Shown here piece by piece: positions 1 to 10,244 of a DNA stretch of 10,244 bases; within the stretch, counting starts at the first letter, position 1, and the number at the start of each line of letters is the position of its first letter. The DNA lies in IMG/VR virus record IMGVR_UViG_3300012281_000038; one strand, given 5' to 3'. The notes below the pieces were generated by a model that worked only from the letters and a program-made list of their open reading frames with translations, made no database searches and had not been told where the DNA came from. The DNA is from a virus. Lineage: Duplodnaviria; Heunggongvirae; Uroviricota; Caudoviricetes. The translations under genes were made by a program, and so were the position numbers.

Positions 1-243
1 CCCTTGCAGTGCATATTCACCACGGAATCCGGGGGCGTACACCGCATGGCATTCAACAATGCTATGCCAGAAGTTACGCACTTCATGAACGCCAGCCAGC
101 ACCAATCCTTCGTAGATACCGAGATATACCGCATCAGGCTTGATGTAGTACGTGTGCCCCGGCTCAACAATATTTTCGGTATTGCCAGGCTCGTTGAGAA
201 AGGCCTGTAATCGCACAGGGTTATCAATAAATTTTAGTTCCAT
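1..243 (-). CDS. hypothetical protein, N-terminal 81 codons only (gene continues past the left edge of the window)
   Basis: ATG at 243-241 on the minus strand, then an open frame to position 1 (MELKFIDNPVRLQAFLNEPGNTENIVEPGHTYYIKPDAV...). It starts 17 nt after the stop of the 53-aa ORF. It is absent from the supplied ORF track because no stop lies inside the window. No family recognised. Confidence 0.45.
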   Translation of the reverse strand, partial: MELKFIDNPVRLQAFLNEPGNTENIVEPGHTYYIKPDAVYLGIYEGLVLAGVHEVRNFWHSIVECHAVYAPGFRGEYALQG

Positions 244-259
244 GCGATGCCATCCATTT

Positions 260-421
260 TCACATACAGCCTGCCAGCGCCTTATCTATTAACCCTCGTG
301 CAATTTCATGCAGAGTTGGCGCTACTCCAATTCCTGATTTTTTACGCTGCTCTTCCTGAATTTTCTTTATCGCTTCCATTTGCTTCTCACTTATCAATAC
401 CGGCTTTACTGAAATAGCCAT
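260..421 (-). CDS. small hypothetical protein (53 aa), possibly a small DNA-binding regulator (ribbon-helix-helix-like pattern is a guess)
   Basis: ATG 421-419 preceded by GGGGG four nt upstream; stop TGA 262-260. Translation MAISVKPVLISEKQMEAIKKIQEEQRKKSGIGVAPTLHEIARGLIDKALAGCM. Below the 60-aa cut-off of the ORF track. Sits directly behind a LexA-box-like operator and -10 element. Confidence 0.4.
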   Translation of the reverse strand: MAISVKPVLISEKQMEAIKKIQEEQRKKSGIGVAPTLHEIARGLIDKALAGCM

Positions 422-434
422 AACGCCCCCTTAG

Positions 435-460
435 AACTGTATAAAACAACAGTTATTATA
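435..460 (-). promoter_or_regulatory. candidate SOS-type operator: palindrome AACTGT-N8-ACAGTT (435-454) abutting a perfect TATAAT -10 hexamer (460-455, minus strand)
   Basis: The sequence AACTGTATAAAACAACAGTT contains the CTGT-N8-ACAG core of the LexA box consensus TACTGTATATATATACAGTA. It lies between the -10 hexamer and the RBS/ATG of the 53-aa ORF. No convincing -35 hexamer was found. Confidence 0.4.
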
Positions 461-513
461 GTTTCACAAATCGCAATATTCATCATCGTAATTGCAAAAT
501 ATGAAACAGATAG

Positions 514-549
514 CACAAAAAAATGCCACCGCTCAGTAGCTGGTGGCAT
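514..549 (-). terminator. rho-independent terminator (minus-strand orientation)
   Basis: Perfect 8-bp stem ATGCCACC (523-530) / GGTGGCAT (542-549) with an 11-nt loop, followed on the minus strand by TTTTTTGTG (A-run 517-522 on plus). Lies downstream of the primase and ori region and upstream of the small LexA-box unit. Confidence 0.6.
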
Positions 550-742
550 CGTTCTGTGTGTCAGGTTTTGACAGGTTTTTTATGGACTCTAAAAACTATA
601 TTTATGGTGTCGCATTACTCTTCACGGCAGGCGCTTTTCAGTTCTGCCCTTGCTTCTGGCTCCATTGGTAATTTGATTCGCGATCAGCTATGCGGATGGT
701 TTGCTGAACAGGTATAACAACTTCTCAGGGGCTGTTTTCTGA

Positions 743-819
743 ACTACGAAAATTTCGTAGTGCTCACTTTCAAAAACGTCACGCCCTTGTACACAGGATT
801 TTACGAAAGTCTCGTAAAA
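743..819. repeat. two palindromes sharing a TACGA / TCGTA core: ACTACGAAA-A-TTTCGTAGT (743-761) and TTTTACGA-aagtc-TCGTAAAA (799-819)
   Basis: Both palindromes verified base by base (9-bp arms with a 1-nt centre; 8-bp arms with a 5-nt spacer). They lie in the non-coding stretch between the terminator and the iteron array. Confidence 0.6.
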
Positions 820-869
820 CACTCTCTGATGCCAGCCAGGTGTTGTGCGCATCAATTCAGTCACATTGT

Positions 870-989
870 GTTGGTTCAAAATACCGTGCTGTTGGTTCAG
901 TGTTGGTTCAATAAAAAGAATAAAATCCTTATAAAACAATACTCTTTACAAATTGAACCAACTGAACCAACTGAACCAACTGAACCAAC
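870..989. repeat. iteron array, putative replication origin: 3 x GTTGGTTCA (870-878, 891-899, 902-910), an AT-rich spacer (911-953), then 4 perfect tandem copies of the reverse-complement 9-mer TGAACCAAC (954-989)
   Basis: Repeats read directly from the sequence. The array ends 25 nt before the stop codon of the primase-helicase gene (1015). Inverted iterons flanking an AT-rich core next to the replication gene is the usual architecture of satellite and plasmid origins. Confidence 0.55.
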
Positions 990-1014
990 ACCTTTTCTAC
1001 GCACATGAAGAAGC

Positions 1015-3727
1015 TCATTCTTCAGATGAGTTGTAATCTCCTGGCTGGTAATTGAGTACATAAACGTTTATTTGTCGTCCCTGAATACGTGGTGATTTTC
1101 TTTGGTATCCACGACCGCTGTTTGGTGGGGTTAGCATCCCGGCTTTTTTCAACACTTCAGCAAACTGTTTTGCGTTGAAACCACATGCGATCTCCTTTTC
1201 AAATGTGGCCGGGAATGTGTAGAAAATCATTGGGCTTTCGTCATGTTCTCCACGCTGACGGTATCCGGCTAAATCTTTGATGGGCAAATCTGCCGGGCTG
1301 TATGGAAATGGTGCAAAACGGCTAAGCCCATAGGCATTAAGAAATGCCTCCGTTTGTTCAATAATCTGCTGATGTTCTTTGTTACCTGTGCCGAACTCGC
1401 GCAACCATGCGTTATAGCTGTGCTGTATCGCATCACGGCATGTCTGAGCATCCCAGCCTGTTACAACCTCGCCTAACAGCAATGCGGCCTCCAGAATGGC
1501 AAATCGCGCGGCTACACGGTGAACCTGCTCACCATAATCGGATGGGATCAGACTTCTCCATCTGCTTTCGCAGTCACGAACAGTTTTAATTGCCTGTTGC
1601 TGGTGGTCTGCCAGCCATTTAATCCACTCACGCCCGGCTGCGCCGTGGTGATGCTGGTAAGCGTCTTTCAGTGCGTCTGCGTGCTGTTTTCCGTTCTGGT
1701 AATCGTGAAAGCGTACTGCTTTACTCAACGGAATATTCAGCAGTCGCACCAGTTGCCCGGCTTTGGTTTTTCGCCCGGAAGTAGCGATAAATGTTTCTAA
1801 ATCCATTTCTCCGGTGCTGATTGCCACTGTACGCCAGCGTTTTAGATCCCGGTTTCCACCATCTTTAGCGCCTTGCAGTTTCCCTACGCCGTTAAATAAC
1901 GCATAGGCAGACTGTGAAACACTGACAGGATCAGCGCCCTGACCAACTTCATCAAGCGGCATTAGTCCGTCATTGTGGGCGGCGGCTTCATTTGCCAGCC
2001 CCAGCGCGGTTCCGTACCACGTCAGCCGCAGTAAATCAGGGTTGCCGTATAAGCTGCTCGCCACGTTTGCCGTGGTGGTCTTACCTGCGCTCGACTGCTC
2101 ATAGAAATGAATGCCGAACCCGTCAGCGCCCACCAGCCTAATCAATGGCGCTGCCAGTGCTGCGCCGATCCCGGTCATCATTGAATAGTTACCAAAGGCC
2201 AGACGCGCCACGTTATCACGCCAGCTTTTCGCGCTCCCTGAGACGGTATATCCGGCTGCGGCTGAGCTTCTCCCGCTGAACAGCACAGGATTTTCAGGTG
2301 TTCCGATGATTTCCCCATCAGGCATGATGTACGCTCCGCATTGCCAGCCAGTGGCATGAGCAACACGCCACAATTCACGAGAGCCACTGCGTTGTAGCCA
2401 GTCTGCCAGTATTGCTCTGAGGCTGCTTTTGGTCGTGACATTTACCCCACCAGCTTTAAGTGTGCGCCATCCTTCACGTTCACCAATATCAGCCAGTGGA
2501 ATGGCAGCGGTTGTCGGCGTTTCAGAACCAAACGACAGCCAGCGAAGAATGAGATACTGGTCTTTATCGTCTCTGCCAGTACCGATAACGCTTAACGGAG
2601 AACATAACCAGCTTTCGTTATTGATGATTTCTCCACTCTGGCTGTCAGCTCTCGGAGATACCCAATAAATGCCATCCTCGCGGCTTTCTATTCTTGGTTT
2701 CAGTGGGTCGGTATCCATAACCTTAAAATCGCTTCCCTCAATGGTTTGTGGCTCCTGTTTCACGCCATTACCCTGTGGTTGGTACATTGACTTATTGAAC
2801 GCTTCTGTGGCGCATTTAATGCCGTGTTTTTGGTGGTAATCATTCCAGTCTGCTTTGTGATCTGTCGGGGGTAATGCCACCCATCCAGAAACAGATAAAG
2901 CTGCTTTTTCTGCTGCTATTCTCCCCGTGTTTTGTCTTCCTTCGCGGTGGTCGTTATCCGCAGCAATGATGATTTGTGCTGAAGGAAATTTATCCTGCAG
3001 TACCTGGGCGACATATAACAGGTTCCCGGCATCAATCGCCGCCACTGTCAGCGCCTCTGGACGCATTAAATGGGCAGATAATGCCGTTGCCAGCCCTTCT
3101 GCGATTAAGATGCTCTGTGTTGTTTCTGGTGNNNNNNNNNNCACCATGTGAGGTAATAGTCTGTGCTGCTGTTACTGCGCCGGATTTATCCACCAGCGCC
3201 AGCAACAGAGATCCATCGGGCAACACGGGGAATGTAAAATCACCTACCCCTTTCGCAACCAGATAATCAGATTTGCCGTTTACAGCCTTTCTGCGCATGT
3301 CATCAAACTGACGGGAAAACGTATCCCGTCTTTGTTGTTCGTCCTTCTCTTCCCTTTTCAGGCGCTCCTGTTCGCGTCGCTGGCGCTCGGTTTCCAGTTG
3401 TTCCCGTTTCTGGCTGGTGGCTTCTGGTGTTTCCGTTGTCCGGTAATCAATACCCAGAACATCAGCGGCAAGAAGCGCCGCCTCTGTTGTGTCGCAGTTA
3501 TTTACGCGTTTAATTAAATCCAGCCCATCACCAGCGCCGCACTGATTACAGATGAAGCTACCGCGCCCGTTGTCATCGAACCGGAATCGATCTTTGCCCC
3601 CACATGCAGGGCAGGGAGCATGACGGCGCGGAGAGTCAGGGACATTTATGTTCAGGCAGCCCAGCACATGAGGCCAGTTGTTTTCAGACGCACTGATAAC
3701 CTGACGGATAAGATCAATGTTTCGCAT
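1015..3727 (-). CDS. DNA primase-helicase: N-terminal zinc-ribbon, TOPRIM domain, C-terminal P-loop NTPase (D5/DUF5906-like); reading frame broken at the 10-N run 3132-3141
   Basis: Track ORFs 3032-3730 and 1015-3147 are two halves of one gene. The N-terminal half has CPACGG...CNQCG (zinc ribbon). The second half has the TOPRIM signature (IAEGLATALS ... IIIAADNDHREGRQ) and a Walker-A-like SSAGKTT. The likely start is ATG 3727-3725 (GTG at 3730 is the track start). The two halves are in different frames across the N run. Confidence 0.85.
3132..3141. other. run of 10 N (masked or unresolved bases) inside the primase gene
   Basis: Literal n characters. Flanking reading frames differ by one, so the true length is probably not 10, or the gene is frameshifted. 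Confidence 0.95.
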
Positions 3728-4085
3728 CACCGTACCCCACGTGGTCTATAGCGTTTGCGATATGGCTAACCAGCATCTGCCACTTGGTTATTCCGTAATC
3801 AGTCAGCATGCCATCATTGTTTAGCCACATATCAAATTCAGCGGTTGTCGCAAGTTTCCACTTATCGCCGTGGACAGTCCTCATTGCTGGGTACATGAAT
3901 GCGCAAATCAGATCACAAACATCTGACGGCTTCAGAGATGTAGTAATGGTGCGTCCCTCTGGCGTCTGAATTGCCATTTTCTCTTCACCAGTAGAATGAA
4001 GGTTATGAATCCACACAGCGCCAGCAATCTTTGCCACCTGCTCTCCGATTGCGGAGCTAAGCGCCATTTCTGCATTTTCACGCAT
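3714..4085 (-). CDS. hypothetical protein (123 aa)
   Basis: ATG 4085-4083 with GGGAGG five nt upstream; stop TGA 3716-3714, overlapping the primase start by 14 nt. No family recognised. Confidence 0.6.
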   Translation of the reverse strand: MRENAEMALSSAIGEQVAKIAGAVWIHNLHSTGEEKMAIQTPEGRTITTSLKPSDVCDLICAFMYPAMRTVHGDKWKLATTAEFDMWLNNDGMLTDYGITKWQMLVSHIANAIDHVGYGDAKH

Positions 4086-4346
4086 GAGAACCTCCCGCTA
4101 CAGTTGCGCCCATGTCATTAACCATGCTTTGCCATATCTCACGCCCGACGTCAGTCAATCCGTCCTTAGTGACGCAACGATCAAGAAGCTCTATCCCCAC
4201 GGTTTCCCACTGCGGGTAGAACACTTTCATGGCTGCCANNNNNNNNNNNNNNNNNNNNNNNNNNNNNNNNNNNNNNNNNNNNNNNNNNNNAGTGCCGACG
4301 CATACTTATTTGCCAGCGCATTCAGTCGGAAATTTTTAGTAATCAT
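4078..4346 (-). CDS. hypothetical small protein interrupted by a 52-N run (extent and frame uncertain)
   Basis: ATG 4346-4344 (MITKNFRLNALANKYASA...) with GGATGGAG upstream. Beyond the N run the open frame ...MKVFYPQWETVGIELLDRCVTKDGLTDVGREIWQSMVNDMGATVAGGSHA ends at TGA 4080-4078, overlapping the ATG of the 123-aa gene (ATGCGTGA). Frames on the two sides of the gap disagree if the N count is literal. Confidence 0.3.
4239..4290. other. run of 52 N (masked or unresolved bases)
   Basis: Literal n characters. Confidence 0.95.
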
Positions 4347-4356
4347 GGCTCCATCC

Positions 4357-4959
4357 TCAGTGCGTCACTGGTTCCGCTGGCATGCCGTTTTCATTCAGTT
4401 CAGCTATAAAGCTGTTGTGAAGTTCAGCAAGCGTTTCACGACCAAATGGAGTCAGTGCTCCTTGTTCCACATCCATCATGGCTCTGTAGAAAATGATGGC
4501 GCGTTCTGTGCCAGACTCGATGCCAAAACGTTCTATCATCGCGCCCTCAATGTTGTTTGCCATAGCGAGGCGCTCTGCTACTGGATACAGCGGCATGGCG
4601 ACGATGCCGTTGGAATAAACAGCCACTTCGGAAGGATTGCCAGTATCATCAATGATGCTGACAGTGCCGTTTTCCTCTCTCATTTCCAGCATGAATACTG
4701 TTGCGATCAGCCATCTCCACATAATGACGTTATGCTGTGATGTGTAATCGAAATATCCTTGGTTGCCGCCATCGGCAATAGCGAGATGTATTGACATACC
4801 TTCATCTGGTTTATCGTCATAATCCCCGGCATCCAGACGATTTACGGCATCAATATATGAAACGGCCTCAACGCGTTCTGTCATGCCATCGTTGCTGCGG
4901 TGCATGATGTTTACGCCGTCAGGCGTTGCTTCTGCATGGAAGGTTAAGAAATTATTCAT
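4357..4959 (-). CDS. hypothetical protein (about 200 aa)
   Basis: Preferred start ATG 4959-4957 (MNNFLTFHAEATPDG...) with GAGG seven nt upstream, overlapping the stop of the preceding 73-aa gene (ATGAATAA). The track extends the ORF to 5064 but that part overlaps the upstream gene. Stop TGA 4359-4357. Confidence 0.6.
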   Translation of the reverse strand: MNNFLTFHAEATPDGVNIMHRSNDGMTERVEAVSYIDAVNRLDAGDYDDKPDEGMSIHLAIADGGNQGYFDYTSQHNVIMWRWLIATVFMLEMREENGTVSIIDDTGNPSEVAVYSNGIVAMPLYPVAERLAMANNIEGAMIERFGIESGTERAIIFYRAMMDVEQGALTPFGRETLAELHNSFIAELNENGMPAEPVTH

Positions 4960-5173
4960 GTTTCGCCTCGCCTGAATGATTCTGTAACTCATATTTGCCC
5001 AACAATTCGTCTGCTTCCTGAATAGCTTCTGGTACGCCATTGAGCAGTGACATAACCGCGCCAATCATTAACTTGTCTCTGTTGCTGGGGCTGGCCCCTT
5101 CAAGCCAGAACCCTAAAACAGTCTGAACCTGTTCGATGCGACATTGCGCTTCAATGAGCTGGATGTTGGTCAT
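4952..5173 (-). CDS. hypothetical small protein (73 aa)
   Basis: ATG 5173-5171 with GGAGAG six nt upstream; stop TAA 4954-4952, overlapping the next start. Confidence 0.55.
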   Translation of the reverse strand: MTNIQLIEAQCRIEQVQTVLGFWLEGASPSNRDKLMIGAVMSLLNGVPEAIQEADELLGKYELQNHSGEAKHE

Positions 5174-5207
5174 TTCGCACTCTCCGCATCGATTAAACTG
5201 ATATCTA

Positions 5208-5432
5208 TCAGAGAGGTAACTTTTGTAGCCAGCTAGTGATTACTGTCGCCTGTTCCCCTCCCACCGATGGAAGAATCTCATTCATCACATGAACCAGACC
5301 TGTGCGCGCTCTGGTAAGCCGTTCAGTCGTGCGATCTGCAAGAGTGAATGTGTCTGGATATGGCTCTTCACGGCTCAGCAATGATTCAATTTCCAGCTCA
5401 CACGGATGACGATAAATTAAGTTGATATTCAT
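5208..5432 (-). CDS. hypothetical small protein (74 aa)
   Basis: ATG 5432-5430 overlaps the stop of the upstream gene (ATGA). Stop TGA 5210-5208. Confidence 0.55.
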   Translation of the reverse strand: MNINLIYRHPCELEIESLLSREEPYPDTFTLADRTTERLTRARTGLVHVMNEILPSVGGEQATVITSWLQKLPL

Positions 5433-5623
5433 TTTTCACCCCCAAGAATTACCAGCTCTGCACGAGCATCGTTAACCAAAGATGAGCACGCTTTAATCGC
5501 ATCCACGACATCAGCAGCGTCCATTTCTTCAGCCGAAAGACTGACAGCAACCAAGACAGCCGCTGCTTGCTCGATTAATTGAAGTGCGGACGTAAGTCGA
5601 GGGGCATTAATTGAGTTATTCAT
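5429..5623 (-). CDS. hypothetical small protein (64 aa, MNNSINAPRLTSALQLIEQ...)
   Basis: Preferred start ATG 5623-5621 preceded by GGGGG, overlapping the stop of the upstream ORF (ATGAATAA). The longer track ORF starting at 5680 overlaps the upstream frame. Confidence 0.5.
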   Translation of the reverse strand: MNNSINAPRLTSALQLIEQAAAVLVAVSLSAEEMDAADVVDAIKACSSLVNDARAELVILGGEK

Positions 5624-6683
5624 TGGTTGCCCCCGTTTTTCCTGGCATTTCGCCACCTTCCAGCAGGAAATGAACGTCACGAACGGCGAGATCCAATATC
5701 GCGAGTAACGCCTTCAGTTTTTCGTCTCGTGAGGGAGAGTTGCTCACCAGAATGTCATTAATCACTTCTGTCAGTGTGATGATCTGGCTTGTGCGTTCGA
5801 GGGGATCCATATGCACATCGTAGGTTTTAATCATGTGCCACCTCCATGCGGATACGACCAGCAAAAAAGCAGACGTGATCGCGCACCAGAGAACGGCGAG
5901 CATCGCGTTCAGACTCGGCAGCAATATGATGAATTTTGGCGGTAATTGTCGGGCAATCGCGGCGAACTGCGGCGATAATCCAGATAAATTGCGGTTTTTG
6001 GGTAGGGGTAGTAGCCAGCATGTGGCAGCCTCCTTGTACTGGGAATTCTTCCCACCACCGGAGCTGCGAAACTCGCTGGTGGTGGACTGAACAGAGTTCG
6101 CAGTACCGGCGTACAAGGAAACCGGCCAGCCTTTCGGCTGCCCTGTCCAGCCCACCATAATTTTGCAAGCGACGCGGATTATAACCACATCACTGAAAAA
6201 AGTGTGAGTCTGGCTAACGGCACAAAAAAAGACGCTCGGCGCGTCATGTGTCGCCTCGTACATTTCCGGGCTGCGAAACCCGGCACCCGTTTTATGAGGT
6301 GCCTTATAACCATAAACCGTGTTGCCGCATAACGACAAGCTCTTTTTTATGGACTCCGAAAACTCACTATTGGAAGCACCAGATGCACAATACATCGCGC
6401 TCATTTCGTTAACGTCGCGCGTGTGGACGAAGGTTTTTGTGGAGCCACTACGCGAGCAGAGAAAGCCATCTACGACCAGAAATTCTCTGGCGCAGCCGCT
6501 GACCCTCTCAACGATAACACCATCGACCGTAATTTCTGACATAGTTAAGGCATCCGCTCCTACCACCAGCAAATGATAAACTTTGCTTGCATCTGCTGTA
6601 TTAATGCCTGATTTTGCTGTCATATTGCTGGATTTTTGCCACATACCAGCCAGTGAAAATATCTTCTTCTGGGCGGTTAGCAT
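5616..6683 (-). CDS. 355-aa open frame of doubtful integrity: good start signals, but the middle contains hairpins and T-runs and may be non-coding or a structured RNA; an internal start would give a 72-aa C-terminal product (5616-5834)
   Basis: ATG 6683-6681 with GGAGG seven nt upstream and the same ATGNNNTAA overlap with the preceding gene as elsewhere in the operon. The frame stays open for 355 codons. The central part is low-complexity and carries a terminator-like hairpin with T-run (6224-6245) and two hairpins sharing the 10-mer GCTGCGAAAC. An internal GGAGG + ATG (5834-5832) precedes a well-formed C-terminal segment MIKTYDVHMDPLERTSQ... Confidence 0.35.
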   Translation of the reverse strand: MLTAQKKIFSLAGMWQKSSNMTAKSGINTADASKVYHLLVVGADALTMSEITVDGVIVERVSGCAREFLVVDGFLCSRSGSTKTFVHTRDVNEMSAMYCASGASNSEFSESIKKSLSLCGNTVYGYKAPHKTGAGFRSPEMYEATHDAPSVFFCAVSQTHTFFSDVVIIRVACKIMVGWTGQPKGWPVSLYAGTANSVQSTTSEFRSSGGGKNSQYKEAATCWLLPLPKNRNLSGLSPQFAAIARQLPPKFIILLPSLNAMLAVLWCAITSAFLLVVSAWRWHMIKTYDVHMDPLERTSQIITLTEVINDILVSNSPSRDEKLKALLAILDLAVRDVHFLLEGGEMPGKTGATNE

Positions 6684-6859
6684 TTGTTAACCTCCGCGAA
6701 CTCCTTCATGAAACGTGCCAGCGGTTGTACGCATGGCGATTGATACCCGTCGCGATAAAACGTCACTCGGTTGTGAGACACGCTTTCGACAGTAACGAGT
6801 GCTCCGTGGGCATCTTTGTAGCGTTTTTGAGGTTGTGGTGTTCCTGTCGGCTTAAACAT
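6677..6859 (-). CDS. hypothetical small protein (60 aa)
   Basis: ATG 6859-6857 with GGAGG eight nt upstream, overlapping the stop of the antirepressor gene (ATGTTTAA). Stop TAA 6679-6677. Confidence 0.5.
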   Translation of the reverse strand: MFKPTGTPQPQKRYKDAHGALVTVESVSHNRVTFYRDGYQSPCVQPLARFMKEFAEVNKC

Positions 6860-7700
6860 GGACCGCCTCCAGACGCTTAGCGAGCCAGCGTTGCGACAGG
6901 CGGGTGAGTTCTCCTTTGCGCTGCTCATATTCCATGCCCATATCAATTAACGTGATATTGGTGCTTTCGAGATATGAGAGGTGCTCAAGCTGTTCTGCGT
7001 TCATATGGTCGCGAGGTTCGCCAGAATAGCCATTTATCCGCGCCCACTGCTTAGCAGTTAGCCCACCAAGAACGATACGAGAAATCATATTGCTCTCGTT
7101 TGTGTAGTGGTGTTGCTGCGTCGTTTTACCCATCTCGGCACGGGCCATATTCAGCGCATCGCACATTGGCTTAAAGTTGTTTGCGGCACTGATACGGGCT
7201 TTTAGCTGGCGACGATAGCGGGCGGCGATTTCAGGCACGCTACGCTGTAATTCTTCCTCGCACTGGATGAAATAACGGCGGATAGCGCGACCCTGATCAT
7301 TGCGTTCGATCATTGCCAGTTCTTTCGCCATTCCGACACTTAACAGATAGTCTTTGCCGGGTCTGCCAGACTGCTTAATCTTGCTGTAAGCCGCGCCATT
7401 CGGGCTTTTCCCCAAATTTGGGGAAATTGTTTTATGGACTGAGTAATCGCGCCCAATGGTGAAGTCATACTCAGAGATGCGNNNNNNNNNNNNNNNNNNN
7501 NNNNNNNNNNNNNAGAAGTCTTTTCCCACGCCCAACGCTTTGTGTAACGCTTTTGCGCTAACAATATTGGTTTCACGCCCACCGATATGACCAGGAATAA
7601 CCGGGACAATTGCGGCAAATTCATTACCGTTAATTGTGCCCAGAAAGGCGTTCGGATGAGGGGCGGCCTCAGAAATTAATCTGCTTTTTTCGATGTTCAT
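6852..7700 (-). CDS. phage antirepressor-like protein (AntA N-terminal domain + KilA-C/ANT C-terminal domain)
   Basis: ATG 7700-7698 with GGAGA upstream. Motifs VSAKALHKALGVGKDF ... GRPGKDYLLSVGMAKELAMIERNDQGRAIRRYFIQCEEEL match the AntA/KilAC antirepressor pattern. A 32-N run (7482-7513) falls inside without disturbing the frame. Confidence 0.75.
   Translation of the reverse strand: MNIEKSRLISEAAPHPNAFLGTINGNEFAAIVPVIPGHIGGRETNIVSAKALHKALGVGKDFXXXXXXXXXXXRISEYDFTIGRDYSVHKTISPNLGKSPNGAAYSKIKQSGRPGKDYLLSVGMAKELAMIERNDQGRAIRRYFIQCEEELQRSVPEIAARYRRQLKARISAANNFKPMCDALNMARAEMGKTTQQHHYTNESNMISRIVLGGLTAKQWARINGYSGEPRDHMNAEQLEHLSYLESTNITLIDMGMEYEQRKGELTRLSQRWLAKRLEAVHV
7482..7513. other. run of 32 N (masked or unresolved bases) inside the antirepressor gene
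   Basis: Literal n characters. Confidence 0.95.
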
Positions 7701-7712
7701 TTTCAGTCTCCG

Positions 7713-8144
7713 TTAGGCGGCGTTAAACGCGTCCGGGTAGAGTTTCAGAATGTCGGCAATTTCCTGCTGAGAAAGTCCGTTGTGATCATTTATGTTCGCA
7801 AGATGGTTAACATGAGTGATCACTTTCAGAACATCACCACGGCAGGAGAAACGGTAGCGAAGGTGTGCTCCGATACCATCAGGATTCTTTTCGTCGATAC
7901 GCTCCAGAGTGATCCCAAGCTGGCGTTCTAACTCTGTTGCATAGTTACGACCAGAAGACAGACGGCAGTAGCGAAGAATGTCGTTTTCTGTCCATCCCTC
8001 TATACCAGTACGCAGCATATAGACTCGGGCGCGATGCTTTTTCGGTGTGCGCTTTGGTGCTTGAAGGGATTTTGTCAGGGGCGTAACATCAGATACGCGA
8101 ATATCTGAATTAGCCGCCTGTAATGGGCGGTTTTTCTTTTCCAT
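7713..8144 (-). CDS. hypothetical protein (143 aa), basic N-terminus, possible C-terminal helix-turn-helix
   Basis: ATG 8144-8142 overlaps the alpA-like stop (TGATG). Stop TAA 7715-7713. The C-terminal GLSQQEIADILKL resembles an HTH recognition segment. No family confidently recognised. Confidence 0.55.
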   Translation of the reverse strand: MEKKNRPLQAANSDIRVSDVTPLTKSLQAPKRTPKKHRARVYMLRTGIEGWTENDILRYCRLSSGRNYATELERQLGITLERIDEKNPDGIGAHLRYRFSCRGDVLKVITHVNHLANINDHNGLSQQEIADILKLYPDAFNAA

Positions 8145-8347
8145 CAGGCCACCTTCCCGCGGCGTTCTGCCAGCCAGTTGTGAATCTCAACCGCATCAAA
8201 CGCAGTTATTTTTTCTCCCAGCTTTACCGGACGTGGTAGTGAACCGTTTCTTACTTTACGGTCGATGGTGGATACACTAACGCCCAGCAATTCAGCCAAG
8301 CGGAAGCGTCTGATATAGCCTTTTGTAGGAATAGTGTCAGTGTTCAT
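8144..8347 (-). CDS. alpA: AlpA-family phage transcriptional regulator / excisionase-like HTH protein (67 aa)
   Basis: Translation MNTDTIPTKGYIRRFRLAELLGVSVSTIDRKVRNGSLPRPVKLGEKITAFDAVEIHNWLAERRG fits the AlpA (Phage_AlpA) HTH pattern. ATG 8347-8345. Position between integrase and replication genes is typical. Confidence 0.8.
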   Translation of the reverse strand: MNTDTIPTKGYIRRFRLAELLGVSVSTIDRKVRNGSLPRPVKLGEKITAFDAVEIHNWLAERRGKVA

Positions 8348-8420
8348 GCTTCCCGTAACCTCTTAACGATAGTTGTTGCTTCGTTACGAGAAAACTAACT
8401 GTATAGATATACAATGAAAA

Positions 8421-8442
8421 GGTACTGTATTTTTGCAGTACC
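8421..8442 (-). terminator. hairpin GGTACTG-N8-CAGTACC followed by TTTTCATT on the minus strand; possible terminator of the int-cargo transcript, or an operator
   Basis: Perfect 7-bp inverted repeat (8421-8427 / 8436-8442) starting 12 nt after the stop of the 316-aa gene, with a T-rich tail on the minus strand. Confidence 0.4.
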
Positions 8443-8453
8443 TCTATAGTAAG

Positions 8454-9404
8454 TTAACTATCTACTTTGCCATTTGCCGCAGCTCGTAGATGTTTAAGAA
8501 TTACATCTTCATTAGTTATCATAAGTGGTGGAACTTCGCCTAAATGCCGAACAAGGCAGTCACGCCACTTTTCCGGGCTTATTTCTTTCCTTTCTCCTCT
8601 GCATTCATCTGGATACTTACTAAGTATATAAATTGCAGATTTTAATAGTTTCTCCCTATTGACAGCGTGTCGTTCGGCACGTTTATTGACTTTCAACGTG
8701 TTTATATCATTGGATAACTTGTTTGCAGAAGGCTTGTGCGTGGGTTTATCATAAATATATCTTCCTCCATTGATAAGGAGATTGAATTCATAATCAGTTA
8801 TATACATTTTGTTCCGGCTTACTTCATACCATCCGTCAATATAAAAAGTTCCGATTTCATAATCCGGCGATTTATAAAAATCGTCACATCTTGGCGGCGT
8901 CAATTCGCATACTGAAATCTCCCAATCATCCCATTCTGATAGCTCTCGCTCATCGTTATCTATGAATGCAGGAGGAATTGCTAATAGACCGCACCATCTT
9001 TCTATCTCTCTTTTATCCTTTCCGACATTGTATCGCTCTATAACTGAAAAATGCTCTGATTTGTATGAAAATCTAATAAAATACAGGTGGTTATCGTCAT
9101 TTTTGTCATCAAGGGATGATAATCCATATGATTCAGGATCATCTATATTATCGCTCAGTCCAAGAAGGTAGTTCTCATTTGCCACTTTCTCATCTATATC
9201 GAAAAAGCTATCTGTTTCAACTTTAAGTAATTCTGGCTCGGCATTTTCATCTTTTGGGTAATGGTAAAACAATTCAATAGGTGGAATCTTTGTGCATATT
9301 TCTAAAACCCCAATTGCTGCATAGTGTATTAAATCGGATACTTCACATCCGGCCAGTTTGGCTGCTTTATCCAAAGAATAATATTTATGCGCAGGTAATT
9401 TCAT
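8454..9404 (-). CDS. hypothetical protein (316 aa), low-GC cargo gene; possible N-terminal HTH, acidic central region; function unknown
   Basis: ATG 9404-9402 with strong RBS GGAGGAGAG seven nt upstream, 18 nt after the integrase stop. GC is about 33-38% in sampled stretches against about 50-53% for neighbouring genes. The N-terminal YSLDKAAKLAGCEVSDLIHYAAIGVL resembles an excisionase/MerR-type HTH. No catalytic motif recognised. Confidence 0.7.
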   Translation of the reverse strand: MKLPAHKYYSLDKAAKLAGCEVSDLIHYAAIGVLEICTKIPPIELFYHYPKDENAEPELLKVETDSFFDIDEKVANENYLLGLSDNIDDPESYGLSSLDDKNDDNHLYFIRFSYKSEHFSVIERYNVGKDKREIERWCGLLAIPPAFIDNDERELSEWDDWEISVCELTPPRCDDFYKSPDYEIGTFYIDGWYEVSRNKMYITDYEFNLLINGGRYIYDKPTHKPSANKLSNDINTLKVNKRAERHAVNREKLLKSAIYILSKYPDECRGERKEISPEKWRDCLVRHLGEVPPLMITNEDVILKHLRAAANGKVDS

Positions 9405-9422
9405 TATGAATCTCTCCTCCCA

Positions 9423-10244
9423 TCATGCTCTAATTGGTGTCACGTTGTAGTCTTTTCCGCTTTCCAGTGCCACCAGCAGATCAGCCCACTGTGCCAGTGC
9501 TGCTTTACGCTCATCAAAATACTGATGGCGGTTATAAATCCCCTCTATGCCCTTAATGCGATGATTGAGGCATCGTTCCGCCACGACAGGATCAACACCC
9601 AACGCTGCTAAATGAGTACGTGCGGTGCGTCGGAAGTCGTGAATCGTGAAATTAGGCACATCCGGCATTTCGGCGCGAACCTTAGCCAGTGCTACGGGTA
9701 AAGTGCTTTCCTGAATATGTGGGATCATTCTGTTTTGCATTTTCCTGGCTGGAAGCACCCATGCGCTATTACATGAAAAGGTGTGAAGCTCTCTCAACCA
9801 TTCAACGGCTGGGGAAGGTAGAGGTATATCAATAGGGTCTCCGTTTTTGCTGCGTTCTTCCGGCAAATGCCATACCGCACCATCTAAATCAAACTCTTCC
9901 CATCGTGCGGCGCATAACTCCATCTTACGAACGCATAGTGCCAGCAATAGCTTAAATGTCAGTTCGTTCTGGCGGCTGAATCCTTTTGCGGTGCGCATAG
10001 CCTCGAATAGCCTGATAAGCTCATCGCGAGTTAGCCAACGGTCGCGGGAAACCTCTTTACCACCAGCATCAGATACTTCAAACGCTGAACAAGGGTTTAT
10101 CTCCAGAGCGTGGCGTTTTATCCCATAGTCAAAGATACGGCGTGTCCAGCGTAATACATCTGTTGCTATCGTTGGTGCTCCTCGGTCAACGATACCTTTC
10201 AACATGTCGTCAATGTGGCGTGGCTTAACGTCCTCTACCTTCAT
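9423..10244 (-). CDS. int: tyrosine recombinase / phage integrase, C-terminal catalytic portion (N-terminus lies beyond the right edge)
   Basis: Catalytic-domain motifs: R in LCVRKMELCAARWEE, HDFRRTARTHLAALG (H-x-x-R), NHRIKGIEGIYNRHQY (catalytic Tyr region). Stop TGA 9425-9423. The ATG at the window edge is probably internal. Confidence 0.9.
   Translation of the reverse strand: MKVEDVKPRHIDDMLKGIVDRGAPTIATDVLRWTRRIFDYGIKRHALEINPCSAFEVSDAGGKEVSRDRWLTRDELIRLFEAMRTAKGFSRQNELTFKLLLALCVRKMELCAARWEEFDLDGAVWHLPEERSKNGDPIDIPLPSPAVEWLRELHTFSCNSAWVLPARKMQNRMIPHIQESTLPVALAKVRAEMPDVPNFTIHDFRRTARTHLAALGVDPVVAERCLNHRIKGIEGIYNRHQYFDERKAALAQWADLLVALESGKDYNVTPIRA

Follow-up and report, generated by a model that had tools for sequence, protein, structure and literature searches.

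A predicted LexA operator at the promoter of an ejection-protein operon in an EcCIMP1-type phage-inducible chromosomal island

The genes that follow the primase and replication origin of an EcCIMP1-type phage-inducible chromosomal island (PICI) form an operon for virion proteins, and a LexA box placed directly behind its -10 hexamer suggests that LexA gates this operon, in a manner analogous to operon I of the SaPIs. We put the probability of this reading, which is drawn from sequence comparison, at roughly 65%. The analysis concerns a 10,244-bp stretch of DNA, here called the window, and related loci in Enterobacterales. All positions refer to the window, and all features of the operon lie on its minus strand. 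A LexA operator here would be the first Gram-negative parallel to the LexA control of SaPI operon I. Our literature searches found no LexA box in Gram-negative PICIs and no satellite-encoded ejection or tape-measure proteins, and the MP1 transcriptome paper contains no SOS data. The control and the purpose of the post-primase genes in EcCIMP1-type islands have so far been stated by no one.

The island

The window encodes int, AlpA, AntA, Ash, and a Zn-ribbon/Toprim-DUF927 primase, which together are a satellite backbone, and on this gene content it is an EcCIMP1-type PICI. The origin is marked by three iterons of GTTGGTTCA and four of TGAACCAAC, arranged around an AT-rich spacer at 868-990. 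The unit studied here adjoins this replication module of primase and iteron origin, as an earlier note on this DNA had stated. PICIs of this type are defined by an integrase, AlpA, and a primase with an origin within about 10-20 kb, and by a lack of capsid, tail-fibre, and lysis genes; the window fits this definition, and full islands are annotated in L001 and L037. The island of E. coli strain D8 (L001) lies between yicC and dinD and consists of an integrase, an AlpA-type regulator, AntA/B, Ash, and a TOPRIM-DUF927 primase, followed by the operon. The primase of the window is split by a deletion of about 44 nt relative to a close relative, and this copy may therefore be impaired. Among 5,426 complete E. 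coli genomes, 504 (about 9%) carry the promoter and the small first gene of the operon.

EcCIMP1, the PICI of E. coli MP1, depends for both excision and transduction on the P22-like helper Kapi1, which was induced with mitomycin C (Pick, Stadel & Raivio, ISME J 2025; PMC11773190). In that element, the DUF2824 gene and the 'DNA transfer' genes EcCIMP1_017-019 lie downstream of the primase and were proposed to serve packaging. The same paper mentions neither LexA, an SOS box, the small ribbon–helix–helix (RHH) gene, nor the P22 gp7, gp20, and gp16 identities.

Architecture of the operon promoter

An intrinsic terminator, composed of a GC-rich hairpin and a T7 run, is found by the terminator scan at 516..550 (read from about 550 to 516). 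The 58-nt stretch 562-505, which contains the hairpin, folds with a dG of -26.2 kcal/mol in RNAfold, and the hairpin is conserved in the E. coli relatives. It closes the upstream primase–origin region and insulates the operon promoter below it, which bears out the separation from the primase operon claimed previously.

Two dyads of 15 bp each were located by regular-expression scan below the terminator. The distal dyad, TTTCATATTTTGCAA (492..506), follows the family pattern TTKCR-N5-YGMAA, and its position is conserved in an alignment of 23 promoter sequences (A2). It may serve as the operator of a regulator distinct from LexA. The proximal dyad, TTGCGATTTGTGAAA (462..476), also placed by alignment A2, abuts the -10 element and occupies the usual place of the -35. 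In the three lineages measured (the window, L009, and L016), the two dyads are spaced by 30 bp from centre to centre.

The -10 element is a perfect TATAAT hexamer (455..460, read 460-455), and alignment A2 shows conservation of 90% or more in each of its columns. A sigma-70 scan of this region reports no promoter and no -35 at the TATAAT. Directly downstream, the 20-mer LexA box occupies 435..454 (AACTGTATAAAACAACAGTT on the plus strand, AACTGTTGTTTTATACAGTT as read on the minus strand) and includes the 16-mer core CTGT-N8-ACAG, CTGTATAAAACAACAG, at 437-452. The box begins 1 nt past the TATAAT and stops 13 nt short of the ATG of a 53-aa gene, and would cover the transcription start predicted near 447-449. 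A ribosome-binding site, AAGGGGG (426..432, read 432-426), lies 4 nt 5' of this ATG. The palindrome between TATAAT and RBS described in the earlier note is thus present, on the minus strand. A promoter that has no recognisable -35 may be silent in the absence of an activator, in which case LexA would be one input among several.

Quality of the LexA match

The stated LexA consensus is the 16-mer CTG-N10-CAG (PMC2994835), and the core in the window matches it. The CTGT-N8-ACAG motif occurs once in the 10,244 bp, where 0.10 occurrences are expected. A scan with the consensus 20-mer TACTGTATATATATACAGTA, allowing at most three mismatches, returned no match because the site in the window has five, all at tolerated positions; a weight matrix was therefore used instead. 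The heterology-index (HI) matrix was rebuilt for this analysis on the basis of 30 E. coli LexA sites, and its absolute values differ from published ones (umuDC scores 1.25 on this matrix and 2.77 in the literature).

On the rebuilt matrix, the 20-mer in the window has an HI of 4.44 and ranks eighth best among 31. It falls between yebG and dinQ, scores better than recA, sulA, and lexA, and lies inside the range of the 30 known sites (1.25-12.7, leave-one-out). The score, of the kind that the earlier note had proposed as a check, is like that of good E. coli SOS boxes. As a positive control, the genuine dinD box was recovered in the flanking chromosome of strain D8, with an HI of 2.19. An equally good site appears in none of 200 shuffles of the window, and the exact probability of an HI of 4.44 or lower is 1.1e-8 per 20-mer, corresponding to 2e-4 expected sites in the window and to about 0.1 in a genome of 5 Mb. 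Coincidence hardly accounts for the match.

A second LexA-like site, CATTGTATATCTATACAGTT (8397-8416, HI 6.1), lies upstream of alpA. It was not accepted as an SOS box: one of its half-sites reads TTGT, it is absent from EcCIMP1 and D8, and its spacing is wrong in another variant. The helper Kapi1 contains no LexA site with an HI below 11; the SOS response would thus act on helper and satellite along different paths.

The first gene of the operon

The first gene (260..421, ATG at 421) is an open reading frame for a 53-aa protein identical to WP_001018524.1 of EcCIMP1. Searches of Pfam, PHROG, NCBIfam, PADLOC, and PDB sequences, including the curated RHH families, gave no match, and neither did 50,697 phage records. 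Among 5.8 billion proteins it has only 41 relatives, and those with a named source are all from Enterobacterales. In an AF2 model (pLDDT 84.6) derived from an alignment of 14 sequences, an extended N-terminus is combined with two helices. The modelled order of an N-terminal strand followed by two helices, together with fold matches to solved RHH proteins, suggests that the 53-aa protein is probably an RHH DNA-binding regulator. RHH proteins commonly autoregulate, and this one may bind the two upstream dyads.

A P22-type ejection-protein module

The second gene begins with an ATG at 243 and leaves the left edge of the window, as had been noted before; its 5' part of 81 codons (1..243) matches the DUF2824 family (PF11039, E 4e-27; phrog_651). 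The gap between the first two genes is 16 nt, one less than previously given. A full-length relative matches the Pfam family with an E-value of 2e-61 and phrog_651 with 2e-66.

Positions 1-720 of the window are 99.9% identical to many E. coli chromosomes, including that of strain D8, where the operon can be followed beyond the window. In D8 it comprises genes for proteins of 53 aa, 153 aa (DUF2824), 225 aa, 473 aa, and 701 aa, which overlap by 1-7 nt and end directly before a terminator. The 225-aa protein is P22_gp7 (PF25688, E 2e-72), the 473-aa protein is the P22 injectosome translocase gp20 (Inj_translocase, PF16928, E 2e-58), and the 701-aa protein is a gp16-like DNA transfer protein (phrog_770, E 3e-161). 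Colinear homologues of gp7, gp20, and gp16 thus form a P22-type ejection-protein module in this relative. The unit had been described as two genes of unknown function; in relatives identical at 99.9% it has five tightly packed or overlapping genes up to the terminator, and because these match the DUF2824, gp7, gp20, and gp16 families, their functions are largely assignable.

The DUF2824 gene sits in the position of gp14 in Kapi1-type P22-like phages, and Kapi1 genes 055-058 are colinear with the satellite operon. Identity to the Kapi1 proteins drops along the operon, from 83% for DUF2824 (against Kapi1_055) and 57% for gp7 to 26-35% for gp20 and about 23% or an undetectable level for gp16. Two satellites may share gp14 and gp7 at about 99% identity and nevertheless carry unrelated gp20 and gp16 alleles. 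Once the cargo is read in this way, the question of function becomes one of 'DNA delivery' and no longer one of 'packaging', and this applies equally to the tape-measure, hub, and T7-core equivalents of sister lineages. Damage is seen in some copies: an IS3 element has inserted behind the small gene in L029, the cargo is short in L030, and the gp20 homologue of ETEC H10407 has an internal stop.

A conserved cassette with exchangeable cargo

About 60 loci were collected from contigs with diverged homologues, a scan of species-representative genomes, E. coli variants, and a scan of viral contigs in which the -10 element plus the left half-site served as query. In nearly all of them, the small gene comes first after the primase–origin region, behind the same promoter architecture (alignment A2). 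The module occupies this position with intact reading frames in at least 12 genera.

The cargo behind the small gene varies across these Enterobacterales loci and always consists of DNA-delivery virion proteins. P22-type cargo (gp14/7/20/16, or gp20 with gp16-SLT) is found in Escherichia, Citrobacter, and a Serratia nevei type, whereas Leclercia and Klebsiella carry T7_gp14 with SLT-containing internal-core-like proteins. Siphovirus tape-measure proteins (PF20155; phrog_1107/1538) are present in Pantoea, Chimaeribacter, and Lonsdalea, and Serratia silvae has a homologue truncated to 210 aa. Myovirus baseplate hubs (phrog_196) occur in Rahnella and K. michiganensis, and injection-transglycosylase-like proteins in Raoultella, K. 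michiganensis, Cedecea, and Pectobacterium. What unites these classes is that their members are virion proteins, expelled from the particle or located at its tip, that take DNA across the envelope.

As far as our literature searches show, this family-wide entry-apparatus cassette is undescribed. It could reflect a general satellite strategy, a tentative proposal that we consider somewhat doubtful at present. A cassette of terminator, dyads, -10 element, optional LexA box, and RHH gene would drive a swappable entry-apparatus module matched to the helper, the satellite's own, often highly divergent, delivery proteins would be loaded into hijacked particles, and LexA would provide timing where temperate helpers are SOS-inducible. 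If so, one purpose could be to enter helper lysogens in which the prophage shuts out the injection machinery of the helper itself.

State of the LexA box across lineages

All eight E. coli-type loci that were sampled, EcCIMP1 among them, share one and the same core of the box, despite substitutions in the surrounding promoter. A canonical CTG-N10-CAG is present in 28 loci, as seven 20-mer versions with HI values of 4.4-8.5. Beside that of the window, these are GACTGTTGTTTTATACAGTT, TACTGTGTCTATATACAGTT, AGCTGTATCGTTATACAGTG, TACTGTATCGTTATCCAGTG, TACTGTATAAAATAACAGGA, and AGCTGTATAAATAAACAGGG (HI 4.6-8.5), and one of the seven is AACTGTTGTTTTATACAGTT with G at position 1. Half-sites that stay fixed while the spacer differs are the signature expected of a LexA operator. 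Canonical boxes occur mainly with P22-type cargo (five of the seven versions); the other two versions precede tape-measure genes.

About half of the loci (31) carry a motif that is shorter by 1 bp, CTGTATAAATAT-CAGG, with HI values of 12.6-18. The left CTGTAT is kept, the CAG merges with the RBS, and the motif is predicted not to bind LexA. The cargo of these loci is mostly of the hub, T7-like, tape-measure, or transglycosylase type, with one P22-type exception (L108). In three further loci the box has decayed. The Leclercia/L035 lineage, with T7-like cargo, has a 20-mer clearly homologous to the Citrobacter box in which the key C of both half-sites is lost (TTGT...AGAG).

The idea that loss of the box tracks a switch to non-P22 cargo was only partly upheld, the exceptions being L108, with P22-type cargo and the short motif, and three tape-measure loci with canonical boxes. 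The state of the box follows promoter lineage as much as cargo.

These comparisons bear on the possibility that the palindrome is the operator of another regulator, such as the RHH protein or a satellite or helper factor, or an element of the start site or 5'-UTR, and that its likeness to a LexA site is incidental; the circuit of satellite or helper, and not SOS, would then switch the operon. The TGTAT directly after the -10 element is invariant in all 23 aligned promoters, including those of lineages in which the right half is wrongly spaced or destroyed. Conservation of this part of the palindrome therefore has a cause unrelated to LexA, probably transcription start. A promoter that combines two conserved dyads with a missing -35 also suggests that another regulator acts here; the common autoregulation by RHH proteins points the same way. 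Furthermore, DNA damage by itself does not elicit a response of alpA, the master switch of EcCIMP1, whereas the helper does (PMC11773190). Against an incidental match stand its quality, which chance would produce at about 1e-8 per position, and the right half-site of the window lineage (ACAGT/CCAGT), which is separate from the RBS and kept in four versions with divergent spacers. Where the site decays, the critical C residues are exactly those that are hit. The upstream dyads are better candidates for the operator of an RHH protein or activator, and such explanations are compatible with LexA control. We regard an incidental match as unlikely.

A LexA operator thus remains our preferred reading of the box. 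Its sequence, score, position, and conservation across lineages are as expected of one, in line with the SOS regulation suggested in the earlier note, but this does not extend to a rule for the family: SOS control appears to be lineage-specific, well maintained in the lineage of the window and absent elsewhere.

Proposed mechanism and role of the cargo

In an undamaged cell, a LexA dimer bound at about -7 to +13 would block RNA polymerase and keep the membrane-active ejection proteins off. Upon DNA damage, activated RecA would trigger self-cleavage of LexA and release the operon, and the same signal would induce the helper prophage, whose CI repressor is cleaved. Release would then coincide with procapsid building by the helper, so that the satellite's ejection proteins could be loaded into the particles. 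The two upstream dyads, which replace the -35, are probably the target of a second regulator: the RHH protein itself, or an activator from satellite or helper. This factor would supply the -35 function or autoregulate, and would make the promoter a two-input gate. During lytic infection by a helper without SOS, a LexA-repressed operon would stay off unless relieved otherwise.

Candidate roles for a satellite's own delivery proteins are loading into hijacked particles, possibly bypassing an exclusion that blocks injection, or action as decoys. Satellites may in this way customise the entry apparatus of stolen particles, which bears on host range, superinfection exclusion, and the immunity phenotype of EcCIMP1.

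The decoy role belongs to a different reading, in which the SOS-induced operon serves chiefly defence or superinfection exclusion and its ejection proteins act as decoys or poisons against incoming or induced P22-like phages. EcCIMP1 adds to the superinfection immunity of lysogens against Kapi1, and neither PADLOC nor DefenseFinder identified a known system in this island (PMC11773190). In our searches, the operon proteins likewise have no PADLOC match, and their gp20 and gp16 homologues differ strongly from those of Kapi1. However, EcCIMP1 does not reduce Kapi1 titres after induction (PMC11773190), so a role of the cargo in interference is unsupported. The immunity and the unchanged titres taken together do not decide between loading and decoy roles. 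The cargo, on the other hand, always mirrors a complete and colinear helper delivery set, tape-measure proteins and baseplate hubs included, and is therefore easier to reconcile with incorporation into particles than with action as a decoy. A chiefly defensive operon seems to us improbable, and a shade more so than an incidental match.

It is very unlikely that the island merely captured part of a P22-like prophage that is now decaying, with the promoter and LexA box as fossils. The damaged copies in L029, L030, and ETEC H10407 would fit such a history. Yet the promoter and small gene recur in 504 of the 5,426 E. coli genomes, and no phage record contains the small gene, which is therefore no prophage leftover. 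The constant position behind primase and origin, with intact reading frames in at least 12 genera, and the functional, transducible state of EcCIMP1 also speak against decay.

The DNA-damage-inducible two-gene toxin–antitoxin-like or induction module envisaged in the earlier note can practically be dismissed, since the homology search with the downstream protein placed it in DUF2824/phrog_651, at 83% identity to a gene of the helper virion module, overlapping gp7, gp20, and gp16 genes follow it, tape-measure, hub, or T7-core genes follow the same small gene in other lineages, and no toxin or defence model of Pfam, PHROG, NCBIfam, or PADLOC matches any operon protein.

Comparison with known systems

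EcCIMP1 (L002) is of the same element family as the island of the window and shares the order int, alpA, antA/B, ash, TOPRIM-DUF927 primase, and operon. The 53-aa protein has the same accession in both, and the promoter and LexA box are identical. The two differ in location (yicC-dinD for the island of the window, tRNA-Thr for EcCIMP1) and in the region upstream of alpA. Relatives of the window also carry other gp20 and gp16 alleles, with 48% identity, or none, to those of EcCIMP1.

The gp7, gp20, and gp16 genes of P22 and genes 055-058 of Kapi1 are colinear with the satellite operon and belong to the same families (PF25688, PF16928, phrog_770, and phrog_651). In P22-like phages, however, the ejection genes form part of the long late operon, where they follow the tail-needle gene, and have no promoter of their own, no small RHH gene, and no LexA box.

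The 53-aa protein shares its predicted fold and its size with RHH regulators such as Arc/Mnt, CopG, omega, the N-domain of TraM, and ParD antitoxins. Like them, it is encoded at the head of an operon that it probably regulates. Unlike them, it has no match at the sequence level to RHH entries in Pfam, NCBIfam, or the PDB.

The operators of colicin genes, umuDC, and sulA share with the box of the window the CTG-N10-CAG motif and a low HI; like them, it would overlap the -10/+1 region, and the placement directly after the -10 element is that of colicin operators. Colicin operators consist of an overlapping pair of boxes, whereas the window has a single one. In contrast to operators of the SOS regulon, the promoter of the window lacks a -35, has additional dyads, and resides on a mobile satellite found in about 9% of E. 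coli genomes.

The closest functional parallel is operon I of the SaPIs of S. aureus, which is controlled by LexA (Ubeda 2007, as cited in PMC5052747). According to that account, operon I also lies downstream of the replication module, exploits the virion assembly of the helper, and is repressed by LexA. It has no homology to the operon analysed here, uses a Gram-positive LexA motif, and carries terS, cpmA/B, and pti genes for packaging and capsid size. LexA control is experimentally demonstrated for the SaPIs and predicted for the satellite operon, whose cargo consists instead of DNA-ejection proteins.

Replication module

Downstream of the primase, between its stop codon and the terminator, window 868–990 contains iterons arranged around an AT-rich spacer. 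Three copies of GTTGGTTCA (window 868–911) lie on one side of this spacer, while four inverted copies of TGAACCAAC with a 9-bp spacing (window 954–990) occupy the other. The segment is probably the replication origin.

The primase region itself (window 1015–3730, minus strand) is split into two ORFs, one encoding a 232-residue Zn-ribbon protein (3730..3032) and the other a 710-residue Toprim–DUF927 protein (3147..1015). The primase of the relatives is encoded by a single gene of 918 codons, and the BLAST alignment with the related locus L037 indicates a deletion of ~44 nt at about window 3129–3142. The primase of the window copy may therefore be impaired or re-initiated.

LexA-like sites at the front end of the island

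A near-LexA box, CATTGTATATCTATACAGTT, is observed at window 8397–8416, between two minus-strand genes, a 316-codon ORF (9404..8454) and alpA (8347..8144). It lies directly past a terminator hairpin and ~50 nt upstream of the gene for the AlpA-type master regulator. The motif has a heterology index (HI; low values denote better LexA sites) of 6.1, with TTGT replacing CTGT in one half-site. A 151-nt query comprising the motif and the start of alpA (window 8330–8480) has matches in 156 E. coli genomes. Among the sampled relatives, the motif is present in two (L037 and L038), is wrongly spaced in a further variant, L039, and is missing from EcCIMP1 and strain D8.

In the relatives of the Serratia nevei type, there is a second canonical LexA box that is strong (HI 4.5–5.8; for example, TACTGTCTATACATCCAGTT), located at 686–705 in L009, 694–713 in L010, and 845–864 in L011. 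This box sits where the integrase gene ends, and the DUF6387 and alpA genes follow downstream, so that in some lineages SOS may act on the island's front end as well.

Accessory region and insertion site

The accessory region downstream of the ejection-protein operon contains PerC-family regulators (L001 21400–21687, L002 2918–3199, L028 11689–11970, and L037 29226–29513), and Abi-family genes are frequent there. In D8 and STIN_95, the island insertion adjoins the SOS gene dinD.

Operon promoter and cargo

Two dyad-symmetric 15-mers (TTKCR-N5-YGMAA) are found in the operon promoter at window 462–476 and 492–506, spaced by exactly 30 bp, and the proximal one (462–476) stands in place of the −35 element. 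They occupy the same positions in L009 and L016 and are kept across genera, also where the LexA box is not conserved. They are a candidate operator for the ribbon-helix-helix (RHH) protein or for an activator.

In some E. coli islands, the operon has suffered damage (L029 6420–7633 and L028 6358–7701). In L029, an IS3 element is inserted immediately past the small RHH gene, and the ETEC H10407 copy has a gp20 homologue with an internal stop; the promoter and LexA box are undamaged in both.

The cargo directly downstream of the small RHH gene varies among the related loci (L003–L036 and L041–L149). Behind the conserved cassette we observe P22 ejection proteins, T7-like gp14–16, tape-measure proteins, baseplate hubs, or injection transglycosylases, all of which are DNA-delivery virion proteins from different helper types.

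Follow-up and report, generated by a model that had tools for sequence, protein, structure and literature searches.

A 22-bp sequence occurs twice in a stretch of 10,244 nucleotides of viral DNA (IMG/VR record IMGVR_UViG_3300012281_000038; "the window" denotes this whole stretch), which raises the question of where such a repeat came from and what it does. The copies, TTTTTTATGGACTCTAAAAACT at 576-597 and TTTTTTATGGACTCCGAAAACT at 6343-6364, are 5767 bp apart, point the same way and agree at 20 of their 22 positions, as originally predicted, and none of 200 dinucleotide-preserving shuffles gave two matches at up to three mismatches, which bears out the view that a chance origin is unlikely. 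The functional strand of the element is the minus strand, on which it reads AGTTTTNNGAGTCCATAAAAAA. Once set against outside sequences, the second copy extends to the 24-mer GAGTTTTCGGAGTCCATAAAAAAG (6365 to 6342, minus strand). Past the 22-mer there is no convincing homology between the two loci; the right flank of copy 1 resembles that of a differently placed copy in a related locus, L107. Copies of this type are referred to below as C-units.

The window is an Escherichia coli P4-like integrative, satellite-type element with unusual virion ejection-protein cargo. Its sequence agrees at 99% with an ~18-kb island located between yicC and dinD in E. coli chromosomes, for instance that of strain 214-4 (NZ_CP025840.1), and all genes of the window are on the minus strand. 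In the order of that strand, the island comprises genes for a P4-type integrase, a 316-aa protein, AlpA, a 143-aa protein, an AntA-type antirepressor and a DUF4222 protein, followed by copy 2, an isrK sRNA, a C4/CI-type RNA, small ORFs, a P4-alpha-like primase and iterons, and finally by copy 1, a terminator, a 53-aa gene, homologues of P22 gp14, gp7, gp20 and gp16, and a PerC-family regulator. The annotation of the whole ~18-kb island contains no terminase, portal or coat genes. The features of the window that matter for the repeat are as follows.

1-421, minus strand: 53-aa gene (260-421) and start of a gp14-like (DUF2824) gene (1-243), which open the P22-like gp14/gp7/gp20/gp16 cassette
519-548, minus strand: intrinsic terminator closing the primase operon, just downstream of copy 1
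576-597, minus strand: C-unit copy 1, reading AGTTTTTAGAGTCCATAAAAAA; non-coding and intergenic, after the primase/iteron module
870-989: iterons GTTGGTTCA downstream of the primase gene (plus strand, three; minus strand, four in tandem); presumed replication origin
1015-3730, minus strand: P4-alpha-like primase/helicase (TOPRIM and DUF927), the window copy being broken by a masked run of N
6075-6162, minus strand: C4/CI-type antisense immunity RNA (Rfam RF01695, 81 bits, E 3.9e-15)
6225-6302, minus strand: isrK-like sRNA gene and its terminator (Rfam RF01394, 69 bits, E 1.9e-13)
6303-6338, minus strand: predicted isrK/C4 immunity promoter (-35 TTGTCG at 6338-6333; -10 TATGGT at 6314-6309; transcription start near 6302)
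6342-6365, minus strand: C-unit copy 2, the 24-mer given above, with AAAAAAGAG as its 3' part
6405-6539, plus strand: 135-nt fragment of a small-terminase gene of the P22 gp3 family (GP3_package), inverted relative to the C-units
7407-7426: perfect 20-bp palindrome TTTCCCCAAATTTGGGGAAA, adjoining the next feature
7429-7443, minus strand: partial third match, reading CAGTCCATAAAAC, within the antA coding frame (V-H-K)

The partial third match and its neighbouring palindrome do exist, but the proposed kinship of this site with the repeat is doubtful: it shares only the 10-nt core AGKCCNTAAA, for which we estimate a chance expectation of about 0.08 in the window, and it is therefore probably a coincidence. 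Another idea taken over from the original prediction, that the element is a cis-acting nucleic-acid site and not the start of a small plus-strand protein, proved sound, as the copies are non-coding and form a conserved island amid diverging flanks. Copy 1 lies behind a stop codon, lacks a start codon, and is followed by the intrinsic terminator, which starts 27 nt beyond it. The plus-strand ATG noted in both copies is present, but it is no conserved start codon, since what stands opposite it on the minus strand is an ATA codon position, variable (NTA) among homologues; the small ORFs beginning MDSKN and MDSEN were rejected on this ground. Upstream of copy 2, 312 bp compared among 11 relatives change in a neutral-like manner in all six frames, the ratio of synonymous to non-synonymous changes lying between about 1:2.5 and 1:6; the frame that is open there does no better than the others, and none has a coding signature. 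A coding gene at this position was likewise rejected, with no match to DUF4222 or any other Pfam family and no frame under purifying selection. The idea that copy 1 marks a deleted second isrK gene was dropped because the two loci have only the 22-mer and a similar terminator tail in common.

Conservation of the element extends well beyond the close relatives of the window. Among these, copy 1 is found 411 nt after the primase stop codon, and in L107 the motif stands out as a conserved island where the flanks on both sides have diverged. The 24-mer is kept across lineages in which the DNA upstream of it is unrelated. Full C-units are present in about 27 of 80 primase relatives, always on the strand of the primase, and 51 of the 80 contain none of the three unit types described below. 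Additional matches to a relaxed core downstream of the primase in the loci L240-L259 were discarded as coding coincidences. The satellite copies vary only at NN, TCC/GCC and ATA/GTA, i.e., at the positions that are free in the terS genes from which, as argued below, they derive. The satellite copies are non-coding and under selection. A search of related islands, suggested with the original prediction, found the motif in those of about ten Enterobacterales genera, so that the absence from related elements named there as a refutation was not observed. In a scan of one genome per species, the C-unit together with isrK was detected in Raoultella, Escherichia, Symbiopectobacterium, Scandinavium, Pluralibacter, Budvicia, Kluyvera, Atlantibacter and Enterobacter, and also in one assembly labelled Chryseobacterium. 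Most relatives carry a single copy of the motif. Unlike direct repeats of the att type, the repeats bracket no single consistent mobile unit, the intervening DNA being the immunity and replication module in the window and an ejection-protein cassette in L107.

The origin of the sequence became apparent from an exact-pattern scan, which found the motif in more than 120 IMG/VR contigs. The great majority of instances (95 of 121) lie within a gene of about 146 aa, where they are read in the frame ..P-E-F-x-E-S-I-K-K-G-K..; 16 are located just upstream of an isrK gene in elements like that of the window, three are of the copy-1 type, and the remainder are again terS-gene instances, mostly truncated by locus ends. 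The ~146-aa gene codes for a terminase small subunit (phrog_309, E 2e-68), and its product is 100% identical to TerS of the P22-like E. coli phage CUS-3; N7, phiv205-1 and vB_EcoP-720R6 are further phages of the CUS-3 type. Copy 2 is identical at 24 of 24 nucleotides to the segment of CUS-3-type terS coding for EFSESIKK, and copy 1 at 22 of 22 nucleotides to a variant of this segment coding for EFLESIKK. The repeat is very probably a cis element derived from terS. A sequence search for a structure of CUS-3-type TerS found none; the segment in question lies just after the part of the gene that codes for the helix-turn-helix (HTH).

Because the first scan had selected for the motif, a second sample of terS genes was drawn with peptide patterns only; its 80 loci were reduced to 53 non-redundant genes (<80% amino-acid identity), and codons were threaded on the protein alignment. 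Throughout these genes, the information at third codon positions is about 0-0.3 bits, or up to about 1 for two-fold codons, except at codons 48-53, the sole stretch with constrained synonymous sites. Within it, TTT accounts for 87%, GAG for 85% and AAA for 75% of the respective codons; the Ser/Ala codon is always xCC (100% C), and the Ile/Leu/Val codon is NTA (96% A) irrespective of the amino acid. The terS segment is constrained as DNA, not as protein. Its core, GAG[T/G]CCNTAAA, persists in phages of Acinetobacter, Riemerella, Vibrio, Lactococcus and Streptococcus. The rule is strong, yet not absolute, since phage vB_EcoP-720R6 shows TCT, a synonymous change, in the core.

Several other sources of such a constraint were considered and rejected. 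An overlapping gene in the +1 frame, ending at the conserved TAA, would have an upstream open frame of only 2-13 codons in about one third of the genes. A -1 frameshift at A_AAA_AAG is at odds with the heptamer missing in many members of the family and with a -1 stop that is anywhere from 0 to 47 codons away. A local RNA helix within terS was discounted, as no complementary partner was found in the gene, and multiple copies of the core as its cause were dismissed because there is one core per terS locus. Annotation of TerS homologues of Lactococcus phages as late-transcription activators ("Alt") appeared to offer a regulatory role, but the genuine Alt of phage TP901-1 is unrelated to the phrog_309 TerS family (E 0.49), and the label is therefore an annotation error. 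The motif string occurs in no paper of the searchable literature. As far as that literature shows, the family-wide constraint GAGKCCNTAAA in phrog_309 terS genes is undescribed, and we regard it as a candidate pac core.

The decisive observation concerns units that belong to further classes of terminase. Many sister elements carry arrays of 2-6 units with a spacing of about 26-110 nt, in which the C-unit comes last and the others stand upstream of it. One of the additional types, the S-unit (consensus TTTCGNGACMAGTACGCG), does not occur in the window. One S-unit is identical at 23 of 23 nucleotides to codons 55-62 (F-R-D-K-Y-A-K-A) of gene 1 of phage Sf6; the recognition site of Sf6 TerS has reportedly been placed in that portion of the gene which encodes the DNA-binding domain. 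Profile alignment (hhalign) places EDFRDKYAKA of the Sf6 protein exactly on PEFSESIKKG of the CUS-3 protein (E 4.7e-6). The sample of the Sf6 class consisted only of relatives of at least 91% identity and was too uniform for a test of constraint. The second type, the T-unit, has the form G[AG]TTTT-N7-YCACTACGCGAG and sits in small-terminase genes of about 163 aa (Pfam GP3_package/phrog_606) belonging to the P22 gp3 family; an unbiased set of relatives of these genes includes contigs that hold the exact P22 pac sequence. The inverted fragment at 6405-6539 of the window, which translates as FVNVARVDEGFCGATTRAEKAIYDQKFSGAAADPLNDNTIDRNF followed by a stop, contains a T-unit, GAAGGTTTTTGTGGAGCCACTACGCGAG (6429-6456), homologous to the pac position of P22, and window positions 6429-6535 are 84-91% identical to genes annotated as coding for a "DNA-packaging protein". 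A fourth type of unit, GAGTTTT-N5-CACGTTAG, was also seen.

According to PMC9611059 and PMC7672466, which cite Wu, Sampson & Casjens (2002), pac of P22 is the 22-bp asymmetric sequence AGAGAAGATTTATCTGAAGTCG in gene 3. It spans the codons R-E-D-L-S-E-V-V of ..TWRTYRLREDLSEVVTR, the same stretch as the T-unit and, by pattern, also as the S- and C-units. In nine non-redundant genes of the P22 family, synonymous positions at pac are fixed (GAA, xTC and CGA in nine of nine, ACG in eight of nine). The hhalign match between the P22 gp3 class and the CUS-3 class is weak and not significant (E 0.15), so that positional equivalence of the two holds only to within about one codon; a pattern-based codon alignment puts the C-unit on P22 pac. 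Like the C-unit, P22 pac is short and asymmetric and lies inside a small-terminase gene, a few codons after the tryptophan of an HTH-like motif (P22 reads ...TWRTYRLREDLSEVVTR and CUS-3 ...NKWKLDYPEFSESIKKG), and a P22-family terS fragment with the homologous stretch is also present in the window. The two sites differ in sequence and in TerS family (GP3_package versus phrog_309), and the C-unit of a satellite, unlike P22 pac, lies outside any terS gene. The exact P22 pac 19-mer was never found outside gene 3: all 113 loci with the 19-mer have it within that gene, and satellites carry only variant T-units. Satellites thus appear to retain outside genes, from each of three terS classes, precisely the short stretch that matches P22's mapped pac site.

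As the repeat copies the terS stretch at the position of P22 pac, it is probably used for packaging by a helper. Specifically, we consider it fairly probable that the 22-bp element is a packaging-signal (pac-site) mimic recognised by the small terminase of a helper phage. Since the repeat belongs to a set of terS-derived units, the likely partner would be the helper's TerS, and not AlpA, the antirepressor or the 143-aa protein that the element itself encodes. Binding by TerS, the cut and transduction by the helper would then take a course that can be outlined from gene content and from what is seen in phages P22 and Sf6. The helper, a P22-like phage whose TerS is of the CUS-3 type, would grow in the cell; the satellite would excise by means of Int and AlpA and replicate from its primase/iteron module to give concatemers, as its gene content suggests. 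By analogy with the two phages, the TerS ring of the helper would recognise the C-units at 576-597 and 6343-6364 and recruit TerL, a cut would be made nearby, and headfuls of satellite DNA would enter helper capsids. The satellite would supply its own gp14 and ejection proteins while lacking a terminase of its own. With two direct copies and an inverted T-unit, initiation would become more likely or a wider set of helpers would serve, and the inverted P22-gp3-family fragment at 6405-6539, like the Sf6-type units of sister elements, would add to the number of usable helpers. More tentatively, the arrays may be multi-specificity pac batteries, in which units of about 22 bp from the post-HTH position of different TerS classes (CUS-3, Sf6, P22 gp3 and perhaps a fourth) would allow packaging by several unrelated helpers; we regard this broader idea as possible rather than probable.

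A link to helpers of this kind is visible in the virion genes. The satellite gp14 is 82-87% identical to gp14 of phages with CUS-3-type terS, and the gp7 homologue about 59%; the Lederbergvirus vB_EcoP-720R6 combines a CUS-3-type terS (99%) with such a gp14 (84%). The C-unit is present in every fetched primase-relative locus with clear homologues of gp14, gp7 and gp20, and the loci without the motif have none of these; independent lineages among these loci number no more than two or three. The satellite showed no redirecting protein such as a TerS or Rpp of its own. A 19-nt cos pattern of the P2/P4 type was absent from all satellite loci, a result that is uninformative.

At copy 2, the element has a further neighbour, the isrK promoter. 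This promoter was deduced from the 5' end of isrK in Rfam and from conservation of CTTG...TATGGTTATA across relatives; a simple consensus promoter scan did not call it. The 3' part of copy 2, AAAAAAGAG, falls at -46 to -38 of the predicted transcription start and fits AAAAAARNR, reportedly the consensus of the proximal UP subsite. The A-tract is kept by all variants of the isrK promoter, even those without the rest of the motif, which suggests an additional, local function for the A-run of copy 2 as the UP-like tract of the isrK/C4 promoter; it looks like a proximal UP subsite. In one of the promoter variants (variant 2), a different sequence stands in place of the C-unit. The part of the motif set apart from the A-tract is GAGTTTTCGGAGTCC. 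The motif and the isrK promoter are invariant among 11 relatives, and the DNA upstream of them is variable. In the loci L278, L234 and L028, the A-run of the motif forms the U-tract of a terminator on the antisense strand. The earlier suggestion of a promoter element thus fits copy 2, whose A-run is suitably placed, but fails for copy 1, at which no promoter was found, so a UP-element feature cannot define the repeat as a whole.

Could the promoter nevertheless account for the element altogether, as a UP element with an upstream regulator site of which copy 1 is a dead duplicate? The position of AAAAAAGAG, the A-tract in every variant and the invariance of motif plus promoter among relatives would agree with this, and promoter function is enough to account for the 3' third of copy 2. 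However, promoter variants without the GAGTTTTNNGAGTCC part are common, so the promoter can do without it; copy 1, like several other copies, lacks a promoter altogether, and neither the identity with terS nor the synonymous constraint in the phage genes is explained. We consider an ordinary promoter element quite improbable. A translational signal is very improbable indeed, whether it is taken as a -1 shift of frame at A_AAA_AAG, as pausing on the rare NTA codons or as the start of a short protein such as MDSKN or MDSEN. The heptamer does fall in the slippery frame of CUS-3-type terS, where a -1 shift would end after two codons, and NTA codons are rare in E. coli; but the heptamer is unconserved, the -1 stops are scattered from 0 to 47 codons away, the invariant xCC is left without explanation, and the satellite copies are translated in no conserved frame, the plus-strand ATG being unconserved as well.

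Two further explanations accept the terS origin of the units. If they bind the TerS of a helper for a purpose other than satellite packaging, they might be a decoy that depresses helper packaging or a sensor; in the latter version, TerS bound at -41 to -62 of the isrK/C4 promoter would shift transcription of the immunity and replication genes when the late genes of the helper switch on. The sequence evidence for such binding is the same as for a pac mimic, copy 2 occupies precisely the place from which class I activators or repressors work, and multi-unit arrays would make an efficient sponge. On the other hand, copy 1 and the copies in L278, L234, L028 and L107 are away from promoters, the ejection-protein genes make sense only if satellite DNA reaches helper capsids, and the mislabelled lactococcal "Alt" was the only apparent lead for a transcriptional role of this TerS family; we rate the decoy or sensor as rather unlikely. 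Alternatively, the units could be stretches of terS left behind by recombination between satellite and helper, serving as micro-homology for module shuffling or being under no selection. The decaying 135-nt terS fragment in the window, the wholly different upstream flanks of copy 2 between lineages and the reshuffling of flanks at the motif, seen in the likeness of the right flanks of copy 1 and the L107 copy and in the two L107 copies that flank the gp14-ejection cassette, are all in line with recombination. Scars would, however, be expected to decay along with their flanks, whereas the core is invariant while adjacent DNA evolves in a neutral-like manner. In addition, the same short segment alone is retained of three terS classes, often in several copies and in one orientation, and its substitutions follow the constraint profile of terS; recombination scars or crossover points appear unlikely.

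A pac mimic would have precedents among phage satellites. P4 carries a P2-type cos, SaPIbov5 and the PICIs of E. coli carry helper cos sites, and in PLE/ICP1 the signal is pac. Mimicry of packaging signals by P4, SaPIbov5, E. coli PICIs and PLE/ICP1 has been covered in the literature (bioRxiv 10.1101/2024.04.22.590561; PMC9026076). Like the element described here, these satellites lack a complete terminase and carry a signal for the packaging machinery of their helper. In contrast to theirs, the signal in the present case would be of the pac type that serves headful packaging, and its source would be the interior of the helper's terS gene; it is present in two copies, and sister arrays combine units of at least three TerS classes. 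The location of copy 2 also invites comparison with the C4-CI RNA immunity systems of the P4/P1 type (seqA/seqC, a1/b1 targets), since copy 2 lies directly upstream of the isrK and C4 module. In the window, the loop CCUUGUAC of the C4 RNA is complementary to GTACAAGG (6039-6032), which overlaps the Shine-Dalgarno sequence of a 64-aa Icd-like ORF (ATG at 6021). Unlike the targets of C4/CI RNA, the 22-mer is upstream of the transcription start, and inspection of the C4 and isrK RNA sequences revealed no stretch complementary to it; pairing with either RNA was set aside. Homology with the isrK-C4 modules of phages begins only at the 5' end of isrK, and these phage modules are without the 22-mer.

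According to PMC9611059, few pac sites of headful phages are known, and binding of TerS to pac is hard to show in vitro. If the units are indeed pac mimics, satellites would constitute a natural read-out of pac sites, as they keep only the stretch of terS that is needed. The pac core of HTH-type small terminases would then occupy one conserved position in the gene, represented in phrog_309 by the phylum-spanning GAGKCCNTAAA, and pac could be predicted from sequence alone; this would provide a candidate pac core for a TerS family ranging from Enterobacterales to Bacteroidota and Firmicutes, and a testable rule for other classes. It would also explain how widespread P4-like islands that have no capsid or terminase genes spread via P22-like helpers, and it would bear on the prediction of transduction and on the design of packageable vectors. 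The island to which the window corresponds carries PerC together with the virion ejection-protein genes.

Synonymous sites are constrained in codons 48–53 of the phrog_309-type small-terminase (terS) genes (loci L123–L202), which contain the core GAG[T/G]CCNTAAA; the constraint on this core extends over phages of Proteobacteria, Bacteroidota and Firmicutes, and the core itself was not found in the searchable literature. In Lactococcus phage 98104, the protein annotated as “activator of late transcription” (L403, 1731–2192) is a small terminase of the phrog_309 type (E 4e-44), and a protein of phage ul36.k1t1 is mislabelled in the same way. Since the protein of phage 98104 shows no relationship to the genuine Alt protein of TP901-1, this label is an annotation error.

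Among the satellite relatives, the C-unit, i.e., the repeat identical to a segment of CUS-3-type terS, occurs in several arrangements. Locus L278 harbors two C-units (4372 and 4447) which are 75 nt apart and represent the forms GAGGCC and GAGTCC, and in L107 two C-units (3526 and 9850) bracket a cassette comprising the genes of a 53-aa protein, gp14, gp7, gp20, and gp16. A fourth type of repeat unit, GAGTTTT-N5-CACGTTAG, is located in tandem 5' of the C-unit in L214 and in the Budvicia locus L618; it codes for E-F-x-x-T-L, and its counterpart may be an additional class of terS genes. In many relatives (L210–L231 and others), the site 5' of isrK where the C-unit would be expected holds another conserved stretch, for example CACACCGCCAGCTATAAATTGCCGCACCGTGAC preceding the A-tract, which might mimic a different helper signal. 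The assembly labelled Chryseobacterium sp. (L612) contains a C-unit and isrK module of the enterobacterial type, almost identical to the modules of Enterobacter and Kluyvera, which may be due to contamination or recent transfer.

The immunity region of the window comprises the following annotated or predicted features:

5616–6683, minus strand: 355-aa “ash family protein” (PGAP annotation)
6075–6162: C4 RNA, with the target of its loop at 6032–6039 (based on sequence complementarity)

The match to the Pfam family Phage_ASH covers residues 124–232 of the 355-aa protein (nt 6314–5988) and spans the isrK and C4 RNA genes as well as the start of an Icd-like open reading frame; what is annotated as the “Ash protein family” thus appears to be translated RNA-gene sequence. 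The predicted target sequence GTACAAGG, complementary to the C4 loop CCUUGUAC, overlaps the Shine-Dalgarno sequence of the Icd-like open reading frame (64 aa), a layout which is the same as that of the classic C4/icd arrangement.

A homologue of P22 gp14 and three homologues of ejection proteins (gp7, gp20, and gp16) are encoded on the P4-like island, whereas neither capsid nor terminase genes are present on it (window 1–421; L001 1–3322 and L002 28701–35377). The gp16-like protein contains a lytic transglycosylase domain, and the island additionally codes for a PerC-family regulator. P22-type gp14 and ejection genes together with such a regulator, but without capsid and terminase genes, are an unusual cargo for a satellite.

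Other features of the window are:

3132–3141: masked N run in the primase gene
4239–4290: masked N run in a small open reading frame
7482–7513: masked N run in antA
7407–7426: perfect 20-bp palindrome TTTCCCCAAATTTGGGGAAA within the antA coding sequence
870–989: seven copies of the iteron GTTGGTTCA, three on the plus strand and four in tandem on the minus strand, immediately 3' of the primase gene

The open reading frame calls are broken by the three masked runs. The plus-strand and minus-strand sets of iterons form an inverted arrangement, and these repeats presumably constitute the origin.

Follow-up and report, generated by a model that had tools for sequence, protein, structure and literature searches.

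A probable iteron origin beside the primase-helicase gene of a PICI-type satellite at the Escherichia yicC-dinD site

The island and its primase-helicase gene

The window (the whole stretch of 10,244 nt that was analyzed) is 98.4% identical to an island of about 20.4 kb that occupies the interval from dinD to yicC in E. coli strain P4 (L001). All the genes of the window lie on the minus strand and comprise an integrase, an AlpA-family regulator, an antirepressor, an Ash-family ORF, several small ORFs and a primase-helicase. Past the latter comes an intergenic region of 593 nt which holds a repeat array, followed by a 53-aa ORF and, beyond the edge of the window, by DUF2824 and ejection-protein genes. 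The main genes are the following:

9423-10244, minus strand: integrase gene
8144-8347, minus strand: gene of an AlpA-family HTH regulator
6075-6162 and 6225-6302, minus strand: C4 antisense RNA and isrK, both above the Rfam gathering score (81 bits and 69 bits, respectively)
1015..3727, minus strand: pri-rep gene, a fused primase/initiator-helicase (918 aa in near-identical loci)
1048..1323, minus strand: region coding for a predicted C-terminal winged-helix domain (AF2 model, Foldseek, tail/iteron tracking)
1057-1107, minus strand: region coding for the wing YQRKSPRIQGRQINVYV, part of the predicted winged helix

As in Gram-negative PICIs, the island is small, carries co-oriented int, alpA-type regulator and pri genes, has a specific att site and is without a complete set of genes for phage structure and lysis. 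The gene order is also that of Gram-negative PICIs (PMC6092414; PMC10111431). C4 and isrK are situated within the annotated Ash-family ORF, which makes a P4-type RNA immunity region in a PICI-like island. Also, a DUF2824 protein and proteins homologous to the DNA-ejection proteins of the P22 type are encoded at window positions 1-243 and L001 positions 3585-8243. Near these ejection genes, neither capsid nor terminase genes were found, no par genes were found nearby in the window, and a tRNA search across the window found none. A literature search for a PICI with P22-type ejection-protein cargo found nothing.

Three runs of N (3132-3141, 4239-4290 and 7482-7513) are shorter than the DNA that they replace (52 N for 125 nt, for example), so that ORFs spanning them look frameshifted though intact. 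This is the case of the primase ORF, which seems broken at 3132-3141 because 10 N replace there 54 nt present in near-identical loci. When these 54 nt are restored from the near-identical loci, the gene runs from 1015 to 3727 and encodes 918 aa.

The Pfam domains of the pri-rep protein are Zn_Ribbon_Prim (residues 34-69), Toprim_3 (221-318) and DUF927 (365-643, E 3.5e-47), with no Pfam match over the last 275 residues or so, and PHROG 1139 "DNA primase" matches the protein as well. The N-terminal 360 aa or so align with the primase part of P4 alpha at 33% identity (E 9e-42), and beyond about residue 360 no alignment with P4 alpha was obtained. Residues 402-813 match the "Pathogenicity island protein" of PDB entry 8tch (E 1.4e-11), and the SCCmec helicase Cch (5dgk) gives a weaker sequence match (E 0.012). 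The last 281 residues were modeled with AlphaFold (AF2) from 48 homologues. The model reached a mean pLDDT of 76.6, which is a moderate confidence (83-95 over model residues 200-270), and a pTM of 0.48, and consists of a helical bundle, then beta-strands, two helices (217-224 and 230-239) and wing strands to 265-271. Its best matches in Foldseek were Cch (5dgk, E 7e-5) and the wHTH protein TcpK on oriT DNA (5vfx, prob 0.99), and the origin-binding domain of P4 alpha was not among the 50 best Foldseek matches. These comparisons predict a protein in which a P4-type primase is joined to an initiator-helicase of the SaPI-Rep type that carries a winged-helix tail.

The iteron array and the limits of the probable origin module

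The intergenic region contains seven exact copies of one 9-mer, which are the only ones in the whole window and all lie inside 120 nt (870-989). When one mismatch was allowed, 9 matches were counted in the window for 2.4 expected, and none of 200 shuffled sequences got to 9. From the stop codon of the primase-helicase (1015-1017, minus-strand ORF) outwards, the region is organized as follows:

990..1014: linker from the stop codon to the first iteron, with a short inverted repeat of CATGTG core
954..989, plus strand: four perfect tandem iterons TGAACCAAC of period 9 (954-962, 963-971, 972-980, 981-989), read as GTTGGTTCA on the gene strand
911..953: AT-rich spacer (84% AT), the presumed unwinding region
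870..910, minus strand: three inverted iterons, GTTGGTTCA at 870-878, 891-899 and 902-910, with start-to-start spacings of 21 and 11
824..869: distal flank of the putative origin, with the motif CCAGCCAGG at 832-840 (gene-strand reading CCTGGCTGG)
745-759 and 802-816: palindromes TACGAAAATTTCGTA and TACGAAAGTCTCGTA
514-558, minus strand: GC-rich hairpin GATGCCACC ... GGTGGCAT, then TTTTTTT
437-452 with 455-460, and 421..260 (minus strand for the ORF): parts of the LexA-box module, the ORF being that of 53 aa

The sequence-only reading of this DNA had described three inverted copies, an AT-rich spacer and four perfect tandem copies, with 25 nt between the end of the array and the primase-helicase stop; all of this was confirmed to the base. 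The spacer measures 43 nt and has 83.7% AT, for an average of 51.7% in the window. Neither a DnaA box nor an IHF consensus was found in 824-1014, which agrees with an initiator that loads itself. A DNA search with positions 600-1100 against a phage collection returned two weak partial matches only. We also considered ORF 760-1008, which would translate the repeats into an EPTEPTEPT run, as a coding sequence; it was rejected, as RefSeq annotates no CDS there and the repeat changes together with the protein tail.

The same reading had placed two palindromes in the origin, which it extended over 743-989. The palindromes are present, in the form TACGA-N5-TCGTA and 57 nt apart, and this type of palindrome has 2 matches in the window for 0.19 expected (2 of 200 shuffles got to 2). 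Other TACGA-N5-TCGTA matches in the loci fall within coding sequence and look coincidental. However, membership of the palindromes in a primase-specific origin had to be rejected, since the relatives (all loci compared, see below) match the intergenic region of the window over about 866-1012 only, and since window positions 422-823 recur beside an unrelated DUF5906 replicase. The palindromes are found beside that replicase (L006) and in a circular element of 12 kb (L092), and they move together with the LexA-box module, showing no conservation with the primase. They could be the operator of some regulator. The extent first given, of which 743-869 was the part with the palindromes, should thus be trimmed, and the origin module covers approximately 824-1014, because the relatives match only about 866-1012 and the identity with L006 stops at 823.

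The LexA-box core CTGTATAAAACAACAG at 437-452 is perfect and the sole one in the window. A TATAAT lies closely upstream of it, and the 53-aa ORF lies 15 nt downstream; in L001, this ORF leads the genes of DUF2824 and of the P22-type ejection proteins. The arrangement looks like that of a late/cargo operon under SOS control which directly follows the origin, similar to SaPI operon I. The hairpin at 514-558 resembles a terminator and may end the primase transcript, in which case transcription of the primase operon passes through the origin. The palindromes, the hairpin and the LexA box are parts of this neighbouring module.

Layout, tail covariation and cassette exchange in relatives

A profile of three homologues was used to collect 80 loci from species-representative genomes, mostly of Enterobacterales and with protein identity down to 43%. 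In each locus, the stop codon was located and the most repeated 9-mer was then taken from the DNA beyond it. Such a comparison with the iterons of related elements had been proposed as a check of the sequence-only reading, and it bore it out: after the stop codon, about 70 of the 80 loci share a linker of 22-30 nt, 2-4 tandem 9-mers of period 9, an AT-rich spacer of about 43 nt and inverted 9-mers. The 11/21 spacing of the inverted 9-mers is constant in the relatives regardless of the iteron sequence, the linker of most of them carries a CACATG/CATGTG palindrome, and their spacer, at the same position, has 75-90% AT and a partly conserved TG(A/T)TTTATAAGG motif. The iteron 8-mer is nearly confined to the 330 nt past the stop codon in each locus of about 10 kb. 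About half of these loci add a second unit, which brings them to 12 iterons in approximately 285 bp, with inverted tandem arrays at both ends. The window, with 7 iterons, is the short form, while many relatives have 12. Also, the C-terminal part of the primase together with the origin DNA was found, at a coverage of at least 80%, in 362 of 5,426 complete E. coli genomes.

Different lineages have different 9-mers, and within one locus the copies all change together. Each iteron sequence comes with a given protein tail: the 38 loci with GTTGGTTCA all have the tail [YF]Q[RQ]KSPR..RQ..V.V, the tail YQGRVRE[DG]GRQIRVYV pairs with GTTGTCTCA, TRK[ST]LRIDGKQPRFVVL with GTCGGTTCA, KKKAL..GGKQH.FYVL with ACGGGTTA or GTGGGTTA, and YKKRTITVDG.RPLFYVL with AGTGTGTCA. 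There is one exception, as GTTGTCTCA accompanies two different tails. Over 64 loci, the distance between iterons correlated with the distance between the last 50 residues or so (r 0.73), also when the helicase core was controlled for (partial Mantel r 0.72, with 0 of 2000 permutations as high, a count that is an indication and no true probability because the loci are related sequences). The correlation with the helicase core was weak (r 0.31; partial -0.27). Individual loci give the same picture: L014 has a core 92% identical to the window type, yet another tail and another iteron, and L046 and L048 have cores only about 60% identical and the tail and iteron of the window type. In the sequences compared, the iteron tracks the last 50 or so residues of the protein rather than its helicase core.

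This relation bears on a reading of the array as a nucleic-acid structure, either a DNA cruciform or an RNA structure or terminator at the 3' end of the primase transcript. Positions 860-1017, read on the transcribed strand, indeed fold at -54 kcal/mol (z-score -5.5), and they belong to the untranslated 3' region of this transcript, with the terminator-like hairpin (514-558) downstream of them. However, any opposed pair of iteron sets would fold in this way, the fold following automatically from their inversion, and the structure is not followed by a T-run, the separate terminator-like hairpin being further downstream. The conserved unequal spacings (9, 9 on one side, 11, 21 on the other), which give bulged arms, the number of tandem copies, which varies from 2 to 4, and a repeat sequence that follows the protein tail, which a hairpin does not predict, argue together for the binding of a protein. 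We therefore consider a role as hairpin highly improbable.

The number of tandem copies varies even between near-identical elements (3 in L008, 3 in L092, 4 in L001), and L007 carries an orphan iteron cluster without a primase gene. Slippage, or the decay of a functionless remnant, would account for both observations, but hardly for seven perfect copies, nor for an architecture kept across genera down to about 50% protein identity in which all copies change in concert, and we grant it next to no probability.

A natural exchange was found in E. coli isolate AF10 (L006). The first 214 residues or so of its replicase (5737-8088) are identical to the window type, and identity is 86% up to residue 344; past this residue, the protein is unrelated to the window type and of the DUF5906 kind. 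Past the replicase gene, L006 has repeats of a different type, GGTGGTACAGG. Exactly from window position 823 onwards, its DNA again matches the window (96.5% identity), through position 422 and on into the 53-aa ORF and the genes of the ejection proteins. L006 keeps the primase domain and the downstream module, so that helicase, tail and iterons were exchanged as one unit. The same exchange bears on whether the repeats serve packaging (pac/cos), partition or the transcriptional control of the LexA-box operon downstream. Packaging and partition sites are also marked by arrays of short repeats, and the array lies about 400 nt upstream of the LexA-box promoter region. But the repeats move with the helicase and tail cassette and not with the downstream module, the downstream genes vary widely among the relatives (ssb-perC, capsid or ejection-protein genes) while the repeat layout is constant, and no par or terminase gene is found nearby in the window. 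Such roles are thus very unlikely.

Known replicons, proposed mechanism and a second iteron cluster

The origin of SaPIs has 6-12 iterons directly after the rep ORF, with a central AT-rich region and at least 2 opposed iterons on each side; the C-terminal winged helix of SaPI Rep binds the iterons and the helicase loads itself (PMC9371898). The origins of E. coli PICIs are located 3' of pri-rep, where two sets of iterons border an AT-rich region, and EcCICFT073's pri-rep-ori stretch drives replication (Fillol-Salom et al., 2018, PMC6092414). In the window, the initiator has a DUF927 AAA+ helicase homologous to SaPI Rep, the first iteron follows the pri-rep frame at 26 nt past the stop, 4 + 3 opposed iterons surround the AT-rich center of 43 nt, and computational evidence points to a C-terminal winged helix that sets specificity. 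This design matches the published SaPI/PICI Pri-Rep-ori (Fillol-Salom 2018; Qiao 2022).

The proteins of SaPIbov1, SaPI1 and SaPI5 (PriRep5) share the helicase part (8tch), and SaPI5 likewise fuses a primase to Rep. The SaPIs also have their origin after the rep stop, opposed short iterons split by an AT-rich center and a C-terminal winged helix. However, SaPIs belong to Staphylococcus aureus, whereas the host here is Gram-negative; their iterons have 5-6 bp, instead of 9 bp here. Also, the primase here is a TOPRIM primase of the P4-alpha kind, the proximal iterons follow one another in a strict tandem of period 9, and the identity to SaPI Rep is low. EcCICFT073 resembles the island by its succession of int, alpA-type regulator, pri, ori and late/accessory zone, all on one strand, and EcCIRM13514 is a reference PICI at the same yicC-dinD site. 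L003 and L002 likewise show an origin 3' of pri in which an AT-rich region lies between two iteron sets. Nevertheless, the seven reference E. coli PICIs inspected have a D5_N/DUF5906 "DNA primase family protein" or a RepA helicase, and not TOPRIM + DUF927. Their iterons are different too (TCTACC-type in CFT073, TGTTCACC in RM13514), and the late zone here, in contrast to that of EcCICFT073, has P22-type ejection-protein genes. Text searches of the literature for the 9-mer strings, for cf-PICI origins and for P4 crr returned nothing relevant. As far as can be told, and leaving aside the published figure of PICI iterons, the TOPRIM-DUF927 replicon with its TGAACCAAC iteron has not been individually described.

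Plasmids such as pSC101, R6K, RK2, F and P1 also have an initiator which binds repeated short sequences beside an AT-rich region. Their iterons are direct repeats of 17-22 bp, usually accompanied by DnaA boxes, and the initiator is a small Rep protein without helicase or primase that needs the host DnaA, DnaB and DnaC. The likeness is therefore limited to initiator-bound short repeats beside an AT-rich region, as the window has opposed sets of 9-mers, no DnaA box, and an initiator which is itself a helicase-primase; it does not fall in the RepA/pi/TrfA class of iteron replicons.

The comparison with P4 is closer. The N-terminal zinc-ribbon/TOPRIM primase is homologous to that of P4 alpha, primase, helicase and origin binding are combined in one polypeptide, an iteron cluster lies directly downstream of the gene, a C4/isrK RNA region is present, and the full island has two clusters. 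However, the helicase/DNA-binding part is unrelated, being of the DUF927 type here and D5_N/DUF5906/Pox_D5 in P4 alpha; this alpha-type helicase/origin-binding region is absent from the protein. P4 iterons are 8-mers, annotated as type 1 repeats, and the gene-proximal cluster of P4 is crr, the origin being 4.5 kb away. No sid, delta or psu gene was found in the window.

The second cluster of the full island has the same 9-mer and is located beside perC, with 3 copies spaced 21/21, an AT-rich spacer and 3 tandem copies. Its positions are:

L001 1279-1399, inverted relative to the window cluster: second cluster, outside the window and 7.6 kb from the window cluster
L092 8436-8556, inverted relative to the window cluster: second cluster, 1.9 kb from the other cluster
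L007 3984-4105, in another strain: orphan copy of the second cluster

L092 (NZ_CP148430.1) is a circular record of 12,152 bp from an E. coli genome project, with int, an antirepressor, the primase (99.6% identical), the origin and perC. Its origin has 3+3 iterons, and the record holds no other replicase gene. As an observation from an assembly, this fits an excised, self-replicating form of the element. A Salmonella "plasmid" (OX345456) was also considered as evidence and was discarded, as it is a linear draft contig.

With two clusters in the island and in the circle, and with the P4 record annotating as crr the cluster directly downstream of alpha, the main rival to an origin function is that of a crr-like auxiliary site in cis: the initiator would bind the window cluster and replication would start elsewhere, for example at the perC cluster (itself an AT-rich spacer and tandem array with the same 9-mer), as P4 needs both ori and crr. 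This rival is weakened by the relatives, since in nearly all of the 70 the cluster after the stop is the sole one within 4 kb on either side. Moreover, the window cluster has its own AT-rich center between opposed iterons, which is the published PICI/SaPI origin design, and the helicase/DNA-binding part of the protein is of the SaPI-Rep type rather than the P4-alpha type. We consider a purely auxiliary function unlikely, although the window cluster could be an auxiliary site or be insufficient on its own.

Taken together, positions 824-1014 (core 870-989) are most probably the cognate replication origin of a Gram-negative PICI-type satellite of the Escherichia yicC-dinD site, and they may be one of two origin units. 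The idea of a satellite iteron origin bound by the adjacent replication protein and forming one replication module with it, which had been put forward from the letters of the sequence, is supported by the homology to SaPI Rep, the winged-helix model, the layout, the covariation, the cassette exchange and the circle of 12 kb without other replicase.

The mechanism that we propose is inferred by analogy with the experimentally studied replicons of SaPIs and EcCICFT073. The winged-helix tail, chiefly by its wing YQRKSPRIQGRQINVYV, would bind the 9-bp iteron TGAACCAAC. As the two iteron sets face each other across a spacer of 43 bp with 84% AT, protomers could assemble on both sides and melt the spacer. 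They would then load themselves as hexameric helicases, without DnaA or a separate loader, the fused primase would make the first primers, and the host polymerase would copy the excised island. The fold model, the covariation and the natural exchange, all computational, support the winged-helix tail as the element that sets iteron specificity. The window-type tail would thus prefer TGAACCAAC over TGAGACAAC and TGAACCGAC, and replacing RKSPRIQGRQIN by GRVREDGRQIR in the tail would switch the preference from TGAACCAAC to TGAGACAAC.

Such origins are already part of the accepted mechanism of SaPIs and E. coli PICIs, so that no concept is changed here. Our data nevertheless pin down an origin and its likely specificity determinant for a common replicon with relatives across Enterobacterales. 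The matched natural pairs of tail and iteron also constitute ready material for studying how 9-mers are read by a winged helix, and they help to predict incompatibility or cross-replication of co-resident satellites.

The outer flank of the second cluster resembles the far end of the 12-iteron form, which suggests that a cargo module was placed within a formerly single long origin. On this basis, the window cluster might be what was half of an ancestral palindromic origin with 12 iterons over about 285 bp, split in this E. coli lineage by the LexA-box cargo module into two distant inverted units, a scenario which we hold as doubtful. In the 12-kb circle, the proposed inserted module measures 1.8 kb; in the island, it measures 7.6 kb and includes the P22-type ejection genes. 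If the origin was split in this way, the two units would work like ori and crr of P4, or initiation at the flanks would preferentially amplify the cargo between them.

Two minor observations concern other repeats and motifs. The origin of EcCIRM13514 (L002 9057-9300) has TGTTCACC/GGTGAACA repeats, which we take to be the octamer of the P4 type 1 repeats. Also, a CTGGC-type motif occurs 35-45 nt past the third inverted iteron in 37 of 72 loci, for a background of 20%. A T-rich stretch followed by CTGGC(TGG) is seen at 832-840 in the window and at about +170 nt from the stop in the relatives, and in a few loci the CTGGC-type motif reads GCTGGTGG, which is the Chi sequence.

What the first reader, a model, noticed from the sequence alone, without database searches (positions are those of the whole stretch)
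3714..6859. Array of unannotated small proteins with stop-start overlaps
Successive genes overlap by ATGA or ATGNNNTAA/TGA at junctions 3714-3727, 4078-4085, 4952-4959, 5429-5432, 5616-5623, 6677-6683 and 6852-6859, each with an RBS inside the upstream gene. This implies a single polycistronic unit of small proteins (60-200 aa) between the antirepressor and the primase. I recognise none of them. Such early-operon small proteins in satellites are typically helper-phage hijacking or host-takeover factors.
Basis: partly seen in the sequence, partly recalled or inferred. Interest (0 to 1): 0.4.

Follow-up and report, generated by a model that had tools for sequence, protein, structure and literature searches.

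The report
P4-style early operon of EcCIMP1-like island
The overlapping small genes are real, but they form the RNA-controlled early operon of a known kind of phage-parasitic island (97.7% identical to the published EcCIMP1), and the largest "gene" hides two regulatory RNAs, a cell-division-inhibitor gene and a copied phage packaging site.

Summary
All seven stop/start overlaps exist on the minus strand, each with a Shine-Dalgarno motif, and the layout recurs in related islands of other genera.

**What the element is.** Window 1-8154 is 97.6-97.9% identical to the published E. coli island EcCIMP1. The interval is built like the left operon of satellite P4.

**What the 355-codon frame (5616-6683) holds.** It is the counterpart of P4 eta. 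It is open in all 19 loci examined but shows no amino-acid constraint. It contains:
- an internal promoter;
- an isrK/seqA-like leader with terminator;
- a 111-bp antisense fragment of a P22-type small-terminase gene that starts at its pac site.

**The small ORFs.** The seven downstream ORFs are real coding genes. Pfam, PHROGs, NCBIfam, PADLOC, PDB searches and two AlphaFold models gave no function.

**Most likely logic.** The RNA blocks icd translation, and coupling silences the chain down to the primase. Translation through the eta-like frame from the upstream alpA operon overrides this. These steps are inferred from P4, not shown here.

**Verdict.** Ordinary in kind. The pac copy appears unreported and is testable.

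The parts
6852..7700 (-). antA/AntB-family antirepressor gene, upstream neighbour of the chain
   Evidence: Pfam AntA. PGAP name in relatives. pN/pS 0.2-0.5. Contains an N-mask at 7482-7513.
6677..6859 (-). DUF4222 gene (60 aa). Its ATG overlaps the ant stop (ATGTTTAA).
   Evidence: Pfam PF13973, E 6e-25. Variable sites by codon position 1/2/6.
5616..6683 (-). 355-codon 'Ash family'/eta-like frame. Its ATG overlaps the DUF4222 stop (ATGCTAA). It runs over the promoter, both RNA genes and icd (out of frame), then joins the orf72 frame.
   Evidence: Pfam Phage_ASH matches aa 124-232, which is window 5988-6314. The frame is open in all 19 loci, with 0 stops against 5-19 in the other sense frames. 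pN/pS is 0.7-1.3 with flat codon-position counts. The start is always coupled to the upstream stop. The P4 eta frame has the same content.
6425..6535 (+). Fragment of a P22-type small-terminase (gene 3) sequence, antisense to the operon. The pac-equivalent 22-mer GAAGGTTTTTGTGGAGCCACTA lies at 6429-6450.
   Evidence: 91/107 identical and ungapped to P22 gene 3 nt 268-374, starting at the annotated P22 pac site 4-25. 102/111 identical to terS nt 264-374 of P22-like viral contigs that carry the same 22-mer variant. Same boundaries in other E. coli islands.
6309..6338 (-). Sigma-70-like promoter inside the eta-like frame: -35 TTGTCG (6338-6333), 18-nt spacer, -10 TATGGT (6314-6309), +1 near 6302.
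   Evidence: Read from the sequence. The block is almost invariant, with 2 variable sites in 70 among 9 islands, and is conserved across genera. It falls below the threshold of the consensus scanner. Function is inferred.
6225..6302 (-). isrK/seqA-like leader RNA holding target a1 (6282-6270), target b1 (6262-6253) and an intrinsic terminator (stem 6245-6231 plus T-run).
   Evidence: Rfam RF01394, 69 bits, E 2e-13, gathering score 50. Terminator scan. Duplex energies. The same family hits the P4 seqA region.
6075..6162 (-). C4/CI-family antisense RNA. The loop of hairpin 2 (b') is UUUCCUUGUACG. The single strand a' is UACUGCGAACUC.
   Evidence: Rfam RF01695, 81 bits, E 4e-15, gathering score 45. 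Ten alleles across loci have loops that co-vary with their targets.
6028..6074 (-). Downstream targets. a2 (6074-6063) lies just 3' of the C4-like RNA. b2 (6040-6028) covers the AAGGAGG Shine-Dalgarno of icd.
   Evidence: RNAduplex b'-b2 is -14.9 kcal/mol and a'-a2 is -13.2 kcal/mol in the window. Across loci, cognate b'-b2 averages -14.1 against -6.7 for non-cognate pairs.
5827..6021 (-). Icd/Kil-like gene (64 aa), the first cistron after the RNAs.
   Evidence: NCBIfam phage_ICD_like, E 4e-20. 43% identical to P4 Kil, E 3e-9. pN/pS 0.08-0.34.
5616..5834 (-). orf72. Its ATG overlaps the icd stop (ATGATTAA). Found only in this E. coli lineage.
   Evidence: Own GGAGG motif. Variable sites 2/4/7, with one allele carrying a premature stop. 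No family. Probable gene.
5429..5623 (-). orf64, a small helical protein. ATGAATAA overlap with orf72.
   Evidence: pN/pS 0-0.24. Variable sites 3/3/6. No family. PGAP calls it a hypothetical protein.
5208..5432 (-). orf74, a truncated copy of an 87-aa gene. ATGA overlap with orf64.
   Evidence: 1-nt deletion in an A5 run compared with relatives. Homologues in other genera are 55-59% identical, with median pN/pS 0.27.
4952..5173 (-). orf73
   Evidence: phrog_20558, function unknown. Variable sites 1/0/6. Homologues about 41% identical, with pN/pS 0.32.
4357..4959 (-). orf200, the most widespread member of the array.
4078..4346 (-). orf113 (113 aa in unmasked relatives; N-mask at 4239-4290).
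   Evidence: Full sequence taken from L001. phrog_37628. 131 clusters across Enterobacterales. Variable sites 0/0/6, with pN/pS 0.39 across genera.
3714..4085 (-). orf123. Overlaps the primase start by 14 nt.
   Evidence: Variable sites 12/8/41. 21 clusters. AlphaFold pLDDT 87.8: helix, beta-hairpin, long helix, helix. No fold match.
1015..3727 (-). Zn-ribbon/TOPRIM/DUF927 primase-helicase, the last gene of the chain (N-mask at 3132-3141).
   Evidence: Pfam Toprim_3 and DUF927. N-terminus 48% identical to P4 alpha.

Best explanation
The interval is the immunity-controlled early (replication) operon of an EcCIMP1-family phage-inducible chromosomal island. It is organised like the left operon of satellite P4.

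**Shown here.**
- A chain of stop/start-coupled cistrons runs ant, DUF4222, eta-like frame, then icd, orf72, orf64, orf74(87), orf73, orf200, orf113, orf123 and the primase.
- Inside the eta-like frame lie an isrK/seqA-like leader with a terminator and a C4/CI-family RNA.
- The two single-stranded regions of that RNA are complementary to a1/b1 in the leader and to a2/b2 just upstream of icd. Target b2 covers the icd ribosome-binding site.
- These three partners co-vary across ten alleles.
- The eta-like frame is kept open but evolves without amino-acid constraint.

**Inferred from P4 and P1.**
- In the resident island the internal promoter makes the leader and the antisense RNA.
- The RNA pairs with a2/b2 and blocks icd translation.
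- Because every later cistron depends on coupling, the whole chain down to the primase stays off, through polarity or premature termination.
- When a helper phage induces AlpA, transcripts from the upstream alpA-ant operon are translated through the eta-like frame. The ribosomes melt the terminator and the RNA targets, override immunity and hand over to the coupled small ORFs and the primase.

**The seven unknown small proteins.** They are genuine, partly lineage-specific accessory genes. They sit where P4 has epsilon (helper derepression), orf151 and cnr (copy-number control). They most likely act on the helper, the host or the primase, but which does what is unknown.

**The terS fragment.** The 111-bp fragment with the pac-type 22-mer most likely lets P22-type terminases package the island.
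For: **Identity of the element.**
- Window 1-8154 is 97.6-97.9% identical to EcCIMP1 of E. coli MP1, with the same protein accessions as in near-identical relatives.
- EcCIMP1 was shown experimentally to be excised and transduced with the P22-like phage Kapi1, under AlpA control (PMC11773190).

**RNAs.**
- Rfam C4 scores 81 bits and isrK 69 bits.
- The same pair sits upstream of icd in all 16 related loci scanned (11, 5). It is also present in P4, inside eta.

**Targets.**
- Covariation is visible by eye.
- Cognate against non-cognate duplex energies are -14.1 vs -6.7 kcal/mol for b'-b2 and -10.9 vs -6.3 kcal/mol for b'-b1.
- Target b2 covers AAGGAGG, 8 nt before the icd ATG.

**icd.** It is a homologue of P4 Kil at 43% identity and matches the NCBIfam Icd-like model.

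**Eta-like frame.**
- It has 0 stops against 5-19 in the other sense frames. The chance probability is 1e-4 to 1e-7 per locus.
- It is in frame with icd in 12 loci.
- Its start is always coupled to the upstream stop.
- pN/pS is 0.7-1.3, against 0.08-0.34 for the icd part.
- The P4 mechanism (internal constitutive promoter; Kil as a truncated Eta; eta coupled to the alpA homologue; eta translation prevents termination) is described in PMC10111431, citing Forti 1999.

**Small ORFs coding.**

**pac.**
Against: - No expression data were available. The promoter, the processing of the RNA, termination and read-through are all inferred.
- In the window lineage the eta-like frame is shifted by 1 nt relative to icd (281 nt instead of a multiple of 3). 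Here it is not literally an N-terminally extended Kil as in P4.
- The antirepressor lies upstream of the RNA genes, unlike P1, where ant follows icd.
- No small ORF resembles P4 epsilon, orf151 or cnr. The functional analogy is positional only.
- The experimentally shown helper Kapi1 has an unrelated TerS and no copy of the 22-mer.
- The 22-mer is not significantly better conserved than its flanks among 9 islands: 3 of 22 variable sites against 22 of 85 in the rest of the fragment.
Confidence: 0.7

Rival explanations
1. One reading: one plain polycistronic unit of eight protein genes, including a 355-aa protein, with no RNA-level control.
For: All junction overlaps and Shine-Dalgarno motifs exist. 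PGAP annotates the 355-codon frame as 'ash family protein' in some genomes.
Against: - Two Rfam families score far above their gathering thresholds inside the frame.
- There is three-way covariation of RNA loops and targets.
- A terminator and a conserved internal promoter are present.
- A conserved icd gene lies in another frame.
- The frame shows no amino-acid constraint.
Confidence: 0.05
2. The 355-codon frame encodes a functional Ash/Bro-network protein. Its sequence matters, and the RNA genes merely overlap it.
For: - Pfam Phage_ASH, E 1e-28, and PHROG 'transcriptional repressor' families match it.
- The frame is open in all loci.
- A short N-terminal motif (M-x-A-V/L-Q-x-K-x-F-x-L-A-G) is shared with P4 Eta.
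Against: - pN/pS is 0.7-1.3, with equal substitution counts at the three codon positions. This holds both in the N-terminal part and over the RNA genes, while the in-frame icd part gives 0.08-0.34.
- The length and content of the N-terminal part vary freely between loci, from 174 to 321 codons.
- In the window lineage a 1-nt shift swaps the C-terminus from Icd to orf72.
- The amino-acid conservation of the 'Ash domain' coincides exactly with the RNA genes.
Confidence: 0.15
3. The terS fragment is a neutral scar of past recombination with a P22-like phage (late-gene capture), not a working packaging site.
For: - All islands share the same fragment boundaries, which fits a single ancestral event.
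- The 22-mer is not significantly more conserved than its flanks.
- The known helper Kapi1 has a different TerS and transduces EcCIMP1 only at a low rate.
Against: - The fragment starts within 4 nt of the pac 22-mer.
- The island 22-mer variant is identical, or one base off, to that in full-length terS genes of real P22-like phages at the same gene position.
- A related element carries only a 30-bp piece (the 22-mer plus 8 nt) at another place and in the other orientation.
- The 22-mer co-occurs perfectly with P22-type ejection-protein genes: 12 of 12 loci with enough sequence have both, against 0 of 12 loci without the fragment.
Confidence: 0.35
4. The unknown small ORFs are mainly anti-phage or superinfection-exclusion cargo rather than helper-hijack or replication accessories.
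For: [quoted passage not shown]
- Membership of the array varies between lineages, as at satellite hotspots.
Against: - There is no PADLOC match.
- The ORFs lie inside the immunity-repressed, translationally coupled replication operon. They would be silent in the resident state, when defence is needed (inference from the architecture).
- orf113 and orf123 overlap the primase start.
Confidence: 0.15

Closest known systems
Left operon of satellite phage P4 (PLL/PLE, eta-kil, CI RNA with seqA/seqB/seqC, epsilon, orf151, cnr, alpha)
   Same: - The order is the same: alpA-type gene, a long frame coupled to the upstream gene, an isrK-type leader, a C4-type RNA, a Kil/Icd homologue, small ORFs with 8-nt overlaps, then the primase.
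- Kil is 43% identical to the window icd.
- The primase N-terminus is 48% identical.
   Different: - ant and DUF4222 are inserted between alpA and the long frame.
- The long frame is shifted 1 nt relative to icd in this lineage.
- The primase is TOPRIM+DUF927 rather than the P4 alpha type.
- No small ORF is similar to epsilon, orf151 or cnr.
- There is no sid/delta/psu module. The element has a P22-type rather than a P2-type helper signature.
immI region of phages P1/P7 (a1 b1 - c4 - a2 b2 - icd - ant)
   Same: A C4 RNA with two recognition elements, duplicated target pairs, b2 over the icd ribosome-binding site, an Icd-like first gene, and allele-specific (heteroimmune) loops. P1-like phages are the best phage DNA matches to 5980-6319.
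   Different: The antirepressor is upstream of the RNA, not downstream of icd. What is controlled here is a replication operon ending in a primase.
EcCIMP1, phage-inducible chromosomal island of E. coli MP1 (PMC11773190)
   Same: 97.6-97.9% identity over window 1-8154. Same small-ORF proteins, Ash frame, primase and 22-mer.
   Different: - The integrase/attachment module differs. The window island matches relatives inserted next to yicC and carries a 316-aa AT-rich ORF.
- The paper does not describe the RNAs, the icd/eta logic, the small ORFs or a pac site.
IsrK locus of Salmonella prophage Gifsy-1 (PMC4825925)
   Same: The leader matches the Rfam isrK model over its full length, terminator included. 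Both are short terminated leaders whose read-through form carries downstream genes.
   Different: In Gifsy-1 the short RNA activates translation of orf45-anrP in trans. Here the leader is followed by a C4-type RNA and icd, and it carries sequences complementary to that RNA.
Satellites that carry their helper's packaging site (my recollection, not checked here: P4 with the P2 cos site; cos-type islands such as EcCICFT073 and SaPIbov5)
   Same: A short helper-derived packaging signal on an element that lacks its own terminase.
   Different: Here it is a pac-type (headful) signal copied from inside the helper's terS gene and embedded antisense in a regulatory reading frame. Its function is untested.

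Membership tests
P4-type immunity module (eta/kil + CI RNA) | CI/C4-family antisense RNA encoded in the leader of the early operon | tested here: met
   Rfam RF01695, 81 bits, at 6075-6162. The same model hits P4 CI at 8420-8507.
P4-type immunity module (eta/kil + CI RNA) | Upstream (seqA) and downstream (seqC) target sequences complementary to the RNA | tested here: met
   a1/b1 in the isrK-like leader and a2/b2 before icd. Cognate duplexes are 4-7 kcal/mol better than non-cognate for the b sites and 2-5 kcal/mol better for the a sites. Covariation is seen across 10 alleles.
P4-type immunity module (eta/kil + CI RNA) | First translated gene is kil, nested in a longer frame (eta) that starts upstream of the internal promoter and is coupled to the upstream gene | tested here: inconclusive
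   The Kil homologue is present. The long frame is present, open and coupled. It is in frame with icd in 12 related loci, but shifted by 1 nt in the window lineage.
P4-type immunity module (eta/kil + CI RNA) | Translation of eta prevents termination; the RNA causes premature termination | not testable with these tools
   This needs transcript mapping and nonsense mutants. The only indirect support is selection for an open frame without amino-acid constraint.
P1/P7 immI operon | c4 - icd - ant order, with ant translationally dependent on icd | tested here: not met
   The antA/B gene (6852-7700) lies upstream of the RNA genes. icd is followed by unknown ORFs and a primase.
Gram-negative phage-inducible chromosomal island (EcCIMP1 family) | Integrase, AlpA regulator and primase in one orientation; no capsid or terminase genes; near-identity to a validated member | tested here: met
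   int 9423-10244, alpA 8144-8347 and the primase 1015-3727. 97.6-97.9% identity to EcCIMP1.
Gram-negative phage-inducible chromosomal island (EcCIMP1 family) | Helper-dependent excision, replication and transfer | not testable with these tools
   Shown for EcCIMP1 itself in PMC11773190, not for this copy.
P22-type pac site | 22-bp recognition sequence at nt 268-289 of a gp3-type terS gene | tested here: inconclusive
   The window 22-mer aligns to that position. It is 15/22 identical to P22 and 21/22 identical to the allele in P22-like contigs L028, L035 and L037. It sits in a gene fragment, not in a terS gene. Recognition by a terminase is untested.
Ubiquitin-like beta-grasp (considered for orf123) | Significant single-domain similarity and a beta-grasp fold | tested here: not met
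   The E 4e-15 hits to polyubiquitin are sums over nine repeats of about 5 bits each. Monoubiquitin gives E 0.2-0.7. The AlphaFold model (pLDDT 87.8) is helix, hairpin, 35-residue helix, helix.
P4 Cnr / DUF5375 (considered for orf200) | Profile similarity to P4 ORF106 | tested here: not met
   hhalign probability 1.7%. No Pfam hit for any of the 24 family members.

The most novel reading that the evidence does not exclude
EcCIMP1-family islands carry a working copy of the pac site of a particular subgroup of P22-like phages. It is the 22-mer at 6429-6450, embedded antisense in the eta-like regulatory frame, and it comes with the islands' own gp14-gp7-gp20-gp16 ejection-protein set.

If so, the efficient helpers would be phages with the matching gp3-type small terminase, not Kapi1. 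That would explain the low transfer reported for EcCIMP1. Helper range would be set by a 22-bp sequence.

In addition, at least one of the lineage-specific small ORFs (orf72, orf64, orf123) would be a new helper-derepression or takeover factor, analogous to P4 epsilon.
Probability: 0.4. Interest if true: 0.55.

Novelty: new member of a known kind. Interest (0 to 1): 0.35.

Why it matters
The finding as posed is ordinary. It is the early operon of an already published island family, and its control logic matches one worked out for P4 and P1 decades ago.

Three points have practical value:
- **Annotation.** Pipelines and two protein-family libraries treat the RNA immunity region as an 'Ash' protein or 'transcriptional repressor'. 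The frame evolves neutrally at the amino-acid level. It looks selected only to stay open. This is a clean comparative signature of regulation by translation-through.
- **Packaging.** The published EcCIMP1 study could not say how the island is packaged. The terS/pac fragment gives a specific 22-bp hypothesis that can be tested cheaply. It also predicts which prophages are the efficient helpers.
- **Candidate list.** Seven conserved proteins have no detectable family or fold and sit where P4 keeps its helper-derepression and copy-control genes. They form a short, well-defined list for satellite-helper interaction screens.

Tried and rejected
**Readings of the 355-codon frame.**
- I first took the frame to be a spurious ORF over RNA genes. 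I rejected that because it is open in all 19 loci against chance of 1e-4 to 1e-7 per locus.
- I then rejected the opposite reading, a conventional protein, because pN/pS is about 1.

**orf123.**
- It is not ubiquitin-like. The PDB hits are a repeat-summing artefact, and the confident AlphaFold model is not a beta-grasp.

**orf200.**
- It is not related to P4 Cnr/DUF5375, although three homologues carry that precomputed Pfam tag.

**Library searches.**
- Pfam, PHROGs, NCBIfam and PADLOC gave no function for orf72, orf64, orf87, orf73, orf200, orf113 or orf123.
- Profile searches of PDB sequences gave nothing for orf113 or orf200.
- No similarity was found to P4 epsilon or orf151.

**pac site.**
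- Kapi1 is not the source: its TerS is unrelated and it has no 22-mer.
- The window's exact 22-mer, with the rarer C at position 17, is absent from IMG/VR. The degenerate pattern was needed.

**Calls that failed.**
- One literature search was wasted on unspecific terms.
- The primary P4 paper (Forti 1999) is not held. Its content is cited through PMC10111431 and from my own memory.

Full report
**Observation.** All long ORFs in the window lie on the minus strand.
- ATGCGAAACATTGA at 3714-3727
- ATGCGTGA at 4078-4085
- ATGAATAA at 4952-4959
- ATGA at 5429-5432
- ATGAATAA at 5616-5623
- ATGCTAA at 6677-6683
- ATGTTTAA at 6852-6859

Each start is preceded by a GGAGG-like motif. An eighth overlap was missed (5827-5834, ATGATTAA). 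Two junctions have gaps. One of these, orf74 to orf73, is caused by a 1-nt deletion in an A5 run. Relatives have an 87-aa gene that overlaps the next start by ATGA.

The stop rate in unselected sense frames is 0.049 per codon. At that rate a run of seven such junctions cannot be chance. The pattern also recurs in a 73%-identical relative and in other genera.

Three N-masks in the window differ in length from the DNA they replace. This breaks the frames of orf113, the primase and ant only apparently.

**What the element is.** The region matches more than 1100 of 5426 complete E. coli genomes. Window 1-8154 is 97.6-97.9% identical to EcCIMP1 of E. coli MP1. The proteins carry the same RefSeq accessions as in near-identical relatives.

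EcCIMP1 is a published phage-inducible chromosomal island. It is excised and transduced with the P22-like phage Kapi1 under AlpA control. The paper lists the antirepressor, the 'Ash family protein' and the primase as its conserved core. It leaves the small ORFs and the packaging mechanism open (PMC11773190).

The window copy has a different integrase module. In near-identical islands that module is inserted next to yicC.

**The 355-codon 'gene'.** Rfam finds a C4 antisense RNA at 6075-6162 (81 bits, gathering score 45). It also finds an isrK-type RNA at 6225-6302 (69 bits, gathering score 50). Both lie on the operon strand. The isrK-type element ends in a stem plus T-run terminator.

Pfam Phage_ASH matches residues 124-232 of the frame. 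That stretch is window 5988-6314, exactly the RNA genes.

A 64-aa gene in another frame (5827-6021) matches the NCBIfam Icd-like model (E 4e-20). It is 43% identical to P4 Kil.

In P4 itself, Rfam places isrK and C4 at the seqA and CI positions. Both lie inside the 217-codon eta frame, which ends with kil.

All 16 related loci scanned carry the same isrK, C4, icd order. They include Kluyvera, Scandinavium, Shimwellia, Kosakonia, Enterobacter, Lonsdalea and Atlantibacter.

**RNA targets.** The 12-nt loop of hairpin 2 (b') and the single strand after it (a') are complementary to two places. One is sequences in the leader: a1 at 6282-6270 and b1 at 6262-6253. The other is sequences just downstream of the RNA: a2 at 6074-6063 and b2 at 6040-6028. 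Target b2 covers the AAGGAGG of icd.

Ten distinct alleles exist in the loci collected, and loop and targets change together. The mean cognate b'-b2 duplex is -14.1 kcal/mol, against -6.7 for non-cognate pairs. For b'-b1 the values are -10.9 and -6.3.

Islands that are 98-99% identical elsewhere carry RNA modules only about 72% identical. Immunity specificities are therefore exchanged as cassettes.

**An open frame without a protein signature.** In every one of 19 loci a single frame is open from the stop of the upstream gene, through the promoter, the leader and the C4-like RNA. It has 0 stops, against 5-19 in each of the other sense frames. The chance probability is 1e-4 to 1e-7 per locus.

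In 12 loci the frame is in frame with icd, and the distance from the isrK start to the icd ATG is always a multiple of 3 (240, 243, 264, 270 or 282). In the window lineage the distance is 281. There the frame passes through icd out of frame and joins orf72.

Its start codon always overlaps or abuts the upstream stop (ATGCTAA, ATGCTTAA or TAATG).

Yet its substitutions are spread evenly over codon positions, with pN/pS 0.7-1.3. The icd part of the same frame gives 0.08-0.34.

This fits the P4 mechanism as summarised in PMC10111431, which cites Forti et al. 1999:
- Kil is the truncated form.
- Full eta is translated only from the upstream late promoter and is coupled to the alpA homologue.
- Its translation prevents termination.

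I could not read the primary paper.

A promoter-like TTGTCG-18-TATGGT lies just upstream of the leader start. It sits in a block with 2 variable sites in 70.

**The small ORFs.** Codon-position counts and pN/pS support coding for:
- orf123: variable sites 12/8/41
- orf113: 0/0/6, and pN/pS 0.39 across genera
- orf200: about 0.3
- orf73: 1/0/6, and 0.32
- orf87: 0.27 across genera

Support is weaker for orf64 (3/3/6) and orf72 (2/4/7, with one allele carrying a premature stop).

Membership of the array varies. orf200 is found in every locus except the degenerate L003, and orf87 in most. orf73 and orf113 are in about half. orf72 and orf64 occur only in the E. coli lineage. orf123 occurs in the E. 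coli lineage and a few other genera. Some close relatives lack orf113 and orf123.

No function could be assigned:
- Pfam, PHROGs, NCBIfam and PADLOC give only 'unknown function' families.
- Profile searches of PDB sequences give nothing credible.
- The orf200 model is mediocre and matches nothing.
- The orf123 model is confident (pLDDT 87.8). It is a helical bundle with a beta-hairpin and has no structural neighbour.

By position these ORFs correspond to P4 epsilon, orf151 and cnr. They share no detectable similarity with them.

**The terS/pac fragment.** Window 6429-6535 on the plus strand, antisense to the operon, aligns without gaps to P22 gene 3 nt 268-374 (91/107 identical). The alignment begins at the first base of the annotated 22-bp P22 pac site.

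The island version of the 22-mer differs from P22 at fixed positions. A degenerate search of IMG/VR found it in full-length gp3-type terS genes of four P22-like contigs, at the same gene position. Window 6425-6535 is 102/111 identical to three of them (L028, L035, L037).

Seventeen complete E. coli records carry that terS allele at 99% identity or more. In other islands the fragment always spans terS nt 264-374, or 259-374 in one record.

A related element carries only 30 bp (the 22-mer plus 8 nt), about 0.9 kb beyond its gp16-like gene.

The 22-mer co-occurs with homologues of P22 genes 14, 7, 20 and 16 just downstream of the primase. All 12 loci with enough sequence have both. None of the 12 loci without the fragment has them.

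Against a function:
- The 22-mer is not significantly more conserved than its flanks.
- Kapi1, the only tested helper, has an unrelated TerS and no 22-mer.

That last point would, however, fit the low transfer rate reported for EcCIMP1. It would also fit the finding that only 2 of 21 EcCIMP1 strains carry a Kapi1-like prophage. I found no paper describing this site.

**Verdict.** It misses that the chain is the RNA-controlled early operon of a known island family. It also misses that its largest member is a regulatory reading frame, not a protein gene in the usual sense. The kind of system is known. The pac copy and the neutral-but-open frame are the points worth following up.

Noticed in passing
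window 6425-6535 (+); 22-mer at 6429-6450: An antisense fragment of a P22-type small-terminase gene that starts at the pac site. The same 22-mer variant occurs in full-length terS genes of P22-like phages. A related element (L033, L041) carries only a 30-bp piece.
   Followed up: yes
window 1-243 (-), continued in L002 7585-12243 and L046 12598-17766: Directly after the primase the island carries homologues of P22 genes 14, 7, 20 and 16 (ejection proteins), at 23-55% amino-acid identity. Window 1-243 is 84% identical to Kapi1 gene 055. These genes co-occur with the pac-type 22-mer.
   Followed up: partly
window 954-989 and 890-910: TGAACCAAC repeated four times, plus an inverted partial copy, just downstream of the primase stop. 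This is iteron-like and a candidate replication origin.
   Followed up: no
window 5988-6314; Pfam PF10554, phrog_6928: The Pfam 'Ash protein family' and PHROG 'transcriptional repressor' families correspond to the translation of the isrK-type and C4-type RNA genes. The frame shows no amino-acid constraint, so these protein families largely reflect RNA conservation.
   Followed up: yes
window 6022-6302 versus L002, L003, L008, L010: Islands 98-99% identical elsewhere carry an RNA immunity module only about 72% identical, with matching changes in loops and targets. This points to cassette exchange of immunity specificity.
   Followed up: partly
L016 5890-6024, L017 2677-2989; window about 6340-6361 and 6412-6432: A 22-30-nt motif (GAGTTTCGAGACCAGTACGCGC) occurs in two or three copies upstream of the internal promoter in other genera, with weaker copies in the window. 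It is a possible operator for AlpA or another regulator.
   Followed up: no
window 8454-9404 (-): An AT-rich (36-39% GC) 316-aa ORF between alpA and the integrase. It has no Pfam or PADLOC match. It is absent from EcCIMP1 and from L001, L003, L008 and L010. A homologue (52% amino-acid identity) sits at the same position in L015. This looks like a variable cargo slot.
   Followed up: partly
window 5208-5222: orf74 is an 87-aa gene truncated by loss of one A in an A5 run. This is either a real frameshift or a homopolymer sequencing error.
   Followed up: yes
L004 6959-7222, L009 6812-7075: RefSeq names some orf87 homologues 'nicotinic acetylcholine receptor subunit beta', an obvious annotation error.
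   Followed up: no
window 6178-6183 (-): A perfect TATAAT lies 15 nt upstream of the C4-like RNA, in the long-spacer alleles only. It has no good -35 element. It may be a second promoter for the RNA.
   Followed up: no
window 3132-3141, 4239-4290, 7482-7513: The N-masks do not have the length of the DNA they replace. For example, the 54 window positions 4237-4290 (52 of them N) stand for 127 nt, and 32 N stand for 17 nt. Reading frames and coordinates therefore shift across them.
   Followed up: yes
window 260-421 (-): A conserved 53-aa ORF (WP_001018524 in relatives) between the primase and the gp14-like gene, with no Pfam match.
   Followed up: no

Follow-up and report, generated by a model that had tools for sequence, protein, structure and literature searches.

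A known small-RNA immunity switch of P4-like satellites lies within a long, eta-like open reading frame

The window, by which we mean the whole 10,244-nucleotide stretch of viral DNA that was analysed, contains a 355-codon open reading frame whose middle part carries several hairpins and repeats. Does this frame encode a protein, or does it cover a regulatory RNA? A sequence-only reading had favoured a possible RNA module rather than a protein, analogous to the CI RNA of P4 with its seqA and seqC sites. The locus is a clear instance of a switch already known from P4-like phage satellites, in which small RNAs confer immunity, and the best reading of it is both at once, with the RNAs embedded in an eta-type open frame. 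The features of the region are the following.

5616–6683, minus strand: long eta-like open reading frame (ORF), 355 codons
6677–6698, minus strand: start region of the long ORF, with GGAGG at 6691–6695 and ATG at 6681–6683
6345–6680, minus strand: 5' portion of the long ORF, preceding the internal promoter and not conserved
6420–6536, plus strand: relic of a gp3 gene for phage DNA packaging, on the strand opposite to the long ORF
6309–6338, minus strand: putative internal promoter (PLE equivalent), with -35 TTGTCG at 6333–6338, an 18-nt spacer and -10 TATGGT at 6309–6314
6225–6302, minus strand: IsrK/seqA-type leader RNA (Rfam RF01394, 69 bits, gathering score 50)
6163–6224, minus strand: variable spacer between leader and C4, 62 nt in the window
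6075–6162, minus strand: C4/CI-type antisense RNA (Rfam RF01695, 81.1 bits, gathering score 45)
6052–6085, minus strand: hairpin presenting target a2 in its loop
6029–6039, minus strand: target b2 (GUACAAGGA, 6031–6039), overlapping the icd Shine-Dalgarno sequence GGAGG (6029–6033)
5827–6021, minus strand: Icd/Kil-like gene, 64 aa (NCBIfam NF033153, 71.7 bits, cut-off 25)
5616–5834, minus strand: orf72, with its own GGAGG and an ATG overlapping the icd stop codon (ATGATTAA)

The long ORF thus consists of four pieces, namely a non-conserved leader, the translated RNA module (the Ash domain of Pfam), an alternative frame of icd, and orf72.

The Rfam search proposed by the sequence-only reading returned a C4 and an isrK match, both above the gathering score and in agreement with the suggested analogy to P4, where the same two models match the CI and seqA region. 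The features noticed earlier fall within these two matches, and the hairpins are backed by covariation in relatives. The C4 match is full-length (model positions 1–87 of 87), and the RNA folds into a long basal helix with two apical hairpins (minimum free energy -45.8 kcal/mol, z -4.9). In relatives, 98.8% of the cells of this fold are paired and 17 of the 27 pairs show compensatory changes; none of 500 shuffles was as good, and slid controls gave 33–52%. The loop b' reads UCCUUGUAC (6111–6119) and the single-stranded segment a' reads CUGCGAACUC (6094–6103). C4-type RNAs are cut from a longer precursor by RNase P, in P4 also by PNPase, to yield the stable immunity RNA, and a corresponding processing is putative for the window, being taken over from the work on P4 and P1.

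The leader RNA comprises hairpin 1, hairpin 2 with target a1 in its loop, target b1 (GUACGAGG, 6254–6261) and an intrinsic terminator, in this order. As in IsrK there are three hairpins, the last of which is the terminator, and the leader lies upstream of C4, an arrangement found in 18 of 19 Icd-anchored loci. The terminator, a stem-loop at 6231–6245 that runs into a minus-strand U-run at 6224–6230, is the GACGC-N5-GCGTC element with its A-run that had been picked out before, and it is the sole terminator-like site that a terminator scan found between 5500 and 7000. Among relatives the leader has a consensus fold with compensatory changes. The c4-a1b1 motif (RF03163) scores 22.5 bits at 6263–6315, compared with a gathering score of 46.7, probably because the a1 sequence is unusual; the a1/b1 complementarity itself is present. 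The spacer between the two RNAs measures 24–25 nt in three relatives (L006, L007, L009) and 107 nt in P4, and it contains a TATAAT-like motif. Another hairpin-like run named by the sequence-only reading, at 6189–6202, did not hold up as a conserved feature: it is a weak 4-bp stem in this spacer, which is deleted from the close relatives L006 and L007.

Two further hairpins, with arms CCACCACC/GGTGGTGG (6052–6059 and 6078–6085) and CCGGG...CCCGG (6266–6283), had been reported to share a 10-mer in their loops. Both are present, and the exact 10-mer GCTGCGAAAC, at 6063–6072 and 6270–6279, corresponds to a2 and a1, the targets of the C4 a' segment. Taken alone, a repeated 10-mer is unremarkable, as 16 of 200 shuffles give at least three matches with at most one mismatch. 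Its setting comprises a second pairing: the b' loop pairs with both b1 in the leader and b2 on the icd Shine-Dalgarno sequence. The b'/b2 match covers 9 nt with 100% complementarity and the a'/a2 match 13 nt. As known for C4 RNAs, one target pair precedes the antisense RNA and the other follows it, and b2 occupies the ribosome-binding site of the first gene. The three-way complementarity co-varies in relatives. Among 25 related loci there are 17 distinct specificities, in which a' and b' change together with both target pairs and each variant of b2 fits its own b'. Mean energies are -34 and -36 kcal/mol for cognate duplexes and -23 and -27 kcal/mol for non-cognate ones, and the cognate target ranks first in 15/17 and 13/17 cases. 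The a2 hairpin is 97.3% paired in relatives, with compensatory changes in 6 of 11 pairs (slid controls 28–63%). The same nucleotides form the 5' arm of this hairpin and, in the C4 basal helix, the 3' strand, so that the two structures are mutually exclusive.

The motif GGCTTGCC-N18-TATGGT of the internal promoter is kept in 23 of 25 loci, P4 among them, and among close variants only one site in its 42 nt is variable. A generic promoter and terminator scan left the promoter unflagged; it was recognised by eye and by its conservation. Its predicted transcript start is the G at 6302, and both the activity of the promoter and the RNA ends are putative.

Downstream of C4, icd is the first gene, read in a frame different from that of the long ORF. 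Its product resembles the Kil C-terminus of P4 eta, with the RefSeq annotation among the support, and it has one variable site in 187 nt. It is followed by orf72, which has frame and stop codon in common with the long ORF. The earlier suggestion of a long ORF made by fusing a leader to a 72-aa gene came close, in that its last 72 codons are a gene with its own Shine-Dalgarno sequence, coupled to the icd stop. With a protein conserved between genera, orf72 is an independent gene; it has no match to a Pfam, NCBIfam or PHROG family. The same searches returned nothing for orf83 except a sub-threshold match to TY-Chap1 (16.1 bits, cut-off 27), and PADLOC returned nothing for three other ORFs. The downstream operon carries replication genes and extends from orf72 through the primase (1015–3730), while the operon upstream has the order alpA – orf143 – AntA/B – DUF4222. 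Rfam matches to MIR2606, HrrF, DdR11 and petD elsewhere in the window are far below the gathering scores and were disregarded.

From these elements a repressed state can be proposed. The constitutive promoter would start a transcript at about 6302, most of which would stop at the leader terminator (6224–6245) to give a short IsrK/seqA-type RNA. Read-through would yield the C4/CI RNA of ca. 88 nt, whose b' and a' segments would pair with b1/a1 in the leader and b2/a2 just downstream. Since b2 covers the ribosome-binding site of icd/kil, the translation of icd would be blocked. In P4, untranslated RNA of the immunity region is terminated by Rho; the untranslated icd RNA may end in the same way, a putative step carried over from that work, and the genes from orf72 through the primase would stay silent.

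The homologous short RNA of Gifsy-1, IsrK, has an activating and not a repressing effect on downstream translation (PMC4825925), which leaves some uncertainty about the sign of the leader's effect at our locus. The module might then act mainly as an induction switch and not as a repressor, a model that we regard as unlikely. It would be in line with the full-length isrK match of the leader (69 bits), with the trans-activation of orf45–anrP translation by IsrK and the alternative structures shown for it, and with the presence of an alternative fold in the window too, the a2 hairpin versus the C4 basal helix. Hfq binding by IsrK and its action in trans on the read-through transcript are reported as experimental findings (PMC4825925). 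However, as in P4, icd/kil and replication genes lie downstream, with no antirepressor, and the position of b2 on the icd Shine-Dalgarno sequence together with the perfect pairing of the C4 loop corresponds to the geometry with which P1 and P4 repress. Both models are compatible, as the leader could titrate C4.

A protein reading of the long ORF has considerable annotation behind it. Residues 124–232, corresponding to window positions 5988–6314, match the Pfam domain Phage_ASH (PF10554) with 99.7 bits against a cut-off of 26, PHROG 6928, a 'transcriptional repressor', matches the ORF, and RefSeq annotates the entire frame as an ash family protein. Together with a frame that is open in all relatives and in some prophages runs on into a Rha domain, and with a good, coupled start, this would fit a conventional Ash family or Bro-network regulator whose sequence matters and in which the RNAs are incidental. 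We nevertheless consider this quite improbable, less so only than the frame being a mere by-product. The Ash domain coincides exactly with the RNA stretch, from the promoter and isrK through C4 to a2b2, and it also maps to the 'cI' ORF of P4 over the CI RNA. In the codon-position test, based on about 50 sites in seven closely related and probably recombinant sequences, substitutions show no codon periodicity in the N-terminal and RNA parts of the long ORF: the 50 variable sites in the 336 nt of the 5' part are distributed 18/13/19 over the three codon positions and those of the RNA part 45/41/39, in contrast to 4/9/18 in the AntA/B control. An Ash protein domain under purifying selection is hence not what this distribution and the overlap with the RNAs indicate. 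Moreover, the C4 stems vary by compensatory pairs, and the C-terminal partner of the frame varies by locus (the icd frame in some; orf72 or Rha in others). Protein-level conservation with synonymous variation, which the sequence-only reading had named as evidence against an RNA module, is not seen, because the long ORF shows no protein-type constraint.

The 5' part of the frame points in the same direction. Its first 123 codons match no Pfam, NCBIfam or PHROG family, and the N-terminal ~110 residues, which cannot be aligned between genera, include the gp3 relic in antisense. This relic has 82–85% DNA identity to its counterparts (H107–H109) and was found by tblastn in frame 3 of the plus strand (59% identity over 39 aa, E 4e-10). 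The plus-strand ORF at 6319–6576 was rejected as a gp3 remnant, as BLASTP against gp3 was negative and the relic sits in another plus-strand frame.

While the RNA module suggested by the sequence-only reading is present, its opposition of RNA to protein falls short, since the frame is open in all satellite and prophage relatives examined. One fixed frame crosses the RNAs in 30 of 30 modules (26 loci and four further prophage modules), and in 26/26 loci, 19 of which were retrieved by Icd only, it stays open over 187–619 codons. It begins upstream of the internal promoter and always has the same phase relative to C4. Divided by 3, each of the leader-to-C4 spacings (98, 101, 125, 128, 140, 146 and 185 nt) leaves a remainder of 2, so that all spacer-length variants preserve the frame. 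A stretch of 283 codons would lack a stop by chance with a probability of 1.7e-6 (about 2e-6), and the other two frames contain 9 and 11 stops. The P1-like plasmid L030 has both RNAs, spaced by 123 nt, without a long ORF. A chance ORF is ruled out by the stop-codon statistics and this control. The open stretch reaches 84–486 nt upstream of the RNAs through non-conserved sequence, and in the window the start of the ORF precedes the 5' end of isrK by 381 nt. This start, rightly described before as good, is an ATG at 6683 that follows GGAGG at a distance of 7 nt and overlaps the TAA of the DUF4222 gene (6677–6679) as ATGCTAA, an arrangement typical of translational coupling. Overlaps of this kind (ATGA, ATGCTAA, ATGNNTAA) occur in 17 of 26 loci.

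That the long ORF is a meaningless by-product, with only the RNAs, icd and orf72 functional and the conserved RNA stop-free by accident, is hardly credible: it would agree with the absence of protein-type constraint and with PGAP annotating some genomes with a pseudogene fragment and Icd only, but not with the openness through non-conserved sequence and frame-preserving variable spacers, the improbability of a stop-free frame, the same RNAs lacking an ORF in the P1-like plasmid, or the conserved overlap of start and upstream stop.

Being translated thus seems to matter for the long ORF, as described for P4. As in eta, the frame is coupled to the preceding gene, starts upstream of the constitutive promoter and spans the equivalents of seqA, CI and seqC. 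At its C-terminus it departs from eta, being offset from the icd/kil frame, as the C4 end and the icd ATG lie 53 nt apart and not 54 or 57. It ends 211 nt past the icd stop, at the stop of orf72, whereas in 17 of 26 loci the long ORF ends in frame at the icd stop. The P4 model is therefore carried over to a variant arrangement. On induction, transcripts would arrive from the alpA – orf143 – AntA/B – DUF4222 operon, and ribosomes would enter the 355-codon frame through the ATG overlapping the DUF4222 stop. Their passage over the leader, C4, a2/b2 and the whole icd region would block RNA pairing and termination, and the replication genes would be expressed in spite of immunity. This anti-termination by translation is adopted from P4, where, according to a passage in PMC10111431 that cites Forti et al. 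1999, eta translation lets late transcripts escape the immunity-specific Rho-dependent termination.

Taken together, the region probably provides immunity and early-operon control for a P4-like satellite, a PICI-type island, laid out as PLE–seqA–CI–seqC–kil/eta in P4. This is a described system and not a new one, the hairpins and repeats being a known P4-like RNA immunity switch inside an eta-like open frame. The P4 model is left unchanged and is extended to an island common in E. coli; DNA of positions 5400–7000 was matched in 1174 of 5426 complete genomes, in 479 of these with at least 80% query coverage, and E. coli NC101 carries a copy that is 98.8% identical. What RefSeq calls a 355-aa ash family protein conceals two regulatory RNAs, a promoter, a terminator and the real genes icd and orf72, and the labels 'Ash' and 'transcriptional repressor' derive from an obsolete protein reading of P4 cI. 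The long ORF appears to be selected for translation and not for the encoded product. Whether this extends to the 'Ash family' ORFs in thousands of enterobacterial satellites and prophages, kept open for ribosomes to switch off IsrK–C4 with their amino acids irrelevant, is in our view evenly balanced. If it does, PF10554 and PHROG 6928 are families shaped by RNA conservation, and the spacing rule (2 mod 3, with no ORF in P1-type elements) is a signature of selection for translation alone. The 17 co-varying antisense specificities form a natural series useful for studying heteroimmunity among satellites.

Of the known systems, P4 (NC_001609, 8168–8812) resembles the window in its AlpA-type gene upstream, a long ORF beginning upstream of the constitutive promoter, the promoter geometry, the isrK/seqA leader with terminator, the C4/CI RNA, the phase of the ORF relative to C4, a second target pair on a Kil/Icd-like Shine-Dalgarno sequence, and downstream replication genes ending in the primase. 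The P4 ORF has MMM at codons 16–18 and a Kil-like C-terminus, and the passage on eta in PMC10111431 describes it in exactly such terms. In the window, by contrast, alpA is separated from the module by orf143, AntA/B, DUF4222 and the ORF leader, the leader-to-C4 spacing is 140 nt (P4: 185), the a'/b' specificities are different, and the long ORF has 355 instead of 197–199 codons, is out of the icd/kil frame and ends at the stop of the next gene.

The immI region of P1/P7 (RF01695, RF03163) shares with the window the c4 family, an Icd-like first gene and the a1b1/a2b2 logic, in which b2 covers the ribosome-binding site of icd; in the window, however, the c4-a1b1 model stays below its gathering score. 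In the P1-like plasmid no long ORF runs over the module (45 codons; the spacing is 0 mod 3), and icd is followed by a KilAC antirepressor and no replication genes. The Gifsy-1 locus IsrK – STnc1160 – orf45 – anrP (RF01394; PMC4825925) is similar in its short terminated leader with a read-through isoform, a processed stable RNA downstream (processing being presumed by analogy in the window) and alternative structures, and IsrK is considered by its authors a structural homologue of P4 seqA (PMC4825925). What sets it apart is that it controls orf45 and an antirepressor, and that IsrK has been shown to act there as an activator in trans.

In its account of Gram-negative PICIs and helper-embedded PICIs, PMC10111431 regards Phage_ASH as a domain of proteins in the Bro network, whereas our analysis points to the translation of an RNA module free of protein-type constraint. 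The Rfam C4 and isrK models match the Phage_ASH 'Bro zone' genes of enterobacterial PICIs, which were read there by way of P4 eta (PMC10111431), and these islands and the window share one layout, int – alpA – Bro zone – primase.

The window represents an E. coli island of the P4-like or PICI type, and its genes, all on the minus strand, are ordered as follows.

9423-10244 (-), integrase
8454-9404 (-), 316-aa ORF (unknown) between integrase and AlpA, in a low-GC stretch (0.37 versus about 0.48)
8144-8347 (-), AlpA
7713-8144 (-), orf143
6852-7700 (-), AntA/B-type protein
6677-6946 (-), DUF4222 protein
5616-6683 (-), 355-codon ORF
1015-3730 (-), Toprim/DUF927 primase, preceded by several small ORFs

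Of the 5426 complete E. coli genomes searched, 1174 contain DNA that matches 5400-7000, with at least 80% query coverage in 479 of these. The 316-aa ORF gave no Pfam and no PADLOC match, no gene is annotated at the matching position in the relative L001, and it may be an accessory or cargo gene. Several sites (e.g. about 3135-3146, 4237-4290 and 7483-7515) consist of N runs, translated as X, that break up the primase gene, an ORF at about 4230-4290 and the AntA/B gene; as the relatives' genes are uninterrupted there, the runs look like masking rather than biology. Just 3' of the primase gene, TGAACCAAC occurs in four perfect tandem copies (954-989), and about 45 nt from this array the inverse unit TGTTGGTTCAG occurs twice (890-910); these repeats are candidate replication-origin iterons.

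In agreement with the RNA-based module proposed by the sequence-only reading, an Rfam search of the whole window gave two strong minus-strand matches, a C4 antisense RNA at 6075-6162 (81.1 bits, gathering score 45) and isrK at 6225-6302 (69 bits, gathering score 50), here called the leader. Phage P4 itself is matched by the same two models in its CI and seqA region, and IsrK has been described as a structural homologue of P4 seqA (PMC4825925). All main hairpins listed in that reading were found in place: GACGC-N5-GCGTC at 6231-6245, which with its minus-strand U run is the sole terminator-like site in 5500-7000, CCACCACC/GGTGGTGG at 6052-6085, and CCGGG/CCCGG at 6266-6283. The hairpin at 6189-6202 is weak, and its spacer is missing from close relatives. 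The exact 10-mer GCTGCGAAAC is present twice (6063-6072 and 6270-6279), a repeat that taken alone is not beyond chance.

C4 folds into the family consensus shape (MFE -45.8 kcal/mol, z -4.9), and across 22 relatives its stems are 98.8% paired, with compensatory changes in 17 of 27 pairs. Covariation also supports the CCACCACC...GGTGGTGG hairpin (97.3% paired, compensatory changes in 6 of 11 pairs); it shares one arm with the basal helix of C4, hence the two folds are alternatives. The 10-mer in its loop (a2) and the copy that hairpin 2 of the leader carries in its loop (a1) are both complementary to the C4 single strand a', CUGCGAAC. The C4 loop b', UCCUUGUAC (6111-6119), is a perfect complement of 6031-6039 (b2), a site that shares bases with the GGAGG of the Icd-like gene (icd, 5827-6021, start at 6021), and has a second target in the leader, b1 (GUACGAGG).

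Specificity was compared across 25 loci, comprising close E. coli variants, P4, and loci of other genera retrieved via the Icd protein. The loci have 17 distinct combinations of a' and b', and both target pairs fit their own C4 in every locus, with mean duplex energies of -34 and -36 kcal/mol for cognate against -23 and -27 kcal/mol for non-cognate pairs. This three-way co-variation of C4 with both target pairs is the strongest support for the predicted antisense mechanism. It also shows the module to be a hypervariable specificity cassette, in which 125 of 280 positions differ between near-identical islands, against 1 of 187 in icd.

Directly 5' of the isrK start, sequence and conservation point to a putative minus-strand promoter, TTGTCG-N18-TATGGT-N6-G, which a generic promoter scan did not flag. 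Its core, GGCTTGCC-N18-TATGGT, is kept in 23 of the 25 loci with identical geometry in P4, and close variants differ at one site in 42 nt. The spacer between leader and C4 (6163-6224, minus strand) holds GGTTATAAT, a motif that resembles a -10 element and lies about 15 nt ahead of the C4 match; similar motifs were found in other loci with a 62-nt spacer and are absent from those with a 24-nt spacer. By analogy with P51b of P1, it may be a second promoter.

The suggestion that the 355-codon ORF is RNA rather than protein held for the RNA module and for constraint, but the frame itself is open in relatives. A chance ORF was rejected, the probability of no stop in 283 codons being 1.7e-6, with 9 and 11 stops in the other two frames. 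All 26 loci compared (19 of them found by Icd similarity only, in 19 genome records of about a dozen genera) have an open frame of 187-619 codons in constant phase relative to C4; it starts 84-486 nt before isrK and extends across the entire icd region; four more modules of lambdoid and P4-like prophages behave likewise. The leader-to-C4 distances (98, 101, 125, 128, 140, 146 and 185 nt) are each 2 mod 3, indels between close variants are of 39 and 3 nt, and in 17 of the 26 loci the ORF begins with an ATG that overlaps the stop codon of the preceding ORF. As a natural control, a P1-like plasmid (L030) has both RNAs at 123-nt spacing and a frame of only 45 codons. Here and in L004, L006, L007, L010, L012, L019, L020, L022 and L024 the ORF does not share the frame of icd, crosses it in an alternative frame without stop codons and ends 172-211 nt past its stop, in the window at the stop of orf72 (5616-5834); the exception is L022, with its stop 4 nt beyond that of icd. 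The lambdoid prophage L032 (NZ_CP123321.1) carries two tandem isrK-C4 modules (1801-1989 and 2457-2645), each within its own long open frame, annotated 'ash family protein' and then 'Rha family regulatory protein'.

As judged from its substitutions, the long ORF is without protein-type constraint. Variable sites are spread flatly over the codon positions, with 18/13/19 in codons 1-112 and 45/41/39 in the RNA part, both modest numbers, while the AntA/B control has the excess at third positions that is expected (4/9/18, p = 0.008). The first ~110 residues are unalignable across genera. Antisense to this 5' part lies a 39-aa relic of the phage DNA-packaging gene gp3 (6420-6536, plus strand; 59% identity, E 4e-10), 107 nt of which are 82-85% identical to intact packaging genes of other E. 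coli prophages; with this relic on the opposite strand, the ORF leader seems assembled from scrap DNA.

The Pfam family Phage_ASH matches residues 124-232 (5988-6314), exactly the stretch that begins with promoter and isrK, takes in C4 and ends with a2b2. In P4 the old 'cI gene product' ORF matches this domain where it covers the CI RNA, and PHROG 6928 is this family under the label 'transcriptional repressor'. RefSeq labels vary by genome between an 'ash family protein' for the whole ORF and a pseudogene fragment plus Icd. The P4 reference record (NC_001609) continues to show 8168-8584, on top of the CI RNA, as a 137-aa 'cI gene product / transcriptional repressor', a label that passed on to PHROG 6928 and probably also spread to many phage annotations. 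In L030 (NZ_CP182160.1), where isrK and C4 match the P1-type immI (1818-2028) and no long ORF runs across, PGAP nonetheless places an 'ash family protein' of 39 aa over c4.

The locus corresponds to the eta arrangement of P4, in which ORF 8168-8812 begins where the AlpA-like orf88 ends, crosses PLE, seqA and CI, and ends as Kil, which is similar to the window's Icd-like protein. The single structural difference lies in the reading frame: the window ORF and icd are read in different frames, and the ORF terminates with orf72. According to PMC10111431, which cites Forti et al. 1999, the transcript of the internal P4 promoter is terminated quickly and processed to CI, Kil is translated on read-through only, translation of full-length Eta requires transcripts from the late promoter upstream, and it is this translation that prevents termination. 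Transcription, processing, Rho dependence and translation at the window locus would be carried over from this model, and the leader's sign of action could follow that of Gifsy-1, where IsrK activates. As matches of the Rfam C4 and isrK models to PICI 'Bro zone' genes have already been reported (PMC10111431), the present locus is a member of a described kind.

Follow-up and report, generated by a model that had tools for sequence, protein, structure and literature searches.

Organization of the X316 locus

The DNA analysed here, called the window below, is the whole 10,244-nt stretch of the IMG/VR virus record IMGVR_UViG_3300012281_000038. Close to one of its ends, the 3′ part of an integrase gene (int) is followed by a gene for a 316-aa protein, X316, and then by an alpA-type gene. 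The features of this region, and two RNAs located farther along, are as follows:

9423-10244, minus strand: 3′ part of the gene for a tyrosine integrase (C-terminal 273 aa); the gene runs past the window end
9405-9422, minus strand: int-X316 spacer, TGGGAGGAGAGATTCATA, 18 nt, containing the ribosome-binding site GGGAGGAGAG at 9412-9421
8454-9404, minus strand: X316 ORF, ATG start, TAA stop, 316 aa
8418-8445, minus strand: terminator-like hairpin 3′ of the X316 stop, 10-bp stem, then UUUUCAUU (from folding)
8398-8415, minus strand: second palindrome, TGTATA-TC-TATACA, within the cassette-specific 3′ flank
8352-8359 and 8383-8390, minus strand: alpA leader inverted repeat, CTCGTAAC/GTTACGGG, flanking the alpA Shine-Dalgarno (from comparison of relatives)
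8144-8347, minus strand: alpA-like HTH regulator, 67 aa, next gene downstream of X316 (AlpA family annotation in relatives)
6225-6302, minus strand: isrK RNA (Rfam, 69 bits), inside an ash-family ORF (5616-6683)
6075-6162, minus strand: C4 antisense RNA (Rfam, 81 bits), inside the same ash-family ORF

A previous sequence-only reading of the window had described a 316-aa ORF with a strong ribosome-binding site 18 nt after the integrase stop, a hairpin of its own behind it and a GC content far below that of the rest, and each of these points was confirmed. The int stop codon (TGA) is located at 9425-9423 and X316 begins after the 18-nt spacer. Incomplete in the window, int is complete in locus L001, where it encodes 417 aa, is annotated as a tyrosine-type recombinase/integrase and adjoins yicC. 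No minus-strand promoter-like site was detected by a promoter scan upstream of the X316 ORF and, since the spacer is too short for a promoter or a terminator, we infer that X316 is co-transcribed with int. X316 has a GC content of 36.9% (GC3 29.7%), whereas int and alpA reach 49.4% and 49.5%, respectively, and the window as a whole has 47.9%.

Folding of the 66-nt hairpin region gave -17.5 kcal/mol (z = -4.1), and none of 200 shuffled sequences folded equally well. The hairpin is not listed by a simple terminator scan; its stem is kept, with compensatory differences, in relatives having the same C-terminal domain. The second palindrome may possibly be an operator or a promoter element.

The host element

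The X316 region (window 8348-9422) shows 99.8-99.9% DNA identity to three complete Escherichia coli chromosomes and 80-95% to 38 more. Strains P4/FP4 and STIN_95 are examples at the 99.8-99.9% level. In the matching chromosomes, the element is always found in an island adjoining yicC. Genes succeed each other in the order int, X316, alpA-type HTH gene, a gene for a 143-aa protein (orf143), antA/antB, DUF4222, ash or an Icd-like gene and small ORFs; farther along lies a TOPRIM/DUF927 primase, followed by genes for P22-type ejection proteins. The int, alpA and primase genes are co-oriented, the core carries no structural or lysis module and a P4-type immunity RNA, an optional trait, is present. 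The element also matches the four-zone layout of Gram-negative PICIs (PMC10111431). On these grounds of gene content and order, it is a Gram-negative PICI-type phage satellite of E. coli integrated beside yicC, which agrees with the sequence-only reading, where variable loci of P4-like satellites and PICIs had been invoked. Judged by their Rfam matches, C4 and isrK are P4-type CI/seqA immunity RNAs in a PICI-organized satellite.

In its organization, the element also resembles EcCIMP1, which has a P22-like phage as helper (PMC11773190). Genes for a P22-type ‘DNA ejection protein’ together with DUF2824 genes were observed downstream of the primase at 1135-5793 of L001 and 670-4241 of L002. The presence of such downstream P22-type genes, as in EcCIMP1, suggests a P22-like/Kapi1-like helper.

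The two sides of the int-alpA region carry repeats. In the alpA leader, 87% of the helix cells are paired across 14 relatives, with compensatory changes in three of the eight pairs; when the helix was scored explicitly, its covariation score was equalled by 7 of 500 shuffles. RNAalifold predicted no structure for this leader, the alignment of which includes three divergent rows. The repeat could be a leader hairpin that controls translation of alpA, or an operator. On the att side, four ATGTACA(C/T) repeats are located upstream of int at 16330-16420 of L001, outside the window and between int and yicC; they are probably arm-type integrase sites. No att direct repeats of 12 nt or more were found in the L001 and L002 DNA examined.

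At the window's opposite end, four perfect tandem copies of TGAACCAAC occupy 954-989, just 3′ of the minus-strand primase gene at 1015-3147. A nearby 11-nt repeat, TGTTGGTTCAG (1.9 copies at 890-910), includes the inverse complement of the TGAACCAAC repeat core. Both sets follow the primase gene directly on its 3′ side and are probably replication-origin iterons. The window also contains N-masked stretches at 7482-7513 and X runs in the ORFs around 3140 and 4230-4290. These stretches, which look like sequence masking rather than biology, break the antA/antB-like gene, one further ORF and the primase region.

Architecture of the X316 protein

Alignment of the family and an AlphaFold model of X316 (pLDDT 77.8, pTM 0.61) divide the protein into the following regions:

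9279-9392, minus strand: aa 5-42, putative N-terminal AlpA/Xis/MerR-like winged helix-turn-helix
8760-9278, minus strand: aa 43-215, hypervariable acidic beta-rich middle (alignment and model)
8691-8759, minus strand: aa 216-238, low-confidence linker (pLDDT <50 at residues 219-238)
8457-8690, minus strand: aa 239-316, conserved basic helical C-terminal domain (alignment and model)

In the family alignment, the N-terminal 40 residues are moderately conserved, the middle is hypervariable and the last ~75 residues are almost invariant. Nineteen of the 21 invariant columns fall inside the C-terminal domain, which carries the motif AERHAxNRE...SKYPDECRG..KEISPEKW...ITNE.VILKHLR. The N-terminus is modelled as strand-helix-helix-strand with a pLDDT of 92-95 and appears to resemble the winged helices of excisionase, AlpA and MerR. 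The middle contains predicted strands at 109-203, the C-terminal domain is helical and disorder is predicted at 89-102 and 219-238. The HTH-like domain and the long acidic region (residues 46-215, with 40 D/E versus 17 K/R and a pI of 4.0-4.6) had both been anticipated by the sequence-only reading, the former as a possibility.

That reading had recognized no motif in the acidic region, and database comparisons of the protein were likewise negative. X316 gave no significant profile match in Pfam, NCBIfam, PHROGs or PADLOC. Sequence-profile searches of the PDB, whether started from the whole family or from the C-terminal domain, returned nothing better than E = 1, and Foldseek comparison of the model, middle region included, with the PDB and BFVD gave no significant match. 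Taken by itself, the C-terminal domain has a relative neither in the PDB nor in Pfam. The Pfam models of AlpA/Xis (PF05930, PF12728) matched neither X316 nor 101 relatives at E<=10, and a protein of 316 aa in three regions is unlike the small single-domain AlpA/Xis proteins (about 55-90 aa).

We also considered a split winged helix, in which the middle would be inserted in the wing and residues 198-212 would complete an Xis fold. This arrangement is speculative; none of ten insert-deleted chimeras matched the HTH_17 or AlpA Pfam models. X316 differs from the database protein P0001 at a single residue, 111 (about 9072-9074), which is Arg (YFIRFSY) in the window and Gly (YFIGFSY) in P0001.

A family placed directly after int across Enterobacterales

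Homology search with X316 at E<=1e-24 gave 68 homologues, each of them labelled ‘hypothetical’; those that are named all come from Enterobacterales. In an exhaustive profile search, the family grew to 623 representatives of clusters at 50% identity, and the listed ones are mostly 260-360 aa long; remote members occur in Klebsiella, Enterobacter, Xenorhabdus, Providencia and Salmonella. When the homologue search was repeated with a diverse alignment, essentially the same proteins were recovered, with no Vibrio member, and a scan of species-representative genomes gave three loci only. No Pfam domain was found in 101 family members. The family has no model in Pfam, NCBIfam, PHROG or PADLOC and no mention of it was found in a literature search.

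The genetic context proved constant. In 12 of 12 distinct contexts, representing nine genera and at least four integration sites, the order is int, family member, alpA or Bro, and primase, where the integrase was recognized by Arm-DNA-bind_3/Phage_int_M/Phage_integrase and the downstream gene as AlpA or Bro-N. At yicC, these include E. coli (three alleles), Salmonella, Rosenbergiella, Pectobacterium and Pantoea. Others are a satellite of Enterobacter lying within a prophage gene for head morphogenesis, a Kluyvera element beside mipA, a metagenomic element with Psu, and remote members of Klebsiella and Xenorhabdus at other sites. The gap between int and the family member is 11-126 nt in most loci and 330 nt in one.

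No copy of the family was detected by tblastn in 50,697 phage records. Plasmid records gave no genuine match, the sole ‘plasmid’ match being a 4.9-Mb record. Because the family is found only after int in the contexts examined and is absent from phage and plasmid records, it does not behave as free-moving cargo, and the description of X316 as ‘single-gene cargo’ in the sequence-only reading is not supported. That reading had considered that a clearly annotated gene kept at this position in all related elements would speak against an accessory function. Both position and family are indeed conserved, although not universally, and no annotation exists. On the evidence of its distribution, the family is satellite-specific and integrase-linked and, judged by homology and synteny, X316 is one allele of an undescribed, Enterobacterales-wide, integrase-contiguous family of PICI-type satellites.

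Cassette exchange between near-identical flanks

Among E. coli satellites integrated at yicC, int is 98-99% identical and orf143 98-100% identical at the protein level, whereas the gene in the slot between int and alpA differs. It was found to be X316, another allele of X316 (88.6% aa identity, dS 0.33), X321, X281, X293 or X216, in each case one gene, so that the alternatives number at least five. By HMM, X321 (E = 1e-55) and X281 (E = 2e-56) are members of the X316 superfamily, and X293 and X216 are not. X216 (L005, L006 and L021) is an unrelated 216-aa protein whose gene overlaps the int stop codon. It is accompanied by another allele of alpA, 69% identical, and by an AT-rich spacer of 470 nt. 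Similarity between alleles ends 13 nt before the int stop and returns either in the C-terminal region of X or 13 nt into alpA. In the thrW satellite of ABU83972, which has the same 143-aa gene, the slot is empty. The alleles are reassorted independently of the downstream Bro and replication modules, and their counts among 5,426 complete E. coli genomes are 41, 77, 38, 13 and 112, the last being that of X216.

Among 60 E. coli hits, sampled so as to be spread out, each slot contained a single unannotated gene of 216-321 aa, and no known or multi-gene defence system was observed. A P4-like promiscuous hotspot was ruled out on the basis of these contents. The int-alpA interval is variable, as the sequence-only reading had suspected, but mostly within one superfamily. 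The generic defence hotspot that it had envisaged finds no support in the sampled slots, in PADLOC or in the phage and plasmid records.

Low GC accompanies the slot as a whole. In 15 of 16 loci from nine genera, the slot gene is 4-14 points below its own integrase; the exception is the locus Ent_L010, where no difference is seen (int 39.0%, X 38.9%). A low GC shared by the family and the slot is therefore not evidence of one recent acquisition. The separate acquisition deduced by the sequence-only reading stands in so far as X316 is a swapped low-GC cassette between near-identical flanks, but not as a single recent event.

These exchanges raise the question of defence. X316 could be a one-gene system dedicated to defence against phages or satellites, or to their exclusion, and made constitutively with int in the resting satellite. 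Replacement of the cassette by at least five alternative genes, plus an empty state, between near-identical flanks is in line with this reading. So are the coexistence of alleles at intermediate frequencies in the 5,426 genomes, the persistently low GC, the own terminator and the modular build, variable plus conserved; satellites are moreover known to carry defence genes (PMC9122126, PMC10803314). Cassette dynamics, allele frequencies and the sensor-plus-module architecture suit defence and the integrase-coupled role proposed below equally well. What speaks against defence is the lack of a PADLOC match for X316, five other slot proteins and 101 family members. With PADLOC-DB v2, X316 gave only mad1 (E = 0.036, residues 6-35, not significant), the five other slot proteins gave nothing or PDC-S31 at E = 0.002, and the 101 family members had no match in common. 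In addition, no enzymatic or toxic domain is recognizable, the sampled slots never held a known or multi-gene system, and the family is seen only directly after int, whereas typical defence genes change contexts. We regard a defence role as the main alternative to the integrase-coupled role, less likely than not but with a real chance of being correct. The same holds for its more explicit form, in which the hypervariable region would sense a phage component, the C-terminal domain would be the effector or adaptor and diversity would result from an arms race.

Selection on the two parts of the protein

The middle region is about 20% identical between alleles whose integrases are 98% identical. 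Conversely, the C-terminal 69-76 residues remain 59-78% identical even in comparisons where identity falls to 26-29% for the integrases and to about 20% for the other parts of the protein, so that this domain is more conserved than int or AlpA. Between the two X316 alleles of E. coli, dN/dS is 0.18 overall, with a maximum of 0.31 in residues 46-105. In the C-terminal domain, dS is saturated and dN is 0.14-0.30. As synonymous sites are saturated while dN is low, conservation of this domain acts on the protein and not on overlapping DNA signals. From these rates and alignments, the pattern is that of a constrained module joined to a rapidly replaced one.

The many homologues, the dN/dS of 0.18 and the low C-terminal dN at saturated dS indicate that X316 is a genuine gene rather than a chance ORF, and its signals make it look expressed. 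They also bear on the view that X316 is a neutral or decaying hitch-hiker devoid of current function. Low GC and patchy presence could be read in that sense. Against it stand intact ORFs of similar length in at least nine genera, the dN/dS between alleles with strong purifying selection on the C-terminal domain, the strong ribosome-binding site and the conserved terminator. Given this selection pattern, neutrality is effectively refuted.

Constant and variable DNA around the slot

The att-side region with the ATGTACA(C/T) repeats is essentially identical in elements carrying X316, X321, X281, X216 and the X293 of L020, and divergent in the other X293 element, L019. The alpA-proximal leader is common to X316, X321 and X281 elements. 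The cassette-specific 3′ flank extends only about 60 nt past the stop codon and comprises the hairpin and the second palindrome. Since the att side and the alpA leader are constant across alleles, a variable winged helix acting at attL or at the alpA leader is unlikely. From these comparisons, its DNA target may instead be in the cassette-specific flank, at attR or on a helper phage.

A target outside the att repeats and the leader would be expected if X316 were a piracy or interference factor directed against the helper phage, its allele tracking the helper type. Neither the att-side repeats nor the alpA-proximal leader co-varies with the X allele, which places any X-specific DNA target elsewhere. 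The N-terminus looks like one that binds DNA, and helper-repressing proteins of the Bro network and of the CapR type are known in satellites (PMC10111431). Such genes are, however, normally part of the induced alpA-primase-late operons and not co-transcribed with int, and the shuffling of X alleles shows no dependence on the Bro and replication modules. Interference thus conceived is improbable. We give as little credit to its detailed form, where the winged helix would bind helper DNA, or the variable domain a helper protein, to redirect expression or packaging.

A proposed role in the excision/induction switch

Strict linkage to int, an excisionase-like N-terminus, the lack of a defence signature and the absence of the family elsewhere make an integrase-coupled factor the best supported reading. 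By analogy with PICMI elements, we propose, with a probability of about 0.45, that X316 belongs to the satellite excision/induction switch as an integrase-coupled factor, for specificity or regulation, and is the counterpart of iolg/icg. A regulatory role, mentioned as an alternative in the sequence-only reading, is now better supported than defence or cargo.

According to this proposal, X316, int and alpA would constitute the integration/induction module of PICI-type satellites. X316 would be transcribed from the int promoter, transcription stopping at its own terminator, so that the protein would be made in the quiescent satellite. The C-terminal domain would dock on a conserved partner, which may be AlpA, a surface that P4-type integrases have in common or a host factor of enterobacteria; the last would agree with the restriction of the family to Enterobacterales. 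The hypervariable N-terminal two thirds would set specificity, that is, which DNA or which helper-phage product is recognized. X316 would thereby gate excision or alpA-dependent induction.

Several observations weigh against an excision factor. Arm repeats are identical and integrases 98-99% identical, yet the putative DNA-binding N-termini of the slot proteins are about 20% identical or unrelated. With int and arm repeats constant and N-termini divergent, a sequence-specific att-binding cofactor is hard to picture. The slot is empty in the thrW PICI of ABU83972. In EcCIMP1, which is helper-inducible via alpA, it holds only a small uvrB-annotated ORF of ~1/10 of the size of UvrB. An excisionase-like function is already supplied by AlpA and, as C4/isrK immunity RNAs are present, a protein repressor is not obviously required. 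Finally, a variable sensor joined to a conserved module is equally like defence proteins.

A bolder version of the integrase-coupled role takes the family for the missing helper-sensing component of Gram-negative PICI-type satellites, constitutive and of a new fold. The hypervariable domain would bind a helper product and the C-terminal domain would couple this binding to excision or induction driven by Int/AlpA. It would be analogous in function to SaPI Stl but unrelated to it, and allele swaps would set which helpers can be exploited. We consider this version unlikely.

Implications

The integration zone of Gram-negative PICIs has been described as int plus alpA (PMC10111431). The present family adds a third component, widespread across Enterobacterales directly after int, unannotated and 280-350 aa long. 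It has no Pfam model and no match to a solved structure in the PDB, and it outpaces its flanks in divergence while keeping an almost invariant C-terminal domain. The PICI literature consulted offered no explanation of how a helper triggers alpA or excision, and the authors of the PICMI study list phage activation of the early regulon as an open question (PMC10803314). If control of excision or helper specificity is the true function, the family would offer a way to approach the host range of satellites and the spread of the genes they carry. If defence is the true function, X316 would represent a new single-gene system with a natural allelic series built in. In either case, the isogenic allele series at yicC makes the function of X316 directly testable.

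Comparison with known systems

The small excisionases and regulators AlpA, Vis, TorI and Xis may resemble X316 in the N-terminal fold type. Unlike them, X316 adds two domains, has no Phage_AlpA or HTH_17 match and is adjoined by a separate alpA. Excision of PIME1 elements requires a LuxR-family regulator encoded beside alpA (bioRxiv 10.64898/2026.01.12.698999), which is a second published precedent for the role proposed here. Like X316 in that role, it is an extra regulator encoded with alpA near int, but it differs from X316 in its fold family, in its divergent orientation and in depending on a conjugative rather than a phage helper.

The hotspot of P4-like satellites (gop-beta-cII position; PMC9122126) is also a variable low-GC locus beside int in an enterobacterial satellite. 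Between int and psu, P4 hotspots accommodate known systems that are numerous, unrelated and often multi-gene (PMC9122126), whereas the X316 slot contains one gene, mostly of one superfamily, between int and alpA.

Resemblance to Stl of the SaPIs lies in a size of about 250-300 aa, an N-terminal HTH followed by a divergent remainder, a position beside int and a highly allelic nature. In SaPIs, the Stl allele sets helper specificity. Stl is divergent from the operon that it represses, whereas X316 is co-oriented with int and alpA and has a terminator before alpA. No homology was found between the two, X316 is most conserved at its C-terminus and immunity is here RNA-based and of P4 type. The divergent orientation with shared operators typical of an Stl-like repressor is not seen, the alpA-proximal leader being the same across X alleles.

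The closest parallel is provided by the iolg/icg genes of PICMIs, which overlap or are contiguous with int, precede alpA, belong to 13 unrelated families and are sometimes absent; the integrases before them all target fis (PMC10803314). Deletion of iolg in PICMI115 abolished excision, packaging and transduction (PMC10803314), and was complemented only by int and iolg together (PMC10803314), so that a polar effect may contribute in this deletion. The PICMI defence hotspot is at the opposite end from iolg/icg (PMC10803314). As in PICMIs, a single gene, co-oriented and contiguous (X316 is 18 nt from int), separates int from alpA, and several unrelated slot families, or none, are found behind one integrase/att type. 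The overlap of X216 with the int stop resembles that of PICMI iolg. PICMIs belong to Vibrionaceae and reside at fis, whereas the X316 family is found in Enterobacterales at yicC and other sites. The likeness observed is one of layout, and the requirement for excision has been shown for PICMI115 only. The X316 family is, in this comparison, a new domain architecture within a known type of feature, the integrase-contiguous gene of int-alpA satellites.
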